DNA of 64,000 bases from Dehalococcoidales bacterium (GTDB lineage Bacteria > Chloroflexota > Dehalococcoidia > Dehalococcoidales > CSSed11-197). Location of the stretch: positions 4,756-68,755 of the forward strand of contig JAQUNW010000004.1 in the NCBI GenBank assembly GCA_028717385.1, given 5' to 3'. The position numbers and the translations under genes were made by a program. Every line of letters starts with the position of its first letter. Within the stretch, counting starts at the first letter, position 1. The notes under the pieces are model-generated. The model ran no database searches and was not told the origin of the DNA. It saw only the letters and a program-made list of their open reading frames with translations. This document shows positions 1-64,000 of the stretch, piece by piece.

Positions 1-84
1 TGTTTCCAGCGGCTCGGCAACAAAGTGGCCGTAATTGACCTCTTCTTCAATACATTCTATTTTAGGAACAACCAAGCTATACAA
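1..84 (-). CDS. rpoA: DNA-directed RNA polymerase alpha subunit, N-terminal fragment (continues beyond window)
   Basis: Reverse translation ..VVPKIECIEEEVNYGHFVAEPLET matches the conserved RpoA N-terminus (YGxFxxEPLE). It follows rpsD as in alpha operons. SD AAGGAGG is at 92-98. No in-frame ATG exists, so the start is probably TTG at 84 (alternative 75). Confidence 0.6.
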   Translation of the reverse strand, partial: MYSLVVPKIECIEEEVNYGHFVAEPLET

Positions 85-105
85 CCACAAACCTCCTTAA
101 ACCGG

Positions 106-729
106 CTATCGGGAGTAGTATTCAACCACAGCCGCTGTATCAAACCGAATTCCGACATCTTCTGGAGTCGGGGGCGTTACCACCTGCCCCTCCATCTTAG
201 TTTTATCAACACTAAGCCATTGGGGCGTAGTTTTGCTTCCTATATTCTCAACCAGCTGTTTATAATATTCTGTTTTACGACTTCCTTCACGCCAGCCAAT
301 CACGTCCCCTTCCTGTACCATGCATGAAGGTATATTGGTCTTTCTACCATTAAGCGTTATATGACCGTGACGAACAATCTGCCTCGCCTGAGACAGTGAA
401 TCAGCAAAACCCAGACGAAAGACTGCATTATCAAGACGCCTTTCAAGTAATGTAATCAGGTTATCACCAGTCACGCCGGGTTGTCGGTTAGCTTCGGCAA
501 AGAAGCGTCGAAGCTGTCTTTCCATTAAACCATAGCTAAAACGTACCTTTTGTTTTTCCCGCAACTGCACCCCGTGATCGGAAATACGCCGTCGACGGGC
601 TGTCTGTGGACCGGGAGCCTTAGGTTTTTTATCAAATACGCATCGCGTGAGGCACTTATCGCCTTTCAGCATCAGTTTTTCGCCGCTACGCCGGCATAAA
701 CGACAGCGAGCTTCAGTATACCTGGCCAT
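106..729 (-). CDS. rpsD: 30S ribosomal protein S4
   Basis: 207 aa. N-terminal [18 protein letters not shown] and the S4 RNA-binding domain are present. It sits after rpsK. Confidence 0.97.
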
Positions 730-1118
730 TAGACTCTCCTCCTTTTACGAGCACGGCAACCGTTATGAGGGATTGGAGTTATATCCCTTATACTGGCAAC
801 ATTAAGACCTGTGCTCTGCAGAGAACGTATTGCCGCTTCGCGCCCACTCCCCGGTCCTTTAACATAAACATGTATTTCCTTCAAGCCATGCTCAATGCCT
901 TTTTTGGCGGCATTGGCAGCTGCTAGCTGGGCTGCATAAGGAGTACTTTTACGCGATCCTTTAAAACCAGCCATGCCAGCTGAGGCTGAAGCGATTACAT
1001 TACCCTGAGGGTCGGTAAGAGTAATAATTGTATTATTGAAAGTTGCCTGAATATAAGCCCGACCCAAGGGTATATTCTTACGCTCTTTCTTCCTGATGCG
1101 AGTACGTTTTTTGACCAT
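729..1118 (-). CDS. rpsK: 30S ribosomal protein S11
   Basis: 129 aa with typical S11 sequence (..[24 protein letters not shown]..). Its stop overlaps the rpsD start by 1 nt. Confidence 0.97.
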
Positions 1119-1140
1119 TTTCTCTCCTAGTTAACCTTTA

Positions 1141-1530
1141 CTACTTCTTGGCCATGCCACGGCGCTGCCCTCTACCGGCAACTGTCTTGCGTTCACCGCG
1201 CCTGGTACGAGCATTTGTACGAGTTCTCTGACCTCGGGCAGGCAGGTTGCGCCGGTGGCGCATTCCCCGATAACTGCCAATATCCATTAACCTTTTGATA
1301 TTTAGGGTGTTCTCCTTGCGTAAATCACCCTCAACCTTCATACCTTTAGCTATCACTTCCCTTAGGCGGTTGATTTCGTCCTCGGTAAGACTGCTAACTT
1401 CCTTGGCGCGCTCGATACCGACTTCATCCAGGATTTTCAAGCTTGTAGTGCGCCCAATACCATAGATATATTGCAGTGCTACCCAGACCTGCTTCGTTTT
1501 AGGGATATCAACTCCGGCAATACGTGCCAT
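1141..1530 (-). CDS. rpsM: 30S ribosomal protein S13
   Basis: 129 aa. [16 protein letters not shown] is the canonical S13 N-terminus. Confidence 0.97.
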
Positions 1531-1546
1531 TAAAGCCTCCTCTTAA

Positions 1547-1660
1547 CTAACCCTGACGTTGTTTGTGCTTGGGATTGGTGCATATCACCCTGACCACCCC
1601 ATGGCGTCTTATTATTTTGCATTTATCGCATACCTTTTTTACAGATGCCTTTACCTTCAT
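1547..1660 (-). CDS. rpmJ: 50S ribosomal protein L36
   Basis: Absent from the ORF track because it is under 60 aa. My reverse translation is [37 protein letters not shown], a textbook zinc-type L36. It lies between infA and rpsM. Confidence 0.95.
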
Positions 1661-1678
1661 TACGCTCTTTCCATCATT

Positions 1679-1897
1679 TTATTTTAAACGATAGGTAATT
1701 CTACCACGAGTAAGGTCATATGGGGAAAGTTCCACCAGGACCTTATCACCGGGCAGTATCCGGATATAATGCACCCGGAGCTTACCTGATATATGAGCCA
1801 GTACCACATGCCCATTTGCCAATTCAACCCGAAAGGTTGCATTGGCCAGGGCTTCCTGTACCGTACCTTCAACTTCAATCGCCTCTTTTTTTGCCAT
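1679..1897 (-). CDS. infA: translation initiation factor IF-1
   Basis: 72 aa. [36 protein letters not shown] is the canonical IF-1 S1-like fold sequence. Confidence 0.97.
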
Positions 1898-1902
1898 ATC
1901 TT

Positions 1903-2652
1903 TTAAACCGCTGTAAGTATCTCAGCTCCTCCATCATTTATAGCAATAGTATGCTCAAAATGAGCGGCCATACTGCCATCAGCAGTATAAACTACCCAGC
2001 GGTCATTACCAACCCTGGTAAGCCAAGTGCCAGTTGTGACCATAGGCTCAATAGCAAGTGTCATACCTTTTTTCAACTGCAATCCTGTTCCAATTTTACC
2101 GAAATTCGGAATTTGCGGATCTTCGTGCATATTCCTTCCTATCCCATGGCCAGTATATTCACGTATCACCGCGTAACCACGACTCTCAACGTATTCCTGA
2201 ATGGCAGCCGAAATATCTCCTATCCGCTTGCCTGCATGGGCAACATCGATACCAGCTTGTAAAGCGTTTCGAGTCACATCAATAAGATCGATCGCGCCGG
2301 GATCAATTTTCCCAGCCCCAACGGTAATGGCCGTATCCCCCTGAAATCCTTCAATCTCGAGTCCGAAGTCCAGGGAAACGATGTCACCTTCTCGGATTAC
2401 TCTTTCGCCAGGTATACCATGTACTATTTCATTGTTAATAGAAACACACAATGAAGCCGGAAAACCCTGGTAACCTTTGAAGGTGGGTTTTCCTCCCATT
2501 ATCTTTGCTTCTTCGTTTGCTATATCATCAAGTTCACGGGTTTTTATCCCCGGCTTAACACTTTTAGCCAGCTTCTCCAGCACTATAGCAGTAGCTTTAC
2601 CGGCACGGCGCATGAGTTCCAGTTCGCGCTTTGACTTTATAATAACTGCCAA
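1903..2652 (-). CDS. map: type I methionine aminopeptidase
   Basis: 249 aa. Contains MAP metal-ligand context (..VSLDFG.., ..GHGIG.., ..LAIEP..FEHT..) and sits in the spc-operon tail. Confidence 0.95.
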
Positions 2653-2656
2653 CTGA

Positions 2657-3298
2657 TCACTCCAGCGCTCGTATTATGCGCTTTGTAATTGTTTTAATCC
2701 CGCCCTGGCCTTCAATTTCAACCAGCTTATTCTGATTACGGTAGTAATCAATCAGCGGAGCTGTCTCTTTAAAATAGACCTCCAGCCTCCGATTTACAGT
2801 TTCCGGTTTATCATCGGTGCGCTGGTAAAGTTCACCGCTACAAGCTGGGCATCCTTCCTTATAAGGATTTTCGGTGTCACAGGATGAGTATGGCGACTGA
2901 CATTCACGGCAAAGCCATCTGCTGGACAAGCGTTTAACGAGTTCGGGTTGTGCTACTTGAATATCTACTACTCGATCAATAGCCTTATTTTGTTTTTCAA
3001 GTGCTTCATCCAGTGCTAATGCCTGGTTATAGTTACGGGGAAAACCATCGAGAATTACCCCTTTTCCTTCGCCAATGTTAATCAAACGTTCCAGTATCAC
3101 ACGGATGGTTATTTCATCCGGTACGAGCTCCCCGCGTTCCATATAGCTCTGGACTTCGGCCCCCAGCTCACTTTGCTGCTTCACAGCCTGCCGAAACAAA
3201 TCACCAGGAGCAAGATGCTCGAGTTCAAGTTCGCTGGCTACACGTTCGGCTTGGGTTCCTTTGCCTGCCCCTGGGGGGCCCATAAAAATAATATACAT
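2657..3298 (-). CDS. adk: adenylate kinase (zinc-lid type)
   Basis: P-loop MYIIFMGPPGAGKGTQ and lid CRECQ..CPAC. I trimmed the start to the ATG at 3298; the track start at 3364 would overlap secY. Confidence 0.93.
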   Translation of the reverse strand: MYIIFMGPPGAGKGTQAERVASELELEHLAPGDLFRQAVKQQSELGAEVQSYMERGELVPDEITIRVILERLINIGEGKGVILDGFPRNYNQALALDEALEKQNKAIDRVVDIQVAQPELVKRLSSRWLCRECQSPYSSCDTENPYKEGCPACSGELYQRTDDKPETVNRRLEVYFKETAPLIDYYRNQNKLVEIEGQGGIKTITKRIIRALE

Positions 3299-3317
3299 CA
3301 CTAAACCGAATAGAACC

Positions 3318-4601
3318 CTATTTAATAAAGCCTTCATAACGGCGCATTGCCAGCTGGGCTTCAAGTTGTTTCATAGTATCCAAAACAACACCCACAACAA
3401 TGAGCATGCCGAAACTCGAAAGCTGAAGAGTCTGCACATTAGTAACGGTTTGCGCAATCACCGGAATTATAGCTATGAAAGCCAGGAACAATGCTCCCGC
3501 CCAGGTGATGCGGTTAATTACGCCATTCAAATATTTTTCCGTCTGTTTACCTGGCCTCACACCAGGTATGAAGCCGCCCTGCCTCTGTAGAGTGCCTGGA
3601 AGATCTTGCTGCTGAAAGATAACCATGGTATAGAAGAAAGCAAAGAATACCACCAGCAGAAAGTTGAGCCCCCAATAAATTAAACCAAGCGGCATTTCAG
3701 CATTGGAACTGAAAATATTAACAATATGATTGGCAAAATTGGCCTCTTCCCCGGTCGGATTGGCAAAATAGCTTGCCACAATACTGGGAAACATTACAAA
3801 CGCCATGGCAAATATCAGTGGAATCATCCCGGCCGTATTGACCCGCAAAGGTATATAGGTAGAACCTGACTGGCGGTACATTCTGCCGCCCTTGATTACA
3901 CTTTTTGCATATTGAACTGGTATACGTCTATGAGCTTCGGTAAAAAGTACAATTAGCGCCGTTGTAGCAATAACAATAACAATGAATGCAACCAGGCCTA
4001 AAACCTGCCCTTGCTCACCAGCCAGTATACCTTCGCCAACCATACTCGGAATGCCAGATATAATACCGGCGAATATTATAATTGATATGCCATTACCGAT
4101 GCCATATTGGGTAATTTGTTCCCCTAACCAAACCAAAAACAGAGTACCAGCAATCATGGCGACAATAATAGCGGCTGTTGTGATTCCATCGGTTGATGCC
4201 ACAGCACCATTAGCCTGCAGTAATGCCAGCTGTCCATAACTAGCAAATGCCGCCAGCGGAACCGTTAGCAAATGAGTATATAAATTTATTTTATTGCGCC
4301 CGGCTTCACCCTCCTGGGACAGTGCCTGCAGTTTAGGGATAACTGGCGTCATTAGCTGCATCACGATGGTAGATGTAATATAGGGATACACTCCCATAGC
4401 GGCTACGCTGAAATTTCTCATAGCTCCACCGCTGAAGAGGTCAAACATACCTAAAAGAGCGTTCGAGTGGAAGAATTCGGCAAGGATTGCCGCATTCACT
4501 CCGGGAACAGGAATATGTGCTATCAGGCGGAAAACAATAATCGCTCCGAATACGACCAGCAACCTGCGCCGTAAATCAGGCAGGCTGAAAGCATCGATCA
4601 T
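3318..4601 (-). CDS. secY: preprotein translocase subunit SecY
   Basis: Polytopic membrane protein with SecY sequence throughout. I trimmed the start to MIDAFSLPDLRRRLL (ATG 4601), 13 nt after the rplO stop. Confidence 0.93.
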   Translation of the reverse strand: MIDAFSLPDLRRRLLVVFGAIIVFRLIAHIPVPGVNAAILAEFFHSNALLGMFDLFSGGAMRNFSVAAMGVYPYITSTIVMQLMTPVIPKLQALSQEGEAGRNKINLYTHLLTVPLAAFASYGQLALLQANGAVASTDGITTAAIIVAMIAGTLFLVWLGEQITQYGIGNGISIIIFAGIISGIPSMVGEGILAGEQGQVLGLVAFIVIVIATTALIVLFTEAHRRIPVQYAKSVIKGGRMYRQSGSTYIPLRVNTAGMIPLIFAMAFVMFPSIVASYFANPTGEEANFANHIVNIFSSNAEMPLGLIYWGLNFLLVVFFAFFYTMVIFQQQDLPGTLQRQGGFIPGVRPGKQTEKYLNGVINRITWAGALFLAFIAIIPVIAQTVTNVQTLQLSSFGMLIVVGVVLDTMKQLEAQLAMRRYEGFIK

Positions 4602-4614
4602 AGCCTGGAGTAAT

Positions 4615-5085
4615 CTAGGCCTGGATTGCACCTGAGCCAAAAGGGACCTCCTCAATCCGGCCGCCAGCAGCTTCAATTTTAGCTCTTGCGGCATCGGAAA
4701 ACTTATTAGCGCTTACAACAAGCGGTCTATCCAAATCACCATTGGCTAGTACCTTGACCGGTTTTGCCAACGTTTTTATAAGACCTGCTTTTAACAATTT
4801 TTCAATACTAACTTCAGTATCGGGTTCGAATATAATCAATTCTTCGATATTTACCAGACTAAACTGCGTTTTAAAAATATTGGTAAATCCACGCTTGCGC
4901 GGTAACCGTTTAATGATTGGCAGCTGACCACCTTCAAAACCCGGTCTTATGTTATATCCCGCGCGTGCTTTTTGACCTTTTAAACCACGGCATGAATAAG
5001 TGCCATGGCCACTTGCATTTCCGCGCCCGACCCTTTTTCTATCTTTCTTTGAACCGGGAGCCGGTGCTAGTTCATTCAAATTCAC
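4615..5085 (-). CDS. rplO: 50S ribosomal protein L15
   Basis: 156 aa. [21 protein letters not shown].. is the canonical L15 N-terminus. Confidence 0.97.
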
Positions 5086-5267
5086 TGGCTCGCCTCCTCT
5101 ATTGTTACTAAATGTCTTACTTTCACTATCATCCCACGTAAAGACTGGGAGTCTTCTTTCACCACACTCTGGTTGATCTTGTTCAAACCAAGAGATTTTA
5201 ACGTTAAACGCTGGTCTTCGGGATAACCGATAGGACTATGCGTGCATGTTATGCGTAATTTAGCCAT
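5082..5267 (-). CDS. rpmD: 50S ribosomal protein L30
   Basis: 61 aa and L30-like (..[20 protein letters not shown]). It lies between rpsE and rplO with 4-nt overlaps. Confidence 0.93.
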
Positions 5268-5793
5268 TAACAGCCGCCTCCGGTTCTAATTCAATCCCTT
5301 TCCGGCGGGCTATTTCAGCTTTCGGATCACGTAGCTGACCAAGAGCGTAAATAGTTGCTTTAGCTACGTTGATAGGGTTGGAGCTACCAAGCGACTTACT
5401 GAGAACATCTTTAACACCAGCGGCCTCAACCACCGCCCTGACAGCACCCCCGGCTATGATTCCCGTACCAGGTGTAGCGGGCTTTAAAAACACAACACTT
5501 GCTCCAAGTTTTACTGTAGCCTCACTCGGAATTGTGTTGCCCTTTAATGGCACTTTCACAATATTTTTACGAGCGTAAGCGCCAGCCTTGGCAATAGCCG
5601 AAGGCACTTCGTTGGATTTTGCAAGCCCAATTCCTACATGGCCGGCGCCATCACCAACCACTACCAGTGCATTGAAACGCATGCGCTTCCCACCCTTGAC
5701 CACCTTGGAAACCCGGTTAAGGGCAATAAGCTTTTCATTAAGCACCAGCTCATCGGGATTGATTTTGGCTGTTCGCACTTCTTTTTTACTCAC
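5260..5793 (-). CDS. rpsE: 30S ribosomal protein S5
   Basis: 177 aa. Contains S5 motifs ..[25 protein letters not shown]. Confidence 0.97.
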
Positions 5794-5804
5794 TCCGCAC
5801 TCCC

Positions 5805-6170
5805 TTAGAACTTAAGTCCTGCTTTACGGGCGGCTTCCGCTAAAGATTTGACCCGGCCGTGATACTTGTAACCACCACGGTCGAAAACGACCTGCGTGAT
5901 TCCTTTCTCACGAGCTTTTTGGGCAATCAGTTCGCCAACCATTTCAGCATGAGAACTCTTATTTTTATTTTCCAGATTGTCTTTTATTGTTATATCCAAT
6001 GTTGAAGCAGCCGCCAAGGTATGTCCACAAGAATCGTCGATTACCTGCACATATATATGGTTCAGGCTGCGAAATACTGCCAGTCTTGGCCTTTCACTAT
6101 CGCCCCTGACTTTGCTGCGCACACGTGCATGCCTTATCAATCTGGCAGCGCGAGAATTAACCTTGGCCAT
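5805..6170 (-). CDS. rplR: 50S ribosomal protein L18
   Basis: 121 aa. Contains ..[18 protein letters not shown].. and the C-terminal ..[17 protein letters not shown]. Confidence 0.97.
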
Positions 6171-6724
6171 TATTTTTTACCCCCTACTGCCTTACCAGCC
6201 TTGCCAGGTTTAATGCGGATCTTTTCACCAGCGTAACGCACACCTTTCCCTTTATAAGCGTCTGGCAGACGAGACTTCTTGATTTCTGCAGCAATCTTGC
6301 CAACCTTTTCCTTATCAATACCGATAACTTTTATTTTATTCGGATTTTCCAGTTCAAACATAATCCCGGGCTCAGGATCAAAATCACATGTGTGCGAAAA
6401 TCCCAGTTTTAAAACCAGCTTCTCGCCCACCTTCTCAGCCCGGTATCCTACGCCAACAATCTCAAGGCTCTTTTCAAATCCCTTGGAAACACCTTCTACC
6501 ATGTTAGCAATCAACGCACGGGTTAAACCATGCTGGGCACGGTGTTCACGCGCATCGCTAGGTCGGTTTATTCTAAGTATCCCGTCCTCAAGCTTGATTT
6601 CCATCGCAGGGTTAATCTTGCGGGACAGCTCTCCCTTAGGACCCTTGACCTTAATATCGTGTTCTTTAATTTCTACCGACACCCCCTGGGGCACGGTTAT
6701 TGGCATTCTTCCAATTCTAGACAT
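6170..6724 (-). CDS. rplF: 50S ribosomal protein L6
   Basis: 184 aa. MSRIGR.PI.VP.GV.V is the canonical L6 start. Confidence 0.97.
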
Positions 6725-6742
6725 TCTTAGACCTCAATATTT

Positions 6743-7141
6743 CTACCAGATAAACCCTAGTATTTCGCCGCCAACCCCCTTGCGATAAGCCTCACCACCA
6801 GTCATCACTCCCTTTGAAGTGGAAATGACTGCGATTCCGGCGCCGCCGTAAACCCGGGGGATTTGAGTCGACGGAACATAAACTCTAAGCCCTGGTTTGC
6901 TAACCCTTTTTAAGCCATTAATAAATGGGCGTCTTACATCATCATATTTCAGGTTTATTTTAACCTGTTTTTTAGTTTTCTCGCCTTCAACCTCATAGTC
7001 AGCTATAAACCCTTCTTCTTTAAGAATTTTGGCAATGGCTATTTTCGTTTTGGAAGCCGGTATTGCCACGGTTTCATGCTGTACCATAACCGCATTACGT
7101 ATGCGGGTCAACATATCACTTATTGGATCAGATACTGTCAT
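6743..7141 (-). CDS. rpsH: 30S ribosomal protein S8
   Basis: 132 aa. [14 protein letters not shown] is the canonical S8 start. Confidence 0.97.
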
Positions 7142-7156
7142 GCTTTTTTCTCCCTG

Positions 7157-7342
7157 CTACCAGCTTGCTTTCTTTACACCAGGAATCAATCCCCTGGATG
7201 CCATTTCCCTAAAACATATTCTACAAAGGCCAAAATCCCTTATATAAGCCCTGGGTCGACCGCATTTCATGCAGCGGGAATACCCGCGGGATTTAAATTT
7301 AGGAAGCCTGTTAGCCTTAATTACCATTGATTTCTTAGCCAT
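7157..7342 (-). CDS. rpsN: 30S ribosomal protein S14, short zinc-binding (type Z) form
   Basis: 61 aa. CxxC...CxxC (CMKCGR..CRIC) and the C-terminal ..PGVKKASW. Confidence 0.96.
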
Positions 7343-7351
7343 AATAACTCC

Positions 7352-7894
7352 TTAATTCCTGGTGAAGGGCATACCCAAGAGTTCCAGAAGCCGCCTGGCT
7401 TCCCGGTCTGTGCGAGCTGTAGTAACAACTGTTACCTCAAGCCCTCTCAACTTATCAACTTTATCGAATTCTATCTCGGGGAACATTATTTGCTCTTTAA
7501 AACCAAGAGTGTAATTACCCTGGCCGTCAAACGCGTCGGCACTTACTCCCTGGAAATCACGGATCCTGGGTAATACCACGTTTATTACTTTATCCAGAAA
7601 CTCGTGCATCCTGCGCCCACGCAACGTAACCTTTAAACCAACCGGCATACCTTCTCTAAGCTTGAACGCCGATATCGACCGCTTGGATCGAGTAGTAACA
7701 GGGTGTTGCCCGCTTATCGCAGTGAGATCACTTTCAGCCGCTTCAATAGCCTTGGCGTTTTGAATGGCTTCTCCGACTCCGATATTAAGCACGATTTTTA
7801 CCAACCGCGGGACTTGCATTACATTACTGTAGCCAAACTCTTTCATCAAGCCCGGCGCAACTTCATTTTGGTATTTTTCCTTGAGAGCCAACAT
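7352..7894 (-). CDS. rplE: 50S ribosomal protein L5
   Basis: 180 aa. L5 sequence and spc-operon position. Confidence 0.97.
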
Positions 7895-8206
7895 CTAATC
7901 TACAACCTCTTTGCACGATTTACAGTAGCGCACCTTTTTGCCGTCATCCAACTTGCGATATCCCAGACGCACTGGTTTATGGCACTTATCACACAGATAC
8001 ATCACATTGGATATATCCATGGGTGACTCTCGCTCGATAATGCCTGCCTGACGGGCTTGTTTTGTCGGACGCGCATGTTTCTTGACCATATTAATCCCAT
8101 CAACCATCAACTGTCCGTCACGTGTTATAACTTGGCGAACCTTGCCTTTTTTTCCTTTGTCCTTACCGGCGGTAACCAACACTGTATCGTTCTTTTTTAT
8201 TTTCAT
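7895..8206 (-). CDS. rplX: 50S ribosomal protein L24
   Basis: 103 aa. KOW motif MKIKKNDTVLVTAGKDKGKKGKV. Confidence 0.97.
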   Translation of the reverse strand: MKIKKNDTVLVTAGKDKGKKGKVRQVITRDGQLMVDGINMVKKHARPTKQARQAGIIERESPMDISNVMYLCDKCHKPVRLGYRKLDDGKKVRYCKSCKEVVD

Positions 8207-8211
8207 AATTA

Positions 8212-8580
8212 CTAAATCACCTCTGGCGCCAGGGAAAGAATCTTGGTGTAGTCTTTATCTCGCAATTCACGAGCTACCGGGCCAAATATACGAGTTCCCT
8301 TAGGGTTATTTTTATCGGTAAGTATCACAGCTGCATTTTCGTCGAACCTGATATACGAACCGTCATAACGCTTGTATGGTTTGGAAACACGCACGACTAC
8401 TGCTCTGACAACCTCTCCCTTTTTAACAGATGATTCCGGAATAGCCTTCTTTACGGAGGCAACTATAACATCACCTACGCGTGCACATCTTTTTCCGGAA
8501 CCACCAGGAACATTGATGCACATTATCTGACGGGCTCCGGTATTGTCTGCTACTTTTAAACGAGTCTGTGGCTGTATCAT
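8212..8580 (-). CDS. rplN: 50S ribosomal protein L14
   Basis: 122 aa. [16 protein letters not shown] is the canonical L14 start. Confidence 0.98.
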
Positions 8581-8581
8581 A

Positions 8582-8884
8582 TTATTCTGCCTTTTCGACC
8601 TCGGGTACGAGTTCTTCTTCTTTTAATTCGGCCACTTCCTTACGGGTAATAATTTCCAGCAAACGCCACCGCTTTTCTTTGGAAAGAGGCCTTGTTTCGA
8701 TAATTTTTACTTTATCGCCAGCCTGGCACTGATTATTCTCATCATGTACTTTATATTTAATAACTCTTCGAAAAGTCTTCCGATAAAGAGGATGTCTTTT
8801 AACAACTTCAACACCCACAATAGCCGTTTTATCCATTTTTCGGCTGACAACAAAACCTATCCTGGTCTTTCTTCTGGCTTCCAT
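8582..8884 (-). CDS. rpsQ: 30S ribosomal protein S17
   Basis: 100 aa. S17 core (..G.VVS.KMDKT..V.V......HPLY.K...) plus an acidic C-terminal tail. Confidence 0.96.
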
Positions 8885-8891
8885 ATTTTTG

Positions 8892-9083
8892 TTATACTCC
8901 CAGCTCTCGTTCCCTCTTGATTGTCCTCAGCCGGGCTATCTCCTTTTTAATCTTGCTAATATCCTTGGGGCTTTTTAACTGTCGTGTAGCTGCCTTGAAG
9001 CGCATGTCGAGCAATTCTTTCTGTGCTTCTTCCAGCCGTTTTAAAAGCTCGCCATCGGTCATTTCTCGTATATTAGTTTTCAT
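8892..9083 (-). CDS. rpmC: 50S ribosomal protein L29
   Basis: The L29 sequence begins at [31 protein letters not shown] trimmed the start to the ATG at 9083, because the track start at 9206 lies inside rplP. It overlaps the rplP stop by 11 nt. Confidence 0.93.
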
Positions 9084-9516
9084 CGGCCGCCTCCTCCTCG
9101 ACAGTTTCCTGCGCGCGTGCAATAAACTGGGTGCCGAGCGGAAGCTTATGTCCGGCGAGGCGCATTGCCTCCTTGGCATGATCAAAAGTGACTCCGCTGA
9201 TTTCAAATAGGATGCGCCCTCGCTTTACTACCGAAACCCAATGATCCATAGGACCTTTACCGGAACCCATACGAGTTTCAGCCGGTTTCTTGGTAACTGG
9301 CTTATCCGGGAAAACGCGAATCCATATCTTGCCACCACGCTTAACATAATGGACTATCGCCCGCCTGGCGGATTCTATCTGTCTGGCAGTAACCCACGCC
9401 GAACTTGTAGCCTGAAGCGCGTATTCGCCATGTTCAATGATAGCCCCGCGGTGGGCCATGCCCCTGCGATGGCCTTTATGTGATTTTCGATATTTAACTC
9501 TCTTCGGTTGAAGCAT
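9073..9516 (-). CDS. rplP: 50S ribosomal protein L16
   Basis: 147 aa. [14 protein letters not shown] is the canonical L16 start. Confidence 0.98.
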
Positions 9517-10594
9517 CGTGCTCTTCCTCTACTGTCTTAGCCTTTTTCTTTTTTGCAGAAACCGATTTGCCCTTTTCTTCACCGGCTAAAGGCTCATCTT
9601 CTCCATCAGCCGCTTTTTTTGCTTTGGTTGCCGATTTGGCAGCTGTAACTATTTTGGAAGATTTGCTTTTTAATGTTTCCTCTTCACCAGCCGCCTGTTC
9701 TTCCACTACTTGAGCTTTAACTCTGCGTTTTGGCTTGGCCACTTCTGTAGCTTCAGCAGTGACACTGTCAGCCGCGGAATCCTCATCAGCAACACCTGTA
9801 CCGGTTTTAGCTTTAACCTTACGGCTTGCAGTGGCCTTTTTTTCTTTTTCAACAGCAGTCGAGATTTCGTCAGTTGCTATTTCAGCACTTTCGTTACCTT
9901 CGACAGCTTCTGTTGCGGTTACCTCAACCACTGCTGGTACGGCTGCCTCAACGGCTTCTTCTTCCTGCTCAGGGAGAATATCGCCCCGATATAGCCATAC
10001 CTTAATACCAATTCGCCCCATTAGGGTATGAGCTTCAGTAAAACCATAGTCCACATCGGCTCGAATAGTATGCAACGGCACCCTTCCTTGGTGCATTACC
10101 TGACTTCGTGCTATCTCAACACCGCCCAGCCTTCCAGCGCAATTGATCTTGATTCCTTGTGCGCCAGCTTGCATGCTCCGGAATAAAGCCTGCTTCATCG
10201 CCCGTCGGTAAGCAACCCTGCGTTCAATCTGTTCTGCTAGCGACCTGGCAACCAGGAAAGCATCGAGTTCTGGCTGGCGAATCTCCTGCACATTCAGCTG
10301 GAGCTTCTTTCCGATAAGCTCTTCCAAATTTCGACGGGTTTCATCCACACGTTGTCCGCCCCGGCCAATTACAATACCCGGTCTTGCAGTGTGAATAGTC
10401 ACAATAATTTTATTGGCCGGCCTTTCGATTTCAATAAGTGATACTCCGGCATCTCCGTATTTTTTGGTTATCGCCTTACGTATCTCCATATCTTCCTGAA
10501 GATATTCTACGTAACGCTTATCGGTATGCCATTTGGATTGCCAGTCACGGACAACCCCAAGCCTGAACCCAATTGGGTGAACTTTGCGTCCCAT
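9494..10594 (-). CDS. rpsC: 30S ribosomal protein S3 with a roughly 156-aa low-complexity C-terminal extension
   Basis: Residues 1-210 are canonical S3 ([13 protein letters not shown].., KH domain, ..[14 protein letters not shown]). Residues 211-366 are an Ala/Glu/Lys/Thr/Val-rich tail. Confidence 0.96.
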
Positions 10595-10932
10595 TAAGCC
10601 TCCTGCTCACTCACAACAACTGTAATGTGGCTGGAGCGTTTCAAAATAGCACCAGCCCTGCCGCGTGATTTTGCTTTATACCGTTTATTCATCCTCGCCT
10701 CATCGGCGTAAATGGCTACAACTCTTAAATCTGCCGGTTCCATCTGGTAATTATGCTCGGCGTTGGCCATTGCCGACCGGATTACCTGCGCGACCACTCT
10801 AGCATGCGGAGTTGGCGCAAAAGCAAGTATATCCACTGCCTGAGCTGCACGCATACCCCTGACGTTGTTAATCAGCGGTCTGATTTTTCGAACAGAAATC
10901 CCGGTGTCTTTTACAACAGCTTTTACTCTCAT
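10594..10932 (-). CDS. rplV: 50S ribosomal protein L22
   Basis: 112 aa. L22 sequence and S10-operon position. Confidence 0.96.
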   Translation of the reverse strand: MRVKAVVKDTGISVRKIRPLINNVRGMRAAQAVDILAFAPTPHARVVAQVIRSAMANAEHNYQMEPADLRVVAIYADEARMNKRYKAKSRGRAGAILKRSSHITVVVSEQEA

Positions 10933-10947
10933 CGTACTCTAACCTAA

Positions 10948-11226
10948 CTACTTCTTACCTTTTTCTGATTTGGACACATGACCCCGGAAAGTTCTGGTGG
11001 GCGCGAATTCTCCCAGCCTGTGCCCAACCATATTTTCGGTGATAAAAATCGGCACATGTCTGCGTCCGTCATGCACTCCAACAGTAAGACCTACCATCTC
11101 TGGCACTATCGTTGACCACCTCGCCCAGGTTTTTATTACAACTCTCTCCTTGGAGCGACTGATGGCTTCAACCTTTTTCATTAATTTTCCGTCAACTGCC
11201 GGACCCTTCTTTATTGACCTTGACAT
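10948..11226 (-). CDS. rpsS: 30S ribosomal protein S19
   Basis: 92 aa. [12 protein letters not shown] and ..[16 protein letters not shown]. Confidence 0.98.
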
Positions 11227-11230
11227 TAGA

Positions 11231-12058
11231 CTATTTACCTCTCCGTTTGACTATAAGCCTGTCCGAAGACTTGTTTTTTCGAGTCTTGTAACCCAATGCC
11301 GGTTTACCCCACGGGGTCTTCGGCCCGGGCATACCAATAGGAGATCTTCCTTCACCACCACCATGCGGATGGTCCCTCGGGGTCATTGCTGAACCTCTGA
11401 CTGACGGGCGTATACCCATCCAGCGTTTTCGTCCAGCCTTCCCTAATTTAATATTCTGGTGTTCAATATTACCCACCTGACCAATAGTAGCCATACAATT
11501 GGTCCTGACTTTGCGCATTTCTCCTGACGGCAATCGCAAGAAAACGTAGTCTTCTTCCTTGCCCATTATCTGAGCAGAAGCTCCCGCACTTCTTACCATC
11601 TGACCACCACGCCCCGGGTTTAACTCTACATTATGTACTTGGGTACCATTTGGCATATCACCCAGCCGCATACTGTTACCAGTTTTATAATCGGCATCAG
11701 GGCCTGATTTAATTACTTCACCGACACTTAACCCATTAGGAGCCAGAATGTATCTTTTATCCCCGTCAGCATAAAATATAAGAGCAAGCCGTGCCGAGCG
11801 ATTTGGATCATATTCAATGGCAGCCACCCGACCCGGTACACCAAATTTATCGCGCTTGAAATCGATAACGCGAACCATTTTTTTAGAACCGCCCCCACGA
11901 TGGCGAACAGTAAGCTTACCCTGATTGTTACGCCCAGCCTGCCTTTTATTTACCTTAAGTAATGCTTTTTCAGGCTTATCTTTTGTAATATCATCATATT
12001 TTACGCCGATAAATCCTCTTCTTCCTGGAGAGGTCGGCTTGTATATTTTAAGTGTCAT
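11231..12058 (-). CDS. rplB: 50S ribosomal protein L2
   Basis: 275 aa. ..YKPTSPGRR.. and ..[11 protein letters not shown].. motifs. Confidence 0.98.
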
Positions 12059-12079
12059 GTCTCTTCAAGCTCTCCTTAA

Positions 12080-12364
12080 TTAAACACCTTCGAACAGCTG
12101 GATGCTATGCCCTTCCTTCAGGGATACCACAGCTTTTTTCCATGCCGATTCTTGGAATATGTTTCGTCCCATCCGCCGCTGTTTACCCGGCACATGCATA
12201 ACATTCACACTGTCTACTTCGACATCGAACGCCATCTCGACCGCTCTTTTAATTTCCCACTTACTAGCCTTATCTGCTACTACAAAGCAATATTTGCCGT
12301 CCTGCTGCAGATAGGTGCCTTTTTCAGTGATTAATGGTTTTTTTAATACTTGATGGAGGTTCAT
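12080..12364 (-). CDS. rplW: 50S ribosomal protein L23
   Basis: The L23 sequence begins at MNLHQVLKKPLITEKG. I trimmed the start to the ATG at 12364, directly abutting the rplD stop (12366-68). Confidence 0.93.
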   Translation of the reverse strand: MNLHQVLKKPLITEKGTYLQQDGKYCFVVADKASKWEIKRAVEMAFDVEVDSVNVMHVPGKQRRMGRNIFQESAWKKAVVSLKEGHSIQLFEGV

Positions 12365-12365
12365 T

Positions 12366-13016
12366 TTATTCTTTCGCCTCTCCATTTGCGCTTGCTGCTC
12401 CCCAAATTGCTTCAACCTGCCGCAACGCTGATTCTGTAATAAGAAGTTTTCGATACTTCATAATATCTACAATATTAAGTTGACGCGCCTGAATTGTCTT
12501 TATATTCGGTATGTTTCGAGCAGATTTGATTATGTTGGTATCAGGTTGTTCGAGCGCTACAAGTGTTGTCTCCCCGATACCCAAAGCTTTCATCACCTCG
12601 GCCATTTCCCGTGTTTTGGGCGCTTCGAATTTGAGCTCATCCAACACCATGATTTGATTATCACTGGCTTTGGATGATAAAACACATCGGATTGCCAACT
12701 GTCGCATTGCCTTGGGCATCGCCTGCCGGTAATCCCTGGGTTTCGGACCGAAGGTAATTCCTCCGCCTCGTCGCAATGGCGACTTGATTGAGCCAGCCCG
12801 GGCATTACCAGTATGTTTCTGCCTAAATAGTTTACGAGTACTCCCGGCTACTTCGCCCCTGGTTTTAGTTGAGGCTGTTCCCTGCCTGGAGTTAGCCTGT
12901 TGTCGTACCAGAGCTTGGTGAACGACCGCTTCGTTAAACATAATCCCAAAGACCTTATCATCAAGCTCAATATTGCCCTTGATTTTTCCTTCCATATTAT
13001 AAAGTGGTAGTTGCAC
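12366..13016 (-). CDS. rplD: 50S ribosomal protein L4
   Basis: L4 sequence (..QLPLYNMEGK.., ..RQGTASTKTRGEV.GS.RK..RQKHTGNAR.GS). The likely start is GTG at 13016, 1 nt after the rplC stop, with AGGAG upstream. The track ATG at 13049 lies inside rplC. Confidence 0.9.
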   Translation of the reverse strand: MQLPLYNMEGKIKGNIELDDKVFGIMFNEAVVHQALVRQQANSRQGTASTKTRGEVAGSTRKLFRQKHTGNARAGSIKSPLRRGGGITFGPKPRDYRQAMPKAMRQLAIRCVLSSKASDNQIMVLDELKFEAPKTREMAEVMKALGIGETTLVALEQPDTNIIKSARNIPNIKTIQARQLNIVDIMKYRKLLITESALRQVEAIWGAASANGEAKE

Positions 13017-13017
13017 C

Positions 13018-13644
13018 TTAATTACTCCTGTTTGCCTTCTTGACCACAACCACGCCTTTAGTCATGCCTGGCACAGCACCCTTTATCATAAGAATATTGC
13101 GCTCGACGTCGGCTTTGATTACCTCGAGATTGCGCACTGTAACCTGCTCAACCCCCATGTGGCCGGCCATTTTCTTTCCTTTTAATACACGACCAGGTGT
13201 AGTACCTGAACCAATTGAACCAGGAGCCCGGAAACGATCGGATTGACCGTGGGTTTTAGGCCCGCCACCAAAACCGTGGCGACGAACTACTCCTGCAAAT
13301 CCCCGACCTTTAGAAATGCCGGTGACGTTTACTTTATCTCCGGGAGAAAACATACTTACGTCTACTGTATCCCCTCTGTTTATCCCCTCGGTGGTATCCA
13401 GACGGAATTCACGCAAGCAGGCTGGTTTTTCCATATCCCGGGAGTGCCCCTGGACTGCTTTGGTGACACGTTTTGCCCGACCAAAACCCAATTGCACAGC
13501 CTGATATCCATCCTGTTGTTCATTCTTTATCTGAATCACCTTGCAAGGCCCAGCCTCGATCAGGGTTACAGCTTCGGCTTTACCATTTTCTTTATAGACC
13601 TGGGTCATTCCCAGCTTTCGTCCTATAATACCTGTTAACATCAT
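13018..13644 (-). CDS. rplC: 50S ribosomal protein L3
   Basis: 208 aa. ..GIIGRKLGMTQV.. is the canonical L3 start. Confidence 0.97.
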   Translation of the reverse strand: MMLTGIIGRKLGMTQVYKENGKAEAVTLIEAGPCKVIQIKNEQQDGYQAVQLGFGRAKRVTKAVQGHSRDMEKPACLREFRLDTTEGINRGDTVDVSMFSPGDKVNVTGISKGRGFAGVVRRHGFGGGPKTHGQSDRFRAPGSIGSGTTPGRVLKGKKMAGHMGVEQVTVRNLEVIKADVERNILMIKGAVPGMTKGVVVVKKANRSN

Positions 13645-13651
13645 CTAACCT

Positions 13652-13960
13652 TTAAATCTTAATATCTATGCTAACCCCTGCCGGCAGATTAAGCTCAGTC
13701 AGGGAATCAACTGTTTTTGAAGTTGTTTCCATAATGTCTATAAGACGTTTGTGTGTCCGTATCTCGAAGTGCTCCTGAGAGTCTTTGTCGATGAACGGCG
13801 AACGCATAACTGTGTACCGGTTAATGCGCGTCGGCAAGGGAATCGGCCCTACAACCGTTGCTCCTGTGCGTTCAAGAGCGCCAACGATCTGCTGGGCAGC
13901 CTGGTCCAAAACCTTGTGGTCAAAAGCCTTGAGTTTGATTCTAATTTTTTGTTTCGCCAT
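13652..13960 (-). CDS. rpsJ: 30S ribosomal protein S10
   Basis: 102 aa. ..[12 protein letters not shown].. and ..VSIDIKI are canonical S10. Confidence 0.98.
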
Positions 13961-13978
13961 ATCCTATCCTGATTTTGC

Positions 13979-16039
13979 CTACTTTAGCTGAGCCAGCACT
14001 GACTCAGGTACTTCCTGGTATTCGTAAAATTCAAGGGCGTAGGTAGCACGTCCCTGCGTAATAGATCTTAAAACCGTGGCATATCCAAAGGTTTCAGCCA
14101 GGGGAATCAAGCCTTTCACTGTCACTACATCACCTCCGGTATCAATCCCCTGAATTTGGCCACGACGTGAATTAATATCGCCTATGATATCGCCCAGAAA
14201 CGACTCCGGACTAGTAACTTCGATTTTCATAATAGGTTCAAGAACCACCGTGCCAGCTCGAGAAAGAGCTTCTTTGAAAGCCAGAGATCCGGCCATCTTG
14301 TAGGCCATTTCAGAGGAGTCAACATCGTGATAGCTTCCATCGTATACAGTAGCTTTAAAATCTACCACCGGATAGCCTTTCAATCCGCCAGTAACGGAGG
14401 CTTCTTTTATACCGTTGCCAGCGGCAACAACAAAGGTCCTCGGAACAGCGCCACCTTTAATTTTATCTTCGAATATATAGCCTGCGTTGCGTTCCAAGGG
14501 CTCAAAATCAACCAGCACATGACCGTATTGTCCATGCCCACCCGATTGGCGAACAAATTTCCCTTCGGCTTTTACGCTTCTTCTAAATGCCTCTTTAAAC
14601 GCCACACGAGGGTTGCCTACCTGTGCACTGACTTTATATTCGCTCATCATCCGGCTAACGATAACATCCAGATGAAGTTCTCCCATTCCGGAAATCACCG
14701 TTTGCCCGGTATCATTATTATAGGCAACACGAAAGGTTGGATCCTCTTCAGCCAGCTTTTGTAAAGCTTGCCCCATTTTATCTTGATCAGCGCGAGTTTT
14801 AGGTTCGATGGCCACCGAAATAACCGGCTCCGGAAATTTGATGGATTCAAGCAATATTGGTTCATTCATAGTACAAAGAGTATCACCGGTAAAGGTGTTT
14901 TTAAGACCCATGGTTGCAATTATTGCTCCGGTATCAGCCTCTTCCAACTCTTCGTAGCGATTCGCATTCATGAGCACCAGGCGGCCTATTCTCTCGCGAC
15001 TTTGTTTGGTGGCATTATAAACCTGGGACCCCTCCTTGAGCTTACCAGAATAAACCCGGAGGTATACCAGCCTGCCAATAAAAGGATCAGCAACTACTTT
15101 AAATGCCAAAGCGGAAAAAGGCGCATCATCGTCTACGTGTCTTATTACTTCTTCGCCAGAATTAGTATCGATAGCGGTTACCGGCGGCATATCAAGGGGC
15201 GAGGGAAGATAAGCCTCAACAGCATCCAATAACAATGTTACGCCTTTATGTTTAAGGGCACTGCCACAAAGTACCGGTATGATTTTGTTAGAAAGCGTAC
15301 CACGCCGTATGGCGGTTTTAATTTGATCTGTTGTAATTTCCTGCCCTTCAATAAAGGCGTTCATAATTTCATCGTCGGTTTCAGCCAAAGTTTCGATAAG
15401 AAGCTGCCGATATTTTTCTACTCGCTCTTTTTCAGCAGCCGGTACTTCACATGGGGTAATCTTCCCTTCTTTTTGCCCATCCATCGCAAGTGCACGATTT
15501 TCAACCAGGTCCATCACTCCCAAAAAAGTATCTTCTTTACCTAAAGGACACTGGACAGCGAGAGGCTTGGCATTTAACCGTTCACGAATCATTTTAATGC
15601 AACGTTCAAAGTTTGCCCCGGTCCTATCCATTTTATTGATAAAACAAATCCGGGGAACTCCATATTTATCAGCCTGTCTCCAAACCGTCTCAGATTGCGC
15701 CTCAACCCCAGCTACGGCATCAAAAACCACAACACCCCCGTCAAGAACACGCAAACTGCGTTCGACTTCAGCTGTAAAATCCACGTGACCGGGAGTATCA
15801 ATAATATTTATACGATAATCATTCCAGTAACAGGTAGTAGCTGCCGATACAATAGTGATGCCCCTCTGTTTTTCAAGGTCCATCCAATCCATGACAGTAG
15901 TACCATCATCGACCTGGCCGATTTTATAGGTACGACCGGTATGGAACAATATACGCTCGGTAACTGTTGTTTTACCGGCATCTATGTGGGCAATAATCCC
16001 AATATTACGTATTTTCTCTAGTGGATAACTTCTGGGCAT
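13979..16039 (-). CDS. fusA: translation elongation factor G
   Basis: 686 aa. G-domain motifs [17 protein letters not shown] and NKMD. It lies between rpsG and rpsJ. Confidence 0.98.
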
Positions 16040-16129
16040 TTTATTTCTCGGGTGTTGCTTTCTTTCAATTCTAATTTAGCAAATCATTGACCGTACTTGG
16101 TCGATATGGTGCAGGATTCGTTTGCGCAC

Positions 16130-16600
16130 CTACCAGCGGTAATGTGCGAAAGCTCTGTTAGCCTCCGCCATCTTGTGAGTTTCCTCCCGCTTTTTAATTG
16201 CCGCCCCCTGGTTTTTATAAGCGTCCATAAGTTCTGCAGCTAACTTTTCTGCCATCGAGTGTCCGTTGCGTGACCGGCTTGCTTTTAGTACCCAGCGTAT
16301 CGCCAGAGATGTATTCCTTCCCTGCCGCACTTCAACCGGCACCTGATAAGTGGCACCGCCAACCCGCCTTGGCCTTACTTCTACAAGAGGAGTAACATTA
16401 TTAAAGGCTGTCTCAAGCACAGAAAGTGGCTCTTTGCCTTCTTTTTCTTCGATAACATCCATTGCGCCATAAACGATTTTTTCAGCGACGCTCTTTTTAC
16501 CACCATACATTATCTTATTAATAAGTAGGCTTATCAAAAGACTGCCGTATTTGGAGTCTGGTAATAATTCCCGTTTTTTTATTTGAGCTCTTCTTGGCAT
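16130..16600 (-). CDS. rpsG: 30S ribosomal protein S7
   Basis: 156 aa. MPRR......R...PD.KY is the canonical S7 start. Confidence 0.98.
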
Positions 16601-16615
16601 TTATCTTCTCCTGCT

Positions 16616-17041
16616 CTACGCAGCCTTCTTGGGTCGTTTGGCGCCGTATTTACTGCGCCCTTGTTTTCTATTATTAACACCGCTGGCGTCCAGTGCACCG
16701 CGTACAATATGGTACCGCACACCAGGTAGATCCGGTACACGGCCACCCCTGATTAATACAACAGAGTGTTCCTGCAGGTTGTGCCCTTCTCCTGGGATAT
16801 ACGCAGTAACTTCGATTCCGTTTGACAACCTTACCCTGGCAATTTTACGTAAAGCCGAGTTAGGCTTCTTAGGAGTGGTGGTTTTTACCTGCACGCAAAC
16901 ACCACGCTTTTGGGGCGAGCCCTTGCGACCTTTATTAGTTCGGTTTGTTAACGCATTAAACGTAAACCGCAGCGCTGGCGTCTTGGTCTTATCAGAGACC
17001 TTTTCGCGTCCTTTTCTGACTAATTGATTTACCGTGGGCAA
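16616..17041 (-). CDS. rpsL: 30S ribosomal protein S12
   Basis: The conserved S12 N-terminus [11 protein letters not shown] is directly preceded by TTG (17041-17039), with GGGGGA SD 6-11 nt upstream. The track ATG at 17107 adds 22 non-conserved residues. Confidence 0.93.
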
Positions 17042-17172
17042 ATTTTCCCCCTTAATTACAAGGCATTCTGAAAATTCCAAAGGATGAGTCCAGCTCATCC
17101 TTTGCACTATAAAGGACTAACTTACCGTTAGCCCTTTGCTCGAACCGCCTTAGTGATAAGCAACAGCCTATA

Positions 17173-17202
17173 AGAGTAGCACAGTCAATTTAGCACTGTC
17201 AA
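17173..17202 (-). promoter_or_regulatory. candidate promoter of the ribosomal superoperon
   Basis: On the minus strand: TTGACA (17202-17197), 18 nt, TACTCT (17178-17173). This would give a roughly 125-nt rpsL leader. The -10 element is weak. Confidence 0.3.
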
Positions 17203-17264
17203 GCTTAAAGAGCTTTGAAAAGCACCGCTAAAAACCGGAAAATCATAGCATAAACGGTATTGTA

Positions 17265-17293
17265 TTGACAAGGCGGATAGCCGGTGTTAAAAT
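17265..17293 (+). promoter_or_regulatory. sigma70-type promoter of the aro operon leader
   Basis: Consensus TTGACA (17265-70), 17-nt spacer, TAAAAT (17288-93). It faces the aro genes, and there is no plus-strand gene upstream. Confidence 0.6.
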
Positions 17294-17334
17294 GCTTCCA
17301 CAATAGCGCAAAGGTATTATAGATCACAAATATA

Positions 17335-17409
17335 ATGCATACAAAAACTACTGTAAAATTGTTTTGGGCATATTATTACCACCCTTCCCTTGGAGGGTCT
17401 GGCTTGTAG
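17335..17409 (+). CDS. candidate aro-operon leader peptide (24 aa, MHTKTTVKLFWAYYYHPSLGGSGL)
   Basis: ATG 17335 to TAG 17407-09. Codons 17362-17379 encode F-W-A-Y-Y-Y. The ORF overlaps segments 1 and 2 of the alternative hairpins. No clear SD precedes it. Confidence 0.6.
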   Translation: MHTKTTVKLFWAYYYHPSLGGSGL

Positions 17410-17440
17410 TCTCTGGTATCTATTGTCGCTAAAACAGCTT

Positions 17441-17467
17441 AACCCTCCTACATGGAGGGTTTTTTTA
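17441..17467 (+). terminator. intrinsic terminator (attenuator) in the aro leader
   Basis: Stem AACCCTCC (17441-48) / GGAGGGTT (17454-61), loop TACAT, U-tract of 7 T (17460-66). It lies 35 nt upstream of the DAHP synthase ATG. Confidence 0.75.
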
Positions 17468-17501
17468 TATAATTCAGCTGGTTAATCGGGAGGAGTAAAC
17501 C

Positions 17502-18587
17502 ATGATAATAATGAAAAAAGGAGCTACGGCTGAGGAAATTGCCGGAGTAGTCAATGACCTTAAAAGTCACGGCCTGAGTGCGGACGTTTCCAGGGGAGAA
17601 ATTCGTACCGTAATCGGGATCATTGGTGATGAAAGTCGAATTTCTGCCGCGCACCTGGAAACCTTGCCCGGGGTAAAAGAGGTTCGGCTGATAGAAACAC
17701 CTTACAAGTTGATAAACCGGGAATATTCGACTCTGTTCGATGGCAAGACTGAAAGCCGCGTAGTTAAAGTCGGCGCAGTAAAAATCGGTAATTCTGAACC
17801 GGTATTCATAGCCGGCCCCTGCGCGATTGAAAGTAAAGTTCAATTGATGCGAATTGCGGCGGAAGTGAAGGCTGCCGGTGCTGATATCCTGCGAGGAGGG
17901 GTATTCAAGCCACGCACTTCGGTTCACTCCTTTCAGGGGCTTGGATCCAGCGATGAGGGTGCAGAACAGGCCTTGGGGTGGCTTCGAGAAGCTGGAGACA
18001 AGTATGACATACCGGTCATCACCGAAGTGAGGGGTGAATCCCACGTAAATATCGTTGCTAAATATGCCGATATACTGCAAATTGGCTCTCGCAATATGTA
18101 TAACCAAGATTTGCTGATAAAGGTTGCGAAAACTGGCAAGCCGGTATTACTCAAGCGTCATTTTGGAGCCAGTATTGAAGAGTTCCTTTCTTTTGCAGAA
18201 TATATCGCCGCTTCAGGCAACAAGGATATAATCTTGTGCGAGCGCGGTATCGTGCCAGTTGGAAGAGGGAAAAGCTACACTCGTTACGTTCTCGATTTAC
18301 AGGCAGTGCCAGTTATCCAGAAGGAAACCTATCTACCAATAATTGTTGATCCATCTCATGCCGCCGGCAGGAAAGACCTGATCACAACCATGAGCATGTC
18401 TGCTATTGCTGCAGGGGCATCGGGACTGGAAATTGAAGTGCACTATAATGCCAAGGAAGCTCGTTGTGACAATCAACAAATGATCACTGCCGGAGAACTG
18501 GGATTCCTTATTCAATCATGCAGAAAACTCAACCAAACTATCAGGGAGTATAAAGAAATCGAAGCTGGTAAACAATGCATGAGTTAA
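17502..18587 (+). CDS. aroF: 3-deoxy-D-arabino-heptulosonate-7-phosphate synthase, type I-beta with an N-terminal ferredoxin-like regulatory domain
   Basis: 361 aa, collinear with the Thermotoga-type DAHPS I remember (MI..K.G.T.EE......L...GL......G..RTVIGIIGD.., ..IAGPC..E.., ..RGG.FKPRTS..SFQGLG.., ..KR.., ..DPSH). SD GGGAGGAG is at 17488-95. Confidence 0.93.
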   Translation: MIIMKKGATAEEIAGVVNDLKSHGLSADVSRGEIRTVIGIIGDESRISAAHLETLPGVKEVRLIETPYKLINREYSTLFDGKTESRVVKVGAVKIGNSEPVFIAGPCAIESKVQLMRIAAEVKAAGADILRGGVFKPRTSVHSFQGLGSSDEGAEQALGWLREAGDKYDIPVITEVRGESHVNIVAKYADILQIGSRNMYNQDLLIKVAKTGKPVLLKRHFGASIEEFLSFAEYIAASGNKDIILCERGIVPVGRGKSYTRYVLDLQAVPVIQKETYLPIIVDPSHAAGRKDLITTMSMSAIAAGASGLEIEVHYNAKEARCDNQQMITAGELGFLIQSCRKLNQTIREYKEIEAGKQCMS

Positions 18588-19660
18588 ACCTTATATTTCC
18601 GGGGTTAAATACCTGCCGCATACTGGTTGGCAACGGAATCCTGAGAAACTGCGCTACATATGTAGGTGAGTCTGCAGCCTCGCAATCAGCGATTATCATA
18701 ACCGATTCCAACGTCGGCCACGTCTACGCAGAGTCTTTACTGAGAAGGCTTGAAGAAGCTGGGATAATTGCCAACATCATTACTATCCCGGCAGGGGAAA
18801 ATAATAAAAACCTTAAAACCGTTACCGAAATATACGGGCAACTAGCCAGACTGTATGCCGACCGGGGCACAACTATCATTGGCTTGGGTGGAGGTGTTGT
18901 TGGTGATACGGCAGGTTTCGTAGCGTCCACCTACTTGCGAGGACTGCCCCTGGTTCATATTCCCACGTCTCTTCTTGCCCAGGTTGACTCCAGCATTGGA
19001 GGAAAAACAGGCGTTAACTTCGAGGGATTAAAAAACCAGGTGGGGACTTTTTACCACGCTGCCCTGGTGATAAGCGATACGGTAACACTCTCAACCTTGC
19101 CTCCAAACGAGTTCACAAACGGTGTAGCTGAGATTATCAAAAGTGCGGTGATCGCGGATAGTGAACTCTTTACCCTTCTGGAAGCAAGCATCGACAGGCT
19201 GCACCCGGGTAAGGCAGATCTTTTAGATGAGGCAGTTTTTCGCACTGTCAAAATAAAAGGGCAATCAGTATCAGGGGACGAGAAGGATACCTCGCTTCGC
19301 CAGTTGCTTAATTTCGGCCACACAATAGGCCACGGTATTGAAACCGCCAGTGGATTATCAGTCCGGCATGGCGAGGCGATAGCTGCTGGCATGATAGCAG
19401 CCGCAAGGATTTCCCGAAAGATGAATCTGCTCAGCAGTAACGACTTTCTTCGAATCAGAAGTCTGATATCACGAGCTGGGTTACCATTAAAAATCGGAGG
19501 GATTGATCCGGAAGACGTAATCCAGGCAATAAAACACGATAAAAAAATTAAAAATGGTAAAATGAACTTTGTATTGATAACAGAGCCCGGCAACAGCTTG
19601 CTAAGCCGGGAGGTAACCCTGGAAATGATAAAAATGTCAATTTTGGAAGAAGATGCATAA
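18575..19660 (+). CDS. aroB: 3-dehydroquinate synthase
   Basis: 361 aa. Contains ..GGGVVGD.AGF.A..Y.RG......PT.LLAQVDSS.GGKTG.N.. motifs. It overlaps the aroF end by 13 nt. Confidence 0.95.
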   Translation: MHELNLIFPGLNTCRILVGNGILRNCATYVGESAASQSAIIITDSNVGHVYAESLLRRLEEAGIIANIITIPAGENNKNLKTVTEIYGQLARLYADRGTTIIGLGGGVVGDTAGFVASTYLRGLPLVHIPTSLLAQVDSSIGGKTGVNFEGLKNQVGTFYHAALVISDTVTLSTLPPNEFTNGVAEIIKSAVIADSELFTLLEASIDRLHPGKADLLDEAVFRTVKIKGQSVSGDEKDTSLRQLLNFGHTIGHGIETASGLSVRHGEAIAAGMIAAARISRKMNLLSSNDFLRIRSLISRAGLPLKIGGIDPEDVIQAIKHDKKIKNGKMNFVLITEPGNSLLSREVTLEMIKMSILEEDA

Positions 19661-20312
19661 ACCAAAGATATGTGTTGTGATAACCTCGGATGATACTGTT
19701 GCTATAGAGTATTCATCACAGTATGCTGACCTGTTCGAAATGCGTCTTGACATGATTGGTAACGACTGGTCCTCGATTCTTCGTTTCATACACAAGCCGT
19801 GGATAGCCACCTGTCGCCTGAAATCCGAAGGCGGCACCTGGGATGCAAGTGAGGCGAGGCGCAAAGAAGAGATTCTGAAAGCTTTAAGCAGTGGGGCTTC
19901 TTTGGTCGATCTTGAACTCGATACCCCCAACCTTGAAAGGCTGGCCCCCATTGTCAAAAAGAGGGGGCAACTTATCCTCTCTTATCATAACTACAACGAA
20001 ACTCCTTCACTGGAAAAAATTGAAGCTATTGTTGAACGCGAATTCAATGCTGGAGCCGATATTGCCAAAATCGCCACCATGGCAGATTCCCCCAGCGACG
20101 CCTTGAGAGTACTCCAGATTATAGAAAAGTTCCCGGATAAAGAAGTAATAGCGATCACTATGGGGGAAAAGGGGGCTCTCTCACGGATCCTGGCGCCACT
20201 AATCGGCAGCCCTTTCACTTATGCGGCTACCATCACGGGGCAGGAATCTGCCGCTGGCCAATTTTCCGCCTTCGAACTCAATAAAATATATTCCATGTTG
20301 GGATTATCATGA
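19653..20312 (+). CDS. aroD: 3-dehydroquinate dehydratase, type I
   Basis: 219 aa. Has the length and pattern of type I DHQase (..DL.E.R.D.., ..SYHN...TP.., ..DI.KIA.MA). It overlaps aroB by 8 nt. Confidence 0.88.
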   Translation: MHKPKICVVITSDDTVAIEYSSQYADLFEMRLDMIGNDWSSILRFIHKPWIATCRLKSEGGTWDASEARRKEEILKALSSGASLVDLELDTPNLERLAPIVKKRGQLILSYHNYNETPSLEKIEAIVEREFNAGADIAKIATMADSPSDALRVLQIIEKFPDKEVIAITMGEKGALSRILAPLIGSPFTYAATITGQESAAGQFSAFELNKIYSMLGLS

Positions 20313-21739
20313 AGCCAGGAGTTAAAATATGCGCCCTTCTTGGAGACCCAATCGAGCAAAGCTTGTCTCCAGATATGCATAATGCCGCATTCAGGGATAA
20401 GGGGCTCAACTATATATATATCGCTTCCAGGGTTAAGCCCTCATCGCTTGCAGAAGCCATTGAAGGAAGCCGGGCACTTGGTATTCACGGATTAAATATA
20501 ACTATTCCACATAAAGTCAGCGTCATGGCATTACTGGACGAAATTGATGAAGCAAGTGAGCAAATTGGAGCAGTTAACACTGTTGTCAATACTAATGGAG
20601 TATTAAAGGGATACAATACGGATGCTGCTGGATTCACAAAAGCACTGGCAGGCAAAAACGTCGACGCTTACGGAAAACAGGCAGTAGTATTGGGAGCCGG
20701 AGGAGCTTCCATGGCAGTTTCGTACGCCTTGGTTAAAGCAGGCGCCAGTGTCACAATCATGAACCGCTTGGCGCATCTTGATGGAGCTTCTCGACTGGCA
20801 AACAAACTGGGCAGTATCAGCCATAACCCTGTTCAGGCGATGTCATTAAGTCCCCAGAACCTGGAAAAATGTCTTGAAACTGCTGAAATTCTGATAAACG
20901 CTACCAGCGTAGGTATGCATCCGGGTAAAAATCGTACCCTGGTACCGGAACATTTACTTAGACCGGAGATGATTGTTTTTGACCTCATCTACAATCCTCT
21001 TCAGACAAAGCTGTTGGCTGATGCCGCTCGCGCAGGGGCGCAAACAATCAACGGCCTTGAAATGTTGGTATGGCAGGGGGCTCTCGCATTTGAACTATGG
21101 ACAGGTCTTGCCCCTCCAGTTGGAATAATGCGTGCGGAAGCGTTGAAAGCATTAGAGGGAGATAATCCAGTGAGTAAAAAACATCAAAAATCCATGCGCA
21201 ATAAATCAAAAAACAGCGTTGTATTGATAGGCTTCATGGGTTCTGGAAAGACTACCGTTGCCAGAATTCTTGCCGGGAAAACCGGCAAGCGCCTGATCGA
21301 ATTGGACCGCCTGATCGAAATCAACGCCGGCATCAGCATCCCTGAAATCTTTTCCATCAGAGGAGAAACGGAGTTTCGAGAGCTGGAAATAGCAGCCATC
21401 AAAGAAGTTTCTGGAGTTAACAACCAGGTAATTTCGTGCGGAGGAGGAGTTATCCTCAACAAAATAAACATAGATCGGCTCAAAGAAAATGGGGTAGTGG
21501 TATACCTTGAAGTAAATCCGGATGAGATAATGTCGAGAATGCAAAGCCAGTCAGTAGAAAAACCGGTACTAAAGAATCCAGGTGATCTCGATGAAGTAAG
21601 GGAATTGCTATCCTTTCGTGAACCTTTTTACAGGGCTTATGCCGATATTATTATAAATACTACATCTCTCTCTGCAGAAGAAACCGCCCAACAAATCATT
21701 GCAAGGTTAGCCAACCATGAACTGCACGATAGAACCTAG
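20309..21739 (+). CDS. aroE: bifunctional shikimate 5-dehydrogenase / shikimate kinase (AroE-AroK fusion)
   Basis: 476 aa. The N-terminal ~280 aa are SDH (..SLSP.MHNAAF.., ..G.N.TIPHK.., ..GYNTD..GF, GAGGAS). A short basic linker follows. The C-terminal ~170 aa are shikimate kinase, with Walker A LIGFMGSGKTTV from about 21230. It is a single uninterrupted frame. Confidence 0.92.
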   Translation: MKPGVKICALLGDPIEQSLSPDMHNAAFRDKGLNYIYIASRVKPSSLAEAIEGSRALGIHGLNITIPHKVSVMALLDEIDEASEQIGAVNTVVNTNGVLKGYNTDAAGFTKALAGKNVDAYGKQAVVLGAGGASMAVSYALVKAGASVTIMNRLAHLDGASRLANKLGSISHNPVQAMSLSPQNLEKCLETAEILINATSVGMHPGKNRTLVPEHLLRPEMIVFDLIYNPLQTKLLADAARAGAQTINGLEMLVWQGALAFELWTGLAPPVGIMRAEALKALEGDNPVSKKHQKSMRNKSKNSVVLIGFMGSGKTTVARILAGKTGKRLIELDRLIEINAGISIPEIFSIRGETEFRELEIAAIKEVSGVNNQVISCGGGVILNKINIDRLKENGVVVYLEVNPDEIMSRMQSQSVEKPVLKNPGDLDEVRELLSFREPFYRAYADIIINTTSLSAEETAQQIIARLANHELHDRT

Positions 21740-22976
21740 CCAAATGAGAGGAAGGGCAACTGCCCCTTCGTCAAAAAGCTATACTATCAGAGCGCTAATC
21801 GCTGCAGCACTTGGTTGCGGTACAAGCCAATTATACAATCCTCTATATTCGGATGATACCCTGGCTGCAATCGACGTGCTAACAAACCTGGGCGTGGTTA
21901 TTACACATAAAAATGGACTATTGATTGTCAGAGGCGGGTCGCCGGTTCCTTCTCAAAAACCTTTAAACTGCCGTGATTCAGCTGCTACTTTGCGTTTTAT
22001 GGCCGCGATATGTGCTGCCCTCCCCGGAATTTCCATCCTTGAAGCGAGGCCAGGCCTTGCCCGAAGACCGATTACTCCACTGCTCGAAATATTAAAAACA
22101 ATGGGAGCAGATTATGTTTACGAGAGTAACCGAATTGTTGTTTTCGGCGGAGATTTACGGGGAGGATTATATACAATTAAGGGAGATTTGAGTTCACAAT
22201 TTATCTCAGCATTATTACTGATTGCCCCACTTGTCAGAGAAGACGTAGCCTATCAACTCGATACAATGCCCCGTTCACGCCCATATATCGAAATGACAAT
22301 TGAAACTATGCATAACTTCGGTGTTCAAGTTAATACTACAACTGATTTTACCCTCTTCAAGACATCCCCCCAGGCTTACCACCCTGCCGGCATATGCATA
22401 GAGAGTGACTGGTCGAGTGCAAGCTACCTCCTGGCAATTGGAGCCATTATTGGCGAAATCACGGTTGAAGGTTTGAATCTGCTGAGTATCCAGGGAGATA
22501 AAATCCTGATCCAAATTTTACAGAAAATGGGAGCGGCTATTTTGCCCGATTCCAACTCTGTTACAGTTCGTCCGGCTCGACTCCATGCAATCAAGTTTGA
22601 TATGAGCCATTGTATTGACCTGCTTCCCACGGTGGCCATCGCCGCGGCAACCGCAGATGGCACCAGTTATCTAAGCGGTATAGCAAGAGCGCGGCTGAAG
22701 GAATCTAATCGTGTGCGGGCTATTTGTGAGGGGCTCATCCAAATGGGTATACAGGTTGAAGAACGACCAGACATGCTCATCATACACGGTGGCGAGCCTC
22801 GTGGGGCAACTATTAACAGCTTTGATGATCACCGCATTGCGATGGCATTTGCTGTACTTGGTTTAAAAACCGGAAACACCACAATCACCGGAGCTGAATG
22901 CGTATCTAAAACATTTCCTTCTTTCTGGGATACAATACAATCGCTGGGAGGAAAGATAAGGATCGAGAATGGGTAA
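21717..22976 (+). CDS. aroA: 3-phosphoshikimate 1-carboxyvinyltransferase (EPSP synthase)
   Basis: 419 aa. N-terminal ..I.P....G...AP.SKS.TIRAL and C-terminal ..DHRIAMAFAV.GL are present. It overlaps the aroE-aroK end by 23 nt. Confidence 0.95.
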   Translation: MNCTIEPSQMRGRATAPSSKSYTIRALIAAALGCGTSQLYNPLYSDDTLAAIDVLTNLGVVITHKNGLLIVRGGSPVPSQKPLNCRDSAATLRFMAAICAALPGISILEARPGLARRPITPLLEILKTMGADYVYESNRIVVFGGDLRGGLYTIKGDLSSQFISALLLIAPLVREDVAYQLDTMPRSRPYIEMTIETMHNFGVQVNTTTDFTLFKTSPQAYHPAGICIESDWSSASYLLAIGAIIGEITVEGLNLLSIQGDKILIQILQKMGAAILPDSNSVTVRPARLHAIKFDMSHCIDLLPTVAIAAATADGTSYLSGIARARLKESNRVRAICEGLIQMGIQVEERPDMLIIHGGEPRGATINSFDDHRIAMAFAVLGLKTGNTTITGAECVSKTFPSFWDTIQSLGGKIRIENG

Positions 22977-24054
22977 CACACTGGGAAAACTATTTTCTGT
23001 CACCAACTTTGGAGAAAGTCATGGTCGCCTTATCGGAGCGGTGGTTGATGGATGTCCTCCGGGGCTTTTTCTAAATGTAAGTGATATACAAACTGAACTT
23101 GACAGGCGTAAATCCGGCTCATTCGGAACCACTAGCAGACAAGAACAAGACCGGGTTGAAATACTTTCGGGAGTATACGAAGAACATACCACCGGCGCTC
23201 CCATCGCAATGGTAGTCTGGAATCAGGATTTTGATTCAAACCAATATGGTAAAAGACTAACCATCCCCCGGCCTGGGCATGCGGACTATGCTTCATTTAT
23301 CAAGTATGGAGGCTTTGCGGACCATCGTGGTGGAGGCAGGTTCTCTGGCAGAATTACAGCTGGATTTGTGATGGCGGGAGCTATTGCTAAAAAACTGCTC
23401 GTCCAATCAGGCATAGAAGTAATCGCTCATACCATCGAACTGGGAGGGAAAAAAGCAAAAGCCGCCTCTCTGGAAGAGATACGCGCCGCTCGTGATAACG
23501 AACTATGCTGCGCCGATGTCAGTGCAGTGTTGGATATGCGTGACACTATCCGACAGGCAAGGGAAGAAAATGACAGTATTGGCGGGATTATCGAAGTTGT
23601 AGCGCTGGGAGTGCCACCAGGATTGGGAGAACCCGTATTTGACAATCTGGATGGTGATTTGGCCAAAGCCCTGTTTGCTATACCGGCAGTCAAGGCTATT
23701 GAATTCGGTTGCGGATTTGACACTGCTCGGCTGAAAGGCTCCCAGAATAACGATCCCTTTTTAACAGACAGCAAAAGAATCACCTGTGCCAGTAACAATG
23801 CAGGCGGAATTTCCGGAGGTATGAGCAACGGTATGCCCATAGTCATCAAAGTCGCAATAAAGCCCACACCTTCCATCGGTATCCCCCAAGACTCTGTTGA
23901 TCTGGATTCCCTCAAAGCGGTCAAGCTGACAACAAAAGGAAGACACGATACCTGCATAGTGCCCAGAGCAGTAGTCGTCGCTGAATCTATGGTCGCGATA
24001 ACCATTGCCGATTTTGCCAGGCGAGCCAATATAATCCGGGGAGTAACAAAATGA
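22969..24054 (+). CDS. aroC: chorismate synthase
   Basis: 361 aa. MGNTLG..F.VT.FGESHG is the canonical AroC start. Confidence 0.96.
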   Translation: MGNTLGKLFSVTNFGESHGRLIGAVVDGCPPGLFLNVSDIQTELDRRKSGSFGTTSRQEQDRVEILSGVYEEHTTGAPIAMVVWNQDFDSNQYGKRLTIPRPGHADYASFIKYGGFADHRGGGRFSGRITAGFVMAGAIAKKLLVQSGIEVIAHTIELGGKKAKAASLEEIRAARDNELCCADVSAVLDMRDTIRQAREENDSIGGIIEVVALGVPPGLGEPVFDNLDGDLAKALFAIPAVKAIEFGCGFDTARLKGSQNNDPFLTDSKRITCASNNAGGISGGMSNGMPIVIKVAIKPTPSIGIPQDSVDLDSLKAVKLTTKGRHDTCIVPRAVVVAESMVAITIADFARRANIIRGVTK

Positions 24055-25127
24055 ACCTGGATGAGTTACGCAATCACATAGATTCGATCGACCTGCAAAT
24101 TATTAAGCTCCTGGGTGCCAGGTTAAACCTGAGCAGCCAAATTGGGGTAGTTAAAAACAGTCAGGGGCTCGATATAGAAGATCGGGGAAGGGAAAATCAG
24201 ATCATCACGAAGATAAAACAGCTGGCAGAAAAGGAAGGACTTAACGCCACAGATGCTGCCAATATTTATGACATTATTTTCAAAGCTTCCAAAAGCGCCC
24301 AGGGGTTGGCTGTAGCTTTTCAAGGGGAATTCGGAGCTTTTAGCGAAATAGCTGCAATAAAAATCTTCGGTACTACAACACGGGTTGTACCTTTGGAGTC
24401 ACTGGAGGATGTATTTAGAACAGTACAAAGAGGAGATGCCCCCTATGGCGTAATCCCGGTAGAAAACTCACTCGAAGGAAGCATTGATACTGCTTATAAT
24501 CTACTTTTAGACTCAACTTTAACCGTATCGGGTGAGCTTGAGTTAAAAATCAGCCATTGCCTGATCGCCAATCGCGGTGCCAGCCTTTCCAGTATTAATA
24601 AAATATACTCCCATCCCCAGGCGCTTGGGCAGTGTCAAGCTTTTATCAAGCATCTTGGATGCCAGCTGATACCGACATATGACACCGCCGGCAGTGTTAA
24701 ACTTATCAAGAATGAGAAAATAACGGACGGTGCCGCAATTGCCAGTTCCCGTGCGGCTGAAATATACGATATGGAAATCCTGGCAAGCGATATCCAGGAT
24801 AATTTAGAGAATTATACCCGCTTTTTTGTAATTTCAAAAAAAGCATCTGATCCGAATCCGTTAGATAAAACGTCGGTTATTTTTACTGTCAAGCACGAAC
24901 CTGGTGCTTTATCCGGGATATTAAACGCTTTTGCCGTAGAGAATATCAACCTCACCAAACTAGAATCGAGGCCAACTCGTCGCAAACCATGGGAATACAA
25001 GTTTTATATGGATTTTGAAGGGAATTATCGCGATCCCGGTCCCGCGAGAGCTCTTAAAAGTGCAAATCAGTACGCCATATTTATAAAAATTTTGGGCTCC
25101 TATCCCAAGGTCAAAGAAAGGAGCTGA
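24051..25127 (+). CDS. pheA: bifunctional chorismate mutase / prephenate dehydratase (P-protein) with a C-terminal ACT domain
   Basis: 358 aa. An N-terminal AroQ chorismate mutase helix (LDELR..ID.ID..I..LL..R) is followed by a PDT domain (VAFQGE.GAFSE..) and an ACT domain (..ESRP....WEY.F..DFEG). Confidence 0.94.
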   Translation: MNLDELRNHIDSIDLQIIKLLGARLNLSSQIGVVKNSQGLDIEDRGRENQIITKIKQLAEKEGLNATDAANIYDIIFKASKSAQGLAVAFQGEFGAFSEIAAIKIFGTTTRVVPLESLEDVFRTVQRGDAPYGVIPVENSLEGSIDTAYNLLLDSTLTVSGELELKISHCLIANRGASLSSINKIYSHPQALGQCQAFIKHLGCQLIPTYDTAGSVKLIKNEKITDGAAIASSRAAEIYDMEILASDIQDNLENYTRFFVISKKASDPNPLDKTSVIFTVKHEPGALSGILNAFAVENINLTKLESRPTRRKPWEYKFYMDFEGNYRDPGPARALKSANQYAIFIKILGSYPKVKERS

Positions 25128-25137
25128 GGGAACAACT

Positions 25138-26004
25138 GTGAAGGTTTCAATTATCGGCGGCACTGGACGCATGGGAAGATGGCTGGCACGCTTCCTCAAG
25201 GAAGAAGGCGCTGATGTCACTATTATCGGGAGGGATCCGGTCTCTACACAACAAGCCGGGCTTGATATTGACTGTCAGGCTACTACAGATATAACCACCG
25301 TACAGGGATCCAGAGCTATCATCATTTCAGTAGCAATCGACGCTTTTGAAGAAGTAGTTAAAAAACTGGCACCGATTACTACCGATAATCAGTCAATCAT
25401 CGATATTACTTCGATAAAAATAATGCCAGTCGAAATAATGAACCGTTACATCGTCAAAGGTACTGCTTTAGGAGCTCATCCCGTATTCGGCCCTGGGGCA
25501 AGAGGAGTGTCAGGCCAAAATTTTGTCCTTACCCCAACTAGTGTTCCACAGCAAGAGCTTGCTGAAAAAGTTAGAAAGTTTTTATGTCAACGCGGTGCAC
25601 GTGTACGCATAATGAGCCCCGAAGAACACGATCGCTTGATGGCAGTTATCCTTGGACTGGCGCACTTCATCTCTATAGTATCTGCTAACACTTTGGTTGA
25701 TTACGGCAAGCTGGAGGAAATGGCCGGTGTTCAGGGTGTTACATACCGGGCGCTTTTAACCCTTATCGAGAGTGTGCTATCTGAAGATCCCGAGCTTTAT
25801 GCTTCGCTCCAGATGAACCTGCCACATATGAAAGACGCTCAGGGAATATTTATATCCAATGCAAAGCTCTGGTCTGAACTTGTTGAAAAAAAAGATCGCC
25901 AGTCTTTCGTTGAACGTATGAAGCAGCTAAGACAGCAGTTTGAGGAAAATAATCCACATTTTGGCCAGGCTTACGATAACATGTATCGACTGGGCAACCG
26001 TTAA
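25138..26004 (+). CDS. tyrA: prephenate (or arogenate) dehydrogenase
   Basis: 288 aa with GTG start. Rossmann motif KVSIIGGTGRMG and the PDH core ..HP.FGP.. are present. It is the last gene of the aro operon. Confidence 0.9.
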   Translation: MKVSIIGGTGRMGRWLARFLKEEGADVTIIGRDPVSTQQAGLDIDCQATTDITTVQGSRAIIISVAIDAFEEVVKKLAPITTDNQSIIDITSIKIMPVEIMNRYIVKGTALGAHPVFGPGARGVSGQNFVLTPTSVPQQELAEKVRKFLCQRGARVRIMSPEEHDRLMAVILGLAHFISIVSANTLVDYGKLEEMAGVQGVTYRALLTLIESVLSEDPELYASLQMNLPHMKDAQGIFISNAKLWSELVEKKDRQSFVERMKQLRQQFEENNPHFGQAYDNMYRLGNR

Positions 26005-26032
26005 TCTTTACTAACAATTACCAAGCACGATA

Positions 26033-26065
26033 AAACAGGCCAACCATTCATAGGTTGGCCTGTTT
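26033..26065. terminator. bidirectional intrinsic terminator between the convergent tyrA and zinc-ribbon genes
   Basis: 13-bp stem AAACAGGCCAACC (26033-45) / GGTTGGCCTGTTT (26053-65) with a 7-nt loop. T-rich sequence follows the stem on both strands and is stronger on the minus strand (TTTTAT). Confidence 0.75.
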
Positions 26066-26091
26066 GTCAGTTCGATTAATAGTGGTTTAGA

Positions 26092-26382
26092 CTATCTGTC
26101 TTCCCTTGAGCGGCTAAAGCATGCACTGCAATACACAGGCTTGCCCTGGCGCGGCTCAAACGGGACCTCGGTTTCCTGGCCACACTGCGCACATACAACG
26201 CTGAACATCTGGCGACGATTTCCGCCTTCGCCACGCTCTACCTTGCGCTTCTGGCGGCAGGACTGACAGCGTTTGGGATCGTTGGTGTAACCTTTGGCTG
26301 CGTAAAATTCCTGTTCACCTACGGTAAAGGTAAAGGTTTCTCCGCAGTCGGCACACTGAAGTTCTCTTTCCTGAAATGCCAC
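26092..26382 (-). CDS. zinc-ribbon domain protein (two CxxC-x17-19-CxxC units)
   Basis: 96 aa. Units are CADCG..x19..CQSCR and CAQCG..x17..CSAC. SD GGAGGGA lies upstream. Function unknown. Confidence 0.75.
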   Translation of the reverse strand: MAFQERELQCADCGETFTFTVGEQEFYAAKGYTNDPKRCQSCRQKRKVERGEGGNRRQMFSVVCAQCGQETEVPFEPRQGKPVYCSACFSRSREDR

Positions 26383-26534
26383 TGGACTCCCTCCTTCTTA
26401 TAATAGTTGGTTAGAGCTAAGGTCATCCAGTTTGTATATCCGGGTTTTTAACTTCAGGGATCTTACCATTGTGATGAGCCTGCCTTAAACCACCGAAGTT
26501 TATTTTACACAAAGCCCGGCCAACTTGCAATTTT

Positions 26535-27257
26535 TTATAACTCTTGTAACCGGCGTACTTCTTCTTGTTCGAGCAGCCTGGTCTGGCCTAAACTCAAATC
26601 ACCAAGATTTACACATGCTATCCTGATCCGCTTTAACTTAACCACTATATAGCCCAAACGCGCAAACATGCGTCTGACAATATGGTTTTTCCCTTCATGT
26701 ATTATGACGCTATAAGTAAAATTATTACTGTCTTGCATTGCGACAACTTTCGCAGGCCTGGTACAGCCATCATTAAGTTCAACGCCCTTTCGTAACTGTG
26801 CAAGGTCAGGATCATCAAGGATCCGGTCAAGGTCTACCAGATATTCTTTTTCGTGTTCAAAGCGAGGGTGACTAAGGCGAAAAGCAGCATCGCCATCATT
26901 GGTAAGCAAAACCAGCCCGGTGCTATCTTTGTCCAGCCTGCCAACTGGAAACATTTTTATACTTCGCAGATAAGGTGGAATAAAATCCAGAACTGTCTTT
27001 CGCCCGCGATCATCACTAGTTGTTGACAACACACCAGCGGGCTTATTAAGCGCAAGATATACCTTTGGCTTCGCCTGAAGCCCTACTTCGACTCCATCAA
27101 ATTGCACCCGATCTTGATTTATGTCAATAGTATGGCTAAAGGCAGAAGCTGTATCCCCGTTCACCTTTACCCGGCCTTCTTTAATAGCACTGGCCATTTT
27201 TCTGCGCGAGCCAAAACCCGCCGCAATCAATGCCTTCAACAGACTAATTTTTGTCAC
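26535..27257 (-). CDS. pseudouridine synthase, RsuA/RluB family (S4 domain plus catalytic domain)
   Basis: 240 aa with GTG start. It has an N-terminal S4 domain and the catalytic motif GRLDKDSTGLVLLTNDG. Confidence 0.9.
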   Translation of the reverse strand: MTKISLLKALIAAGFGSRRKMASAIKEGRVKVNGDTASAFSHTIDINQDRVQFDGVEVGLQAKPKVYLALNKPAGVLSTTSDDRGRKTVLDFIPPYLRSIKMFPVGRLDKDSTGLVLLTNDGDAAFRLSHPRFEHEKEYLVDLDRILDDPDLAQLRKGVELNDGCTRPAKVVAMQDSNNFTYSVIIHEGKNHIVRRMFARLGYIVVKLKRIRIACVNLGDLSLGQTRLLEQEEVRRLQEL

Positions 27258-27429
27258 AGTAGTATTTTACCAAATAAATGCTTCTGCGATAATAAACAGC
27301 CGGAGCAGGTTAAAAACACTGCTCCGGCTATCTCGAAAGGAGGAACATGGATGCCGTCCCCGACAGGCTCATTCAGGAACGCCGTAATATATAACGAAAT
27401 TCTTTGAAATTGGTTATTATTCATACTGA

Positions 27430-27458
27430 TTGGCAATAATATCTTTCTATGTTACTAT
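27430..27458 (+). promoter_or_regulatory. candidate promoter of the ferritin-VIT1 gene
   Basis: TTGGCA (27430-35), 17 nt, TACTAT (27453-58), about 30 nt before the ATG at 27488. Confidence 0.4.
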
Positions 27459-27487
27459 ACTAAATCACTTCACTAGGAGTCTGAATA

Positions 27488-28357
27488 ATGGATAGAGTTG
27501 TGTTCGACCGGATACTTGAAGCCCAGAAAAACGAAATCACCGAATACTACATTTACCAAAAATTATCCAATAAAATAAAGGATCCTCATAACAGCCATAT
27601 TTTAGAACAAATCAGTCAAGATGAGTTGCGCCATCATAATATATGGAAGGCATATACACAGCAGGAAGTACAACCCAAACGATTTAAGATTTGGTTTTTT
27701 TATATAATTGCCCGAGTATTCGGCCTCAGTTTTTCTATTAAGCTTATGGAACAGGGGGAGGAAGCCGCTCAGGTAAATTACGATGACCTGGCTAAATCCA
27801 TCCCGGACGCACAACAGATCAGCTCTGACGAAGATTTGCATGAAGCCCAGCTGATGGAAATGATCAATGAAGAACGCTTCCATTATGTCGGAGCCATTAT
27901 AAGAGGATTAAATGAAGCGGTAGTTGAAACCCTCGCAATCCTGACTGGTTTGAGCCTGATTCTTGTCGAAACTACGGTAATTGCCATGACTGGCATAATT
28001 ACTGGTGCTGCCATGTCGCTCTCACTGGGGGCAACCGAATACCTGGCCACCAAGGCTGAAGAAAGCCACCTCAAACCAGGTAAGTCTGCCCTCTACACCG
28101 GTTTTGCTACCGCTATCACGGTTACCCTGCTTATTTCTCCATATCTTTTTCTACCAAATACCTATGTTGCGATGGGGGCAATGATAGCCATCGCACTGGT
28201 AATCATCTTCTTTTTTAACTACTATATTGCCGTTGCTCGCAATATTTCGTTCTGGAAACGCTTTGCAGAGATGGTTATAATCGCAACCCTGATAGCATCT
28301 TTTACGTATTTAATAGGCTACCTTGCAAGCGAGGTTTGGCACATCTCCATTCATTGA
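27488..28357 (+). CDS. VIT1/CCC1-family iron/manganese transporter with an N-terminal ferritin-like (rubrerythrin-type) domain
   Basis: 289 aa. The N-terminus has E..E..H ferritin-like motifs (EITEYYIY.., DELRHHNIW, DEDLHEAQL). The C-terminal half is hydrophobic with VIT1-type TM helices. Confidence 0.8.
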   Translation: MDRVVFDRILEAQKNEITEYYIYQKLSNKIKDPHNSHILEQISQDELRHHNIWKAYTQQEVQPKRFKIWFFYIIARVFGLSFSIKLMEQGEEAAQVNYDDLAKSIPDAQQISSDEDLHEAQLMEMINEERFHYVGAIIRGLNEAVVETLAILTGLSLILVETTVIAMTGIITGAAMSLSLGATEYLATKAEESHLKPGKSALYTGFATAITVTLLISPYLFLPNTYVAMGAMIAIALVIIFFFNYYIAVARNISFWKRFAEMVIIATLIASFTYLIGYLASEVWHISIH

Positions 28358-28407
28358 TCCCTTCAGGTTGGCAATAGGTGGTTTATACTAATCAAGATAC
28401 AGACTGT

Positions 28408-28743
28408 CTATGCAAGATCATCCAGGGCTTTTTGAATCAGTTGAATCTGCATAAGGGCCGGACCGCCACCCATGAGAACGGCAACCCAGCTGGCTTCCAG
28501 AATTTCTTCCCTGGTAGCTCCGCTGTCGAGAGCGTTTTTAACATGAAGTGCAATGCACCAGTGGCACTTGCTGGCTATAGACAGGCAAACAGCAATCAAT
28601 TCCTTGGTCTTTCTATCCAGTTTGCCCGGAGCCTCAATAGCTTCAAGCATCTGGCTGAAAGCACGCATCTGAGCAGGTGTCTGACTGCCCAGATCTTTCA
28701 GGGAAGAGTCGATCTGGAATAAGGCTTCTTTAGCACTTTCCAT
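28408..28743 (-). CDS. carboxymuconolactone decarboxylase / AhpD-like family protein (CxxC)
   Basis: AhpD-like motif ..ASKCHWCIALH.. is present. I trimmed the start to the ATG at 28743 (GGGGG SD 5 nt upstream); the track start is TTG at 28755. Confidence 0.85.
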   Translation of the reverse strand: MESAKEALFQIDSSLKDLGSQTPAQMRAFSQMLEAIEAPGKLDRKTKELIAVCLSIASKCHWCIALHVKNALDSGATREEILEASWVAVLMGGGPALMQIQLIQKALDDLA

Positions 28744-28766
28744 AATTACCCCCAAAATTAATTAGT

Positions 28767-29141
28767 TTAAAGCAGTTTCTGGTAATCTTCTTCTGAAAGT
28801 AAATTCGCGAGACCTTCGGGTTGATTAGTGCCAATCTCCAATAACCAGCCATCGGTCATCGGCAAACGGTTGATGAGCCCTGGGTCTGCCACCACATCTG
28901 CATTGATCTTTTTTACTATACCGGAAAACGGAGCAGGGAGTTCTATAGCTGCTTTGGAGGACTCCAAAACTGCCATGCTATCACCTGAAGAAATTGCGCT
29001 GCCGACCTTTGGGAGTTCAACCAAGCGTATCGCCGCCAAACGATCAAGGTAATCATAAGTCACGCCAATACGGAATAAACCCGTCTGAATTTGTTTAACC
29101 CAGAGATGGTCTGTTGTGTATTTTATCTCGTCGCTTACCAT
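28767..29141 (-). CDS. gcvH: glycine-cleavage H-protein-like lipoyl carrier protein
   Basis: H-protein pattern: ..KYTTDHLWV.., ..GVT.Y....L..I..VELP.VG......D..AVLESSKAA.EL.AP.SG. I placed the start at the ATG at 29141 by family length. Confidence 0.8.
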   Translation of the reverse strand: MVSDEIKYTTDHLWVKQIQTGLFRIGVTYDYLDRLAAIRLVELPKVGSAISSGDSMAVLESSKAAIELPAPFSGIVKKINADVVADPGLINRLPMTDGWLLEIGTNQPEGLANLLSEEDYQKLL

Positions 29142-29281
29142 AAATTGTAATTTCGCCTCTTTCTTATAATACTTCAGGCATTTTATCATAATCGGTTCAT
29201 TCTTATAATATGGTTTTAGCCTGAACTGCGTTTATGCTATGCTATTAATAATGGTTTATTAAAGTTCAAGGGGCTTTTTTA

Positions 29282-29605
29282 ATGAAATTCGGCATAGGCG
29301 AAATTATTTTAATAATCGTTATTGCCTTTGTTGTTCTACTGGTAGTGCGCATAATTAAAATGGCGCAAATACCTGAAAAATCGCGACAATACCCCGAAGA
29401 GAATAACGAAGACGTCAGTCAGAAAGAATCGTCGCTTTCGCCACGTACGCGCATCATCCTGATAGGGATCCTGATTACAATTCTCGGAGTGGTGGTACTT
29501 TTTTCCAGTCTCAGTCTGATTAAATGGGTTTTCTGGGGGCCGATTGGCGCCATGATTGCTATGTTAGCTGGAATAGTAATTGTAATACTCGCCCGAAAGC
29601 GCTAG
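29282..29605 (+). CDS. hypothetical small membrane protein (2-3 TM)
   Basis: 107 aa with hydrophobic N- and C-terminal segments. I recognise no family. Confidence 0.5.
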   Translation: MKFGIGEIILIIVIAFVVLLVVRIIKMAQIPEKSRQYPEENNEDVSQKESSLSPRTRIILIGILITILGVVVLFSSLSLIKWVFWGPIGAMIAMLAGIVIVILARKR

Positions 29606-29606
29606 A

Positions 29607-29635
29607 TTGACACGTGAGAATGCCAGTGATAGACT
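29607..29635 (+). promoter_or_regulatory. candidate promoter of the nadK-GNAT-NUDIX unit
   Basis: TTGACA (29607-12), 17 nt, TAGACT (29630-35). Confidence 0.4.
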
Positions 29636-29668
29636 GCTTTTTCTGCATACTTTAAAAAAGGTGATTAT

Positions 29669-30505
29669 TTGAATATTGTTGGCGTTGTATACCATCCAAA
29701 AAACCAGGCTGCTCCGTTTGTTGCTGAAAAAACCGTCGCTCTTCTAAAGGAGCTCGGAGTTGAAACCTGGATGGTTTCCGCCTGGGATTCGATTGAGTTA
29801 CGCCGAAAAGCGTCGGAGGCTGAACTGATAATCACCGTAGGTGGAGATGGAACGATCCTTCGCACGGCTAATGCCATTATTCCGGGCACTACCTGTATAA
29901 CTGGCATCAATCTGGGAAGGCTGGGTTTCCTGACTGAGGTCAGTGCAGAAGATACCGGAGAAGCAATCCCAGCGCTAGTCAGAGGTGAAGGCTGGATTGA
30001 CGAAAGAGCATTATTACAGGCAGAATTGACTCTTCCTGGCGATGGTCCCGATGCACCCCGGCAACACTTCACAGCCTTAAATGACATTGTTGTAGCCAGG
30101 GGCGAAGTTACACGTATAATCCATATAGAAACCAGGATTAACGGCGACCTGCTAACCACGTATAGAGCCGATGGCGTTATCCTGGCAACAGCTACTGGCT
30201 CCACCGGATACGCCCTGGCGGCTGGAGGGCCAGTGATATATCCGAGCTCTCAGGATTATCTGCTTGTTCCAATCTTACCTCACCTCGGATTGGGCTACAA
30301 CATGGTACTCCCCGCAGATAGTGAAGTTCAGCTCCAAATTTTAAATACTCATATGGCAACCTTGAATGTCGACGGTCATACTTCCTGTTCGCTGCCAGAT
30401 GGCGCATCCATTACCATTCGTCATAGCCCACATACAATAAGATTCTTAAGAACACTGCCAAAAATTCCATTTTATAGTACTATTGAAAAGAGATTAAAAG
30501 TTTAA
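29669..30505 (+). CDS. nadK: NAD(+) kinase
   Basis: 278 aa with TTG start after AAAGGTGA. Motifs GGDGT(I)LR, NDIVV and ADGVILATATGSTGYALAAGGP are present. Confidence 0.94.
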   Translation: MNIVGVVYHPKNQAAPFVAEKTVALLKELGVETWMVSAWDSIELRRKASEAELIITVGGDGTILRTANAIIPGTTCITGINLGRLGFLTEVSAEDTGEAIPALVRGEGWIDERALLQAELTLPGDGPDAPRQHFTALNDIVVARGEVTRIIHIETRINGDLLTTYRADGVILATATGSTGYALAAGGPVIYPSSQDYLLVPILPHLGLGYNMVLPADSEVQLQILNTHMATLNVDGHTSCSLPDGASITIRHSPHTIRFLRTLPKIPFYSTIEKRLKV

Positions 30506-30967
30506 ATGGATCTAATACAAAAAGCCACCATCAAAGATGCTGCCCCAATACACCGCTTGGTAAACAACTTTGCCGACAAGGGAAAAATGCTTCCACGCTC
30601 ACTGTCGGAAATTTACGAAAATATTCGGGATTACTACGTAATACGCCAGGGTGACAACATAATCGCCTGTGGCGCCCTACATGTACTCTGGGAAGATTTG
30701 GCTGAAATAAAATCCCTCGCGGTAACCAGTGAGCACCAAAAACAAGGCTGGGGAGATAAAATTGTACGAAAATGCCTGGAAGAGGCGAGGTTTCTTAATA
30801 TACCCAGGGTTTTCTGCCTCACCTACTCACCGGAGTTCTTTTCGAAATGCGGATTTAAGCTGATTGATAAATCAGAGCTTCCGCAAAAAATCTGGGGGGA
30901 ATGCTTCAAGTGCCCCAAATTCCCGGATTGCGATGAATCGGCACTATTATTCACTTTCATGGAGTAG
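30506..30967 (+). CDS. GNAT-family N-acetyltransferase (short ArgA-like type)
   Basis: 153 aa. The acetyl-CoA binding motif Q.QG.G..IV is present. The ATG immediately follows the nadK stop. Confidence 0.8.
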   Translation: MDLIQKATIKDAAPIHRLVNNFADKGKMLPRSLSEIYENIRDYYVIRQGDNIIACGALHVLWEDLAEIKSLAVTSEHQKQGWGDKIVRKCLEEARFLNIPRVFCLTYSPEFFSKCGFKLIDKSELPQKIWGECFKCPKFPDCDESALLFTFME

Positions 30968-30971
30968 CTTC

Positions 30972-31502
30972 ATGCAGGAAATCACCATTGGTACCAACTA
31001 TGTTTATAAAGGAACAATACTTAACCTCAGGGCAGATATCGTTAAAACCGCTACAGGGCGAACTGCCAGCAGAGAAGTAGTAGAACATGTTGACTCTGTC
31101 GGTATAATTGCCCTCGACGAACAGGATAACCTGTTACTAGTAAACCAGTTCCGCTATCCAGCCGGGGAAAATCTTTTAGAAATTCCCGCTGGATGCATTG
31201 AGTCGGGCGAAAGTCCGGATTCAACCGTAATACGCGAGCTTCGTGAGGAGACCGGTTTTGAGCCGGGATACCTGAAAAAGTTGGGTGGATTTTACCTGGC
31301 CCCAGGCTATGCTAATGAGTATATGCATATATATATCGCACGCGAGTTAAGATATTCTCCTCTGGTAGCCGAGGACACCGAAACTATAGATTTAATCAAA
31401 AAAACATTGCCGGAGGTTGAAGAAATGATCAAATCCGGCCAGATTAAAGACTGCAAAACAATTGCAGCACTATTTATGTTTCTCAATAACAGTAACCACT
31501 AG
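30972..31502 (+). CDS. NUDIX hydrolase (ADP-ribose pyrophosphatase-like)
   Basis: Nudix box GCIESGESPDSTVIRELREETGF. I trimmed the start to the ATG at 30972 (MQEITIG..); the track start at 30864 lies inside the GNAT gene. Confidence 0.88.
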   Translation: MQEITIGTNYVYKGTILNLRADIVKTATGRTASREVVEHVDSVGIIALDEQDNLLLVNQFRYPAGENLLEIPAGCIESGESPDSTVIRELREETGFEPGYLKKLGGFYLAPGYANEYMHIYIARELRYSPLVAEDTETIDLIKKTLPEVEEMIKSGQIKDCKTIAALFMFLNNSNH

Positions 31503-31843
31503 CCCAGCTCCCCGGAAAGCTGTTTGCCGCCAAGTATATGCCAATGCAAGTGAGGCACAACCTGGCCTCCTTCTTCCCCACTATTGGTTACCAACCGAAA
31601 ACCTTTAGAGCTAATCCCGGCTGCAACGGCTATACGAGTAGCAATGTTTACCATCTGACCAACCACATTCACATCCTGTTCAGTCATTACGGCAATAGAC
31701 TTGATGTGCCTTTTTGTGATAAGTAGCAAGTGAACCGGAGCCTGTGGATGAATATCCCGAAACACAATAAACTGATCATCCTCATATATTTTATCGCAGG
31801 GAATTTCCCCACGGACTATTTTACAAAAAACACAATCTTCCAC
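31499..31843 (-). CDS. HIT-family (histidine triad) protein
   Basis: 114 aa. C.FC.I and HLHWHILGG motifs are present. Confidence 0.92.
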   Translation of the reverse strand: MEDCVFCKIVRGEIPCDKIYEDDQFIVFRDIHPQAPVHLLLITKRHIKSIAVMTEQDVNVVGQMVNIATRIAVAAGISSKGFRLVTNSGEEGGQVVPHLHWHILGGKQLSGELG

Positions 31844-31865
31844 GAATACCTCCGATTCTATCTAA

Positions 31866-32429
31866 TTACTCTTTATGCGAACAGCGATATTTTCCAGTTT
31901 CTTCCTGAAACAGGTCGCCCCCTTTGGAATCGTAAGCTACCACCGCTGGAAAATTCTCTACTTCCAGCCGCATGATTGCTTCTGCACCAAGTTCAGGGTA
32001 GCATACTGTTTGCGCCTTTTTAACACAATCGGCCAGTAAAGCTCCAGCACCGCCTAAAGTGACCAGATATACCGCTCGATAAGCTGCAATGGCTTGTTTG
32101 ATTTCCGCGGATCTCTCTCCTTTGCCAATCATGACTCGCAACCCTCTTTCAAGAAGAGGAATGGTATACCGATCCATGCGTCGACTTGTAGTTGGCCCAC
32201 AGGCACCGATTACAGATCCTGGTTGCGCAGGTGACGGGCCCATGTAGTATATGGTCTGACCGTAAAAGTCTATCGGGAGATCAAACCCGGAAGAAAGTAA
32301 ATCCACCAATCTCTTATGTGCTGCATCACGGGCAACATACATTACACCATCAATCAACAAACGATCCCCAATATGTAAACTACAAACCTGATACTCTGAA
32401 AGAGGGGATGGTACCTTGATCTGGCCCAT
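31866..32429 (-). CDS. class I (Fe-S) fumarate hydratase / L(+)-tartrate dehydratase, beta subunit
   Basis: Matches the Fe-S hydro-lyase C-terminal domain pattern (..GD.L.I.G..Y.ARDAAHKR.., ..GPTTS.RMD..). The start ATG at 32429 overlaps the alpha-subunit stop by 1 nt. Confidence 0.88.
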   Translation of the reverse strand: MGQIKVPSPLSEYQVCSLHIGDRLLIDGVMYVARDAAHKRLVDLLSSGFDLPIDFYGQTIYYMGPSPAQPGSVIGACGPTTSRRMDRYTIPLLERGLRVMIGKGERSAEIKQAIAAYRAVYLVTLGGAGALLADCVKKAQTVCYPELGAEAIMRLEVENFPAVVAYDSKGGDLFQEETGKYRCSHKE

Positions 32430-33280
32430 TAGAGCATCACCTCGGCATGTCGCGAGCTGTGGCATTGTAAGTTTACCGCTACCGGCAAGCTTGCCATATG
32501 GCAAGGAAATACAACTGCATGTACTGCCAACGCGGTAGACGTTCCACCCATTCCAAGTGGCCCAATTCCCAGGCAGTTGATCCGGTTCAGGATTTTTTCT
32601 TCAAGACATGCTAACTCAGGATCTGGGCTGGACTCACCTACAGGTCTTACAAGTGCTTTTTTGGCCATGAGTGCGGCTTTTTCCAGAGTCCCTCCTATCC
32701 CGACTCCTATTATTATCGGAGGGCACGGTGCTCCGCCTGCATTCTTGACAGTATCTTCAATAAAACTGATTATCCCCCCCTCTCCATCTCCGGGGGACAG
32801 CATTGAAACCCTGCTCATATTTTCCGCCCCGCCCCCTTTGGGCATCATGATAATCCGCAACCTATCTCCAGGCACAATATCATAATGGATAATTGGAGGC
32901 GTGTTATCTGCGGTATTAATTCTTTCCGAAAAGGGCTTGCAAACCATGGATTTTCTTAGATAACCCGCACGATACCCCTCTTTAACACCTCGTGTTATAG
33001 ATTCAGAGAGATTGCCCCCGTTAATGTGAACATCTTGTCCTATTTCAACAAAAATAACCGCTGCTCCGCAATCCTGACAAAGGGGAATGCTTTTTTCCAG
33101 GGATAAACGAGCATTATCAATTAATTGCAGTATAGTTTCCCTGCCAACAGGAGATTGTTCTTTATCAATACAATCTTGCAAAGCCTTGATCACATCTTCG
33201 CCCAACCGAAAGTTGGCTTTCAAACAGAGCTCCGCTACATTCTGTTCTATTTCGCTGGTGTTTATCTCACGTAGTGCCAT
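32429..33280 (-). CDS. class I (Fe-S) fumarate hydratase / L(+)-tartrate dehydratase, alpha subunit
   Basis: Matches the Fe-S hydro-lyase alpha domain (..CQDCG..., ..PKGGG.EN.S.., ..CPP..IGVGIGG). I placed the start at the ATG at 33280 (MALREI..). Confidence 0.88.
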   Translation of the reverse strand: MALREINTSEIEQNVAELCLKANFRLGEDVIKALQDCIDKEQSPVGRETILQLIDNARLSLEKSIPLCQDCGAAVIFVEIGQDVHINGGNLSESITRGVKEGYRAGYLRKSMVCKPFSERINTADNTPPIIHYDIVPGDRLRIIMMPKGGGAENMSRVSMLSPGDGEGGIISFIEDTVKNAGGAPCPPIIIGVGIGGTLEKAALMAKKALVRPVGESSPDPELACLEEKILNRINCLGIGPLGMGGTSTALAVHAVVFPCHMASLPVAVNLQCHSSRHAEVML

Positions 33281-33374
33281 CAGGTTAGATTTTAGCACTC
33301 TGAGGCTCTGGTTGACCAATAGAAACAAACTACTATTTTACCCATAACCGGTTTGAGGGGTATAATCACCTATT

Positions 33375-34172
33375 ATGGATGGGAAGGACTCTAGTTTAAA
33401 AAATGGCAAGCTTAGCCGTTTTGAAACCCTTGTCAATATAATAGCTCAATTGAGAGCTCCCGACGGGTGTCCATGGGATCGGAAGCAGACCCATCTTTCA
33501 ATTAGGGATTCCCTATTGGAAGAAACCTACGAAGTTCTCAATGCCCTTGACAATAATGATGCCGTATCATTGCGAGAAGAGCTTGGCGATTTGCTGCTCC
33601 AGATACTGCTTCATGCTCAAATTGCCCACGATAGCGGCGATTTCGACATATCACAGGTTATCAAATCAATCACAGAAAAACTTATCCGCCGTCATCCGCA
33701 TGTATTTGGGGATGTCAAAGCCAACAATATTTCCGAAGTACTTTCCAACTGGGAAGAAATAAAAAAATCGGAGCGTGGCGAAGGATCATCAATACTAACT
33801 GGTGTCCCCCCTTCTATGCCAGCTCTGGCTTATAGCCAGGCAATACAAAAAAGAGTAGCCAGGGTAGGCTTTGACTGGGACGAGGATAGCGGTGTCATTG
33901 AAAAGATTGCCGAAGAAGCCAGGGAAATGATCAATGCAGAAAACCAGGAGGAAAAAGAAAACGAATTCGGTGACCTGTTGTTCACCCTGGTAAACCTTGC
34001 CCGCCGCCAAGGAATAGATTCGGAATCGGCTCTCAGGCAGGCCAACCAGAAGTTTTACCATCGTTTTTCTACTATGGAACGACTATGCCGCGAAAGAGGT
34101 CTGGATCTGGCAAACATGAATTTTAAACAGCAAAACGAATTATGGGAAGAATCCAAAACACTGGTGGTGTAA
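33375..34172 (+). CDS. mazG: nucleoside triphosphate pyrophosphohydrolase MazG
   Basis: 265 aa. Tandem MazG domains are present (..CPWD..QTH.S....L.EE.YE...A.., ..EE.GDLLF..VN.AR). Confidence 0.92.
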   Translation: MDGKDSSLKNGKLSRFETLVNIIAQLRAPDGCPWDRKQTHLSIRDSLLEETYEVLNALDNNDAVSLREELGDLLLQILLHAQIAHDSGDFDISQVIKSITEKLIRRHPHVFGDVKANNISEVLSNWEEIKKSERGEGSSILTGVPPSMPALAYSQAIQKRVARVGFDWDEDSGVIEKIAEEAREMINAENQEEKENEFGDLLFTLVNLARRQGIDSESALRQANQKFYHRFSTMERLCRERGLDLANMNFKQQNELWEESKTLVV

Positions 34173-34173
34173 A

Positions 34174-34248
34174 TCGGGGCGAGTGGATTCGAACCACCGA
34201 CCTCAGCGTCCCGAACGCTGCGCGCTAACCAGGCTGCGCTACGCCCCG
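34174..34248 (-). tRNA. tRNA-Pro (anticodon CGG)
   Basis: 75-nt cloverleaf read by hand. Acceptor stem CGGGGCG/CGCCCCG, D stem GCGC/GCGC, anticodon stem CAGCG/CGCTG with loop TTCGGGA, T arm GGTGG-TTCGAAT-CCACT, discriminator A. CCA is not encoded. Confidence 0.93.
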
Positions 34249-34299
34249 TAAAGTTATTCAATATTATAAGAGCAAGAGGTTTTTTAAAGCAAACTTGAA

Positions 34300-35487
34300 A
34301 TGAAATACGTAGTATTAATACTGGATGGAGCTGCCGGTTTGCCCATACCAGCAAAGAAAAACAGAACCTGCCTTGAAATTTCTTCGACCCCTAACCTTGA
34401 CCAATTGGCCAGACACGGCCAGCTTGGTATGGCTGCCACAGTTCCACAGGGCATGGAGCCTTCAAGCGCTGTAGCCTGTATGTCGGTGATAGGTTATGAT
34501 CCACGAGAGTATTACAAGGGACGTGCTGCTATTGAAGCCACCAGTCTGGACATCGCTATCAGCGAAGATGAAGTTGTATTCAGATGCAACCTGGTGAACA
34601 CCGAAGGCGGTATAATGCAGAGCTACTGCGCGGGTCATATATCGACCGACGAAGCAAATGAGCTTATTAAAGCTCTCAACGAAGCTATTGGCAGCCGGAG
34701 AATATCTTTCTACCCAGGAGTAGGGTACCGGCACATCCTGAAGTTGAAAGAATACAACGAAACGCTTCAGGCAATCACCACACCCCCTCATGATATTTCT
34801 AACCTTCCCATATCTGACTATTTACCCAGAGGAGAAGGCAGCAAACTTTTACTCAAGCTGATCGAGGATTCAAAACTGGTATTAAAAAATCATCCGATTA
34901 ATACCAGGCGCCTTGCCGAAAATCAAATTACCGCAGACAGCATTTGGTTGACCTGGGGCTCAGGAAAACCTCCCAAGCTTCCATCCTTCAAACAAGCTTA
35001 TGGAAAAACTGCTGCGATAACCTCGGGGGTAGATCTGTTGCGCGGCCTTGGCAAGATGGTATCGATGGATATTCTTGATATTCCCGGAGTAACCGATGGC
35101 CAGGACAACAATTGCATAGCCCAAACTGAAGGTGCAATTGAAGCTTTAAACTATCACGATCTGGTAGTAATCCATTACGAAGCACCGGACGAAGCCGGCC
35201 ATGCTGGTTCAATTGAGCAAAAAGTTGCAGCCATTGAACAAGCAGATCGGGAAATGATAGGGAGGCTGGCCAACTTTCTGGAGAACCGTGGACGACTGTT
35301 GATAATGCCTGACCACCCCACTCCAATAGAGTTATTAACTCATACTTCTGATCCAGTTCCATATCTGATGTGGGGTAAAGGAATAGCTGTCGGTGAAGGA
35401 TGCAGATTTACCGAAAACGAGGCCAGACGCAGCGGTATAGTATGCGATCCCGGCTGGCAACTGATGCAAAGGTTCACCAAAGGATAG
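34300..35487 (+). CDS. apgM: cofactor-independent phosphoglycerate mutase, archaeal (ApgM) type
   Basis: 395 aa. It has the N-terminus MKYVVLILDGAAG of the metalloenzyme superfamily and ..EAPDEAGH.G.. plus ..PDHPTP motifs. Confidence 0.85.
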   Translation: MKYVVLILDGAAGLPIPAKKNRTCLEISSTPNLDQLARHGQLGMAATVPQGMEPSSAVACMSVIGYDPREYYKGRAAIEATSLDIAISEDEVVFRCNLVNTEGGIMQSYCAGHISTDEANELIKALNEAIGSRRISFYPGVGYRHILKLKEYNETLQAITTPPHDISNLPISDYLPRGEGSKLLLKLIEDSKLVLKNHPINTRRLAENQITADSIWLTWGSGKPPKLPSFKQAYGKTAAITSGVDLLRGLGKMVSMDILDIPGVTDGQDNNCIAQTEGAIEALNYHDLVVIHYEAPDEAGHAGSIEQKVAAIEQADREMIGRLANFLENRGRLLIMPDHPTPIELLTHTSDPVPYLMWGKGIAVGEGCRFTENEARRSGIVCDPGWQLMQRFTKG

Positions 35488-35491
35488 CTAC

Positions 35492-35851
35492 ATGGCAAAT
35501 AGGGAAGATGAATTTTACCGTCAAAACTATTATGGAGGCCATCCTCCCACTTGTACCTGTGTGAAGTGCACTGAAAAAAGGCTAGCCAGGGCAGCAAATA
35601 CACGATCCGCTGAGAGCTTCTGGTTAGTGACATTGATAGGGATATCAATCTGTGCTGCCATTTGGATGGTGTATCTGGTGATTCGCGGCTCTATTGATAC
35701 ACAGACGGGAATGGCATTAACCGCTGTAAACCTGAGCGTAGCAATTTGGGCGTTTTCTTACCACAGAAATCCCTGGGCAAGTTTCAGATCAGTGATAATT
35801 TCCTTGACAATTGTTATTTTCGCATTAATTATCACTGTTGCGTTATGGTAA
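35492..35851 (+). CDS. hypothetical membrane protein with an N-terminal CxCxxC motif
   Basis: 119 aa. A CTCVKC motif is followed by 3 hydrophobic helices. I recognise no family. Confidence 0.5.
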   Translation: MANREDEFYRQNYYGGHPPTCTCVKCTEKRLARAANTRSAESFWLVTLIGISICAAIWMVYLVIRGSIDTQTGMALTAVNLSVAIWAFSYHRNPWASFRSVIISLTIVIFALIITVALW

Positions 35852-36031
35852 CTATTAATCTTTTTTAGATTGAAGACCTGTTTCTCAACATGCATTGTCT
35901 TGATTTATCCGTAATACTGGAGTAATCAAGACAATCGTAGTACCATTAGAACCAGAGGCTCTTTCTTCATAACAGAGGAGCGGTTTAAGAATGCTGAATT
36001 GTTAAAAAAATCATGCTGGAAAACCGAATGC

Positions 36032-36061
36032 TTGTCAGCCTTAAAAGGCTTATTGTATACT
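36032..36061 (+). promoter_or_regulatory. candidate promoter with a palindrome in the spacer
   Basis: TTGTCA (36032-37), 18 nt, TATACT (36056-61). The spacer contains the palindrome AGCCTT-AA-AAGGCT (36037-50). Confidence 0.35.
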
Positions 36062-36096
36062 AGGCTATCATTATTACCGGCTGGGAGGAGGTAACC

Positions 36097-36321
36097 GTGG
36101 AACTTTTCTGCTTTCCGAAATGCCCTAAATGTGGTGATCAGGAGGGGGTCTTGGTGCCATTATCAGATTTTGGCTCAAATGGCGCTTCATTGCTATATAA
36201 AGCCTGGGTTTGTACCAACCCGGATTGTGGCTACAACCTTAAAATCAGAAACGGTGACATTTACATCAACGAACCGATTATGAACGGGGCTACTAACCAT
36301 CGATCCCGCCCCTCATCCTGA
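36097..36321 (+). CDS. hypothetical small zinc-ribbon protein
   Basis: 74 aa with GTG start after GGGAGGAGG. CPKC...x27...CTNPDC is present. Confidence 0.55.
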   Translation: MELFCFPKCPKCGDQEGVLVPLSDFGSNGASLLYKAWVCTNPDCGYNLKIRNGDIYINEPIMNGATNHRSRPSS

Positions 36322-36361
36322 CCTGGTATAATCATTATTACCAACCAGGGGTAGCAATAAG

Positions 36362-37054
36362 ATGATAACCCATCTGGGAACGATTAACCGGATGGTGCTT
36401 GACTTTCTATTTCCGCCAAAATGCACCAGCTGCGGGCGAGAAGGGAAGTATATCTGCGATGGGTGTTTGAACCTGGTGGTTCATGTCAAGCCTCCGGTAT
36501 GCCCTATTTGCATATTACCTGTTACAGGAAACCGGAAGTGCGATTGTCGTTTCTGGCAATCCCTTGATAGGCTCAATTCTCCCTATGTATTCCAGGGCAC
36601 GATAAGAAAAGCTGTTATCCAGTTCAAATTCCATAATCTGAGAGCTATAGCACCCTTCCTTGCCACATTACTATATCGTTATCTTGCCAGCAGGACAATT
36701 CCTTTCGATGTGCTGGTTCCCGTTCCTCTTCATAAGAAACGCCTACGGGAACGAGGTTACAACCAGTCTTTAATTCTGGCAAGAGAGCTCGGCAGGTTAA
36801 CCGGAGCACCGTGTGAGCCCGCCCTCACAAGAAATCGCCATACCCCATCACAGGTTGACTCAAATAATGCCAGCCAGAGACGCAATAATGTTAATGGGGC
36901 TTTTATCTGTGAACACAACACGGTTGAAGGGAAAAAGATACTTCTGATCGATGATGTAGCCACCACTGGCGCTACCCTGGACTCTTGCGCTCATAGTCTA
37001 AAAAAAGCTGGTGCTTCAACGGTTCAGGCATTAACTCTGGCAAGGGAAATATAA
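36362..37054 (+). CDS. comFC: ComF-family phosphoribosyltransferase (ComFC-like)
   Basis: 230 aa. An N-terminal double zinc ribbon (CTSCG..CDGC..CPIC) and the PRTase motif LLIDDVATTGATL are present. Confidence 0.88.
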   Translation: MITHLGTINRMVLDFLFPPKCTSCGREGKYICDGCLNLVVHVKPPVCPICILPVTGNRKCDCRFWQSLDRLNSPYVFQGTIRKAVIQFKFHNLRAIAPFLATLLYRYLASRTIPFDVLVPVPLHKKRLRERGYNQSLILARELGRLTGAPCEPALTRNRHTPSQVDSNNASQRRNNVNGAFICEHNTVEGKKILLIDDVATTGATLDSCAHSLKKAGASTVQALTLAREI

Positions 37055-37072
37055 AGAAAGGGACAAAGAAGA

Positions 37073-37630
37073 ATGGAAGTAAAAATCGTCAGCAAAAACA
37101 TTGAACTAACAGAGAAAACCAGGGCTTATATTGAAAAGAAGCTGAGCAAGCTTAAACGAAGGCTGGATGATATCAAGGAAATAAAGGTTGAAGTATCAGA
37201 AGAAAAAACCAAAGCCCAGAAAGACCGATACATTATCCGGATTGTCCTTGATTGCCATTCTACCCTTTTATACACCGAAGAAAGAGGTGAGTCCATCCAA
37301 TCAGCAATGGATAAGGCGCTGCCCATTACGGAACGTCAGTTTGAACGATGGAAGGGCAAGCTGGAGGATCGTGGTAAAAACGCCCTTCCGACTGGAGTTG
37401 CCATGGCTCCGGTTTCCGATTCCGAACATGTAGCTCCGACTGAACGAAAACCCATCGTTAAAGTCAAGCGATTTGCGATAAAACCGATGCCTGTTGACGA
37501 AGCAGCTGACCAAATGGAACTATTAAGACATGACTTTTTCCTGTTCACCAATTCGGAAAATAACAAGGTAAATCTTCTCTATCGCCGAAAGGACGGGAAT
37601 TACGGCCTCATTACACCAGAAACAGAATAA
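37073..37630 (+). CDS. hpf: ribosome hibernation promoting factor, long form
   Basis: 185 aa. It has an N-terminal YfiA/HPF fold sequence and a C-terminal dimerisation domain (..KRF..KPM..DEA..QMELL.H.FF.F.N......N..YRR.DG.YGLI.P). Confidence 0.92.
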   Translation: MEVKIVSKNIELTEKTRAYIEKKLSKLKRRLDDIKEIKVEVSEEKTKAQKDRYIIRIVLDCHSTLLYTEERGESIQSAMDKALPITERQFERWKGKLEDRGKNALPTGVAMAPVSDSEHVAPTERKPIVKVKRFAIKPMPVDEAADQMELLRHDFFLFTNSENNKVNLLYRRKDGNYGLITPETE

Positions 37631-37655
37631 TTACTCAGGTTTTGTTTATTGCGCT

Positions 37656-38147
37656 ATGCACACTTCCTGGGGGTGGGTTGGCATACTGTCTTCAGTTTAT
37701 GGCATCCGAAGGCTGACTCTCCCCCGGGACACCCGTGGCTTGGCGCTAAGTGAACTCGGAGATTTGAGTAATAAGAAGCTTGACCAGGACAGTTTCAGCA
37801 ATCTTGAGAAAAAACTTCAAGCTTACTTTAGTGGCGAGATTGTGATTTTTAATGAAATTACCGACCTTGCAGAATATCCTCTTTTTACACAATCTGTATG
37901 GCACAACACTCGCCAAATCGGTTATGGCCAATCAGCTTCTTACCGTGATATAGCTATTAAAGTGGGGAGTCCGAAGTCTTTTAGAGCAGTTGGACAGGCT
38001 CTCAAGCGCAACCCTGTACCTATAATCATTCCCTGTCATCGTATTATATGCAATAACGGGTCAATCGGGGGATTTAACGGAGGAACTACACTTAAAGAAG
38101 ACTTGCTCAAACTAGAAAAGGACGCACTGGTTAAAGCCAAGAGCTAA
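37656..38147 (+). CDS. ogt: methylated-DNA--protein-cysteine methyltransferase
   Basis: 163 aa. The active site IIIPCHRII is present. Confidence 0.92.
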   Translation: MHTSWGWVGILSSVYGIRRLTLPRDTRGLALSELGDLSNKKLDQDSFSNLEKKLQAYFSGEIVIFNEITDLAEYPLFTQSVWHNTRQIGYGQSASYRDIAIKVGSPKSFRAVGQALKRNPVPIIIPCHRIICNNGSIGGFNGGTTLKEDLLKLEKDALVKAKS

Positions 38148-38149
38148 AC

Positions 38150-38884
38150 TTAAGAGCCCGGAATATTTAACCTGATATACTCAGACTCCCACCGTTCTAT
38201 CAATCCATGCTCGGCAAAACTGTAATATCCTCTCTGTGTGATAATCAAATGATCCAAAATCTTTAACTGCATAAAAATAGCTGCAAAAACGAGTGTGCGG
38301 GTAAGATTTTTATCTTCCGGGCTTGGTTCAAGGGAACCTGACGGGTGATTGTGGGCAAATATCATAGCAGTAGAATGCTGCCTCAGAGCGTCTTCCATCA
38401 CCTCGCGAGGGTAGACTGCACTACGATTTACAGTTCCTTCGAAAAGTGTTTTTTCTTCTAACAGCCTGTTACGATTATCCAGATACAAAACCTTGAATAT
38501 TTCTTTAGGCCGGGAAGCGATGGCGACCTTAAGAAAATCATAAACATCATCCGGATTTGAATAACAAGCTCCCGAGTTAATAGTCTTATCCCGAACCAGG
38601 CGCTGGCTGACATCGCGTATCAACCGCAAGGCAATCGTACTTCTTTCGCCCATCCCTTCAATCTTAAGTAATTCTTCTTTTGGAGCTTCCAGAACGCCTT
38701 TAAGGTTTTTAAACCTTCTTATTGCTTCATGTGCCTGGGGCTTGCAATCCTTACGGGGGTAACCAAGAGTCAACAACAGTTCCACGATTTCGTGGTCCGC
38801 TAAACTGGAAAGTCCTCCATTTTCAAACCGCTGCCGCAGCCTTTCTCGATGATTATTCTTGTCTCTTTTTTTATCCGATTCCAT
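38150..38884 (-). CDS. radC: RadC-family JAMM protein (UPF0758)
   Basis: 244 aa. An HhH region and the JAMM motif HNHPSG are present. Confidence 0.9.
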   Translation of the reverse strand: MESDKKRDKNNHRERLRQRFENGGLSSLADHEIVELLLTLGYPRKDCKPQAHEAIRRFKNLKGVLEAPKEELLKIEGMGERSTIALRLIRDVSQRLVRDKTINSGACYSNPDDVYDFLKVAIASRPKEIFKVLYLDNRNRLLEEKTLFEGTVNRSAVYPREVMEDALRQHSTAMIFAHNHPSGSLEPSPEDKNLTRTLVFAAIFMQLKILDHLIITQRGYYSFAEHGLIERWESEYIRLNIPGS

Positions 38885-41800
38885 TACTAGTGCCGTTTGA
38901 AGAAACGACAGTCACTCCATTTGACCCCAGGATTTCAACCAGCTTTTTGTGTAATTGTGAAGTGTACTTTATCTCGGTATCCGGCAGTTCCATCCAATAA
39001 ATACGGCTGCCATTGTTAACCACCATCCCTACCTTGTCATCACCGGGGTATTTTTTTAACACATTGATTAAATGATCCAGACGCTCTAAATCAGCTTCTT
39101 CGTCTTCTGTCTGATCCATATGCAATATCACCCTTTTTCTATCTTCAGATGTACCGGTATCATGACTAGAAAATTGAATCAAATCTTTCTCCTCGGGTCT
39201 AGTATTAAGTTCGTAGGTACTAACGCTATCGGCAACTAGCTGGACGCTATCACCTCTGGCTTTAATCTTTCCCTGCACCAGCAAGATATTCCCTTCCTGC
39301 CATAATTCCTTTGAGGCAGCATAAACCCTTGGCCAGGCTACCACCTCAATGCTTCCCTCCATATCTTCCAGCGCCGCACTTACAGATGCCTTGCCATCAC
39401 GCGTGGTCAAATTACGCACTGAAGCAACCATACCGGCCACAACGGCTGTTTTATCCTCCATCTCTTCATCAATCTGGCCGCAAAGAACAATATCTGCATC
39501 TGCTTTCGCCTGTGTTGCGTATGGGCTAAATGGATGCTCGGATAAATAAACCCCCATAAGTTCTTTTTCCCAGCCTAGTTTTTCTTTTAGTGCCACCTGA
39601 GATACCTCAAACTCGAGGTTCGGCAGAGGCGTTTCTGCCTCTGAGCCCCACAAGTCAAACATGGTAGTCTGCCCGGTGCTTTTCAATTTTTGCTGTCTTT
39701 CCGAAAGAGACATGACTTTCGGCAGGCCAGCCAGTAGTGTACCACGATCACCAAACACATCGAATGCGCCTGCTTTGACCAGACTTTCCAATGCCCGCCG
39801 GTTGATGGCGCTTAAGTTTACCCTCCGGCAGAGATCTTCAATCGACGCAAAAGCCCCGTTTTTATTCCTCTCTTCAACCAACGGCTCTACAGCATTTGTG
39901 CCGACATTTTTAATCCCAGACAATCCAAAGCGTATCGCCATAGCTCCATCTTCTTGCTCTTCAATGGCAAAATCAAGTTCGCTATGATTTATACAAGGGG
40001 ACAGCACTTGTATGCCTAAATTACGGCACTCTCCAAAAGCAGTAGCCAATTTTTCTGAATGTCCAAGGTAAGAAGTCAACAGGGCAGTCATATACTCCAC
40101 CGGATAATTAGCCTTCAAATAAGCAGTTTGATACGCTACAAGCGCATAGCTTACAGCATGAGCTTTGTTGAAGGCATATCCGGCGAAAGGTTCAATAAGA
40201 GAAAACACTTCATCTGCAACTTTTTCCGGATACCCAAGCTTGAGCGCGCCTTCAATGAAGTTGCTGCGCTCTTTTTTCATTGCGCCAGCAATTTTCTTCC
40301 CCATGGCTTTGCGGAATATATCCGCTTGGCCCAAAGTGTATCCGGCAAACGCCCTTACAATAAAAAGCACCTGCTCCTGGTAGACTATCACGCCATAGGT
40401 TTCTTCCAAGATATCTACCAGTACCGGATGCGGGTAATGAATGGGTTCCAGACCATGTTTAGAGTTGATAAAATGGGGTATCTGCTCCATTGGGCCAGGC
40501 CTGTATAAGGCAACCATGGCAGCAATATCTCCGAACGTTGTGGGTTTCAGCTCACGTATGTAACGGCGCATACCGCTTCCTTCCAGTTGAAAAACTCCGG
40601 CCGTTTCTCCGCTGGAGAGTAGTTTATAGGTTTTGGCATCTTCGAGTGGGATTTTGGTAAGATCGATCTTCTCACCCCGGGTTTGCAGAATAATATCACG
40701 AGCCTTCCCTAAAATGGTTAAGTTCACCAACCCCAGAAAATCCATCTTCAATAATCCGATTTTGGCAATATCACCCATCGGATACTGCGTCATAACCAGG
40801 CCATTGTTATCTCCCCGAGAAAGCAACTGGAGCGGACAGTGGTCGGTAAGCGGCTCGCGGGCTATGACTACTCCTGCCGCATGTGTAGACGCATGACGAC
40901 TCAAGCCTTCTACTCTTTTAGCAGTTTCGAGGACATTGTTTACCGAAGCGTCCCTGCTTTTTAACTGTCGCAGCTCTTCGCTCATTTCCAGCGCCTTATC
41001 TATAGTCATTCCCGGGGAAAAAGGCACCAGCCGTGCGATACGATCAACATCACCATACGGCATCCCCAGCGCGCGACCCACATCTCTTATAGCCGCTCGG
41101 GCACCCATTGTTCCAAAGGTTATAATCTGAGCTACGTGATCAGCCCCATATTTTCGAGAAACATAGTTAATCACTTCATCCCGTCGTGTATCGGCAAAAT
41201 CAAGGTCAATATCCGGCATTTCTCGCCTTTCGATATTCAAAAACCTTTCAAAAACCAGCTTGTGCTCGATCGGATCAACTTCGGTTATTCCAAGACAACG
41301 AAGAACTATTGATGACGCAGCGCTACCCCGCACATTAAATAAAATGCCTTCACGGCGTACAAACGACACAATGTCCCATACTACCAGAAAATAATTGGCA
41401 AAGTCTGTCTGACGGATAACATCAAGCTCATAATTAAGCCGATCTTGAATCTCATCATTGGCATTGGGATAATAACGCTCTAATCCAGCAGAGCAAAGGT
41501 CTTTAAGATATTGAAGGGGAGTTTTTCCTTCAGGTATATCAATCTGCGGTAAGTGCAGTCTGCCGAAATCAATCTCAAGATTACACTTTTCGGCAATTTT
41601 ATTGCTATTTTCGATCGCTTCAGGTATATCGCTGAACTGCTCTGTCATTTCCTCAGAGCTTTTCAGATAGAAGTAGTCACCCCCCATTTTTTTCCGCTTT
41701 TCTTCAAACACGGTGGCATTGGTGCCAATGCACAAGAGCAAGTCATGAGGACTGGAATCCCCGGGGAAGATATAATGCACGTCATTGGTTGCCACCATAG

Positions 41801-42389
41801 GTATTCCGAGTTCCCTGGCAAGTGGTACCAGCTGCTTGTTCACCTGTTCGAGTTCGGGAATTGGGTGGCGTTGCAGTTCAATATAAAAATCTTCCCCGAA
41901 TACACGTTGATACCAAAGAGCAGCCTCACGAGCTTCAAGCAGGCGGTTACTTAAAATAAGCTTGGGTATTTCGCCGGCTATGCATGCCGTTAGAGCAATC
42001 AAACCTTCGCTATGTTTTTCCAGGATTTCTTTATCCATCCTGGGTCTATAGTAAAAACCTTCAGTATTTGCCAGACTGACAAGCCGTATCAAGTTCTTGT
42101 ATCCGGTACTATTTTTCGCTAGCAACACCAAATGATAATTTTCCCGATCTGCGCTGGTCTTGCTATGCCTGCTGCCGTTTGCCAGATAAGCTTCACAGCC
42201 AATAATAGGCTTGATGCCGGCTTCTTTGGCTGCCTGATAGAACTGGATAGCACCATGGAGTACCCCATGGTCGGTAATGGCAATGGCATCCATACCGAGA
42301 TCTATTGCTCGTTGAACAAGTTCCGGAATGCGGCACATGGCATCAAGGAGGCTGTATTCGGTGTGGACATGGAGATGAGTATGTTTCAC
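38871..42389 (-). CDS. dnaE: DNA polymerase III alpha subunit
   Basis: 1172 aa. A PHP domain (MKHTHLHVHTEYSLLD) is followed by polymerase core, HhH and OB domains. Confidence 0.97.
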   Translation of the reverse strand: MKHTHLHVHTEYSLLDAMCRIPELVQRAIDLGMDAIAITDHGVLHGAIQFYQAAKEAGIKPIIGCEAYLANGSRHSKTSADRENYHLVLLAKNSTGYKNLIRLVSLANTEGFYYRPRMDKEILEKHSEGLIALTACIAGEIPKLILSNRLLEAREAALWYQRVFGEDFYIELQRHPIPELEQVNKQLVPLARELGIPMVATNDVHYIFPGDSSPHDLLLCIGTNATVFEEKRKKMGGDYFYLKSSEEMTEQFSDIPEAIENSNKIAEKCNLEIDFGRLHLPQIDIPEGKTPLQYLKDLCSAGLERYYPNANDEIQDRLNYELDVIRQTDFANYFLVVWDIVSFVRREGILFNVRGSAASSIVLRCLGITEVDPIEHKLVFERFLNIERREMPDIDLDFADTRRDEVINYVSRKYGADHVAQIITFGTMGARAAIRDVGRALGMPYGDVDRIARLVPFSPGMTIDKALEMSEELRQLKSRDASVNNVLETAKRVEGLSRHASTHAAGVVIAREPLTDHCPLQLLSRGDNNGLVMTQYPMGDIAKIGLLKMDFLGLVNLTILGKARDIILQTRGEKIDLTKIPLEDAKTYKLLSSGETAGVFQLEGSGMRRYIRELKPTTFGDIAAMVALYRPGPMEQIPHFINSKHGLEPIHYPHPVLVDILEETYGVIVYQEQVLFIVRAFAGYTLGQADIFRKAMGKKIAGAMKKERSNFIEGALKLGYPEKVADEVFSLIEPFAGYAFNKAHAVSYALVAYQTAYLKANYPVEYMTALLTSYLGHSEKLATAFGECRNLGIQVLSPCINHSELDFAIEEQEDGAMAIRFGLSGIKNVGTNAVEPLVEERNKNGAFASIEDLCRRVNLSAINRRALESLVKAGAFDVFGDRGTLLAGLPKVMSLSERQQKLKSTGQTTMFDLWGSEAETPLPNLEFEVSQVALKEKLGWEKELMGVYLSEHPFSPYATQAKADADIVLCGQIDEEMEDKTAVVAGMVASVRNLTTRDGKASVSAALEDMEGSIEVVAWPRVYAASKELWQEGNILLVQGKIKARGDSVQLVADSVSTYELNTRPEEKDLIQFSSHDTGTSEDRKRVILHMDQTEDEEADLERLDHLINVLKKYPGDDKVGMVVNNGSRIYWMELPDTEIKYTSQLHKKLVEILGSNGVTVVSSNGTSNGIG

Positions 42390-42496
42390 AATGCTAATTA
42401 TAACAATGGCTGCCAGGTTTATAAAGCCGGGTCTGGCTGGCTAGGCCAGACAACTTTAATTTAATTATTGTAAAATAGTCAGAGAAAGGAATAAAT

Positions 42497-43180
42497 ATGA
42501 AGTATTTCAACCTGCTATCCAAATTTCTATTGGTAGTTTGTCTGCCAGTTCTGTTTCTAACTGCCAGTATTGCAATTGCTTTTAATAGTCAGTGGGTATA
42601 TCAGAGAGGATTTAATAAATATGACATTGAGGTTGTTACCGGTATTGAAAAATCCGAGTTAAAAAAAGCCAGCCAGGAATTAATCAGGTATTTCAACTCA
42701 TCAGAAGAGTTAGCGGAAATCACGGTCATTAAAAATGGGCAGCTGTTTACATTGTTTAACGAAAAGGAAGTGCTGCACCTTAAAGACGTGAAGGATTTGG
42801 TAAATCTGGACTATACCGCACTTGTGCTTTCAAGCCTATATGTACTGGGCTTTTGCGCTGTTTCCCTCGCACTGAAACCATCCGGACAGGGCATGATCCT
42901 ACGCAAGTTTGCTTTTGGAAGTCTATTGACTTTGTTGGCAATAACAGCGACTGGAATTATCGCACTGATGGACTTCAACTGGCTGTTTTTACAGTTTCAT
43001 CTTATCAGTTTTACTAATGATCTCTGGTTGCTCGATCCGGCTACAGATTACCTAATCATGATGTTTCCGCAGGGTTTTTGGTTTGATGCTGCTCTGTTAG
43101 TAGCTGGTTTGACCGCCGGAGGAGCGCTGCTAACAGGAGCTTCATCCTTATTGTTGGCGAGCCGGCAACAGCGGGATTAA
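42497..43180 (+). CDS. integral membrane protein, TIGR01906/DUF1461-like (Lit-like)
   Basis: 227 aa with TM helices. The pattern ..NE.EV.HL.DVK.L matches what I recall for DUF1461. This is a family call from memory only. Confidence 0.55.
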   Translation: MKYFNLLSKFLLVVCLPVLFLTASIAIAFNSQWVYQRGFNKYDIEVVTGIEKSELKKASQELIRYFNSSEELAEITVIKNGQLFTLFNEKEVLHLKDVKDLVNLDYTALVLSSLYVLGFCAVSLALKPSGQGMILRKFAFGSLLTLLAITATGIIALMDFNWLFLQFHLISFTNDLWLLDPATDYLIMMFPQGFWFDAALLVAGLTAGGALLTGASSLLLASRQQRD

Positions 43181-43641
43181 AAACACCCCAGCTGGCAGAC
43201 GGAAACCTTAAAATCCCGGGCATTTATTTCGTTGGAAATGTCCATCGGCTTTAGCTTGTACTTGCGGGCAAGCTCAAATACTGCTTCACAGGTCAATCGG
43301 CCAGCCGATTCAAGTTGGTTGATTTCTGCAACCACTTCCCCGTCCATCCTTTTCATTTCAATATCTTCGAAAGGAGTTTTATCAACTTTAAAGCAGCCAA
43401 TCTGACAATCGATCACCCTGCGGCCCATTTTATCAACGATCGCACCAACCGCGATCCTTGGGACTCCAGCATCCCTGGCAATTTTCCAGGCCAGCGGGCA
43501 CGGCATATATCCATCCTTCAGTGAAGCACTTATGACACTTTCCAGCTCTGCAAGTTTTTCTGCGGGTAGATTGGCAGGATTTTCCGATAATTGTATCCTC
43601 CCACGTTTTTTCGTTTTATCTTTCTCGTTGAAGTCTCTCAT
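43177..43641 (-). CDS. hypothetical protein with two tandem Cys-rich repeats, each ending in C-Q-[IL]-G-C-F
   Basis: Repeat A is ..PCPLAWKIARDAGVPRIAVGAIVDKMGRRVIDCQIGCF. Repeat B is ..TCEAVFELARKYKLKPMDISNEINARDFKVSVCQLGCF, which forms the C-terminus. I trimmed the start to the ATG at 43641, preceded by AAGGAAGG; the track ATG is at 43662. Confidence 0.6.
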   Translation of the reverse strand: MRDFNEKDKTKKRGRIQLSENPANLPAEKLAELESVISASLKDGYMPCPLAWKIARDAGVPRIAVGAIVDKMGRRVIDCQIGCFKVDKTPFEDIEMKRMDGEVVAEINQLESAGRLTCEAVFELARKYKLKPMDISNEINARDFKVSVCQLGCF

Positions 43642-43693
43642 GTCTACCTTCCTTGATTTCATTTAGATGGATTGAGAAATTAACTGTAAATCC

Positions 43694-43728
43694 GGGTAGA
43701 TTCTACCCCCGAATTTCGCAAAAGACAA
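43694..43728 (-). promoter_or_regulatory. candidate promoter with a perfect 7-1-7 palindromic operator over the -10 box
   Basis: On the minus strand: TTGTCT (43728-23), 17 nt, TAGAAT (43705-00). The palindrome GGGTAGA-A-TCTACCC (43708-43694) embeds the -10 box. Confidence 0.45.
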
Positions 43729-43843
43729 ATCATGCGGCAATTAAAAGACGATATCGCACCATGCTCCGCTTGCCTGTAAATATTACACAGGCATACAGTA
43801 AAACGCCTGCGTACTTGCCGGAAAACAAACCGAAGAACAATTA

Positions 43844-44581
43844 TTACATATGGAGGATTTTACTTAAAAAAGACCGAGTACGTTCATGAGTGGGATCGGT
43901 AAAAAATACGTCAGGGGGCGCTTCTTCAATAATCTGGCCTTCATCCATAAAAATTACTCTTTGCGCAGCAGCCCGGGCAAAACCCATCTCATGAGAAACG
44001 ACCAGCATTGTCATTCCTTCGCTTGCCAGTGAGCCCATCACATCAAGAACCTCTTTTATCATTTCAGGATCAAGAGCAGATGTGGGCTCATCGAATAACA
44101 TAACCCTCGGATTCATCGCTAAAGCCCTTGCGATAGCCACACGCTGCTGCTGGCCACCGGATAGCTGAGATGGATAGCTCCGCGCTTTTTCAGGTATCCC
44201 CACCTTTACAAGCAGCTCCTGGGCAATTTTTTCAGCTTCCTCTTTGGTTCGCTTGCGTACAATAGTCTGCGCAAGTATCAAGTTCTGAAGAACTGTAAGG
44301 TGCGCGAAAAGATTAAACGACTGGAACACCATTCCTACTTCGCGACGCACCGCATTAATGTTCTGGTTGGTATCCAACGGTATTCCATCAACAACTATGC
44401 TGCCTTTATCATATTCTTCCAGGCGGTTAATACAACGCAGTAAAGTTGATTTGCCAGAACCAGAAGGACCTACTATCACAATGACTTCGCCTTCTTCGAC
44501 AGTCAGGTTTACTCCCTTAAGAGCTTCAACATGCCCAAAGCTTTTGTATACGTCCTTTATTTCTATGATAGCTTGCGCCAT
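43844..44581 (-). CDS. polar amino-acid ABC transporter, ATP-binding protein
   Basis: Walker [10 protein letters not shown], signature [15 protein letters not shown] and Walker [12 protein letters not shown] are present. I trimmed the start to the ATG at 44581, abutting the permease stop. Confidence 0.94.
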
Positions 44582-44582
44582 G

Positions 44583-45407
44583 TTAACTTCCACGCCTCGA
44601 TCGTTTTTCAATGTAGGAAACCACTCGCGCTGCGACCAGAGTGAGTACCAGATAGAGCAAAGCTACCATCAGCCAAGTTTCAATAGGATTAAAATGGGCA
44701 GACATAAACTCTCTTCCTTTTCTGGTAATGTCTGCCACAGCTACTACGCTAACCAGTGAAGAATCTTTTAACAGCGCAATAAATTCATTCCCCATAGGGG
44801 GTAATATCACCCTGAATGCCTGTGGTAACACCACATAGCGCATAGCCTGAAAATGACTCATGCCAAGAGACCTTGCGGCTTCCATTTGTCCTTTTGGAAT
44901 ACTCTGGATACCGGAACGAACAATTTCGCTCATATAAGCTCCGTAGCATACCGTAATAGCTATAATAGCCGTAAGGATCGGATTTGCACGATAGTTAATT
45001 AGTGGCGCCCAGTTAAGCCAAACTCCAATTTTTTGTATGACTACCGGAGAGGCGAAATACCAGGCGATCAGCTGAACAAGCAAGGGTATGCCACGAACAA
45101 TTTCTACGTAGAGAGAGGAAATTCCAAAGATAAGCTTGTTCTTGGAAAGTCGGCCCAACCCTCCAAACAAGCCAAGAATCAGCATTAAAAAATAGCTCGC
45201 AATAGTTACCAGAATGGTTACCAGAATCCCTTCCCGGGCAAAGACAACTATTTCCTTGAAAGGTACCGGGGCGAGCATGACCAGCAAAATTATGATGGCG
45301 ATAACCGCCGCTACCAGCCACCACCAGGGATCCTGACGTATATTGACCTCACCCCCGGTGACGAAGCTTAACTCACTAATAGGTTCATTCTTTTCTTTTT
45401 GTTCCAT
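44583..45407 (-). CDS. polar amino-acid ABC transporter permease (His/Glu/Gln/Arg family)
   Basis: 274 aa. The EAA-type loop ..[19 protein letters not shown] is present. Confidence 0.92.
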
Positions 45408-45455
45408 TTATTAAACCAAGGGAGGGTTCAATTGAACCCTCCCACAATTGTTCTA

Positions 45456-46193
45456 TTAATCAACCAGCCATTTTTCAACAAGCTGGTCTATCACGCCTTT
45501 GGCTTTGACTTCAGCCAATGCTGCGTTTATCTTTGACATTAACTCGTCGCTTCCCTTGGGCATAGCAATACCATACTCTTCGGTGGTCAATACTTCGCCT
45601 ACCGTTTTCAAGGTATCATACTTGTTTACATAGCCGGAAGCAACTGGAGTATCGCAGACAACTGCATCAACCTGGTTATTCATAAGAGCTACAAAAGCCA
45701 TGCCGATTTCATCGTACCCGGTTACATTGACGCCATCCATTGCGCTTACTTCATCATCCCCGGTAGTACCGGACTGAACGCCAACCTTTTTACCGACAAG
45801 GTCGCCAGCTCCTGTCATCGTGCTGTCAGTCCTGGCAACGATGATCTGCCCTGCAATATAATACGGATCAGAAAAATCCATGTCAGCCTTACGCTCTTCC
45901 TTAATAGTTATGGATGAAATGGCTGCATCATAGGTACCTTGTGCCACACCAGCAAGCAGCGGGTCCCATTCAACGTTAATCCACTCAACTTCAAGACCGG
46001 CTTCTTCTGCGATTGCATTGAAAAGATCGACATCGAAGCCAACTATTTCGCCAGTCGTTGTATCAACATATTCAAAAGGCGGCCAGGTAGCATCAGTAGC
46101 TACACGAATCTTGCCGGTATCGCCACCACAACCCGGCAACAGTAACCCGGCTACGAGCACAGTAGCCAACAACAACCATAATATACGTTTCAT
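45456..46193 (-). CDS. amino-acid ABC transporter substrate-binding lipoprotein
   Basis: 245 aa. A signal peptide with lipobox LLPGC and the family 3 SBP pattern (..PPFEY.., GFDVDL.NAIA) are present. Confidence 0.9.
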   Translation of the reverse strand: MKRILWLLLATVLVAGLLLPGCGGDTGKIRVATDATWPPFEYVDTTTGEIVGFDVDLFNAIAEEAGLEVEWINVEWDPLLAGVAQGTYDAAISSITIKEERKADMDFSDPYYIAGQIIVARTDSTMTGAGDLVGKKVGVQSGTTGDDEVSAMDGVNVTGYDEIGMAFVALMNNQVDAVVCDTPVASGYVNKYDTLKTVGEVLTTEEYGIAMPKGSDELMSKINAALAEVKAKGVIDQLVEKWLVD

Positions 46194-46330
46194 GTATCCC
46201 CCCTTATTGTATTTTCTTTTGGATTATTTACTTCTCAGCGATAATTTAAACAAGTTTAGAAGTTTACTCTATTTTTATAAGCTGTGTCCAGATTTAAGCA
46301 GCATTCTACCTCAATCCAGGATACTCTGCC

Positions 46331-46370
46331 GAAAAATAAGTTACCCGCCAAAAAAAATTTGGCGGGTAAC
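46331..46370 (-). terminator. intrinsic terminator downstream of rplY
   Basis: Stem GTTACCCGCC (46340-49) / GGCGGGTAAC (46361-70). TTATTTTTC follows on the minus strand. Confidence 0.75.
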
Positions 46371-46405
46371 GGATAATACCAAAACCAGCTAAAAAGACGG
46401 TAAAA

Positions 46406-47053
46406 CTATGCCTCTGCTGCTCCAGTATCAGCTTCCTTACCAACAACTTCAGTTTCGGAAACGGCTTTTTCTTCTTCTCCCTCTTCGGCTTCATCCTTGG
46501 CTGACTGGGTAACCCTAACAATAGCATGATCACCTGGAGTAATAATTTCCACGCCCTCTTCAGGCTGCAAATCAGAAACATAAATCGTTTGGCCAGCTTC
46601 AGTCAGCACGCTGATATCAACCTCGATGTGAGGAGGCAATTTATCAGGAAGACATTCAATCTGGATTTCGTTAAGTTGATGATCCAAAAAGTTCTCACTA
46701 TATTCTAACGCGGGCGCTTGACCGATAAGTAATACAGGTATATCGGCTGAAATTTTTTGGCTCATATTTACCTGGTACAAATCAACATGCACCAGACTCT
46801 GGCTAAGGGAATGCCGAGATACGTTTTTTATCAGTACGTTACGATTATTGTTTTCACCTTCCACATCAAGTAAAATAATTCGTGAAGTACCCCCCTTGAT
46901 GATTAGTTCCAAGTCTTTCTCTCCCAATTCGAGCGCAAGAGAATCAACGCCTTGTCCGTATACATTAGCGGGAACGATACCATCCCGTCTTAAAAACCGT
47001 GTTCTCTTACCAAATAACTTGCGTTTACCGGCTTTAAGGACTGCTTTTTTCAT
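46406..47053 (-). CDS. rplY: 50S ribosomal protein L25 / general stress protein Ctc
   Basis: 215 aa. The pattern ..R...GK...R.LRR.G..PA..YG is present, with an acidic C-terminal tail. Confidence 0.92.
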   Translation of the reverse strand: MKKAVLKAGKRKLFGKRTRFLRRDGIVPANVYGQGVDSLALELGEKDLELIIKGGTSRIILLDVEGENNNRNVLIKNVSRHSLSQSLVHVDLYQVNMSQKISADIPVLLIGQAPALEYSENFLDHQLNEIQIECLPDKLPPHIEVDISVLTEAGQTIYVSDLQPEEGVEIITPGDHAIVRVTQSAKDEAEEGEEEKAVSETEVVGKEADTGAAEA

Positions 47054-47203
47054 ATATTTTCTCCTCTATTCGGAATACAGATTGCTTTTTATTATACCAC
47101 TTTACAGACTTGAACCGCATCCACATTTGCTAGACACCCCCCCCTAACCATCGATACTCTAATACGTTATATATCAGAGGGTATTTTTGGAGGAGGGGGC
47201 GAT

Positions 47204-47356
47204 ATGCAAAGACAATTCATAAAAATCAAGGCAAGCCGCCACTATACACAGAACGAAGTTCCGGTGATAGACTGGGCACTCGTAAGTTGTATTTGCGCCG
47301 CCGTGTTTTTGACCATAATTATCATTTGGGGCATCGGACAAGCGCTCGGACTCTGA
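47204..47356 (+). CDS. hypothetical small membrane protein (50 aa)
   Basis: Not in the ORF track. ATG at 47204 is preceded by GGAGGAGGGGG. The sequence MQRQFIKIKASRHYTQNEVPVIDWALVSCICAAVFLTIIIIWGIGQALGL has one clear TM helix. Confidence 0.45.
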   Translation: MQRQFIKIKASRHYTQNEVPVIDWALVSCICAAVFLTIIIIWGIGQALGL

Positions 47357-47614
47357 TCACTCAAACATTGGCTTTAACTCATCTTCGTGAGTAACAAGCT
47401 CTTTTTTCTCTTCCGAGGTCAACCGGACCGTGTATACGTAAAAAACCTGGCTTCGATCAGGACTGTAAATATAATAATAATCTTCTATAGTGGCAGTTTT
47501 TCCTGCGTAGGGTTCAATTGCAGCATCCCCAGGGGTTCGTTCTTGTTTAACCGGCTGTATGATAACCCTTTGCCCGGTATGAAACTTTGGTGCCCTTACA
47601 GTTTCACCTGCCAT
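47357..47614 (-). CDS. hypothetical protein
   Basis: 85-aa ORF. I recognise no family. Confidence 0.45.
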   Translation of the reverse strand: MAGETVRAPKFHTGQRVIIQPVKQERTPGDAAIEPYAGKTATIEDYYYIYSPDRSQVFYVYTVRLTSEEKKELVTHEDELKPMFE

Positions 47615-47718
47615 TATAGCTCACCATAATAGTCACACCCCTTGTGGTTGTCAATAGGGCGACTCGCCAATTTCTCTTTCGATCAAACTATAACGGACTT
47701 TAAACCCTATCCAGAAAA

Positions 47719-48135
47719 CTATAGCAGCCCCCAGTCTATATACCCCTTTTGGATGACTTTCAGGTACTCCGGGGATGGTTTTTCCGCCTTGCTCTGTTGT
47801 TTCAACGTATATGTAAAAGCCTCAACAGCTTCACCGGTGTCTTTAAAAACAATTACTTTGATCCTGTCATTAATTGCCGGAAAGCCTTTCTCTCGATCCA
47901 GCTTTGCCAGATCGCTCTCGTCAATTTCGTACACCCCTCCCAGTACCTTCTCACGACCAGCGCGTTTTATATTAGCGATAGCACCGCGCCACTCCCTGGA
48001 CCAACCAGTAAATATCAACTGGAAATTGGGTAAGCTGGCACTAAACCGCGGCTTGGCGGTTGGGCAACATACAGTCATAAGCCGGCGGTCCAAGTGCGTA
48101 TCATATGCAAAATAAAGCAAGCAGTTAGTTCCCAA
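47719..48135 (-). CDS. gamma-glutamylcyclotransferase (AIG2/GGACT-like) family protein
   Basis: 138 aa. The N-terminal ..LYFAY(D/G)..L motif and overall length fit the GGCT fold. Confidence 0.7.
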   Translation of the reverse strand: MGTNCLLYFAYDTHLDRRLMTVCCPTAKPRFSASLPNFQLIFTGWSREWRGAIANIKRAGREKVLGGVYEIDESDLAKLDREKGFPAINDRIKVIVFKDTGEAVEAFTYTLKQQSKAEKPSPEYLKVIQKGYIDWGLL

Positions 48136-48145
48136 ATTTCCCCGT

Positions 48146-48298
48146 TTAAATAGCTGCCAGAACCATGATTATCCCGACGACCAGCAGATAGCCGCCGATT
48201 AAGTAAGCTATAAGCCGCGGCTAGATAATAATCACGAGTCCAACAACAATACTTATTATGCCCGATATCAATCCCGCATTATCAGCCAGAAAACCCAT
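48146..48298 (-). pseudogene. DUF3096-like small membrane protein interrupted by an in-frame TAG
   Basis: My reverse translation is MGFLADNAGLISGIISIVVGLVIII*PRLIAYLIGGYLLVVGIIMVLAAI*. The TAG is at 48221-23. SD AAGGAGG lies 5 nt before the ATG at 48298. The combined sequence resembles the DUF3096 pattern (..ILI.PRLL.YIV..YLI..GI.). Confidence 0.55.
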
Positions 48299-48312
48299 TC
48301 CAGCCTCCTTAT

Positions 48313-50037
48313 CTAGGATATTTCTTTAGTAACAAAGGCAATAGTTTCAGGTTTTCTATCTGATTTTTCCCAGTAACTCTTAAATTCCTGTACCTGGGGA
48401 GTATCGACATTGATAATAGATTGAATTGTACTATAAGCTATCGACTGGTATAGCAATTCTACATTTACAGTAAAAGGGCCACTTGATGAAGATGTGTCCA
48501 CCTGATAGCCTACAGAATCAGACCCACCGGTAAAATTACTATCAGTCAAGGCATCACCCCAAACCGCGTACATTTCTCCGGCAGTTTGCTTATCAAAACC
48601 GGATGGCAAGAGACGATTGTCCTTGGCGTATCCCGAAGCCTCCAGCAATTTGTGAGTCACTCCACCATCAACGTTATGCAAAATGGCTTCGTATATTTGC
48701 ACCTGATCGGCAGAGGTAATAACATCGTAATGCGGTTCATATGTATAGATATCGGCATCGGCATTATTGCCGCTGATAGTACCATCATTATTGGGTTTAC
48801 CGGATTCAAAAATTACTTTACCATTTTTATCCAGCACCTGCACATGCAACCATACCCTTCGGGATGGAAATCCTGTAGGCAGCTTATGCCCGGTATGATC
48901 TTCAACTTTGACAGTGAATAGCAGGTTATTTCCGCTCATTTCTGATTCCAGAATTGAAACCGAAGCTGTATCCTGGCCAAGCTGATTAATGGCACGTTCT
49001 ATTGTAGCGTTGAATTGAGCTGAAGAAGAAGTAACCGCCAAAGCATCAGGATTGTCACGAAGAATTTTAATCATATGGGTATTGCCGCCAACGAAATAAT
49101 GCTGGCTGAACGGTCCTTTGGCATCGATATGAGGAGGGATGTTGGATGTTTTAACCTTACCATCAGCATAAGGCATGTGGCATGTCTGGCAATTTTTTTC
49201 ACCAGGATAACTGGAGTGCAGCCATTCGAGGTATGGTACCTGTTCCGGAAAAGTACCTTGCACTTCGCCATTGCCATCAATATATGGAGTAATTACCGTA
49301 TGACAGGTAGCACAGAGCCCGGATTCACTCAAATGTTGGCCTTCTACCGGCTTGAACCCAGAACTCGCCATCATCATTTGCTGATCAGGATCTTCAAACT
49401 GGGAAAATATCAGCCGGTTGGGTGAAACCGTCGTAGTATCGACAATATAACCGCCGGCAAAGGTATCCGCCTGCCCAAGACCTTCAGCTTGAATTTGGTG
49501 GCAAAGGGTACAGGATACACCATCGATACCTGCGTTATGCAAATCATTTGAAGTATTCAAAAATCCATCCCCAAACAACAGCGAAGTCAATCCGTCTTTC
49601 GTTGCCTGGGTACGCGCCATCGGAGTATGGCAGGTACCGCATACATCTTCAATTACGCCCTGGAGATGGGGAGCATTTTTAATTTCAGCACTAACCTTAG
49701 CGAGAAAATATGGATCCCTGGCAGCATTTGCCATCATGGTAGAGCGCCAGTGAGAATCCATTGACACATCGTTTCCGCTTTCATCCTGCAGCCTTGAGTG
49801 ACACAATGCGCAATTACTGGATCCGGCAAAACTGCCGCTATCAAAACTAACCAGCGCCAACCCTTCGTGATCGGCAACGGGAGTAGTAGGGGGAGTAGTT
49901 GTCGGCTCGGTGGATGTGGCGGGAGTAGTGGTTTTATCCCCAGTTCCGCAAGCAGAAATAGTTCCGGCTACCAGAAACAGTGTAACCAGAAAGGCTGTAA
50001 ATAAGGTAACGTTTTGCCTATTGCGTATTTTCCTCAT
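48313..50037 (-). CDS. multiheme c-type cytochrome lipoprotein (five CxxCH motifs)
   Basis: 574 aa. It has a signal peptide with lipobox ISAC and a Thr/Pro-rich linker. Five CxxCH motifs follow: CALCH, CGTCH, CTLCH, CATCH and CQTCH. The last ~230 aa form a heme-free C-terminal domain. Confidence 0.88.
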   Translation of the reverse strand: MRKIRNRQNVTLFTAFLVTLFLVAGTISACGTGDKTTTPATSTEPTTTPPTTPVADHEGLALVSFDSGSFAGSSNCALCHSRLQDESGNDVSMDSHWRSTMMANAARDPYFLAKVSAEIKNAPHLQGVIEDVCGTCHTPMARTQATKDGLTSLLFGDGFLNTSNDLHNAGIDGVSCTLCHQIQAEGLGQADTFAGGYIVDTTTVSPNRLIFSQFEDPDQQMMMASSGFKPVEGQHLSESGLCATCHTVITPYIDGNGEVQGTFPEQVPYLEWLHSSYPGEKNCQTCHMPYADGKVKTSNIPPHIDAKGPFSQHYFVGGNTHMIKILRDNPDALAVTSSSAQFNATIERAINQLGQDTASVSILESEMSGNNLLFTVKVEDHTGHKLPTGFPSRRVWLHVQVLDKNGKVIFESGKPNNDGTISGNNADADIYTYEPHYDVITSADQVQIYEAILHNVDGGVTHKLLEASGYAKDNRLLPSGFDKQTAGEMYAVWGDALTDSNFTGGSDSVGYQVDTSSSSGPFTVNVELLYQSIAYSTIQSIINVDTPQVQEFKSYWEKSDRKPETIAFVTKEIS

Positions 50038-50154
50038 TGTTTGTTCCTTTCTGCCAACCAGTTGGCAAAATAATGCTAAGATAATAGAGATTAATTCAAA
50101 ACCAACTAGAAGTCAATTATATTCATATATATTCTTAATAATAACATTTTTTCT

Positions 50155-50739
50155 TTATTCTATACACAACCTGGCCGAATGCAGCCTGTTATACATTGCT
50201 CCGCTGGGAGAAAGCTGGCTGCTCATCAGGCTGATAGTAGCCACCCGAACTTGATTATGTGCTATGTATGCCATGCTGCCAATAACAGATGCTATTGTTT
50301 GCTGCATTACAGGTGTTATTCCTTGTCTTGCTCTTGCCAAAGTCAAATGGGGTGCGAACCGACGCTTTGCCGGCTCAAATCCCAACTCAACCATATTTGC
50401 TTCAACCTCTCCAGCAAGCATTTGCAATCTACCCAGTTCACCAGTCAGCCCCACCCATAAAACCTGAGCCCGGCTCAATGCCGGAAAAGCTCCCAATCCC
50501 TTGAAGCCAATTTCAAAGGGATTGAACTGACGCGACACAACATCCAGCTTGTCAGCTATACTATCAGCTTTCGCCCGATTACTGTAACCAAGGAATTTTA
50601 AAGTTATATGCAGGCTTTGGGGAGATGCCCATTTTAAATCATCAAGACCCTGTTGTTGCAGAGCTTTTTGAAGCCGCCCCAGCTCTGTTTTGGTATCATC
50701 AGGCAGCTCAATGGCTACGAACAAGCGCAGGCTCTCCAT
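50155..50739 (-). CDS. thpR: RNA 2',3'-cyclic phosphodiesterase (2H family, ThpR/LigT)
   Basis: 194 aa. Two HxT/S motifs are present: HITLKFLG and HLTLARA. Confidence 0.9.
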   Translation of the reverse strand: MESLRLFVAIELPDDTKTELGRLQKALQQQGLDDLKWASPQSLHITLKFLGYSNRAKADSIADKLDVVSRQFNPFEIGFKGLGAFPALSRAQVLWVGLTGELGRLQMLAGEVEANMVELGFEPAKRRFAPHLTLARARQGITPVMQQTIASVIGSMAYIAHNQVRVATISLMSSQLSPSGAMYNRLHSARLCIE

Positions 50740-51590
50740 TAGTTGCCCTCCATTTGAATTGAAAACAGTCTGCTCGCATTAGACCCCAGCACCCTATTTT
50801 TATCCTCCCTCCCAAAACCAGCATCGAAAAGGTATTCCAAAGCCCTCTTCTGGCTGATGAGCGGAAAATCGCTCCCAAACAGTATTTTTTCTACGCCAGC
50901 AAGCTCAGCCGTAATCCGATAAGCACGGCTTTCGTAAAGATATGGCATTGCAGCACTGTCATAATAAACGTTCCGGCAGCCCTGTTTTACTTCCGGTTGT
51001 AGAAGGTAAAACGGTAAACCCCCACCCAAATGCCCGAGTATAATTTTTACGTCCGGGTATTGTTTTACGAACTTATACACATTTTCAGGCGTCAATTTCC
51101 CCTTGCCCGGATATAAATGACCGGTTGGTTCTGATGCATGCATCATGAGCACCATATCATGTGCTGCCAGATAATCCATCACCTGACCGATTGCTTCTTC
51201 ATTTGCAGGAGCATCTCCGCCAATAACCGGACGCAGTTCTCCTATACCGGCTAATCCTCCGGTTCGAATACGTTCAAGCTCCTGTAACGGATTGGTTGCC
51301 ATATTAATTACAACCATTCCTAATCCGATAATCCGCCCGTGAAACCTTTTTACGGCATCTATAATGTAATCGTTATGAGCAGAACACAGACCGGCATCAC
51401 CCCAACTGATTGCTGCAGCCACTGAAACGTCTACTCCTGATTCATCCATGCTGGCTACCAGATCTTCAGCAGTTACCATGCACGCTTTCTGGTTTGCGTA
51501 CAATTCGGCAAAGCACGTATCTGTTATTAGCTCTTCCCTGCGGGCAATAAAGTCCGGCGGGAAAATATGGGTATGAGAATCAATAATCAT
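50739..51590 (-). CDS. amidohydrolase-2 family metal-dependent hydrolase
   Basis: 283 aa. MIIDSHTHIFP.. is the N-terminal HxH motif of the TIM-barrel amidohydrolases. Confidence 0.8.
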   Translation of the reverse strand: MIIDSHTHIFPPDFIARREELITDTCFAELYANQKACMVTAEDLVASMDESGVDVSVAAAISWGDAGLCSAHNDYIIDAVKRFHGRIIGLGMVVINMATNPLQELERIRTGGLAGIGELRPVIGGDAPANEEAIGQVMDYLAAHDMVLMMHASEPTGHLYPGKGKLTPENVYKFVKQYPDVKIILGHLGGGLPFYLLQPEVKQGCRNVYYDSAAMPYLYESRAYRITAELAGVEKILFGSDFPLISQKRALEYLFDAGFGREDKNRVLGSNASRLFSIQMEGN

Positions 51591-51638
51591 AATGATTGAT
51601 TATAACCGATTCTCGGAAGGTGTTCACGTGTTATTACA

Positions 51639-52592
51639 TCAGGCGTTCAAGTCCTGCCTTCGGAAGACGCCGTAAGCCCCGGCAATAAATACAACAATAT
51701 AGCCAGCAAGTATCAAAACTGGCTTCCATAAAAACCCGTCAAATCCTTCAGCCCCTCCTATAGACAGCAGCTGGGATGTGTTATAACTGATAAAATAGAC
51801 GCTGGTATCTGCCAGCCACCCGGTTGACATGGAAACAAGAGCCAGCACAATACTTTCCCCAATAAACCATGCCACCGCTACTGCCATCCCGGCCATCGCA
51901 GAACGCAGTGCCACCGCAAAAAAGTTTGCCATGGCCAGATACACTGCAATAACCAGAAAGCTGCATCCAAGGGAAGTGAAAAACCAGGCTGCAAACCCCT
52001 CCCATAATATCGCCCCTTCCACCAACAGACTGGTAATAATGGTAGCGATAAAACCAGCCAAAACTGCAATAAGAATCCCGGCGGCGGCGCCAATGGCTGA
52101 AGTTAAGAGTTTAGCGACAAAATAGGACAAACGGCTGGTACCCCGGGCAATAGACTGGCGGACGGTTCCCCATGCGTATTCGTTGCCTATAACGGAAGCG
52201 GCAAATACGATTACCAAAAACATACCAAAGCCGGGAACCGAATTAAAAACGTTCTCCATTGCCCCGGGCAAAACCAGCGACTGTTTATAGCGGGCAAGTT
52301 GTCGGGCAAGGAAGGAACTTTCAAAATCAAAACTCGAACCTGGCTCAGGATGAGGCAGGCCGGTAATTTCCGTTGAACCATCCGGGTTGATGATGACTTC
52401 CACATCGTTAAGCTCGGGGTATTTGCTTAAAATATCGTTGTAATTAATATAGTTAATCACTATCGGCAGCAGCACACTGGCAAGCATCACCACCATCAAT
52501 ACGTAGGGCAACCAGCGTTTTCTAAGCTTGAAAAATTCTGTTTTTAGCTGATTAAGCACTTCCCGCCTCCTGATACCCCTCTTCGATAGCAT
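51639..52592 (-). CDS. ABC-2 type exporter permease
   Basis: 317 aa. One N-terminal TM helix, a large loop and 5 C-terminal TM helices. It lies downstream of and overlaps the ABC ATPase. Confidence 0.75.
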   Translation of the reverse strand: MLSKRGIRRREVLNQLKTEFFKLRKRWLPYVLMVVMLASVLLPIVINYINYNDILSKYPELNDVEVIINPDGSTEITGLPHPEPGSSFDFESSFLARQLARYKQSLVLPGAMENVFNSVPGFGMFLVIVFAASVIGNEYAWGTVRQSIARGTSRLSYFVAKLLTSAIGAAAGILIAVLAGFIATIITSLLVEGAILWEGFAAWFFTSLGCSFLVIAVYLAMANFFAVALRSAMAGMAVAVAWFIGESIVLALVSMSTGWLADTSVYFISYNTSQLLSIGGAEGFDGFLWKPVLILAGYIVVFIAGAYGVFRRQDLNA

Positions 52593-53493
52593 CCAGAAAG
52601 AAATCTTCCAGCGAATTGGATGATTTTTTCATTTCGAATACTTTTATACCGGAACGCACCAGCATTTCGTTGATGTCAGGGTGCTTTGCTTCATCAGCAG
52701 TTATATACAAATACTCATCGTCTGCTTCAATAGTGCTTATCCATGAAACATCTGCAAGCAGTAAGGAAGCAGCATTGATGTCATTTACCTTCATTTCCAG
52801 TGTATTGCCTCCGTGTAAAAGTTCCTCAACCGGTCCCCGGGCGATCACTTTGCCCCGGTTTAACACTGCCACATAGTTACACACCTGCTCAACTTCATGG
52901 AGTAGATGGGACGAAAGAAAGATTGTCTTGCCCTGCTCGCCAAGCTGTCTGATAATATCCCTGATATCGATGATGCCGGAAGGATCCAGCCCATTAGTAG
53001 GCTCATCCAGGATGATAAGTTCCGGGTCGCTAAGTAGTGCAAGCGCAATAGAAAGCCGCTGGCGCATACCCAGTGAATAAGTCCGGGATGGGCTGCCGGC
53101 TCTTTTCGCCAACCCGACAATATCAAGAACTTCATCAATTTTGCGGTAGTCTACTACTCCTCTCATACGGGCAAACACTTCCAGATTGTCACGACCAGAC
53201 AAATAAGGGTACATGGGCGAGTTTTCAAGCACAGAACTGGTACGCTCAAGTAGTTTTGGGCCTTCCTGACTCATGTTCTGGCCAAAAAGCTCTATAGAGC
53301 CGGCTGATGGCCGGATTAATCCCAGTAACATGCCAATGGTGGTAGTTTTTCCGCTCCCATTTGGCCCCAAACACCCAAAGATACTGCCCTGGGGAACTTC
53401 GATGTTTAAATTATCTACCGCAACCATCTTCTTACGGGCAGTATTGAAATGTTTGGTTAATCCACAGGTCCGGATAACAATGCTCTGTTCCAA
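52552..53493 (-). CDS. ABC transporter ATP-binding protein (ABC-2/DrrA-like)
   Basis: Walker A GPNGSGKTT, signature YSLGMRQRLSIALAL and Walker B LILDEPTNGLD are present. The likely start is TTG at 53493, preceded by GGAAGGAG; the track ATG at 53559 adds 22 residues. Confidence 0.9.
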   Translation of the reverse strand: MEQSIVIRTCGLTKHFNTARKKMVAVDNLNIEVPQGSIFGCLGPNGSGKTTTIGMLLGLIRPSAGSIELFGQNMSQEGPKLLERTSSVLENSPMYPYLSGRDNLEVFARMRGVVDYRKIDEVLDIVGLAKRAGSPSRTYSLGMRQRLSIALALLSDPELIILDEPTNGLDPSGIIDIRDIIRQLGEQGKTIFLSSHLLHEVEQVCNYVAVLNRGKVIARGPVEELLHGGNTLEMKVNDINAASLLLADVSWISTIEADDEYLYITADEAKHPDINEMLVRSGIKVFEMKKSSNSLEDFFLDAIEEGYQEAGSA

Positions 53494-53632
53494 TAGTAAC
53501 TCCTTCCATACACAGCAAATTTTTCTATAGTGGTATTTGCTGATTAAACTTGTTATCAATACCAGGTGCGCTTTACTATTTCGCTAAAAGCTTAACACAT
53601 GATTGCAGTCTGTGGAGGATAATAAACCGGTT

Positions 53633-54571
53633 TTATATAATCAGCAAACCTACCACCGCCAGAGCCGCAATCGGCGGCAATGCAGGCATAGCCCGGCCTT
53701 TAAGAAAAACAGCTTGGATTATATAAGCCAATACCAGCCCACCAAATCCAAAAATTGCAATTGTAATCGCCGGGACCAATCCCTCGGAGAAATAAACCGC
53801 AGCAGTCAACAAACCCGGAAACGCGATATCCCCTCCGCCCAGAATAGAATAGCTGCGCGCATCGGACTTTGACTCAAGGATATCTGTAATCCCTTCTTTT
53901 TTCAGATTCAGTTTCCACCCATGGTGGTCTTTGGGAATCACAATCGCCGGAAGTGTATCCGATTTTGCCAGGCGGTCAGCCATCCATGTCATAAATCCAA
54001 AACGTACCGCCAGGAAATCATACACCGCCAGGGCCAGTATAATTACCATAGCTGTCCACGGCGAAATGAACCGGCCGAATACAGAAGCAACGGCTGCCAG
54101 AGCTGCTACCAATGCCAGGTTATGGAGCCACACAAAGGGTTTGGCAAACCAGATAACCCCGAGCATAACAGCTATGGCTATTGCAGCCTGATAAGGCAGG
54201 TAAAACACGCTGATAACAAATGCCCCCCAGCCAAACAAGGCCGCAAACAACACTCTCAGAAGTATTTTTAGTGCCCAGAGAGGTATAAAAAAGAGTACCA
54301 GCCCCAAAATAACCGCTACGGCAATAATATAAATCACCACCGGCCCGGCAGAGGAGTATGCCGGCGCCTCGATTATGTCACCGGATGGGGTAGTGATCTC
54401 TCCCGGCCACCAGATTACTTCTTCGGAAGGCTGGCTTGGTACGTATATTTCCTTCTCTTCAAAAAAAGGGTCCATCCTGGTCACTACCAGAAAAACAAGA
54501 AGGTGGGCGATCACAAAAAGCAAAAGACTCCAATGGACTGGGTTAAATTTTAAGTAATTTTTCAGATTCAT
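53633..54571 (-). CDS. presenilin / signal-peptide-peptidase-like intramembrane aspartyl protease (A22 family, DUF1119-type)
   Basis: 312 aa and polytopic. It carries LAVYD185FLAV, LGGGD248IAFPG and MP296ALPP, which is the YD...GxGD...PAL triad in the canonical order. Confidence 0.8.
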   Translation of the reverse strand: MNLKNYLKFNPVHWSLLLFVIAHLLVFLVVTRMDPFFEEKEIYVPSQPSEEVIWWPGEITTPSGDIIEAPAYSSAGPVVIYIIAVAVILGLVLFFIPLWALKILLRVLFAALFGWGAFVISVFYLPYQAAIAIAVMLGVIWFAKPFVWLHNLALVAALAAVASVFGRFISPWTAMVIILALAVYDFLAVRFGFMTWMADRLAKSDTLPAIVIPKDHHGWKLNLKKEGITDILESKSDARSYSILGGGDIAFPGLLTAAVYFSEGLVPAITIAIFGFGGLVLAYIIQAVFLKGRAMPALPPIAALAVVGLLII

Positions 54572-54707
54572 TGCGGAGAGTACCTTCCATTAAAACCCTG
54601 GTATTATCGTCCAGGGTTATTATTTCAGCCGATGTTAACATATTTTAACGCATATCTTGTAAAAAAGTTACCGGCGTTATCCGTATGAATCGATATTGAA
54701 ATCCGCT

Positions 54708-54736
54708 AAAAAAGAAGCCCTGCATATGCAGGGCTT
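54708..54736 (-). terminator. intrinsic terminator downstream of rubrerythrin
   Basis: Stem AAGCCCTGCA (54715-24) / TGCAGGGCTT (54727-36). CTTTTTT follows on the minus strand. Confidence 0.8.
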
Positions 54737-54763
54737 TAAAACACCATTACGGGTAATGATTAT

Positions 54764-55342
54764 CTAATAGTTTTCAGCCAGAATTTCGTAGTAGGCTTTA
54801 GCGTGTTTGCATGCAGGGCATTCATCCGGAGCTTCGGTGCCTTCATGAATATAACCACAATTTGTGCAGTGCCATTTTACCGGCTTATCCCGTTTAAACA
54901 CCTTGCCTTCGGCAATATTTTTGGCTAGTTTACGATATCTTTCTTCGTGAAATTCTTCAACTTCGGCAATTTCTTTAAATGATACTGCAATATCCTCAAA
55001 CCCTTCCTGTCGGGCAGTTTTTTCTGCCTCTGCATAGATTATACTCCACTCCATTTTTTCACCATCAGCAGCAGCCTTAAGATTTGCTAAAGTGTTTCCA
55101 ATTACACCTGCCGGAAAAGACCCAGTAATTTCAACTTCGCCACCTTCGAGGTACTTAAAAAACACCTCGGCGTGTTCCTTTTCATTTTGCGCAGTCTCGG
55201 TGAAAATAACAGCAATTTGCTCGTAACCTTCCTTGCGAGCCTGACTTGCAAAGAAAGTGTAGCGATTTCTTGCCTGGGATTCTCCGGCGAAAGCAGCCAG
55301 CAGGTTCTTTTCTGTTTGGGTACCTTTAATAGTTTTGCTCAT
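54764..55342 (-). CDS. rbr: rubrerythrin
   Basis: 192 aa. A diiron ferritin-like domain (E..E..H twice) and a C-terminal rubredoxin-like CTNCG..x12..CPAC are present. Confidence 0.95.
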   Translation of the reverse strand: MSKTIKGTQTEKNLLAAFAGESQARNRYTFFASQARKEGYEQIAVIFTETAQNEKEHAEVFFKYLEGGEVEITGSFPAGVIGNTLANLKAAADGEKMEWSIIYAEAEKTARQEGFEDIAVSFKEIAEVEEFHEERYRKLAKNIAEGKVFKRDKPVKWHCTNCGYIHEGTEAPDECPACKHAKAYYEILAENY

Positions 55343-55527
55343 ATATCCTCCATCCTTTCTAAGAACTTAACCACAAATAGGTTTTTATGGTATCATAACG
55401 GGGAATTTAATACGGGCTTAAGTGTAAATCCGTAGTCTATTGTTTTGTTAGTATTTGATATTAATAGTGATCATTATACCTGAATTGGATGATTGGCACA
55501 ACAAATAGCCTGAAGTGAATAAGTAAT

Positions 55528-55557
55528 TTGACACTAACTTAAGCCAATTGATAGAAT
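55528..55557 (+). promoter_or_regulatory. candidate promoter of rplU-rpmA-rpmE
   Basis: TTGACA (55528-33), 18 nt, TAGAAT (55552-57). Confidence 0.45.
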
Positions 55558-55591
55558 TATTGGTTGTTTGTAATCAAGGAGGGCTGGTACA

Positions 55592-55972
55592 ATTTACGCA
55601 ATAATTGAAACAGGCGGGAAACAGCACCGTGTAGTTCCCGGTGACAGCCTCAATGTTGAATTGCTGGCCGTTGAAGAAGGTAGCACCATTGAGCTGGAAA
55701 GGGTATTGCTTGTCGGTGAGGGGGATAAAATACTGGTAGGCAAACCTACCATCGATGGGGCTAAAGTCTTTGCTAAAGTAAATAACCATGGCCGAGGTAA
55801 GAAGGTTTTGGTGTACCGCTATAAGGCAAAGACCCGTTATTCCAACAAACTCGGACATCGCCAACATTTTACCAATATTACTATAGAAAGAATTGACGTA
55901 CCGGAGTTAAAGACCAAAACTACCAGAAAGAGCTCCGATCCGAACACAGAGGAGAAGCAGGATGGCGCATAA
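55592..55972 (+). CDS. rplU: 50S ribosomal protein L21 (apparent ATT start codon)
   Basis: The frame encodes (I/M)[29 protein letters not shown].., the universally conserved L21 N-terminus. An in-frame TAA at 55571-73 leaves ATT 55592 as the only near-cognate start. GGAGG (55578-82) lies 9 nt upstream. The track start at 55661 would delete 23 conserved residues. Confidence 0.85.
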
Positions 55973-56216
55973 AAAAGGAGGCGGTTCTTCTCGCAATGGA
56001 CGTGACTCGAAACCCAAAATGCTGGGCGTGAAACGTTTCGCAGGAGAGCAGGTAACCGCTGGGACAATCATCGTCAGGCAGAGAGGTACCAGGATTCATC
56101 CCGGGGAGAACGTTGGTCTCGGCAGAGACCACACCCTTTATGCCCTGATAGATGGCCAGGTGGTTTTTGAACCCTATGATAAAACTCGCCGTCAGGCCAG
56201 CGTGAGGGCTAGCTAA
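55962..56216 (+). CDS. rpmA: 50S ribosomal protein L27
   Basis: 84 aa. [16 protein letters not shown] is the canonical L27 start. Confidence 0.98.
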
Positions 56217-56218
56217 TT

Positions 56219-56425
56219 ATGAAAGAAAAAATCCATCCAAAATATTTTGAAGATGCCGAGGTAATTTGTTCCTGCGGCAACATTATTACTACCGGTTCGG
56301 TAAGAAAAACCACCAAGGTTGAACTTTGTTCGAAATGCCATCCGTTCTATACCGGTGAGCAGCGCATTGTTGATACTGCTGGCCGGGTAGAGCGCTTCAA
56401 ACAACGCTACAACCTTAAAAGTTAA
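56219..56425 (+). CDS. rpmE: 50S ribosomal protein L31 (Cys-containing form)
   Basis: 68 aa. MKEKIHPKY.., CSCG...[10 protein letters not shown]. Confidence 0.96.
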
Positions 56426-56450
56426 GGCGGGGCAGGCTTTAATAGCTGAA

Positions 56451-56485
56451 AAGGGCGGCAAGTTATACTAAGCCGCCCTTTTTTA
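56451..56485 (+). terminator. intrinsic terminator after rpmE
   Basis: Stem AAGGGCGGC (56451-59) / GCCGCCCTT (56472-80), followed by TTTTTT. Confidence 0.8.
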
Positions 56486-56498
56486 TCAGGATGACAAC

Positions 56499-57404
56499 AT
56501 GAGCGATTGCAAAGTAAATTATGGTGGCCAGGCAGTGATGGAAGGGGTAATGATGCGCGGTAAAGAATTCGCAGTTACCGCTGTCCGCAATCCTGCTGGC
56601 AAAGTTGTGATCCGCGCTCAGAAACTGGGGCGTATATATACCGGTAAGTTAAGAAAAACCCCTTTTCTTCGAGGCATCATCGTATTAGTGGAATCTCTCG
56701 TGCTGGGGCTTTCCAGTCTGTCATGGTCAGCTAACGTAGCCCTGGAAGAAGAGGCTGAAAATGGCGAAACAAAGCAGGAGATTTCCTCCGCCTGGACATG
56801 GGCAATTATGGCGGTCTCGTTTATTTTTGGTATAGCCCTCTTTTTTGTCCTCCCCTTGCTTCTTACCCGTCTTCTGGACTCGGTGATAGAATCATCCATT
56901 CTGTTCCACCTGGTCGAAGGGGTAATCAGGTTGGCGATCTTTTTGCTATACCTGAAAATAATATCTACCATGTCAGACATAAAGCGTGTATTTTCCTACC
57001 ACGGGGCGGAGCATAAAACTATTAATGCCTATGAACATGGCGAGCCTCTGAAGCCAGAATATATCCAAAAATATTCCACCGCCCATGCTCGTTGCGGAAC
57101 TGCATTCCTTCTTTCAGTAATGGTACTTGCGATACTGGTATTCAGTCTGGTCGGGAAACAGGTTTTGTGGCTGATGATATTGACTCGTATCTTGCTGCTC
57201 CCAGTTATTGCGGCTCTGGGATATGAAATAACCCAACTATGCTCACGCCATATGTCTAACTTGCTGGCAAGGATTATTATTGCTCCCGGAATGTGGCTTC
57301 AAAGCCTGACCACCGGTGAACCAGACGACAATCAAGTTGAGGTAGCGGTAGCCGCTCTTGAAGAAGTGATCCGGCAGGAGAACGGAGCTACCACATCAGC
57401 TTGA
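56499..57404 (+). CDS. DUF1385-family membrane protein (YqhQ-like)
   Basis: 301 aa. N-terminal ..YGGQAVMEGVMMRG.. and ..YHGAEHK.I..YE.. motifs are typical of DUF1385. Confidence 0.8.
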   Translation: MSDCKVNYGGQAVMEGVMMRGKEFAVTAVRNPAGKVVIRAQKLGRIYTGKLRKTPFLRGIIVLVESLVLGLSSLSWSANVALEEEAENGETKQEISSAWTWAIMAVSFIFGIALFFVLPLLLTRLLDSVIESSILFHLVEGVIRLAIFLLYLKIISTMSDIKRVFSYHGAEHKTINAYEHGEPLKPEYIQKYSTAHARCGTAFLLSVMVLAILVFSLVGKQVLWLMILTRILLLPVIAALGYEITQLCSRHMSNLLARIIIAPGMWLQSLTTGEPDDNQVEVAVAALEEVIRQENGATTSA

Positions 57405-57405
57405 T

Positions 57406-57744
57406 TTAAATATCCAATTGGTCTTTAGTTAGTTCGGTAAAGAAGCAGGTCCGTTCGCCAGTATGACATACCGGACCCCTGGGTGAAGCTTTAACTAAAA
57501 TAGTATCGTTATCACAGTCTATAAATATTTCCTTAACCAATAACCGGTTACCAGATGTCGCACCCTTGTGCCACATTTCCTGACGGCTACGGCTATAGAA
57601 CCATACTTCACCAGACTCCAGAGTCAGTTTGACCGCTTCCGGATTCATATAACCCAGCATTAGTACGTCTCCAGTTTTATCATCCTGGATTACTGCGGGC
57701 AATAATCCGTTCGAATCGAGTTTAAGATTCAGTTTTTTGCTCAA
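57406..57744 (-). CDS. hisI: phosphoribosyl-AMP cyclohydrolase
   Basis: 112 aa. ..GLLPAVIQD...G.VLMLGYMN.EA...T...G...FYSRSR...W.KG.TSGN is present. Confidence 0.94.
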   Translation of the reverse strand: MSKKLNLKLDSNGLLPAVIQDDKTGDVLMLGYMNPEAVKLTLESGEVWFYSRSRQEMWHKGATSGNRLLVKEIFIDCDNDTILVKASPRGPVCHTGERTCFFTELTKDQLDI

Positions 57745-57773
57745 GTTATATCTCCTGCATATGAGTAAATTGA

Positions 57774-58487
57774 TTATCCAATATTATCAAGAACCTGTCT
57801 TAAGTTAATATCTCCTGTATATAGTGCTTTTCCGACAATCACTCCTTCAACTCCAAGTTGCTTGAGAACCTTGAGGTGAATCGGCTGGGAAACCCCGCCA
57901 GAAGCAATAACCGGTGTGCGTACACTATCCAGCAATTCGTAAACAGCACAAAAATTGGGCTCCGTAAGAGTGCCGTCACGAGTGATATCGGTATAAATGA
58001 ACCGCCTGACACCCAGCCGCACCATATCACGGGCCAGTGAAACAGCGGGGACTTCGGTAGACTGCTGCCAGCCTTTTATAGCCACCTTGCCGTCTCTGGC
58101 ATCAATACCAACTATGATGGAATCGTTAAAACGGCGACAGGCTTCCTTCACCAATTCATGGTTTTCAACGGCAGAAGTACCCAGTATCACCCGATCAACG
58201 CCAGCTTTAAACAGGCTCTCTATATCCTCAATGGTGCGTATTCCGCCTCCAACTTGCACTGGAATAAGTATCCCTTGAGCAATTTCGCGAATCACATCCA
58301 GGTTAATAATTTTTCCACAGGCTGCTCCGTCAAGATCAACCACGTGCAATCGAGTTGCCCCTTGAGATACCCAGTCATGCGCTTTACTGACGGGATTAAA
58401 AGAATAGACAGTTTCAGCGGAATAATCACCCTGGTAAAGACGTACGCATTGCCCCGCCCGTATATCAATAGCAGGAATTATTTCCAT
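57774..58487 (-). CDS. hisA: ProFAR isomerase (1-(5-phosphoribosyl)-5-[(5-phosphoribosylamino)methylideneamino]imidazole-4-carboxamide isomerase)
   Basis: MEIIPAIDIRAGQCVRL.QGDY.. is the canonical HisA start. I trimmed the start to the ATG at 58487. Confidence 0.93.
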   Translation of the reverse strand: MEIIPAIDIRAGQCVRLYQGDYSAETVYSFNPVSKAHDWVSQGATRLHVVDLDGAACGKIINLDVIREIAQGILIPVQVGGGIRTIEDIESLFKAGVDRVILGTSAVENHELVKEACRRFNDSIIVGIDARDGKVAIKGWQQSTEVPAVSLARDMVRLGVRRFIYTDITRDGTLTEPNFCAVYELLDSVRTPVIASGGVSQPIHLKVLKQLGVEGVIVGKALYTGDINLRQVLDNIG

Positions 58488-58540
58488 ATTAGTACGTTCT
58501 CCGGAGTGTCGCATAAAGGTAGATTATAACACAATACGAA

Positions 58541-58948
58541 TTATCTATTAAACCTTTTTTCAACCGGGCGGACCACCAGCACCATCCCCTTTTCGGACAC
58601 TACTTCGACTTCTTGCCCTTTGGACAATGCCACTTCTGAATATGCGCTCCAGTATTCGCCTTGTATTTTAACGGTACCCTCCGGTGATAGATCTTTGACC
58701 ACTACACCTCTGGTACCCTCCATAAAGGGCAACCCTGTCATTACCTTACGGTCAAGAGCATGACTGCCAATCCGATATATTACCACAGAAAACAACAGCC
58801 AGACGATTATGATCAACAACAATCCATAAACGGGTATATTTATTTCCCAATATGGCAATGCAACCCGCACGATCACAACGATTGCCACAATTTCAATGAT
58901 GTTGGTAATAATTGCTATGATTAGTCTTGTATTTGGTTTCATGGACAT
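58541..58948 (-). CDS. NfeD-family membrane protein (C-terminal OB fold)
   Basis: Three TM helices are followed by ..G..G.V...L.P.G.V...GE.W.A......I..G..V.V....G..L.V. The start is uncertain (58948, 58942 or 59020). Confidence 0.7.
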   Translation of the reverse strand: MSMKPNTRLIIAIITNIIEIVAIVVIVRVALPYWEINIPVYGLLLIIIVWLLFSVVIYRIGSHALDRKVMTGLPFMEGTRGVVVKDLSPEGTVKIQGEYWSAYSEVALSKGQEVEVVSEKGMVLVVRPVEKRFNR

Positions 58949-59114
58949 GTCCCGGGTATTATACCTTAATAAACCTCTGAATTTATGACATTCTTCCTTA
59001 ACCCTGATATAACTTGCCAATTGCTTTAATTACATTCCGATGAATCCATTATGATTTTATAGCAGGCTATGTTATAATCTGCTTTTATTATAATGTTGAT
59101 GGAGCCTTTTACCG

Positions 59115-59249
59115 ATGACGAAAAAAACCGCCCAAAAAGATAAAATAGATCCAGAATTAGACAGTTTTATTGAAAGCGTAAATAAAAAAGACGAGCGCAA
59201 TGGCCTCAAGATTCGTTTTGCTTTCGTAAACCGCAAACGCAAAGGCTAA
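59115..59249 (+). CDS. hypothetical small basic protein (44 aa)
   Basis: Not in the ORF track. The sequence is MTKKTAQKDKIDPELDSFIESVNKKDERNGLKIRFAFVNRKRKG with a weak GGAG upstream. It overlaps the convergent radical SAM gene stop by 4 nt. This call is speculative. Confidence 0.25.
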   Translation: MTKKTAQKDKIDPELDSFIESVNKKDERNGLKIRFAFVNRKRKG

Positions 59250-60235
59250 TTTCCGAACGGGTTTTTACAGTCAAAATCCGGCAAGAAGTGCATATTTGAT
59301 TGTAACTGTTGCGCAAATATCCTTTTAAAACCTAACTTTTGGGCCAGCTTGAGTACATACAGGTATTCCTGCCTTGTTACAGGTCTTGCTATTTCCTGAT
59401 ATTGTCCCGCGCGATGACATGGATAGTACTGACTCATCAGACTCAATCCAACGTCTGTACCAATCTTTTCTGCAAGCCATTCAAGGCTTTCTTGGCTTCC
59501 GGCGATCCCATTCGGCAACACCAGATGGCGCACAAGCACCCCTGCCACCGCTACTCCCTGTTTGTCCACAACAAGACCTCCAACCTGGCGATACATTTCT
59601 TGAATTGCCTGCCGGGTATGCTCAACATAGTTAGTCGCGCCTGAGTATCTGCGTGCCATTTCGTTGTCAGAGTATTTTATATCTGGCAAATAGATGCTGA
59701 TAATTCCATCCATTTCCGCCAGGGTGTCGGGCGAATCGTAGCTATTAGTGTTATATACAAGCGGCAATGTCAGCCCTGTTTTTGCCGCCAGGTTTAAAGC
59801 GCTAACTACTTGAGCTACAACATGCGAGGGAGAAACCAGATTGATATTATGACAACCAGTTTTCTGTAATCCAATCATGCAGTCAGCCAGCTCCTTTACG
59901 GTTATCTGGTTGTTTATTTGCCCCTGGGAATTTTGGCTTATCTGATAATTTTGGCAATACACGCATGCCAAGTTGCAGTTGCCAAAAAATATTGCCCCCG
60001 AACCCTGTATACCGGAAATTACCGGCTCTTCTCCATGATGATCGCAAAAGCTGGCTACAATCGGATTTTTCCCGCTGTTACAATAACCCATTTCTCCGCT
60101 TGAGCGGTTAACGCTGCACTTTCGCGGGCAAATGTCACATGTTTCCAGGCGATGGTTTAGTCGAGCTGCCCTGTTTTCCAGTTCGCCTGAAATATGAAGG
60201 GAAATATAGGATGGCTTATTAACCTCATATTCCAC
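59246..60235 (-). CDS. radical SAM protein, PflX-like (pyruvate formate-lyase activase homologue family)
   Basis: 329 aa. The radical SAM cluster motif CNLACVYCQN and the N-terminal Cys cluster C..CPRKC are present. Confidence 0.85.
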   Translation of the reverse strand: MEYEVNKPSYISLHISGELENRAARLNHRLETCDICPRKCSVNRSSGEMGYCNSGKNPIVASFCDHHGEEPVISGIQGSGAIFFGNCNLACVYCQNYQISQNSQGQINNQITVKELADCMIGLQKTGCHNINLVSPSHVVAQVVSALNLAAKTGLTLPLVYNTNSYDSPDTLAEMDGIISIYLPDIKYSDNEMARRYSGATNYVEHTRQAIQEMYRQVGGLVVDKQGVAVAGVLVRHLVLPNGIAGSQESLEWLAEKIGTDVGLSLMSQYYPCHRAGQYQEIARPVTRQEYLYVLKLAQKLGFKRIFAQQLQSNMHFLPDFDCKNPFGN

Positions 60236-60247
60236 ATTAAACCTGTA

Positions 60248-61726
60248 TCATTTCTCCATACATGATAACTTTGTTATCGCTTTCTCAAGTCTTTCCAGAC
60301 ACTTCTTCCTTCCCAGTACCATCATCGTTTCAAACAGGGGGGGAGATACTGTTAAACCAGTAACCGCAACCCTGATAGCACCAAACAACTGCCCAGCTTT
60401 CAAGCCAAGCTCTTCTGCCAGCGGGCGCAAACTCTGCTCAAGACTGTCATGATCAAAACTCTCAGAGCCTTTCAGACATCCAAGTGTTTTCTCCAATGCG
60501 TTCACAGTCGTACTCATATCCATTTTCTTACCAATTAACAATTCGGCAGGATACTCGATATCTGGTGTAAAGAAGAAGTAAACCAGCGAAGGTATTTCTT
60601 TCAAGTTTTTGGCTCTTTCCTGTATCAGAGGCATAATCGCTATGACATATTCAAAATCAAGCGGCCGTTTAACCGAGGGCGGTAAATCCCTTTCCAGAAA
60701 AGGCAGAGCCAGCCGGGCAAGTTCATCCACCCTCAGGGCGCGAATATATACTCCATTCATCCAGTCCAGTTTTTCCCGATTAAACACAGCAGCGGTTTTA
60801 CCGATGCGTTCAAGGCTGAAATTTTCCACCAAAGTCTGAATAGAAATGATATCTGTTTTATCATCGAGAGACCACCCTAAAAGCGCCAGGAAATTGACCA
60901 TGGCTTCAGCTAAATACCCATCATCACGATACTGAGTCACTGATACCGCTCCGTGACGCTTGCTGAGTTTGGAGCGGTCCGGACCAAGTATCATGGGAAG
61001 ATGGGCAAATTGCGGGGGTGCGATGTTCAACGAACGATAGAGAAGGACATGTTTTGGAGTTGAAGAAATCCACTCCTCCGCCCGCATTACATGGCTTATT
61101 TCCATCAAATTGTCATCAACTACATTCGCCAGATGATAAGTAGGATAGCCATCTGCTTTAAGCAGAATGAAGTCGTCAATAGATCGATTTTCAAAGGTCA
61201 CCTCACCTCGAATGAGATCATGGAAAGAAGTATTGCCCTCAAGGGGTGCCTTGAAACGGATTACTGGTCGTGGGCAGGATGCCAGGCAGACAGCTCTATC
61301 TCCCCGGGATAAATCCCGGCATATCCGGTCGTACCCCGGCGGCTCTTTGCGGGCAATCTGAGCTGCTCGCATTTCATCAAGCCGCTCTGAACTGCAATAA
61401 CAATAGTACGCATCCCCCTGGGCAACCAGTTTTTCAGCTGCTTTTTTATAGTACTCTAATCGTTCAGACTGGCGATAGGGACCATATGCACCTGGTTTAT
61501 CCGGCCCCTCATCCCAATCCATACCCAACCACTTTAAACTGTCCAGGATAACCTCAACTGCGCCATCGACAGTTCGCGCTGTATCGGTGTCTTCGATTCT
61601 GACAATAAAGCTGCCATTCTCGTGGCGGGCATATAACCAGTTAAACAGGGCGGTGCGGATATTTCCAACGTGCGGATAACCCGTTGGACTGGGTGCATAG
61701 CGCACCCTTACAGGTTTTTCAGACAT
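60248..61726 (-). CDS. gltX: glutamate--tRNA ligase
   Basis: VRVRYAPSPTGYPHVGNIRTALFNW (HIGH region) and KLSKR (KMSKS) are present. I trimmed the start to the ATG at 61726. Confidence 0.96.
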   Translation of the reverse strand: MSEKPVRVRYAPSPTGYPHVGNIRTALFNWLYARHENGSFIVRIEDTDTARTVDGAVEVILDSLKWLGMDWDEGPDKPGAYGPYRQSERLEYYKKAAEKLVAQGDAYYCYCSSERLDEMRAAQIARKEPPGYDRICRDLSRGDRAVCLASCPRPVIRFKAPLEGNTSFHDLIRGEVTFENRSIDDFILLKADGYPTYHLANVVDDNLMEISHVMRAEEWISSTPKHVLLYRSLNIAPPQFAHLPMILGPDRSKLSKRHGAVSVTQYRDDGYLAEAMVNFLALLGWSLDDKTDIISIQTLVENFSLERIGKTAAVFNREKLDWMNGVYIRALRVDELARLALPFLERDLPPSVKRPLDFEYVIAIMPLIQERAKNLKEIPSLVYFFFTPDIEYPAELLIGKKMDMSTTVNALEKTLGCLKGSESFDHDSLEQSLRPLAEELGLKAGQLFGAIRVAVTGLTVSPPLFETMMVLGRKKCLERLEKAITKLSCMEK

Positions 61727-61780
61727 TTTACTTTCCTTTGTCTTGAACAAATATTTCAAACCACTCAAATTGAGCAGTTT

Positions 61781-62275
61781 CTATCCGATGTTGGCTTCCG
61801 GTAACCGTAACTTCGGTTGTGGTATTTTAACTACCACGGTTAAAGCAATTTTATCGTGTAATCCCTGGCGGCGTTCATCAAACGCCAAGATTACAAAACC
61901 AATTCCCAGTGTCATAAAACATACCATATAGCCTAGAAAACGTACGATTGCACCCGAAAGAGTCAAAGGCGTACCGTCTTCTTTCAAAACCTTGACATTC
62001 ATTACAATCTTCCCCGGAGTTTGCCCCCTCCAAAGCCAAAAAACCACACAATAGATAGCAGCAATCAGAACAGTTATACCAACAAAAGGATCGTGGTAAA
62101 AAAATGCATTCAACCATCCTTCAGAGTGCCAAGGCCGCGAGACCGAGAAAATCCAGCGCCACGGCGCCGTCAATACACAGTTCATGGAGCCAACAATCAA
62201 TGCGTCAATTAAAAAAGCCCCAAGCCGCCGCCAGAATCCCGCATATTCAACGATAATCCTTTCTTCCTGTTCCAA
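61781..62275 (-). CDS. RDD-family membrane protein
   Basis: 164 aa. ..AGFWRR..A..ID.. and ..R.G.HD... are present, with 3 TM helices. Confidence 0.8.
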   Translation of the reverse strand: MEQEERIIVEYAGFWRRLGAFLIDALIVGSMNCVLTAPWRWIFSVSRPWHSEGWLNAFFYHDPFVGITVLIAAIYCVVFWLWRGQTPGKIVMNVKVLKEDGTPLTLSGAIVRFLGYMVCFMTLGIGFVILAFDERRQGLHDKIALTVVVKIPQPKLRLPEANIG

Positions 62276-62328
62276 ACGCTCCCTCCTGGCCAGTTGTTTC
62301 GATTATAACACTGTTAATGGGGGAACTG

Positions 62329-63231
62329 CTATGAACGAATCTGTTTAAGTGCTTTCTCCAAGTCTTCCGGTAATCGGGCGGTAAATTCCAACTCTTCACC
62401 AGAAGACGGAAGCCTGAACACAATCTTGTAAGCATGCAAGAACTGCCTGGGGAGTATTATAGAGTTACTACCATATGTACAATCGCCAAAAATTGGATGA
62501 CCAATAGCTGCCAAATGTACTCTTATTTGATGAGTTCTCCCGGTTTCCGGCATCACTTCAAGAAGTGTAAAATCATTTATATATTCCACTACCCGATAAC
62601 CGGTACGCGCTTCCCGCCCGCTCCCGTTAGTAGTAATAGCCATCCGCTTCCGATGGCTTCGGTCTCTAACAATAGGCGCATCTATAAATCCGGATTCCGG
62701 GGAAAGATGCCCTCTTGCCAGGGCAATATAAGTTTTTTTAACTTGCCGGTTTTTAAACAAATTGGATAGATAAAGATGCGCCTTTGGGTGGCGCGCAATA
62801 ATGATTAGGCCTGAGGTATCTTTGTCCAGTCGGTGAACAATACCGGGCCGTTCTGCATCTCCACAAGATATTTCCGAATTATAGCCCAAAATAGCATTTA
62901 CAAGCGTTTTATCAGGGTGCCCGGGACCTGGGTGGACAGAAAGACCAGCCGGTTTATCTACGACAATAATATCTTTATCTTCGTACACAATGCTGAGCGG
63001 TATTTTCTGGGCAGTTAAATTTGTTGGGGTTGGTTCGGGTACCATTACGGTTATCTTATTACCTTCGGCAAGCCGGTAACTTGGCTTTGAAACAACACCA
63101 TTCACCCGAACTAAACCATCTCTGATGAGCTTTTGTATACGCGCTCGGGAAAAGTCTTCCAATTTCCCGGCTACAGCTTTGTCCAGCCTTATACCGGCTG
63201 TATCGGCAATAAAGTTAAACCTGGCCTCCAT
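62329..63231 (-). CDS. rluD: RluA-family 23S rRNA pseudouridine synthase (RluD-like)
   Basis: 300 aa. An S4 domain, the motif HRLDKDTSGLIIIA and ..GRTHQIRVH are present. Confidence 0.94.
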   Translation of the reverse strand: MEARFNFIADTAGIRLDKAVAGKLEDFSRARIQKLIRDGLVRVNGVVSKPSYRLAEGNKITVMVPEPTPTNLTAQKIPLSIVYEDKDIIVVDKPAGLSVHPGPGHPDKTLVNAILGYNSEISCGDAERPGIVHRLDKDTSGLIIIARHPKAHLYLSNLFKNRQVKKTYIALARGHLSPESGFIDAPIVRDRSHRKRMAITTNGSGREARTGYRVVEYINDFTLLEVMPETGRTHQIRVHLAAIGHPIFGDCTYGSNSIILPRQFLHAYKIVFRLPSSGEELEFTARLPEDLEKALKQIRS

Positions 63232-63721
63232 TAGCGCCTTCCGTGTTTCTGTAATTGATTATAATCAACACGCCTAGCATTATTGCCCCTATCGATATTG
63301 CCGAATCTGCTACATTAAATGCAGGCCAGAAACTAAAATTGAGAAAATCCACAACAAATCCCAGGTTATAACGGTCTATAAGATTCCCTAAAGTCCCCGC
63401 ACTGACAAGCCCCATAGCCAGCTTACCTGGCCAGGTATTCAGAAAGGGAATAATATCACGCATGTAAATAATAATCCCCAACATTATTAACAGGCTGATA
63501 GTGGAAAATATTGTAAAAAATATTGCTCCGTCCTGGAAAATCCCAAAGGATGCTCCGGTGTTCTGAAGATATGTCAGGCGGAAAAAACCTTCCGGCGGGC
63601 GTGATTCACCAACATAAAAATTTGTTCGGATGCAGAGCTTGGTAAGTTGATCCAATGGAACCAATATCAACACAGGTAAGAAATATGGACCTAATCCTTT
63701 TAATCGTGCTTTAAACTGCAA
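63215..63721 (-). CDS. lspA: lipoprotein signal peptidase (signal peptidase II)
   Basis: 168 aa with TTG start. ..N.GA.FG.. and ..GNL.DR..(G)FVVDF......P.FN.AD motifs are present. Confidence 0.93.
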   Translation of the reverse strand: MQFKARLKGLGPYFLPVLILVPLDQLTKLCIRTNFYVGESRPPEGFFRLTYLQNTGASFGIFQDGAIFFTIFSTISLLIMLGIIIYMRDIIPFLNTWPGKLAMGLVSAGTLGNLIDRYNLGFVVDFLNFSFWPAFNVADSAISIGAIMLGVLIIINYRNTEGANGGQV

Positions 63722-63736
63722 GGACTTTTCCTTCCT

Positions 63737-64000
63737 TCATTTGGCTGATTTACAATTGATGCATAGCCGGGCTTGGGGCAGAATTTCAAGTCTTTCATAT
63801 ACAATAGTCTGACCGCACTTTTCACACATGCCGTAGCTACCATCGTCAAACTTTTTTAACGCGTCTTCAATATCGTTTATCTGCTCAAGAAGGCGTTTTT
63901 CCATTGCCATCCGGCTTTCAATTTCGGCAGTTTCGGCAGCTTCCTCTTCTTTTTTACCGTAAGGGCTACCCTCGCGCCGGTTATCTTCCCCGCCAATATC
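63737..64000 (-). CDS. TraR/DksA-family C4 zinc-finger protein, C-terminal part (start outside window)
   Basis: Not in the ORF track because no start lies in the window. Reverse translation ends ..LKKFDDGSYGMCEKCGQTIVYERLEILPQARLCINCKSAK*, with the stop at 63737-39. Confidence 0.85.
   Translation of the reverse strand, partial: DIGGEDNRREGSPYGKKEEEAAETAEIESRMAMEKRLLEQINDIEDALKKFDDGSYGMCEKCGQTIVYERLEILPQARLCINCKSAK

Follow-up and report, generated by a model that had tools for sequence, protein, structure and literature searches.

The locus analyzed here raises the question of how transcription of an aromatic amino-acid operon is controlled in a Dehalococcoidales bacterium. A first-pass annotation of this DNA had proposed that a ribosome-mediated attenuator of the trpL/pheL type precedes the operon, and had described a promoter, a 24-codon ORF with the codon run F-W-A-Y-Y-Y, four pairing segments, seven T and an eight-gene operon. 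All of these features were recovered at their coordinates in the window, i.e. the whole 64-kb stretch of DNA that was analyzed.

Anatomy of the leader and its operon

The features of the leader and of the operon are listed below in 5' to 3' order, with the basis of each in brackets.

17265..17270, plus strand: -35 hexamer TTGACA (sequence check and promoter scan)
17285..17293, plus strand: extended -10 box TGtTAAAAT (11/12 matches plus TG)
17300..17334, plus strand: predicted 5' UTR, no Shine-Dalgarno sequence (fold and sequence)
17335..17409, plus strand: leader ORF of 24 codons encoding MHTKTTVKLFWAYYYHPSLGGSGL followed by a stop (sequence check)
17362..17379, plus strand: regulatory codon tract Phe-Trp-Ala-Tyr-Tyr-Tyr (sequence check)
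17379..17387, plus strand: segment 1, CCACCCUUC, 5' strand of the anti-antiterminator hairpin (fold)
17392..17404, plus strand: segment 2, GGAGGGU (17392-98) plus GGCU (17401-04) (fold)
17407..17409, plus strand: leader stop codon TAG, 8 nt beyond segment 2 (sequence check)
17436..17448, plus strand: segment 3, AGCU (17436-39) plus ACCCUCC (17442-48) (fold and 2:3 covariation)
17441..17466, plus strand: intrinsic terminator with AACCCUCC, loop UACAU, GGAGGGUU and seven U (17460-66) (scan and fold)
17488..17504, plus strand: Shine-Dalgarno sequence GGGAGGAG (17488-95) and ATG (17502) of the DAHP synthase gene (sequence check and Pfam)
17502..26004, plus strand: operon of DAHPS(FXD), aroB, aroD, aroE-aroK, aroA, aroC, pheA and tyrA (Pfam)

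The -10 hexamer TAAAAT (17288-93) is separated from TTGACA by a 17-nt spacer and preceded by a TG at 17285-86. With a score of 11/12, this promoter is the top promoter-like site in a scan of 16-27 kb, and a perfect TTGACA is found at the equivalent site in nearly all related loci. Its -35 hexamer (17265-70) overlaps back-to-back with a minus-strand -35-like TTGTCA facing rpsL, and the sole long ORF on the plus strand upstream of it (16629-17027) runs antisense to rpsL. Judging from the promoter position, the leader transcript would start near 17300.

The leader ORF cannot be extended upstream because of an in-frame TAG at 17320-22. This mini-ORF was unannotated in every gene call looked up, and its 24-aa peptide had no exact-sequence match in a collection of 15 billion proteins. 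The first-pass annotation had cautioned that no Shine-Dalgarno (SD) sequence precedes the leader ATG, which was confirmed and is a trait of the family. The subgroup of the window has a UTR of about 35 nt without an SD before the leader ATG, and in about half of the family loci this ATG lies only 7-12 nt past the -10 box, a spacing that implies leaderless mRNAs. The leader ORF is presumably translated without an SD.

A run of aromatic codons is by itself not statistically unusual here. Counting all frames of the window, 21 six-codon windows with at least five aromatic codons were observed, compared to about 8 expected. Since such windows are common, the codon run alone is weak evidence and was dropped as a stand-alone argument. 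For this reason, the case for an attenuator rests on the context of the run and on its conservation.

The operon downstream consists of eight tightly packed ORFs, identified with Pfam, whose seven junctions overlap or span at most 10 nt. DAHPS carries an N-terminal FXD domain and can be aligned from end to end with 1RZM/3PG9, the enzyme of Thermotoga maritima, aroE-aroK is a fusion, and pheA combines CM, PDT and ACT domains.

Between the leader ORF and the operon, the segments offer mutually exclusive pairings. Segment 2 can pair either with segment 1 (core ACCCTTC, 17381-87) or with segment 3 and its upstream flank, and segment 3 serves either as the 3' strand of the antiterminator or as the 5' arm of the terminator, opposite segment 4 (GGAGGGT, 17454-60). 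Folding, which the first-pass annotation had suggested as a check, yielded -10.0 kcal/mol for the 1:2 hairpin, -19.6 kcal/mol for 2:3 as a hairpin and -13.9 kcal/mol for the terminator hairpin, an 8-bp GC-rich stem at 17441-61 followed by the T-run. The antiterminator core of the window comprises just 7 bp. In the fold preceding the transcription of segment 3, segment 1 sequesters 7/7 of the segment 2 nucleotides needed by the antiterminator. The leader as a whole folds 4.1 standard deviations better than shuffled sequences (z-score -4.1), with 0/200 shuffles being as good. The motif CCCTCC-N3-9-GGAGGG occurs once in the 64 kb compared to 0.02 expected occurrences, and a motif and covariance-model search found no further copies of the element elsewhere in the 64-kb window or in 69 loci.

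The minimum free energy (MFE) fold of the window leader is dominated by an outer stem (17304-24 / 17410-32). RNAalifold does not recover this stem in a consensus of the six closest leaders, and it is missing as well from the individual folds of the closest relatives L001 and L002. It may be a chance feature and was hence left out of the element.

Conservation across the Dehalococcoidia

Orthologous regions were collected from 63 Dehalococcoidia loci with a DAHPS identity of 56-86%. The complete arrangement of a promoter, an ATG-started mini-ORF and a CCCUCC/GGAGGG terminator is present in 61/63 of these loci, so that the conservation of the mini-ORF and its aromatic codons, which the first-pass annotation had put forward as a test, was borne out. 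The start codon of the mini-ORF is ATG throughout the 61 leaders save for one GTG, and the mini-ORFs contain 4-8 aromatic codons per 8-codon window. Each related locus has one such terminator, which is always found upstream of DAHPS, at a distance of 27-150 nt in the 61 loci. A protein search and a single genome scan aimed at Dehalococcoides mccartyi returned matches in MAGs and Dehalogenimonas only.

The alternative helices are conserved by compensatory changes. In a plain MAFFT alignment, which was not fitted to the 2:3 helix, 86.9% of the cells of this helix are paired, compared to 66% when it is slid by +-1. Double changes occur in 8/10 pairs and amount to 54 cells, compared to 13.4+-5.0 in shuffled alignments, none of which reached this value (0/500). 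The same picture emerged from an alignment that had been fitted to the competing structure, with 87.9% of the cells paired and 51 double-change cells compared to 12.6+-5.8, while the slid controls contained 4-18. The covariation backs two mutually exclusive helices that share segment 3. Across the family, the antiterminator has a median duplex energy of -18.9 kcal/mol compared to -11.2 kcal/mol in shuffled sequence.

These comparative data bear directly on the objection that the promoter, the aromatic-rich short ORF and the hairpin came together by chance and have no regulatory role. The AT-rich window does contain more aromatic-rich six-codon windows than expected, which is the point in favor of this objection. 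However, the same arrangement recurs in 61/63 orthologous loci across a bacterial class, its covariation is unmatched in 500 shuffles and its fold is an outlier with the z-score given above. In addition, neither the window nor any of the loci contains a second copy of the terminator motif. A chance conjunction therefore has a negligible probability and is effectively refuted by the comparative data already.

The anti-antiterminator is more heterogeneous. In the window its 5' strand lies downstream of the codon tract, whereas in other subgroups it lies mostly upstream, where it shows moderate covariation. The 1:2 hairpins of the subgroups are out of register in the MAFFT and covariance-model alignments, with 66.7% pairing. 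For this reason, each sequence was folded separately, and 78% of the segment 2 nucleotides used by the antiterminator were found to be sequestered prior to segment 3.

A covariance model (R1) was built from 52 leaders, with the window and its closest relatives left out. Its single full-length best match in 128 kb is at 17359-17472, with a score of 20.9 bits that is marginal for the window (E of about 0.03-0.2, about 0.03 for the window alone). The sister leaders L001-L006 scored 26-38 bits, the held-out leaders L037 and L065 scored 64 and 88 bits, and exactly one plus-strand copy was found per locus.

The codon tracts always include Tyr (61/61), while Phe is present in 60 and Trp in 47 of them. 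On average, a tract contains 3.8 Tyr, 2.2 Phe and 0.85 Trp codons, with TAT and TAC used at a ratio of 134:100. Segment 2 begins 12-18 nt past the last aromatic codon, and the stop codon is located downstream of segment 2 in 56/60 family members. Apart from the retained aromatic tract, the peptides of different subfamilies are unrelated.

It has to be considered whether the product of the mini-ORF is itself functional, as an aromatic-rich micropeptide, or whether the main effect of the mini-ORF is on the translation of DAHPS. In both cases, the hairpin would be an ordinary structural or stability element and not a regulated terminator. The conserved position of the ORF and the fact that small hydrophobic peptides are common would fit this explanation, but the aromatic tract is the sole conserved peptide sequence, and the C-terminal halves simply follow the RNA helices. 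An effect on translation is difficult to reconcile with a hairpin that carries a U-tract, lies 27-150 nt before the DAHPS start and leaves the DAHPS SD free. Moreover, a stability hairpin would have no need for the covariation of two exclusive helices sharing segment 3. A micropeptide or a translational role is thus considered highly improbable.

Ribosome masking and the proposed mechanism

The effect of a translating ribosome was modeled by blocking a 28-nt footprint before MFE folding. In the window, masks on the three Tyr codons switch the MFE structure to 2:3, while the stop-codon footprint (17392-17419) hides segment 2, so that the terminator forms. Across the family, the antiterminator forms in 49/60 loci with the ribosome at the first aromatic codon and in 53/60 with the ribosome at any aromatic codon, compared to 12/60 with the ribosome at the stop codon and 22/60 without a ribosome. 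For the window without its 5' UTR, the ribosome-free equilibrium fold already favors 2:3. The off state therefore relies on folding kinetics or on the non-conserved outer stem.

Taken together, the element very probably acts as a transcription attenuator in which a ribosome translating the leader peptide sets the expression of the common shikimate pathway and of its Phe and Tyr branches. The trpL/pheL-type logic of the first-pass annotation is borne out by the 61/63 loci, by the compensatory changes in 2:3 and by the contrast between stalled and stop-codon ribosomes in the model. The analyses above established the anatomy of the element, its conservation, the covariation of its alternative helices and that the switch is thermodynamically plausible. 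From these we infer where transcription would start, that the leader ORF would be translated without an SD, that read-through would respond to amino-acid supply and how Tyr, Phe and Trp might be weighted.

According to this mechanism, transcription would start near 17300 and a ribosome would then translate the 24-codon leader. When Tyr-tRNA runs short, and probably also when Phe- and Trp-tRNA do, the ribosome would stall on 17362-79 and cover segment 1. Pairing of segment 2 (GGAGGGU) with segment 3 (ACCCUCC) would then be possible and would preclude the terminator, so that RNA polymerase would continue into the operon. With an ample supply of charged tRNAs, the ribosome would reach the TAG at 17407 and cover segment 2, and if the leader is not translated, the 1:2 hairpin would hold it. 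In both cases, the 3:4 hairpin and the U-tract would end the transcript at about 167 nt.

The first-pass annotation had further suggested that a single leader reads the charging of Phe-, Trp- and Tyr-tRNA together. The modeling qualifies this, since the Tyr codons are the only ones in the window from which a stalled ribosome would mask segment 1. Stalls at Phe17362 or Trp17365 are too far upstream in the 28-nt model and leave the 1:2 hairpin intact. Therefore, an equal sensing of Phe, Trp and Tyr is unsupported in the window. A rather doubtful extension to the family is a multi-input attenuator, in which the anti-antiterminator has two 5' strands, a segment A (CCUCCC) upstream of the tract and segment 1 downstream of it, and the tract bulges out between them. 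Early stalls, often at Trp or Phe, and late stalls at Tyr or Phe would free different halves of segment 2, and one leader would integrate the charging of three tRNAs. If this were the case, about half of the family would act on a leaderless mRNA beginning with the leader start codon, and the coupling of ribosome and polymerase on these members would begin at +1. More speculatively, the near-invariant GGGAGG (SD-like) and CCCUCC (anti-SD-like) cores might interact with the 16S rRNA.

Alternatively, the switch could be real and set by a factor other than the ribosome, for example by a TRAP-like protein on the UAY/UUY repeats, by uncharged tRNA or by a small ligand, with the mini-ORF being incidental. 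U/A-rich triplet repeats could in principle bind a protein, but Tyr and Phe codons interchange and both Tyr codons are used, which fits selection on codon meaning and not on an RNA motif. The sensing of tRNA by RNA occurs in this clade, since Dehalococcoides has T-boxes on ileS and trp genes (PMC2494555). However, no T-box or riboswitch match was found here even at E<=10; for the T-box (RF00230), this covers the window at the gathering threshold and 17100-17560 at E<=10. The window ORF lacks an SD, as would be expected if it were incidental, whereas an in-frame start and a frame open through segment 2 are present in 61/61 leaders despite their unrelated peptides. Furthermore, the start codon lies exactly at the expected 5' end of a leaderless mRNA in about half of the loci. 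Control by a non-ribosomal factor is considered very unlikely, and ribosome-mediated attenuation is retained as the explanation of this element.

Significance and relation to known systems

Dehalococcoidia are slow-growing, mostly uncultured and genetically intractable bacteria that are important in organohalide respiration and subsurface carbon cycling. To our knowledge, almost nothing is known about the regulation of their biosynthesis. A class-wide attenuator backed by covariation would indicate transcription-translation coupling and classical attenuation in Chloroflexota, and it provides a ready candidate RNA family for annotation as well as naturally occurring cases in which leader peptides are encoded on mRNAs that appear to be leaderless. 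It also suggests a division of labor, in which the common pathway with its Phe and Tyr branches would be left to the leader peptide and the Trp genes to T-boxes, as reported for Dehalococcoides, with the FXD domain of DAHPS adding allosteric control. In metatranscriptomes, the short terminated transcript could mark aromatic amino-acid sufficiency in situ.

The novelty claimed by the first-pass annotation stands in part. No leader-peptide attenuation was found in the searchable literature for Dehalococcoidia or Chloroflexota, although an earlier mention in the cross-phylum attenuation survey of Lopatovskaya et al. 2010 is possible. A search for reports of gene expression in Dehalococcoides that depends on amino acids yielded nothing of use either. 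The claim was overstated in that a mixed aromatic leader before aroF is known from Corynebacterium glutamicum. At gathering thresholds, Rfam gave no match in the leader region. The two best near-matches were Phe_leader (RF01859), full-length at 17343-17468 with 32.4 bits compared to a threshold of 55 (E=0.0013), and Trp_leader (RF00513) with 23.4 bits compared to a threshold of 41 (E=0.018). The element is a new family of the classical attenuator type that is absent from Rfam 15.

T-box riboswitches are also found on aromatic amino-acid genes in Firmicutes. In Dehalococcoides, they precede trpE and trpB-like genes (PMC2494555). They share with the leader described here the aminoacyl-tRNA charging signal and the choice between terminator and antiterminator before aromatic genes, but the leader has no T-box sequence or structure, and it would sense charging via codon translation and not via direct tRNA binding. 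TRAP attenuation of the Bacillus subtilis trp operon likewise rests on a terminator/antiterminator choice in the leader of an operon for aromatic biosynthesis, and that leader, too, contains triplet repeats. However, TRAP requires 9-11 (G/U)AG repeats with spacers between them, whereas here UAY/UUY/UGG codons follow one another without gaps, in a conserved frame bounded by a start and a stop codon.

The four-segment 1:2 / 2:3 / 3:4 logic, the run of end-product codons and the U-tract terminator are shared with trpL and pheL of Escherichia coli. In contrast to these leaders, one tract here contains the codons of three amino acids, the stop codon follows segment 2 instead of preceding it, and the ORF is often leaderless. 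In E. coli, the regulatory codons lie inside segment 1, whereas those of the window precede segment 1 and those of other subgroups occupy a bulge flanked by two 5' strands.

The concept itself has a precedent, as aroR of C. glutamicum controls aroF likewise. The aroR leader (Phe-Tyr-Phe) precedes the DAHP synthase gene aroF (Mentz et al. 2013, PMC4046766), and this pair is described as a case of transcription attenuation by ribosome stalling (Neshat et al. 2014, as cited in PMC11802643). Corynebacterial leader peptides are described as being translated even though a ribosome-binding site is lacking (Morbach et al. 2000, as cited in PMC4046766). Both systems have a short mixed-aromatic leader ORF directly before a DAHP synthase gene, a likeness that is functional only. 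One belongs to Actinomycetota and the other to Chloroflexota. Compared to aroR, the tract in the Dehalococcoidia is longer, with about 8.5 codons across the family, is dominated by Tyr and in most cases contains Trp as well. Whereas aroR was reported to respond to Phe and not to Tyr, the geometry in the window favors Tyr, and the leader would control a complete eight-gene operon from DAHPS to PheA/TyrA.

Leader elements and tests against chance

The first-pass annotation had read the region before the eight-gene aro operon as a ribosome-mediated attenuator of the trpL/pheL type. The promoter, the 24-codon ORF, the four segments and the seven-T run on which this reading was built were all recovered, with unchanged coordinates, in a sequence check.

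Features of the aro leader and operon in the window
17265-17293, plus strand: promoter, -35 TTGACA (17265-70), 17-nt spacer, -10 TAAAAT (17288-93) preceded by TG (sequence check)
17335-17409, plus strand: leader mini-ORF encoding MHTKTTVKLFWAYYYHPSLGGSGL*
17362-17379, plus strand: aromatic tract Phe-Trp-Ala-Tyr-Tyr-Tyr
17381-87, 17392-98, 17442-48 and 17454-60: segments 1 to 4, pairing as anti-antiterminator (1:2), antiterminator (2:3) or terminator (3:4)
17441-61, plus strand: terminator, 8-bp stem with a T-rich tail (terminator scan)
20309-21739: aroE-aroK fusion (shikimate dehydrogenase and shikimate kinase), one 476-aa ORF (Pfam)

The promoter matches at 11/12 positions and is the top promoter-like site in an 11-kb scan. 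An in-frame TAG at 17320-22 rules out any upstream extension of the mini-ORF, whose 24-aa peptide was absent from gene catalogues in an exact look-up. With an MFE of -48.2 kcal/mol, the leader is more stable than dinucleotide shuffles by 4.1 sd, and the terminator motif CCCTCC-N3-9-GGAGGG occurs once in the window versus 0.02 expected copies. Runs of at least five aromatic codons per six were observed 21 times versus about eight expected (six frames, whole window); the aromatic codon run alone is no more than chance. A candidate second tract, TTCTGGGCATTTTATTTC (16030-16047, plus strand), reads F-W-A-F-Y-F and matches the leader tract at 14/18 positions; since the fusA start region (AAAATGCCCAGAA) lies on the opposite strand at this position, it was judged coincidental.

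Conservation across orthologous loci

The decisive evidence against chance is comparative. A genome scan with the DAHP synthase (DAHPS) protein as query yielded 69 loci with 49-86% identity, labelled almost all as Dehalococcoidia, Dehalococcoidales or Dehalogenimonas, and the conservation count was limited to the 63 with sufficient upstream DNA. The arrangement of promoter, mini-ORF and terminator is shared by 61/63, the exceptions being L051 and the Actinomycetota locus L063. In all 61, the TTGACA/-10 promoter is perfect or nearly so, and the mini-ORF starts with ATG (once GTG) and carries 4-8 aromatic codons per eight consecutive codons. The CCCUCC...GGAGGG terminator and its T-run lie 27-150 nt upstream of the DAHPS start. 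The mini-ORF and its aromatic codons are thus kept in related leader regions, a comparison that the earlier annotation had called for.

The leader peptides fall into several unrelated subfamilies (e.g. FWGYFYY..GRAGL, YFYAYYYFTPG..GG and YYTYFTFTWR..CAWG), with the aromatic tract as their sole common element. This tract has a mean of 8.5 codons (3.8 Tyr, 2.2 Phe, 0.85 Trp), with Tyr in 61/61 leaders, Phe in 60 and Trp in 47; its Tyr codons are 134 TAT and 100 TAC. Such a pattern would be expected under selection on codon identity and not on peptide or RNA sequence.

The caveat that no clear SD precedes the leader ATG extends beyond the window, as no conserved SD was found in its subgroup or in one other subgroup, where the ATG lies 27-47 nt past the -10 box (window 17293-17335; UTR roughly 35 nt). 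In about half of the loci (L014, L020, L041 and about 27 others; e.g. L014:2040-2080), this distance is 7-12 nt, which implies leaderless leader mRNAs. Corynebacterium leader peptides have been described as produced without a ribosome-binding site (Morbach et al. 2000, as cited in PMC4046766).

With the window and its six nearest relatives left out, 52 leaders served to build a covariance model, which detects a single plus-strand copy per locus, always upstream of DAHPS, and scores the held-out leaders L037 and L065 at 64 and 88 bits. In the window, 17359-17472 is the sole full-length match, although a marginal one (20.9 bits, E about 0.03). The element has no family in Rfam 15, whose closest models remain below their gathering scores (Phe_leader 32.4 bits versus 55, Trp_leader 23.4 versus 41) and resemble the leader only in generic architecture. 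The Rfam search gave no T-box signal in the leader region.

Two loci labelled Calditrichales (L056, whose aro leader scores 86 bits with the covariance model) and Tepidisphaeraceae (L060) carry a Dehalococcoidia-like DAHPS of 65% identity in other-phylum bins; these contigs are probably mis-binned.

Alternative helices and ribosome position

Compensatory changes, the comparative check named in the first-pass annotation, are seen for both the antiterminator and the terminator helix. In a plain MAFFT alignment of 60 leaders, the 10-bp antiterminator is paired in 86.9% of cells versus 66% after a one-column shift. Double changes affect 8/10 pairs (e.g. U-A 28 / C-G 17, and G-C 24 / A-U 19 / G-U 15) and amount to 54 cells versus 13.4+-5.0 in shuffled alignments, with 0/500 shuffles as high. 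Pairing is 87.9%, with 51 double-change cells versus 12.6+-5.8, when the leaders are instead aligned by a covariance model of the competing hairpins.

Segment 2 (consensus GCYUGGGRGG) starts 12-18 nt past the last aromatic codon, and the leader stop codon lies downstream of it in 56/60 loci. Its pairing with the 5' arm and loop of the terminator has a median of -18.9 kcal/mol versus -11.2 kcal/mol in shuffled leaders. Of the segment 2 bases that the antiterminator requires, 78% are already sequestered while segment 3 is still untranscribed. They pair with segment 1, immediately downstream of the tract, in the subgroup to which the window belongs. Most subgroups use a CCUCCC-like segment on the upstream side, which leaves the tract as a bulge. 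This upstream pairing covaries moderately (70.5% paired versus about 54% slid; 1/500 shuffles as high).

Hardly any variation across the class is seen in the helix cores, with SD-like GGGAGG/GGAGGG and anti-SD-like CCCUCC (window 17392-98, 17442-48, 17454-60); two or three alternative partners per strand may be enough to freeze their sequence. An outer stem of roughly 20 bp between the 5' UTR and the post-stop region (17304-17324 / 17410-17432) dominates the window MFE and was set aside because the closest relatives do not share it.

In the window, the 1:2 and 3:4 hairpins have energies of -10.0 and -13.9 kcal/mol, and the 2:3 hairpin with an inner GGCU:AGCU helix has -19.6 kcal/mol. Ribosome position was modelled by masking a 28-nt footprint with the transcript exposed only up to segment 3, which gives crude equilibrium predictions that ignore folding kinetics. 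The claim that a stalled ribosome frees segment 2 holds in part: when the A site is on Tyr 17371, 17374 or 17377, the predicted MFE flips to the antiterminator, whereas on Phe 17362 or Trp 17365 the 1:2 hairpin is predicted to stay intact. The converse claim is borne out, since a stop-codon ribosome covers segment 2 in the model and the terminator would form. Across the family, the antiterminator is predicted in 49/60 leaders with the first aromatic codon occupied and 53/60 with any aromatic codon occupied, versus 12/60 with a stop-codon ribosome and 22/60 without a ribosome. Comparative evidence and footprint models together support the attenuator reading and point to a genuine, class-wide leader-peptide attenuator.

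Operon context and known systems

Pfam confirmed the proposed aromatic amino-acid operon: DAHPS with an N-terminal ferredoxin-like (FXD) domain, aroB, aroD, the aroE-aroK fusion, aroA, aroC, pheA (CM+PDT+ACT) and tyrA, with junctions overlapping or <=10 nt apart. Exact look-ups of the DAHPS and PheA proteins assign the window to an uncultured Dehalococcoidales MAG. The DAHPS of Thermotoga maritima is feedback-inhibited by Tyr/Phe. Since the window's DAHPS, FXD domain included, aligns full length with this enzyme (1RZM/3PG9), the earlier suggestion of a second, allosteric control layer is reasonable.

Upstream of the leader, rpsL, rpsG and fusA lie on the opposite strand. A minus-strand promoter-like site with TG (TTGTCA 17271-66, 18-nt spacer, TATGAT 17247-42) overlaps the aro -35 back to back, which suggests divergent promoters for the rpsL-rpsG-fusA and aro operons. 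Upstream of rpsL, GCAC(A/T)GTCAA occurs twice in 17178-17215 with the copies 15 nt apart, and a short inverted repeat (CAAGCTT...AGCTTTG) comes after them. The upstream regions of L001, L002, L004 and L005 show similar sequence, and the repeats may be a promoter or leader element of rpsL. A perfect TATAAT (17468-17473) directly after the terminator U-tract, with an unconvincing candidate -35 (CTCCTA), could be AT-rich spacer alone or a weak constitutive promoter bypassing the attenuator. Inside aroE-aroK, at its 3' end shortly upstream of aroA (21627-21663), a 10/12 promoter-like site (TTTACA, 16-nt spacer, TATTAT) and an out-of-context YYYKYY codon run are probably AT-rich chance.

No description of leader-peptide attenuation in Dehalococcoidia or Chloroflexota was found in the literature searched, which did not cover the survey by Lopatovskaya et al. 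2010. In Dehalococcoides, T-boxes were reported for trpE and trpB-like genes (PMC2494555), which is consistent with a leader biased to Tyr/Phe and an operon without trp genes. The closest functional precedent is aroR of C. glutamicum, a Phe-Tyr-Phe leader peptide before aroF with a reported response to Phe limitation (PMC4046766; PMC11802643). Because of this precedent, the idea of a DAHPS operon under a mixed aromatic leader is not new, and the novelty originally claimed for it was overstated. What is new in the aro leader is the family; the mechanism is a classical one.
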